Below the pieces are notes generated by a model, which saw nothing but the letters and a program-made list of their open reading frames with translations, was not told the DNA's origin and ran no database searches. Shown piece after piece: positions 1 to 17,350 of a DNA stretch of 17,350 nt. The translations under genes and the position numbers were made by a program. Numbering within the stretch: the stretch's first letter is position 1; each line of letters opens with the position of its first letter. The stretch is from Azolla caroliniana (Eukaryota; Plantae; Polypodiophyta), in contig JBHGNT010000702.1 of NCBI GenBank assembly GCA_043228905.1, forward strand, positions 1 to 17,350, given 5' to 3'.

Positions 1-301
1 CATCGCCACCCTCGGGCAGGGTCATGACGAGGGATCAATCTGGAGCCCCGAGCACCGTCGAGAGGTAAATCGTGGGCCGATGAGTCGTTCCATTAGGTCG
101 CCTCGCCCAGAGCGGTCCACGTTGACCGTGAGCCAAAACACGCCGACTGCGTGTTGATGCAACTCCTGGGGTCCTTTATGAAATATTGTCAGTTTTTCGA
201 CTGGAGTATTCACCGTGATCTCGCGCGTTCGACTGTCGAGTTGATGCTACACAGATAATGCGAACAGCCGGACATCTTGAGGATGAGGTACTGAGACAGG
301 C

Positions 302-427
302 ACGCGTTTCTCATCCGGCGCGCGCGTCTGGTGTTGGATGGGCTGCGATGCCTCCGGCAACTTCCCTCTGCTCCCCCATCACAAGACACGTCACACTTCA
401 ATCGTTTCAAGTCACGTGCGCGTCAAA
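302..427. promoter_or_regulatory. MCB-like/CGCG-rich elements upstream of STN1
   Basis: ACGCGT at 302-307, GGCGCGCGCGTC at 317-328 and GCGCGTCAAA at 418-427, within 180 bp of the ATG. Confidence 0.45.
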
Positions 428-481
428 CTTAAGACATCTTGCTCAACGATTGTCTCTGCTCATGCCGCAGCTTGCAAAGGG

Positions 482-2531
482 ATGATCACTCGAGACGGTC
501 AGACGCAGCCATGCCTCGCCGCCGGCACGTCGCTGACCGAGTCTGAGCCATCATCCATAGCTGCGCTCGCCTCGCCTTCGTCACAGCTCAAGGATCCACT
601 ACTGCTGCGTCAGCTGCATGCATGGGCCAACTTATCAACCAACTCGGTCCTTTGTAACGTGGCGGAAGCACTCGACTTGTCGCGCAAGGCACTCTGCCAT
701 CGAGAAAGCATGCCGCTCTTTCTGCACTTGGGCCAGCGACCGGCAAAGTACGTCGAGATTGTGGGACGTGTTGTGGGATGCGAGGAAAGGGGGACGTATA
801 CAAGGCTATACAGTGAGTTAGAAAACTGATAGCTCGCCAGGTGCGATGATTGATCAAACCTACACGCACTCTTCTCAGTCGACGATGGAACGGCAGTGAT
901 AATGGTGCAGCACTTCCATCAAATAATGCCAATCCAGGCTGATTCATTTACTACAGAGGAGCCTTCCGTCGCACAAGAACCAGCACCTTATCCATTCCCG
1001 GGCGTACCAGAGGAATACAGACCTCCTCCGCCGCCTCCTCCGCCAACAGGTCGCAAGAAGGCAGGCATTCCTGATGCTGCCGAGCGCGCACGCACGGGAG
1101 CAGCTGCTGCAAGGAAGACGCTGAAGCCAGTCGGAAGCGTGGTCAAGGTATGCGGTAGAATCACGCGAAAACCTTGGGGCGTCGTTTGCTTTGTAGGAAG
1201 GGAGAGAGGTAGAGTTGACGGCGGAGGATTCGTCGGTGAGTGCAGCACACCGAGGAGATTATTATAATCGCACCTGAGCTGAGACTAGCCTCTAACTCTC
1301 AGAGCTTCAAAGTAATCCAAACGCCGAAGCGCTTCACATTATTGCCACAACTAAGGCAAGACCAGGCTACATGCGACCATTTATCCTGCCAAACTTCCAG
1401 GTCAACGCCGAACAAGCTCCTGCCAATGCCCAGAGGCTTCGTGCACAGGGGCCTTATTCGCGTCAGGCGTTACGTACGCTCACAGCGGCACCTGCAGAAT
1501 ACCTGACAGACGATTACATCCAGAAGCGAGATGCCGATCGCGAGCTGCGCAGGCAAAGGTTCTTGGCGAGCGGACGACTCGACGCGATGGGAGAGGGTCA
1601 AACGACCGAACCTACTGCGTACACTTCACGCTATCAAACCAGTAACGCCGATGGATATCGCAGAGGCAAGACACCACCTCCGCCCATTGTGGAGGATCCA
1701 TATTCGCTGGAATCTTCCCGTGTTCCTCTGCGAGACCGGATGCGCTTTGCAGCTACGCATGCCATGCCGGAAGCTGAACGGAGGAGGAAGATTGCTCGAC
1801 AGATGGGTATAACGTTGGAAGAGGATCGCGAAGATGCACAGCATATGCCTCCACCATTTCATCCGCTACCAGCACAATGGCGAGCGGAAACCTCCTGCAA
1901 CGCTTCGGCGCACGGGCGAAGGCCTGCAGAGGCCAGAGCGACCGAGCATAGATCGAGTTACGCGGTGCCGATAGAGACTGGTCGTTTTCCAACCGCGGAT
2001 GCTGGCAAAAAGCTACGCTCACATGCCGCCTTGCCAGATGCTAAGATCGATGAAGGTCTGTTCAATCTTCACCTTCAGATGCACATCACTCAGAACTATG
2101 GACCTGCAACTCTCGCTCCACGTCCTCAAGGCTCGAGCAGCACCGTCCCAGCCTTCACTTGCAAAATGCTTCGCAGGTCCTCGGATCTTCGAACATTGGC
2201 CGAGCGTTTGACGCGCATGACGCTTGCACTACACGGTCGCGCAGCCTCAGAGAGCATCGTTCGGGAAAAGTGCGTTCGGCTGTTCGACTTTATGCTCAAC
2301 ATTCTGGTTCGAGAAGGATTTATCGAGCGCGTTGCTGCGCCTGCTCGAATGTCGGTCGATCTCACGGAAACCTCTGGCAGTGAGGAGGAGGGAAGGGAAA
2401 GTGCAGGTAAAAGGAGAAGCAAGGTGGAGAAGGGCATGCGAAAGAATCAAAAGGTGGATGAGCCCAACGAGGAGTGGTTTTGCTACCCGCCCCCGGTCAC
2501 GCAGAAGACATTTGCAACATTAGATGTATAG
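482..2531 (+). CDS. STN1: CST complex subunit Stn1 (telomere OB-fold protein), 638 aa; exons 482-812, 879-1235, 1303-2531
   Basis: Introns 813-878 (GTGAGT..CTCAG) and 1236-1302 (GTGAGT..CTAAC..CTCAG) join three ORF-track pieces in frame (1917 nt). The product has Stn1/RPA2 OB motifs VEIVGRVV, YIDDGT (created by splicing), VGSVVKVCGRI and NPNAEALH, plus a winged-helix-like C-terminus (LFDFMLNILVREGFI). Length and architecture favour Stn1 over RPA2. Confidence 0.85.
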
Positions 2532-2624
2532 CAATCATTCCATTTGTATAATTGTACATTCCGGACCCACAATTACAACATCAGCAGCGCAATGGAAGAC
2601 GTTTGGCCGACAAGGCAAGAGAGA

Positions 2625-4499
2625 CTAGCTGGATGGAGTGAGGCATGCCGAAGCCGCCTGAACCAGAAGAGCTGTCTCGTTGGACCTGAGAGCTGCGTCA
2701 AATGCAGCTCTTGACCAACTTCCTGCCGGCGCGAATGTTGGGAGCAGATCGGTTCCATCTTCCAGCTGAAGCTAAGAAAGGACAGAGCAGGTCAGAAGGG
2801 TGAATGCAATGGCTGTAAACTGTGTGGCTGCTTACGGCATACGATTCAAGTCGACCTCCTGCAGCCTTGTACTTCAGCACCAGTACCGCTCTCTCCTCCT
2901 GCGCTTCACCATACGAGTAAACGGCGCGTAACGTTCTAGAGTCAGGCGCCGAAAGGGCCTTGAGTCCAACAAGCGTCTTGGTAATTTCAAGTGCATACGT
3001 TGCTCTGACACGCGGTGAATGCTGTTAGATAAATTTCTCGGAAGCACCTCAATTGCTGGTTTGACTCACTCATTGCACTCCTGCTCTACGCTCAAGTCTC
3101 TCGTTCCCTCCACTCCAAGCTTGCGCGCCTCAGCCGCATATGTTTCCGCCACGTTGAGCTCCACGGCCAATCGCTCTACCATGCGTAATCCGTTGTGCAA
3201 GTCCTTCTTGCGAGCGTCGATCTGCGCAACTAGATCTGCATGTGACGTTTCGAGGCTTTGCATTTCTTCGATCTGATCGTGAGGGATGAAGTGTATCAGC
3301 ATCGCAAGGACTATGGAAGCAAAGTTACGTACGGACTTACCTGTCTCTCGAACCATTCATTCGCCTCTTCACTCGTTAGACTGCCCTTCGGAGGAATCAA
3401 TGTTCCGGGCAGGGGTAAAGCTCCATTTCCAGCTCTCAGCCTGGCCAACTCTAACTCCGCATCCCCGATTTCGCGCATCAGCGTCAATGCCTCCTCCGTA
3501 TCCGCCTGCAGCGCTGCCACCGGACCTGGAGCATTGGTGACGGGTACAGCGGCCTTTGCACTGCGACGAGATTTCGAAGGCGTCGGTGGGGCCTGCATTG
3601 GCTTGGGGAGCAAGGAATCGCACAGCTCGTCGATCTCTGAGCGCAGCTTGAGGACAGTCGACTTGGCGGCGTCCATTTGCTCCTTGAGCGACTCTGCGGC
3701 TTGTTCTATAGCACGCAGAGATATGTTGATGGTTCTCAGTATGCGGAGCAGGCGCACTAGACGTCAAGTATAAACTCACCGAGAAGCTTGACATCCTGAA
3801 CGGTATGCACTGCACCGCCCGACTCCCCACCCAGCGTGTCCTCCAAGAACAGTCTCTTCGTATCAAGCTCCAAGTGAATGAACTTCAGCTTGGCATAGTA
3901 GTCCAGCATGGCCTTCTCTTCCTCCCGAATGCCTTCGGGCCACTTGGCAAAGGCGGCCCAGTCGATCTGCAGGCTCTCGTCCTGCACATTCTGAGCCTGG
4001 CCTGGCGTGGCGGATTGAAGTGCATCGGGCGCCTCGCTGGATCGACCGGCAGGCGAACGGAAGTGCTCGGATAGGCGCGCATTGAAGGCAGAGGAGAGAG
4101 CAGAGAGGTGAAGAGGTGGCTCAGTGGAGGAGCTGGAACGCTGAAGTTGTGATGCCAGACTAATGAGGAGGAAGTGCAGTGTTGGTCGAGATTCTAATGG
4201 CACCCACAAATAGGTAAACATGCTACTCACCGACGAGCATATGCAGCAGCTGTAGCCGCGTCCATTTTTGGTGCAGTATCAGCTGCGTCTGTGTCTTTGT
4301 CCGCACTCTCTTTGGCTTGGACGGATGCTGCTGCTTGAGCAGGCTGAGGTTGGATGAGCGATCGCTTGCCGCCCGAGCCCTTTGAGGCCAGGGGTACTCG
4401 CTTGTTGCTCTGCGGCGGCGGCACTGCTGTTTGCTTGCCAGTGCTACGCGGTGATGCGTTCTCCGCCGTTACTGCTGATCTTCTTCGCGTTGCAGGCAT
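2625..4499 (-). CDS. SOS7: Kinetochore protein Sos7 (Spc7/KNL1 partner, Kre28/Zwint-like), 510 aa; exons 4499-4231, 4159-3780, 3705-3341, 3272-3070, 3004-2836, 2771-2625
   Basis: Five GT-AG introns of 64-74 nt (donors GTGAGT, GTAAGT, GTAAGC) give one open frame of 1533 nt. LDYYAKLKFIHLELDTKRLFL resembles the Sos7 KL(R/K)FxYLE..TKxxF motif and is followed by long coiled-coil segments. Confidence 0.8.
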
Positions 4500-4745
4500 G
4501 TTGAATGGAAGGTACTGATAGTGAGAGAGGTGAGGTGCGAGGATGATGTTGATCTTCCCTCGATGTTTGTTCAATGTTGGTTCGCGGCGCGCGCGTTACG
4601 CGTCGACGTTTGAAACTCCGCAACCTTGGACTGGCGGCTGTGATGCTCCTCTACTTGAATCTCACCCATTACGCGCACCTTTCTTGTCATAGGCAAGCAA
4701 CGAGAGCAAACCCTGGGTTGATGGACTAGGCCTCGGGAAGCAGCC
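4500..4745. promoter_or_regulatory. Compact bidirectional promoter (SOS7 / zinc-finger gene) with MCB element
   Basis: 246 bp between divergent ATGs. CGCGGCGCGCGCGTTACGCGT at 4583-4603 includes a perfect ACGCGT at 4598-4603, followed by TTTGAAA at 4609-4615. Confidence 0.55.
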
Positions 4746-6515
4746 ATGCTGGCAGTACAGCGGCCACGTCCGAACATCCTGTCGCAAGACATTGGCAACA
4801 TGCCCTCAAGCTCCTCGCAAGAATCGAGCGCCAGCCACCCCTCCTCCTCGCAGCAGGAGCAGGCCCCTCTCTCGTTCAACGCAGGTCGATGCATGACTTC
4901 ACAGTGCACGCAGGCATCGGTGCACACGGTCCTGGATGATGCAGAGGACATGAATCAGGTGTATGAGGAAGAGGATGACGAGTTCAATCTGCTTCCGCCT
5001 CCATCGCAATTCAAGATGGCGCGCTATGGACTTTCCGCCACCTCCATCTCAGCTTCACCCTCTTCCAGCGGCGCACCCTCCATAAGTCAAGCGATTTCTC
5101 AAGCAGTAGAATCCTCAAAATCTCCCAAAGCTACGTTCACACGAGGTGATGCGTTGAGTCCAAGTCCGGAGAAGCCACGACGACGAGCGCCGCCCAAGCC
5201 GCGGCTAGAAGTCTACGATTTTGTCACAACCTCGCTCATCTCCGAACCAAAGACGTGCAAGGACGAGCCTGCATCCAGGATGATAGAAAAGACGATGGAG
5301 AAGGAAGGGGAGAAGGCAGAATACGAGCGTCGAGTTTGTGTCGCAGACGCGTGTCCTCACGACTTGGGATGTGGGGCAAGTTGCGAGCAGTCCTGGAGTC
5401 ATGCAGATTGTGGAACCACGCCGCATGCCAGCAGAAGCAAAGTCGGAGACTGCAAAAGGAAAGCGAAAAGGTTTGGAAAATTCCAAGCCGAAGATTCAGA
5501 CGACGTTGCTCGATTCCAAATCGACCAAGAAGCAAAAGTTGTCCTCGACAGTGGGCGATGAGGAGGCCTCCGGCTCCTCTAGCCTCGGTCAGCCTTTGCA
5601 GATAAATGAGCAGGAAAAGACGGGTGAAGAGTTGAAATAGTGAGTTTACTTCGTCGTGAAAACAGGCTTTGTTCCGACACTCATCTCTTGGTTTCTGTCA
5701 GTCCGAAGCTAAGCTCCTTTCCACCTCGTCGACTCAAATTCTTCACGCTCTGTCCTCTCTGTGCCACTGCGATCGGTGACTTTACTACGACCCGCAAGCG
5801 TTCGCACATTCTCAAATGCACTGGCAAGACAGCGCTAGGTGAGGATGTTGTGCTACGAATCATTGCGGGAGAGGAGCAGCGCGTCCTCCAGGTAGATCGG
5901 CTACGTATGCGCAAGGAAGAGCAGGAACGCACGGCTTGGGATGAACTCATTAGGGATGCGCCCGGAGAGCAACATAAACCAAAGCGCGCAAAGAAGGAAC
6001 ACTTATTTGCAACTCAGCGCGCCGTATTGGACCTGCAGAACTTGAAGAAACCCTCGGAGATTCAGGAAGAGGTTTATCGAAGACTGGTTGAACTATTTGG
6101 CAGGCATCCACAAGAGGAGGAAGAGAGCAAGAATCTGGCCAGCTCGTTGCAGAACGATGTCATTGCAGACTTGCATTCAAAGGACGCTCCCATTCCACAA
6201 TCGATGCTTCAGGCTTCTTCATCTTCGTGCTCCACGCTCGAGCTCAAACCTCGACCGCACACCCTACGATTCTTTCGCTGCAGCAAGTTGGCTCGTCGAA
6301 CTCGCTCACAGCACGTTCGAGGCCTGGGCCTGCGGCTTACCGAGCCTGAGGCACTCATCAGGGGAGGAGCTGGATTTGGAGAAATCATGGCCAGGAAGTA
6401 CAGGTTGAGGAAGCACTCGGCGGATGTGGAAGCTGGAGTCGTTTCGCAAGCTCCACTTCGACAGGGACTGGGACATCAACCATTTCGCTACTGGACGAGT
6501 CAGGCTTTTCGATGA
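4746..6515 (+). CDS. Hypothetical, largely disordered protein with a C2HC (UBZ-like) zinc finger, tentatively Slx4-related; frame discontinuity at about 5290-5410, intron 5640-5701, 3' end uncertain
   Basis: Intron 5640-5701 (GTGAGT..GTCAG) links the 5338-5640 frame to the 5640-6515 frame (EELKY-PKLSS). Zinc-finger pattern CPLC-x14-HILKC, followed by a charged helix. ORF 4746-5561 lies in a different frame from the next coding segment. I could not find an Slx4 SAP or C-terminal domain. Confidence 0.6.
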
Positions 6516-7405
6516 CGCAGCTTTCTTACGTGCAGATCGATTCCTTCCTTGCACGGCTTCTCATGTACTCTTCAACAATGTGCAGTTCCTCTTCCCTTCA
6601 TTCATTTTTGCGCGCACACTCATCATTCACCAACTTTGCACTGATACAATCCCATCGATATCCATCATTAGGTCAGTGTGCCCCAATCTCGACCTCGAAT
6701 CTCGGCGCTCGGCAGCCCTGCACGAAAGGAGAATCAGTAGCCCGCCAACAGGCAACACCTCTTGCGGCTGTCAGAGGGGCAGCGGGCGGGCCGTAGAGAG
6801 GGATGATAGACGTCGCCTTGTGGGGCTGATAATTCAGGCTCGGCGCGACTTTTACCCTCAATTCATCCCGGACGGCGTCTTGTTGTCCAACGGTCTTTGA
6901 TCTGTGCTCGCAAATCGCAATCCTGCCCGTCGATTTTATAGAGCAAGTGAGGCGAGTCTCGATCAGCATTCATACTGCTCATGTGTTACTCACACCAGGC
7001 CAAGGCGAATCTGGCAGAGTGCAGCATTGATCTCAGAGGGCGTCCAAGGGCTCCAACGCATTCCATTTGTCGCCTGCACACTTTGCAAAATTGCGCAAGT
7101 CAGCGGAAAGCCAGAGTGAGCGTTGGCGTTACTTTGTTTCGGTTCGGACATGTCCCGGAGCGCCCTGCGGTCAGTTTAATAGAGTGCATGTCCCGGCGGG
7201 GCATTCAGCCTTCCCGTTCTTACTCTTCCGCACTTTGACAGCCTTTCGCAATGTCGCTCTTAATGGGATGTGGTCCACGAGATGGATAAGAGGAGCATTG
7301 TTGCAACTTCAAACGCTCTCCTCCTCACGACCTCCGGAAACTAATAGAGCTGGCCTCTCTCGACCTAGTTGTCTTCCTACTCGTCATCATCAAACCCTCA
7401 ACGTC

Positions 7406-7881
7406 ATGAAGATGAAGCTCATCAACGCACTGGTTGCCGTCGTTTTCATGTGAGTTGAGACACTTGTACATTGATGCTGGAGCTTTACTGACACTCTTAC
7501 CTGTTGTCCTTTGTGCTCAGTGCTGCGTCGACGGCTCATGCCTTCAACTATGATGTCGGAGGAGCTCGACTGCTAGCTCGTGACGCGGACGCCCCCATCA
7601 TGTTGGCTCGTCATGTCGATGGTTCGCTAATGTTGCTCGTCGAGCGCGACTTCGCTGACTCGGCAGGGGGAGAAGCTCACCTCGCCACTCGTGACTTTCT
7701 TGACTTTAAGACCAAATTCCAGCAGATTGGTTGGAGGGCTTCCAATCTTTTCCGCCAGCCCACGTCCATCAGTCCAAAGGCGAAGCACGAGATCATGAAG
7801 AGCTACGAAGATGTGCCAAACGGAGGAGCTCTGGCGGCCGAGCAGATCAAAGAAATGAATGCAAGATTGAAGGCACAATAG
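7406..7881 (+). CDS. Small secreted cysteine-free protein / candidate effector, 134 aa; exons 7406-7449, 7521-7881
   Basis: Intron 7450-7520 (GTGAGT..ACTGAC..CTCAG). The spliced N-terminus MKMKLINALVAVVFIAASTAHA is a classical signal peptide ending in A-H-A. Four LxxR-type motifs follow. Confidence 0.85.
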
Positions 7882-8453
7882 GCGATTCGCGGAGATAACT
7901 ATCCTGGTCATGGGAGTCTAGAACAGTCAACTGGAGTCGCAACTCACGACGGCGTTGTCCCATCGATGCGTGGAACTCAACAAATCCACTCTCTCCGCCT
8001 CCAAGCGTAGCTTCTTCTCGAACACCCTCTACTCTTTCATGTTGCATCAGCCTACCTTGAATTCCTTTGCGCGCTGGTAGCCTCAGGAGCTTCAAAGTCG
8101 ATGCTATCTATCCGCGCGCCCCTTCCACTACAAGCTGTCTACAGTGTGACCTTGCTCGAACCTGCACAACGATGTGAAGTCCTCCCATGCTGTCTGAAGC
8201 TCAAATGTTGCCGTATGATCCTCTTTTAGAACCATGACCTTACTGACGGTATCAGACTGACGACTGGCGAACTTGAACTTCGTAGCAGAAAATGAGGAGA
8301 GCTTTCTGGCCTTCTCGGGCCAGTTGCTGTGGAGGGAGGTGCGGAGTTTCAATTTTTTTGACCAACAACAAATTGATCCAAGGTGAGGGATGCAAGGATT
8401 CTTCTGGCTCGGATTCCTTCACTTCTCGACCATATCAGACGTCGGCCTTCAGA

Positions 8454-9019
8454 ATGTCAACTTCGACTGCACCGCAAGATGCAGCTCCAACGCAGCAGCA
8501 GATTCTCTTCGCTCGTGCCCTCATTGCCACCTTTGCGCTATGGCCCGCGATGAAGCTGGCCGTGGCCGAGGAGTGGGGAGGCAGTGACTCGGCTGACAAG
8601 CGGGACTTTCTCATCTCCCACTTGGCCGATACATATGCCGGAACTCCACCTACGCAGCCCGACCTCGATGACTTGGCCGACGTGATTCTGGCCTACTTTG
8701 GCGACGAGTACGAAAGTACGTGGCGGGAAGGATTTGTCAGTTGCACAAGCTCTGCTTCGGCGATGACGCTGAGGCGGCGGAAAAGAGCGTTGCTGAGCTG
8801 GAACAGAGCGTTCCCAAGAGTGGAGCGGCGATGCAAGTCAAGAGGGGTGAACAGACGGACGGTGCCGGTATGCGAAGTGACGACTCCGATGACGGAGAAG
8901 ATGATGGCATGGACGTAGACGAACAACCGAGTGCCAACACTGCAGCTCCCCGCCCAAGGCAAGAGCCGATCGTGGATGAGGATGGCTTTACGACCGTTGT
9001 CAAGGGACGCAGGAGATGA
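8454..9019 (+). CDS. TSR2: Pre-rRNA-processing protein Tsr2 (Rps26 chaperone, WGG family); frameshifted at about 8714 in this sequence
   Basis: N-terminal half has WPAMKLAVAEEWGGSDSADKRDFL (WGG motif) and DLDDLADVILAYFGDEYE. The C-terminal half, in another frame, has YVAGRICQLHK, an acidic tract and the typical EPIVDEDGFTTVVKGRRR end. Confidence 0.9.
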
Positions 9020-9269
9020 TCTGTCGTGAGTCGGCAGGAAACTACTCATCGTTTGGACACGGCAACTAACACGCAAATTCATGCAGAGATGTCGCTCAAA
9101 TATACTTAGATGCGGCCGGGGGGGGGCAATTTCAAAATGTATCATCAGTCAGCGTTGACGCAAAGACAGGAGTGAGGGTGCAGTCAGGCCCATTGTTGAT
9201 TACAAAATCACATTAGATGGATGTGTAAGGGGTGAAAGTAGATGATTCTCTAGCGACACAGACACGGGG

Positions 9270-11207
9270 TTATGCAGCACCCTTATCTGCTCCCGGAGCG
9301 TGGACGAAGAATAGCAAAAAGGTCATGAACCTGGAGGTCACGGGGGAGTCAACGTCAGATGTTAATCTTGAAAGAAGCTCGAGAATACTCACCAGAGGGG
9401 CAGTACGTAAACCAGATTGAAGATCACTGGCGTTTGTGGAGTGCCACGACCGGCGAGGGACCGCTGCAGCATGCTCCATGCGATTCCATTAGTACCAGGC
9501 TCGTACATGCCCACCGGTGCGAGTTCAACTGCGCGTGCAGCGCGCAGGTAAGGATCCATCTTGCTTTCGAATTGCGATGGCTGAGCTCCAGATGCATCAA
9601 TGCCAAAGAGTCCTGCAAATGGGTTGGTCGTTCCGTTTGCCTCGTTCTCCAGCCTGCCTTGAGCATGCATAGTCTGAAGAATACGGTAAATGACAGAGAG
9701 TGCCACCAGGACGAGTAGCACTCCAAGGAATCCACCGGGTCGCATGGAGCCATTCTCTCCGCGAGCGATGGGAATAAGCAGAAGACCTCCCGCGATGGCG
9801 ATGAGCTCGAGGAAACAGGCAATGATGGGACCAACGCGAACGAAATTGATAGGCGTGGCGTTGGGGAACGAAGCGAGAGCGCCTACAGCGTTGGCATCTT
9901 GAAGCGTCGCATCCCACTGACGCAGGTATACTCCCGTGTAGGCAGAGGAAACAGCAAAGATGATCAGAGCCACCAAGTTGAAGAATCGAAGCAGTCCCGA
10001 GACAGCTGGTACGCCACTCTTTGCGTTTCCTTGCTGTGCATAGAGCGCCAGCAAGGCGAGCAGTGGCTCGAGCTGGCAAAGTAAAATTGATTGTGAGCGA
10101 GGAATGTATTGCTGCCGCGTTCCAAAACTTACCAGTAGAGGAGGCATGATGGATAGGAGGGCATTCTCGGCGATGATCAAGGCTGTGGTTGGCACATTGT
10201 TCGACAGCCAGGCACGAATACCAAAAGTGGCGACCATCACGATACTGTACGAGGTGGCGGCGTGGTCAGGTTCACGTCTATTGCTTGCGCCAGACCGAAA
10301 CTCACCCGAAGAGGAACACAGTGAAAAGGACGTGTGCGATCAGACTGGATCGACGCAGGAGGCGCACAAGGAACAATGGAATCAGAGCCAAGGTCGCCAG
10401 GATCCAAACGACAGATCTGAGCGAACGAAAAAAAAATGCATAGTGGGAGTAAGAAACATATATTGTGCTAAAGGAGGGGAAAGGGGGTACGTGTCCTCCT
10501 GTCCGTTCCACTCACGCGGCCAAGTCACCGTTTTTGTAGGGAACTCCACCTACGATCGTGTCCAGCCATCCAATGTCAGGAGCGTTCAAGTTGTTGATGT
10601 CCGCTGCGGGACTTCCGTTTCCAGATGGATCGCCCGTGACAGCTGGCAGAACTGAGCCTACAAGCTGGGTAGACGTGGGCTCGGTATCCTCGAATGACAG
10701 TGGAATCAGGGTGGGCTGGGCATTTTGACGACGACGAAGAGCAACTCGCGTGGGAATTCCACGAGCAGAGAGGCCGTCGGAATCAGCACTCAACGTAACC
10801 ATCGATGGGACATCGGTGGCGGAGCAGAGATACTGACTCCCAGAAGGTGATCCAGCTGCACAACCAAAGGCACCGGCGACGTATGTCCAGGCCGTGAGTA
10901 CAGCTTCCTTGCCACTGGTTGAGGCAGAGGCAGTCATGCTGGCAGTCGCGGGCATGGAAGTGGAGTTGCCTGAGGTGCTCGTTGGCATGGAGCTGGAGTT
11001 GCCAGCAGCGGTACTTGTCATTGCAGAGCTTGAGCTGGAGTTGGACGAAGCTGAAGTACTGCTTGCCATAGAGCTGGATCCATCAGAGGTCGAAGACTCT
11101 GCCGCGTCTCTACCTGCAGACGTGCTGCTGGCAGCGCTCGTCGAGGCTGCAGATGAGGAACTCTGTGTAGAACTGGATGGCATGCTGGCAGAGGCAGTAC
11201 TAGATGC

Positions 11208-11239
<32 letters not shown>

Positions 11240-12399
11240 CCGTAGCGCTAGCCGAGTCGGTAGAGCTACTCATAGCAGTGGTGGACGAAGCTGCAGCTGA
11301 GGAGCTCGAATCGGCAACGGCAGCAACACGTGATGCGCCTGATGCGGCACTGGATGACGACGATTCAGCAGAGGTGCTCGAAGCCGCAGACGAACTTGAG
11401 GGGGCCATGGTGGTCGAAGCGCTGGATGAGACAGTGCTGGAAGCAGAAGAGCTCGACTCCTTCGTACTGCTAGCACTTGAGGACGCCATGGAGTCAGTGG
11501 AGGCGACTGAGCTTGATGAATCCGTGGCGGCGGCAGGACGAGCAGCAGCAGACGTGGAAGAATCCATCGATGCAGATGAGCTGCTGGAGACAGTTGCACT
11601 TGAAGAGGTGACAGCGGAACTGCTCTCCATGCTCGAGGAAGAAGCTGCACTTGATGAACTTGAAACCATGCTGGAGGCGGCAGTGGCTTCAGATGTGCTT
11701 GACGATGAGGCTGCCGACGACATCATCGAGGCGACTGATGTTGAATCAGCGAACGATGCACCGGCGAGCAAGCCCTTGATGGAGTCGCCTGTCAGTGATC
11801 CAGAGAGCGCACCCGACAGCATGCTGGCCAGAGCTCCCATCTCATCGACCGTCGAAGTGGGACTGGCATCGACCGTTGAAGTCAGACCGGTGGAAAAGCT
11901 CTCCGTGACGCTTGTGGCGAAAGTTGAGACACTGGTAGAGTCTACAGAAGCTGAGCTTGAAGCAGGCTCGTCAGAGGGCTCGCCTGCCTGTGCGACCGCA
12001 TTTGCAACTGCATCAGGTTCCTGAGGCCTGAAGAGTCAATTGAATACGTCAGCTCAGTGGATGAAGGCGAAAAGCCCCAGTATCTACTCACTGCCTCTTC
12101 CTGTAAACGCGGACCATCTTGGAAGGATTGAAACCTCCCATCTCGAGGGGACCCCTTCTGCGGTCCTCTGAAAATGAACAAAGAAGTGACACCATGTTAG
12201 CGACATGGAGTAGGTAAAGGTGAAGACGGAGGCAGTACTCACCCATCAACATGCGTCTCATCTCAGCACTGCCTCGAGGCACGTAGTTGCCTCTCATAAC
12301 TTGCTTGGCATCGGCTTGAAGGCCCTCGGACGGTAGCGAACTGGCCAGCAGAACGGCCACCGTGACGAGTTGCAAGAAGGAAGTTGACGCCGGCGTCAT
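9270..12399 (-). CDS. Signal peptide + Ser/Thr/Ala-rich mucin-like ectodomain + seven-transmembrane protein (RTA1/DUF3112-like 7TM), 902 aa; exons 12399-12243, 12167-12092, 12027-10516, 10416-10306, 10244-10133, 10072-9393, 9330-9270
   Basis: Six introns with GTGAGT/GTAAGT donors and CAG acceptors (75, 64, 99, 61, 60, 62 nt) are phase-compatible and give 2709 nt of open frame. Hydrophobic N-terminus FLQLVTVAVLLASS, about 375 aa of S/T/A-rich sequence, GGVPYKNGDLAAS before TM1, and seven hydrophobic segments ending VIFNLVYVLPLWFMTFLLFFV. Confidence 0.85.
11209..11238. repeat. (CTG)10 microsatellite encoding poly-Ser in the mucin stalk (minus strand)
   Basis: Ten perfect CTG units read directly from the sequence. 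Confidence 0.95.
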
Positions 12400-13734
12400 T
12401 GCTGTTGTTCTTATCTAATACGCTTCTCAATTGTGCGTGAGCTTTCGTTGAACCTATGATCAGGCTGTGCGAAGGATTCAGTTCGTTAGAGGATGAGGTT
12501 CGTGTCTCGCGAGGGAAGTCGGATGGTTTGATGGGTTCGTCTGCACAGCAGTACGAAGGGATGCGGATGAGTAGAGCGAGATGCGAACGAACTGGTCGTT
12601 GCGTTGAGAGGGGTGAGCGCTAAGAGAACGTTACAAGACAAAGAAGGAGGAGATTGGATCGCTGCGCTCTCATCTACTTATAGGTTCCCTGAGAGGTTAG
12701 ATGATCCATCGTCTGACTGGTTCTTACCACATTTCCCTTTCTGCTCGCCTGCCGCATCACATCGCATAAGCGCAGGGCATGCACAGAGCATGGAGGATTG
12801 AATGACGTCCCTCAGGAATCAAACTCAATAATTTTGCATCATGCGTCTGCAGCAATCCATACTTACGACAAGCTCCATGTTCGATGTGATCGATGGGGTT
12901 GGGAAAGAAAGCTGCTAGCCGGCGCTAGCGCACATTGCACATCGCGTCGTTCTCGACGCGTCCCATTCAACGGTCACTCAAAACGGCGCGCAAGCGTGCT
13001 TTGCCCAGCTTTGCCCTGCAATCTCCATGACGGCAAGACATGCTCTTCACGCTTGGATGTTCAACGAAAGTAGCTGACCATGTTCTTCGTTGTGAGGAGG
13101 GGCAAGTCACTTTCGATTTGTCGGGGCTGCGCTGATCGATGCGTGTGACGTTACGTAGATGAGGGGCTTGCGGTGTGGCTGTGTGTGCCTCCCGGCTTGT
13201 ACCTCTTCAGCTCTTGAGCAGTTGATCTTTCAGCAAGGACTCGCCCCTTTATTGTTTGACGGTCGTCTAGTAGATTCAGATCTAACCCTGCCAAACTGAT
13301 CGAACGTGCATTCTGAACATGCACTACCCTCTCGGCATCTTCTCCGGCAGGCTTGACACTGGTCTGACAGTCGGCATCGGACGATGGCAGTCGTGAGAAA
13401 AGATGACGGATGAACTTGCATGCCTCTCGATGGAAGCGTGAACCATGTAACGAGGAAAGTGAAGGCGTGTAGGTAGTTGCTGCATGTAGATAGTGAACGA
13501 ATGATGGTGAAGCGGGATGCGAAGCCGCTGATGGGGTAACAGAGTTAGTGATTTTAAAGCCACGGGAAAGCTATAGTCGATTCTGCTTAAAGCGCAATGT
13601 TCTAATTGTGTGGCAAGACAGTTTGAACGAGGGAGAGAGGGAGGGATGCTTTCGTAACCGCGTAGTTATAGAGTACGCATCGTCTAAGCCAGTGCAAAGG
13701 GCGAGCAATCGCCGGAGGCGTGATGTGCTGCCAT

Positions 13735-15942
13735 TTAGCTTAAACTTGACTTTGTGCTGCTACGACCCCCAGAGCTCCAGAACGGAGGCCTAGGGGGTGC
13801 TGCAAACGAATCGTTTATGCCTGGAATCGCAAGCCGCGAGTCGTGTTGAGGAAGTAATTGTGCAACGCTCCCAGCAGAGCTCCGGTGATTGAGATCTGTC
13901 GTGTCGGGGAACACGTCGGGGCCATACTGATCGCGCAGCTGACTCAGGTAATTCTGCGTGCAGAGGAGAGTATTCAGCAGCTCGTCTATATCTGGGGGAG
14001 CTCATTCGACACTTACGCTCTTGATCGTTCCCACGGCATCCCTGTCAAGTCTATATTGCTTGGGAGTCATGCCTTTTCCAAATGTGTAGGTGACGTGGTC
14101 GCCGCAGAGTAAACTGGTGACGATGCAGAAGAGATGAAACGGCACCAATCCAAACGCGACAGCATAGATCTTGAGCAATGCCTTCCTCTCGAATCGAACG
14201 ATCGGGCCCTTGCAGCCTTCGAGCAGGGCACGACTGAAGCAAACATCGCCGCTTGCAGCTGCCTCGACGAACGGACTGTAGTAGCCACAGCAATTGAGCG
14301 CTTGCTGAACAATCAGACGCTCGGGTGTACTGAAGCCACGGCTCCACAGCTGGTTCATCTTGCCGTCTAGGTTGAATTGTCTGCGCTTGTAGGCAATATA
14401 TCCTGGCGCAACGATGAGACCAAAACACGGCCACAGCAAAAGAGCGTAGAACGAAAGGAACATGCGGTTATTGAGAAGGATCCCGGCCCATCCAAGGATC
14501 ATGGTGAAGATGCAGAGTGCCATGGCTGCGGTACCGAGCTGAATCTCGATCATGTTGGCAGCCAACACCACGTCGGAGTGAGTCCAAATATTCGCCCAAA
14601 GGAGCATGAGCATTGTGAAGAGTACGCATGAGTACACAGTGAGCTTCACAAACGCCGTCAGCGAAGGGTCAGTCAGAGTGCGAAACAAGCTTGTTCGAGC
14701 ACATGCACTTACAAGACTATTGGCCACGACGAGTGTCCACTTGAATTTGTTCCATCGCAGTCGTCGCCCATCAGCACCTCGTGTCTTGATACCCAGCTTG
14801 AGCAGCAGCTTTCCACCTTTACTCTGGGGCAAGCTTTTCACCGTGCGCTCGTCAGAGTAGCCCTTTTGTAGGTGATGAAGCTGACTCGAGTTGGTTGGAT
14901 CGTAACTTTGTCTCGCCGAAAGACGATCCTCGTCCTCGGGACTGCTGGCATCTCGACTGCTCTCTGCCTGATCTTCTTCGTGCCTGACCGTCCTCCTGCG
15001 GATGCCTATCGCCGAGAGCACACCTGCTGATTGTTGCATGGAATTGTGCTCGCTTTCGTCATCGAGCTGGACACCATCGTTGTCTTCGTAGTCGCCAGCG
15101 CCAAGCTCTGGATGTCCACCTCCATCAGGACCCCAAGCTGCTCGTCCTCGACCTCTCTTTGCCATGCGTAGTTGTTGGTCGGGCTTGGAAGGCGATCCAA
15201 TGTCGATAGCTTGCAATTTCGCGTTGGCAATTTCCATGCTGGATGCGCTGAGCGAGGGAGGTGTTTGCCCCGAGCCAAGCCTTCGCGTCGATGTTGATGC
15301 ACCGGGTACCCTCAACCTCGCGCCGGAAGTGCTGTAATTCGTGTCCTCATACAAGCTGTCAGAGGCACTCAGAGGATGCAGGCCCACAGCAGGACTGTTT
15401 GTGAGCGATCGAGGAGGTGTTTCCGGTTGACTGGCGCTCCTGCGTTGAATGGCACCCCATCCAGCCTGAGAGCGAGCCTCGCGACGTGCAGCTGCTCCCC
15501 ACTGTTGACTGCTGCCAGAGATGGACGGCGTCGGGCTCTTGGTGGGCAGGTAGTGGGTGGTGAGGTTGGGCGATGATGGAGCGGAGCTACCTACACTGCC
15601 CGCGATGCCAACGCCCGGGCGAGGTGGCGGAGGCAGCTCAGGCATGAGGTAGATATCTGACAAGTTGGACTGCTCAAGGTTCGAGACGCCCAGACCCCCG
15701 TGGGATGCGTCGAGGGGATGAGTCACATCGTCGTAGGACGATGCCTTGCGCAGATGCTGACCCTCGCTGTCGTCGTAGGGGTTCGGAGTACTGAACCCGG
15801 CTGTCTCTTCATTATGATGCTCGTCAGCATCAGTGTCATCATCGTCTTGCGAAGGATGGGCCACGCGCTCCGACTCGATGGGGAGGCCGCTGTAGTTCGA
15901 CGTCGACTCCTGCCGTTCTGAAGCTCCCTTGGAGCGTGCCAT
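13735..15942 (-). CDS. TSP2: Tetraspanin of the basidiomycete Tsp2 family, 691 aa; exons 15942-14713, 14643-14017, 13953-13735
   Basis: Long disordered N-tail, RWNKFKWTLVVAN, GWAGILLNNR, PGYIAYKRRQFNLDGK, the CCGY motif in the large loop, four TM segments, and HVTYTFGKGMTPKQYRL..NYLSQLRDQYG. Introns are 14712-14644 (GTAAGT..GCTGAC..AAG) and 14016-13954 (GTAAGT..GCAG). In-frame ATGs at 16035/16032 are alternative starts. Confidence 0.9.
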
Positions 15943-16065
15943 GCTGGCGAGACTGTGGGCCGTGAGGGTGCGAGGCTGGATGAGGAGATGAAGAGCGAAA
16001 CGTGAAGGGGTGTAGGTGGTGAAATTGAGCATCATAACAGTTTCCCACTGTCACCGCAACAGTAC

Positions 16066-16107
16066 CGCAACGGCAACGCAACGCCGCAACGCCGCCGCCG
16101 CCGCCGC
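16066..16107. repeat. GCAAC/GCC low-complexity microsatellite in the divergent intergenic region
   Basis: cgcaacggcaacgcaacgccgcaac followed by (GCC)5. (CAT)5 at 16382-16396 and CATT/CATC repeats at about 16504-16523 lie nearby. Confidence 0.7.
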
Positions 16108-16709
16108 GACTCAATCTTAGATTTGCAAGGCCCTCGCATTGCCCATGAGGCCAGCCCACGGCGCAGCCCATCGTGACTGTTGGGCAAACAGATTCGCACC
16201 TGACACACTGACTACGTGCTGCAACGACGGCAGTGACGATGAAGCGAAACTGCTTGCATAGCTTGATGCCGAAGCTTACGACGTTCTTGATGGATGGCCT
16301 TGGCGAGCCTCAGCTCTCGTGCGGATGAGAAAGTTGAGCTACTCCGTGCCTGAGAAGCCCCGGCAGACCGACGTCGCGTGGCATCATCATCATCATGGCG
16401 AAATCTGATCTGGGAACGAGCAACCCCTGAGCGTGGATCGTTCGGCACGCGCGCGCGCTCACTCGCTCCACCTGCAGTCCTCAACAGCCAACCAACCGTC
16501 AAGCATTCATTCATCCATCCATCTATTCCACTCGAGCTCCAGCTCAACTTCTTCCAAAGCCTCACTAACGACCCCATCACGACCTCAATCTAACGAAGCC
16601 ACTCAAGACTCATCACGAACAAAGGACAACGCAACTCTCACGTCAACCCCCAACGCCCGTCCGGGCAAGACCCTGCGCATAAACAACATACCAGCCAGAA
16701 ACCTCAAAC

Positions 16710-17350
16710 ATGGCAGTAGGTCGGCTCTTCGTACCCCGCGCTGCTGCAGTGGAAGCCAGTGCAGTAGACCTCACCACCTTTCCCAAGCTGCTGGCCGCCG
16801 ATGTAAGTGACACGTACAAGGGCCATCACTCCCACGAGCTCGTCGCTGCCCTCGCCCAGCACGCCAGCAAGATGTCGAACCTGGACGCAGAGCTTGCTGC
16901 GCTTGGAAAGGGAGCAGACACTTTCAATGGTCACTCGAGCAGCGACATTGCACAGGCCATCGCTGCCTATGCCAAGACGCACCAGGGACAGAGCATGAGC
17001 GCAGCCATCCTGGCCGTCGGAGCTGGAGGTCAAGCCCTAACCGCGCCCCAATCCCTGGCCATGGAGTCAACCACCGCCACACTTCAAACCGCCTTCTCCT
17101 GGGCGACGCAGCTCGAGGCGCTCAAGTGGGCTCGCGTCATTTACTGCATTACATGGATCGTCGGCGGATTGGCCCTGCTCTTCTTTGGCTTCTCCTCCCT
17201 CTTTTGGTTCTCGAGGCTGGGCGAGCGAAAGGGCCAGTCGGTGCTCTCGGCGGCAACGTCTGCCCTGCCTGGAATGATCGGAGGCGGAAGGAAATCAAAG
17301 AAGAACGCCAGCGGTGCGAGATCCGCCTACTTGGGTGGAGGTGTGGGTGG
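16710..17350 (+). CDS. Membrane protein, 5' part only (runs off the window); possibly DUF4203/TM7S3-like
   Basis: Missing from the ORF track because it has no stop. Open for 213 codons from AAACATGG: MAVGRLFVPRAAA.., an internal 36-aa-period repeat, TM segment VIYCITWIVGGLALLFFGFSSLFWF (17136-17210), then a basic loop and YLGGGVG. The family guess is weak. Confidence 0.75.
   Translation, partial: MAVGRLFVPRAAAVEASAVDLTTFPKLLAADVSDTYKGHHSHELVAALAQHASKMSNLDAELAALGKGADTFNGHSSSDIAQAIAAYAKTHQGQSMSAAILAVGAGGQALTAPQSLAMESTTATLQTAFSWATQLEALKWARVIYCITWIVGGLALLFFGFSSLFWFSRLGERKGQSVLSAATSALPGMIGGGRKSKKNASGARSAYLGGGVG

Follow-up and report, generated by a model that had tools for sequence, protein, structure and literature searches.

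The window, a complete contig of 17,350 bp, carries on its minus strand a gene for a fungal membrane protein of 902 amino acids in which a Ser/Thr-rich ectodomain precedes a seven-transmembrane (7TM) domain. This architecture is conserved among the named orthologues from Ustilaginomycotina, and the family is an unstudied one, common to smut fungi and allied yeasts. With somewhat less than an even chance in our estimate, the protein may be a Kex2-processed two-part cell-surface sensor, consisting of the Ser/Thr-rich ectodomain and the 7TM domain and conserved across smut-class fungi.

Gene Structure

Removal of six introns resulted in a continuous frame of exactly 902 codons from the ATG at position 12399 to the stop codon at 9270 (Table 1). 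Introns 1 and 2 were placed by splice signals and reading frame only. The frame encodes, in this order, a signal peptide, a Ser/Thr stalk, a two-Cys loop, the 7TM domain and a 9-aa tail. The orthologues from Ustilago (UMAG_02615), Pseudozyma, Meira, Acaromyces and Violaceomyces are single open reading frames with the same order of parts, and across the junction 10515-10417 the spliced protein is colinear and gap-free with these intron-free proteins. Moreover, the open reading frame calls of three other sequences (P0046, P0059 and P0090) end exactly at the position of this junction, which points to a shared intron there. The single spliced gene of 902 codons postulated by the first-pass annotation is thus supported.

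It is very improbable that the region holds two genes, one for a secreted mucin and one for a short 7TM protein, or that the model is mis-spliced. In Tilletiopsis washingtonensis the annotation indeed gives two genes, P0090 and P0009, located on the same contig, and the present model was read from genomic DNA. However, the two Tilletiopsis halves stop and start at the positions of introns 3 and 4 of the present gene, as expected if the gene caller had missed an exon. A separate 7TM gene in the window would have neither an ATG nor a signal peptide, and the orthologues run through the junction.

Table 1: Features of the gene in the window (all on the minus strand).
Feature	Residues	Position	Strand	Basis or remark
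Whole gene, 7 exons	902 aa	9270..12399	-	frame and orthologue colinearity
Exons		12399-12243, 12167-12092, 12027-10516, 10416-10306, 10244-10133, 10072-9393, 9330-9270	-	
Introns (six)		12242-12168, 12091-12028, 10515-10417, 10305-10245, 10132-10073, 9392-9331	-	GT..AG
Predicted signal peptide	about 1-26	12322..12399	-	hydrophobic segment; predicted cleavage
First Kex2-type site, end of basic pro-region	K76-R77, then Gln78	12092..12099	-	
Motif A, short conserved Ala-rich segment ahead of stalk	82-93	11982..12017	-	
Ser/Thr/Ala-rich mucin-like stalk	101-450	10911..11960	-	
Motif B, Trp/Gly two-Cys loop	458-479	10824..10889	-	
Second Kex2-type site, between Cys loop and TM1	L508-R-R-R511, then Gln512	10725..10739	-	
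Conserved juxtamembrane stub	546-582	10516..10625	-	would remain with the membrane fragment
7TM domain, RTA1/DUF7702/DUF3112 superfamily	583-893	9300..10415	-	
Cytoplasmic tail and stop codon	9 aa	9270..9299	-	

Ectodomain

The N-terminus contains a hydrophobic segment at residues 8-19 with a Kyte-Doolittle 12-mer mean of 2.5, and a similar segment is present in 16 of 20 family sequences. Motif A was matched in the same number of family sequences (16/20, 0.48 expected from shuffles) by a regular expression composed after the alignment had been viewed. The stalk consists of 56% Ser+Thr and 75% Ser+Thr+Ala and contains three N-glycosylation sequons at residues 407, 421 and 432. Motif B was found in 18 of 20 family sequences with none expected; it is absent from Violaceomyces and Tilletiopsis, and in U. 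bromivora Ser replaces the first Cys. Since two of 20 sequences lack the Cys loop, among them Tilletiopsis, the closest named relative, it is dispensable. Cys467 and Cys479 are the only cysteines of the ectodomain.

Motifs A and B form the conserved ends of a variable linker. The ectodomain comprises 560 aa here versus 199-434 aa in the fuller orthologues, mostly about half, and shorter ectodomains were seen only in orthologue calls with an N-terminally truncated look. Upstream of the Cys loop the orthologues have 58-224 aa with a Ser+Thr content of 6-51%, the minimum being that of P. flocculosa, and the stalk of the present gene is longer than that of every orthologue seen. Because stalk length and Ser+Thr content vary so widely, the long mucin is not a conserved feature; the comparison indicates that the mucin of about 350 aa is an expansion of the present gene's lineage. 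Tandem repeats were ruled out as an explanation for the stalk, as only one 30-bp triplet run was found. The ectodomain features conserved across the aligned sequences are the short motifs and the Kex2-type basic site between Cys loop and TM1. In both orthologue AlphaFold models the ectodomain pLDDT is below 50. The C-terminal half of the stub aligns to the N-terminus of the short relatives of the 7TM domain. Of the signal peptide, stalk of about 375 aa and two-Cys module proposed initially, all parts are present and the orthologues retain the ectodomain, but the stalk length is specific to the lineage.

Kex2-Type Sites

Between Cys loop and TM1, 16 of 18 loop-bearing family members have a dibasic site (KR or RR, mostly with Gln as the next residue), compared to a mean of 4.65 and a maximum of 11 in 500 within-segment shuffles. 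These statistics refer to related, non-independent sequences, four of 20 being mutually 80-90% identical. The density of dibasic sites per 100 aa is 2.1 after the Cys loop versus 0.49 before it. The three of 20 sequences that lack the dibasic site have a monobasic Arg instead, in two cases followed by Gln, and a second basic site often occurs just after the Cys loop in the orthologues. Ahead of motif A, 6 of the 15 sequences examined have a dibasic site, the present gene among them.

The segment from loop to TM1 is predicted to be disordered in the orthologue models, and its basic sites are therefore predicted to be exposed. Thus, the sequence combines a KR/RR site, its predicted exposure and a secretory-pathway protein, as expected of a Kex2 substrate. 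Given the conserved Kex2-type site between Cys loop and TM1, cleavage probably separates the stalk from the membrane part, and the stalk would then not act as a covalent tether. Processing of secreted U. maydis proteins at RR sites has been described (PMC5923269). Roughly a third of the substrates predicted for Kex2 were not cut in vitro, a family with conserved KR among them (PMC2515848).

7TM Domain and Superfamily

Seven hydrophobic segments were found between residues 583 and 893, and two orthologue AlphaFold models each show seven long helices. The short basic loops 1, 3 and 5 are on the predicted inside and sequons 727 and 802 lie in the outside loops 4 and 6, which are signs of an N-out/C-in topology and, with the seven helices, of a GPCR-like fold. 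The seven helices, outside N-terminus and very short C-tail recognized at first reading thus hold; the orthologue tails, counted from the TM7-terminal His in 14 orthologues, have 15-27 aa. The mean column identity in 14 orthologues is 0.93 for ICL1, 0.88 for ICL3 and 0.82 for TM7 versus 0.61-0.74 for TM1-6. ECL3 comprises 83 aa and its distal part is conserved. Invariant polar residues inside the helices are R629, E658, R685, N688, R786 and N875.

In an HHalign comparison with short DUF7702-like relatives, the domain reached 99.66% and an E-value of 3e-25 over 208 columns. Among these short relatives, 8 of 16 matched DUF7702 and 4 of 16 RTA1 at E≤0.1, with only 2 of 16 passing the curated DUF7702 cut-off. 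A profile search also reached short relatives (E-values of 7e-12 to 3e-4), and in the ESM Atlas (0.89-0.92) all ten best matches having a family belonged to the same family or clan. By these comparisons the 7TM part is a divergent domain of the RTA1/DUF7702/DUF3112 superfamily, in agreement with the RTA1/DUF3112-type assignment made at the outset. None of 16 close-family queries (two window pieces, 12 homologues, P0024 and P0025) matched PF04479, PF24800 or PF11309. No long relatives (589-2000 aa) of the short DUF7702-like group were found among 7996 scored candidates.

The Foldseek comparison suggested by the first-pass annotation gave no PDB match at E≤0.001, and a PDB sequence search gave none at E≤5. 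VIA revealed a generic GPCR/rhodopsin-type 7TM fold (Z up to 13.9, rmsd 3.4-5.5). GPCRs and microbial rhodopsins matched equally well with Z of 11-14; consequently, the fold match is uninformative on G-protein coupling. No adhesion GPCR was among the best 50 VIA rows. A motif scan of the protein found no DRY or NPxxY motif; both are missing from many fungal GPCRs.

Distribution and Expression

The ectodomain-bearing family forms one branch (97/96 support) separate from the relatives with a short N-terminus. In the 523-Mb assembly to which the contig belongs, and which probably contains only part of this fungus, the TM query matched this locus only, and neither the sister family nor a Kex2 P-domain was found with the queries used. 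The array signal of UMAG_02615 was flat at 6.6-7.4 log2 in the 127 arrays shown, which include hydrophobic-surface and in planta samples. The signal on Parafilm was slightly below that on glass, and no induction by surfaces was seen on the arrays. Meira, Acaromyces and P. flocculosa are yeasts that are not known as smut pathogens. The occurrence of the family in such yeasts and the flat arrays weaken the host-surface part of the sensor for cell wall or host surface suggested initially; a surface sensor is retained as a possible role.

The literature search turned up no paper on the family, and a recent list of 34 U. maydis 7TM proteins, compiled on the basis of structure, lacks UMAG_02615, in line with the initial view of an uncharacterised protein. 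Identity of UMAG_02615 with Pit1/Gpe1 or Dik6 was ruled out, as these have other UMAG numbers and short N-termini.

Proposed Mechanism and Alternative Functions

Established biology suggests that the signal peptide would be removed, the stalk O-mannosylated and a Cys467-Cys479 disulfide formed in the secretory pathway. From the conserved KR/RR-Gln sites we infer that Kex2 would cut after R77 and R511. The products would be a fragment of about 430 aa with motif A, stalk and Cys loop and a 7TM fragment carrying a 52-aa extension before a conserved GWLD motif. The two would not be disulfide-joined, as the sole other Cys is in TM5. The outer fragment might be held non-covalently via motif A, motif B or both, with the conserved extracellular face formed by the stub and distal ECL3 as docking surface. 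As a precedent, the Kex2-cut propeptide of Ywp1 remains bound to the core (PMC6258133). The outer fragment would reach into the cell wall, and its displacement or release might change the receptor state. The tail is too short for an arrestin or kinase scaffold, and ICL1 and ICL3, both near-invariant, are therefore proposed to relay the output to a partner in the cytoplasm, G-alpha or another adaptor. Receptor activity and G-protein coupling of the present protein are putative. A complex prediction, run without alignment, of the Cys-loop piece (P0001 residues 90-127) with the 7TM fragment (residues 137-492) gave no answer either way, with a score of 0.00 and a partner pLDDT below 50.

Other functions have to be weighed against this two-part sensor. 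The protein might translocate lipids in the manner of RTA1/Rsb1 or serve in membrane homeostasis, and its ectodomain would then be a glycosylated pro-region, discarded after the Kex2 cut; we consider this rather unlikely. The superfamily link to RTA1/DUF7702, the invariant polar residues inside the helices and the constitutive, flat expression of UMAG_02615 would fit, and the characterised members RTA1 and RSB1 are described and filed as lipid-translocating exporters (PMC9697666). However, the direct Pfam RTA1 score is nil, the best-conserved regions are cytoplasmic loops, and the short relatives work without a pro-region, so that the conservation of motifs A and B calls for an explanation. 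The role of such a pro-region could be in folding, trafficking or wall anchoring. An unlikely possibility is that ligand and receptor are encoded in one open reading frame, with the N-terminal fragment or the Trp/Gly Cys-loop peptide released by Kex2 and diffusing to activate or antagonize the 7TM domain of the same protein. Basic sites lie on both sides of the fragment, in many cases with a second one just after the loop, the aromatic/Gly loop is kept in 18 of 20 sequences, and a pocket could be provided by the large, conserved distal part of ECL3. The Pit2 ligand of Gpe1, encoded by an adjacent gene, is a precedent (PMC13652807), and the Pit2 agonist is likewise Trp/Gly-rich and located behind an RR site, a likeness judged by eye only. 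Yet the 7TM domain is still conserved in the two of 20 sequences that lost the loop, and most orthologues have no basic site immediately N-terminal of it.

An uncleaved single-chain mechanosensor with the mucin stalk as covalent wall tether appears decidedly improbable. The continuous open reading frame with its 350-aa mucin-like stalk would allow it, and some conserved KR sites are uncut in native proteins (PMC2515848). Against it, there is a strong enrichment of basic sites precisely in the interval from loop to TM1, where disorder and exposure are predicted, and the stalk differs greatly in length and composition among the orthologues, with as little as 6% Ser+Thr in P. flocculosa. The two-part sensor could also be extended. 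Smut fungi might have evolved an equivalent of adhesion GPCRs independently from an RTA1-type 7TM protein, with Kex2 in place of GAIN, a clamped wall-reaching fragment, the stub as a tethered agonist unmasked by force or proteases, and G-protein signalling; this is a speculative and unlikely extension. If true, it would give the RTA1/DUF3112 superfamily a clear receptor function, whereas a lipid transporter with a pro-region would be of modest interest only. Large ectodomains are uncommon among fungal 7TM proteins. The present family, to which the model fungus U. maydis contributes the uncharacterised UMAG_02615, makes it easy and inexpensive to test whether RTA1/DUF3112-type proteins act as receptors or as transporters and whether fungi use a cleave-and-hold receptor logic.

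Comparison with Known Systems

The protein shares with RTA1, DUF7702 (PF24800) and DUF3112 (PF11309, fungal GPCR class XII) the N-terminal motif Gly-Gly-x-Pro...Asp-Leu-Ala-x-Ser and the positions of the TM2 Arg and the TM3 Glu-Pro. Unlike these proteins, it has a signal peptide and a predicted processed ectodomain (200-560 aa in the family, about 10-25 aa in short relatives), an 83-aa ECL3 and no direct Pfam match. Class XII DUF3112 is given as uncharacterised (PMC13308352). The Pth11/CFEM-7TM proteins (class XIV) are also fungal 7TM proteins with an extracellular Cys-containing module, and Pth11 senses surface cues for appressoria (PMC13308352). They differ by CFEM versus the two-Cys loop and by their occurrence in Pezizomycotina versus Ustilaginomycotina, and no Pfam match to CFEM, the Pth11 type (PF20684) or fungal rhodopsins was obtained. 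The signalling mucins Msb2 and Hkr1 likewise have a Ser/Thr-rich ectodomain cleaved upstream of the membrane (PMC3295589), with cleavage being predicted here; they are single-pass proteins with a cytoplasmic tail, in contrast to the 7TM domain and 9-aa tail of the present protein. Gpe1 (Pit1), a peptide-activated GPCR of U. maydis, is similar as a smut-fungal orphan-type 7TM protein with activation linked to proteolysis, which is hypothetical here, but its N-terminus has 35 aa and its C-tail 120 aa, it contains an ECL2-TM3 disulfide, and its ligand (Pit2) comes from a separate gene (PMC13652807).

Adhesion-class receptors are apparently absent from fungi according to a survey of 1357 genomes (PMC12842992). 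With the animal receptors of this class (B2), the present protein shares a conserved membrane-fragment stub, predicted cleavage near TM1 and, in its 560-aa ectodomain with sequons and a stalk of 56% Ser+Thr, a large N-terminus predicted to be glycosylated. No GAIN/GPS Pfam match was found in the window or 12 homologues. A scan found neither a CxCxHL|T-type motif nor the TxFxxLM Stachel core where the membrane fragment would begin (definitions from PMC13197933), which bears out the initial remark that no GAIN/GPS is recognisable. The class B domain 7tm_2 (PF00002) was matched neither at E≤0.1 nor at E≤1. The ectodomain has only two Cys, and the cut, autoproteolytic in the animal receptors, is predicted to be made by Kex2 here. 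Judged by these sequence features, the protein resembles animal adhesion receptors in layout and is not a member of their class.

Gene Model and Genomic Surroundings

The first-pass annotation had spliced several fragments into one 902-aa frame, and this frame was reproduced with the seven exons and six introns entered in the table. All six introns possess GTGAGT or GTAAGT donors and CAG acceptors; the listed alternative acceptors downstream of those of introns 1 and 2 shift the frame. Intron 3, whose junction (10515-10417) had been singled out as doubtful, contains no canonical branch point. The full-length orthologues are single ORFs, and their alignment with the window protein is colinear and gap-free across this junction. 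The raw ORF calls P0046, P0059 and P0090 of homologous proteins stop at exactly the junction residue, and the Tilletiopsis homologue P0009 begins at the start position of exon 5. Judged by sequence, intron 3 is fixed by homology. Since the end of P0090 and the start of P0009 match these positions, the annotation of two genes in Tilletiopsis is best read as a missed exon.

Features of the contig (nucleotides) and of the 7TM protein (aa)
Feature	Position	Strand	Remarks
Sos7 kinetochore-protein match, weak	3760-4278	-	PF20882 E 0.003, under cut-off
Small predicted secreted protein	7406-7881	+	one intron (~7451-7520); no Pfam match
TSR2 pre-rRNA processing gene	8286-9019	+	PF10273 E 1.2e-14; convergent to 7TM gene
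7TM gene	12399 to 9270	-	seven exons, six introns, 902-aa frame
Tetraspanin-like gene	14002-16050	-	PF00335 E 4.7e-6, under cut-off; long disordered N-terminus; same-strand upstream neighbour of 7TM gene
Open frame	16683-17350	+	runs past contig end; Ala-rich N-terminus, then hydrophobic helices
Hydrophobic N-terminal segment	aa 8-19
Basic pro-region			ends K76-R77-Q78
Motif A, Ala-rich	aa 82-93
Stalk	aa 101-450		56% Ser+Thr, 75% with Ala
Trp/Gly two-Cys loop	aa 458-479		Cys467/Cys479
Second basic site	R509-R511-Q512		then conserved stub (aa 546-582)
Seven hydrophobic segments	aa 583-893
C-terminal tail			9 aa

The small secreted protein contains four Leu-x-x-Arg repeats, each followed by Asp or His, and its sequence suggests either an effector or a repeat precursor of the Kex2 type. 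The frame at the contig end would encode another unannotated membrane protein. The window makes up one complete contig (17,350 bp) of the 523-Mb assembly, in which a query from the transmembrane part of the 7TM protein matched no other locus. Smut-class fungal genomes comprise about 20 Mb, and the assembly is far larger; a Kex2 P-domain was not matched in it with the query used. The contig, smut-class fungal DNA, is probably a passenger.

Orthologues and Phylogeny

Word searches revealed eight longer and four near-length proteins. A profile search of 1.84 billion representatives yielded 51 matches at E ≤ 0.001, of which 21 reached E ≤ 1e-30. The species with a named member are Meira miltonrushii, Acaromyces ingoldii, Violaceomyces palustris, Tilletiopsis washingtonensis, Pseudozyma flocculosa, Testicularia cyperi, Ustilago bromivora, Ustilago sp. 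and U. maydis (UMAG_02615), all belonging to the Ustilaginomycotina. Their transmembrane parts are 49-69% identical to that of the window protein. In a maximum-likelihood tree of 37 transmembrane parts, rooted at the midpoint only, all 20 rows of the ectodomain family group together (97/96), and the window protein adjoins Tilletiopsis (95/99). The 4 rows of a second family with a long N-terminus make up a branch of their own, as do the 13 short relatives.

A sister 7TM family without Pfam match occurs in Thecaphora, P. flocculosa, Acaromyces and Exobasidium (P0044, P0045/P0079, P0047/P0080, P0049, P0051). Its fuller members carry a long Thr/Cys-rich N-terminus of their own with basic sites followed by Trp, which resembles the RR-Trp start of Pit2, the peptide agonist of the U. 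maydis 7TM protein Gpe1.

Conservation of the Ectodomain

Twenty sequences extending upstream of TM1 were scored after removal of near-copies (P0012-P0016, P0019, P0024, P0031, P0053, P0078, P0087, P0090); four of the 20 are still 80-90% alike, and the motif expressions were composed only after inspection of the alignment. The hydrophobic N-terminal segment was present in 16, the other four appearing N-truncated. Motif A was found in 16/20 (expected 0.48) and the two-Cys loop in 18/20 (expected 0), the exceptions among the sequences scored being Violaceomyces and Tilletiopsis; in U. bromivora the first Cys is replaced by Ser. Between loop and TM1, a KR/RR site occurs in 16 of 18 sequences (within-segment shuffles: mean 4.65, maximum 11 in 500) and Arg-Gln in 17 of 20. 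Against whole-ectodomain shuffles, a test without P0027, 15 were positive (mean 2.9, maximum 8).

Upstream of the loop the orthologues possess 58-224 aa (P0027 none) with 6-51% Ser+Thr, compared to 427 aa and 47% in the window protein, and a BLASTP alignment of exon 3 with UMAG_02615 starts only at the loop (36% over 170, E 9e-16). By these comparisons the stalk is not conserved. Most orthologues keep the loop and motif A of the ectodomain; stalk length and composition vary.

The 7TM Domain

Neither the window pieces nor close homologues matched Pfam. Proteins with a short N-terminus, among them some from Sporobolomyces, were also reached by the family profile; of 16 such relatives, eight matched DUF7702 and four RTA1 at E ≤ 0.1, and the alignments of family and short relatives matched at 99.66% over 208 columns. 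In the ESM Atlas the transmembrane part retrieved DUF7702, DUF3112 and RTA1 clusters at 0.89-0.92, full UMAG_02615 at most 0.87. Two proteins were modelled with AlphaFold, the Meira one (pLDDT 50.7, pTM 0.46) and the homologue P0027 (pLDDT 67.0, pTM 0.66); in both models the helices are long and seven in number, and confidence in the ectodomain is low. Both fit GPCRs and microbial rhodopsins alike (best Z 13.2 and 13.9, rmsd ~4), and the best E from Foldseek was 0.09. As far as models go, the structural match shows fold, not function.

Over 14 orthologues, conservation was highest in the cytoplasmic loops ICL1 (0.93) and ICL3 (0.88) and in TM7 (0.82); values for distal ECL3, ECL2 and the tail were 0.70, 0.50 and 0.42. 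A motif scan of the window protein detected no GPS, Stachel, DRY or NPxxY motif, in agreement with the first-pass annotation regarding GPS.

Proposed Mechanism

Beyond the demonstrated architecture, conservation and fold class, we tentatively propose, at somewhat less than even likelihood, that the product is a Kex2-processed two-part surface sensor. The signal peptide would be cleaved, the stalk O-mannosylated and the chain cut after R77 and R511. The single Cys of the membrane part lies in TM5, so that a cut at R511 would leave no covalent link. The outer fragment might nevertheless be retained, and signalling might proceed via ICL1 and ICL3. For Ywp1, the available part of PMC6258133 describes a propeptide that remains bound after cleavage by Kex2. 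The excised piece could instead be a disposable pro-region; because motifs are kept at both of its ends, the extracellular face is conserved and the inner loops are near-invariant, binding partners on both sides are the easier explanation.

Several points count against a sensor. In vitro, one third of predicted Kex2 substrates stayed uncut (PMC2515848, in part), and characterised relatives are termed lipid exporters (PMC9697666, in part). The loop can be lost, and U. maydis expression is flat: in the available data of PMC9767968, UMAG_02615 ranged from 6.6 to 7.4 log2 on 127 of 168 arrays, values that batch normalisation may flatten (glass 7.2-7.3, Parafilm 6.9, hydroxy fatty acid 6.8-6.9, sho1 msb2 mutant 7.0). 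The gene is absent from the available supplementary lists of a surface-cue study (PMC4102580, 9 files) and of the Ros1 study (PMC4917244, 6 files). 

Classification and Comparison with Known Receptors

UMAG_02615 (um02615) was named in no main text searched; subscription papers and bioRxiv supplements lay outside this scope and could mention it. Its sole appearance found, in the available part of PMC3295589 (Table S1), is in a computed set of 826 membrane proteins rich in Ser/Thr. PMC13652807 lists 34 7TM proteins of U. maydis, and neither the 34 rows of its Supplementary Data 1 nor the available text includes UMAG_02615. By eye, in two listed there, UMAG_00299 and UMAG_02021, the 7TM domain is preceded by a signal peptide and a pro-region that is shorter; consequently, a cleavable N-terminal extension is in itself not unique. 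The first-pass annotation had suggested a possibly uncharacterised cell-wall or host-surface sensor; a search of titles and abstract openings found no paper on the architecture. PMC13308352 and PMC4683645, in the parts available, give class XII (DUF3112) as uncharacterised. Within the RTA1/DUF7702/DUF3112 superfamily, the protein belongs to a subfamily that is real, conserved and apparently undescribed, and whose ectodomain is predicted to be processed.

Adhesion-class receptors are apparently lacking in fungi (PMC12842992, in part); another survey lists fungal ones without N-terminal domains and none in Basidiomycota (PMC3251606, in part). By the definitions in the available part of PMC13197933, the window protein is no adhesion GPCR by membership; it may function like one.
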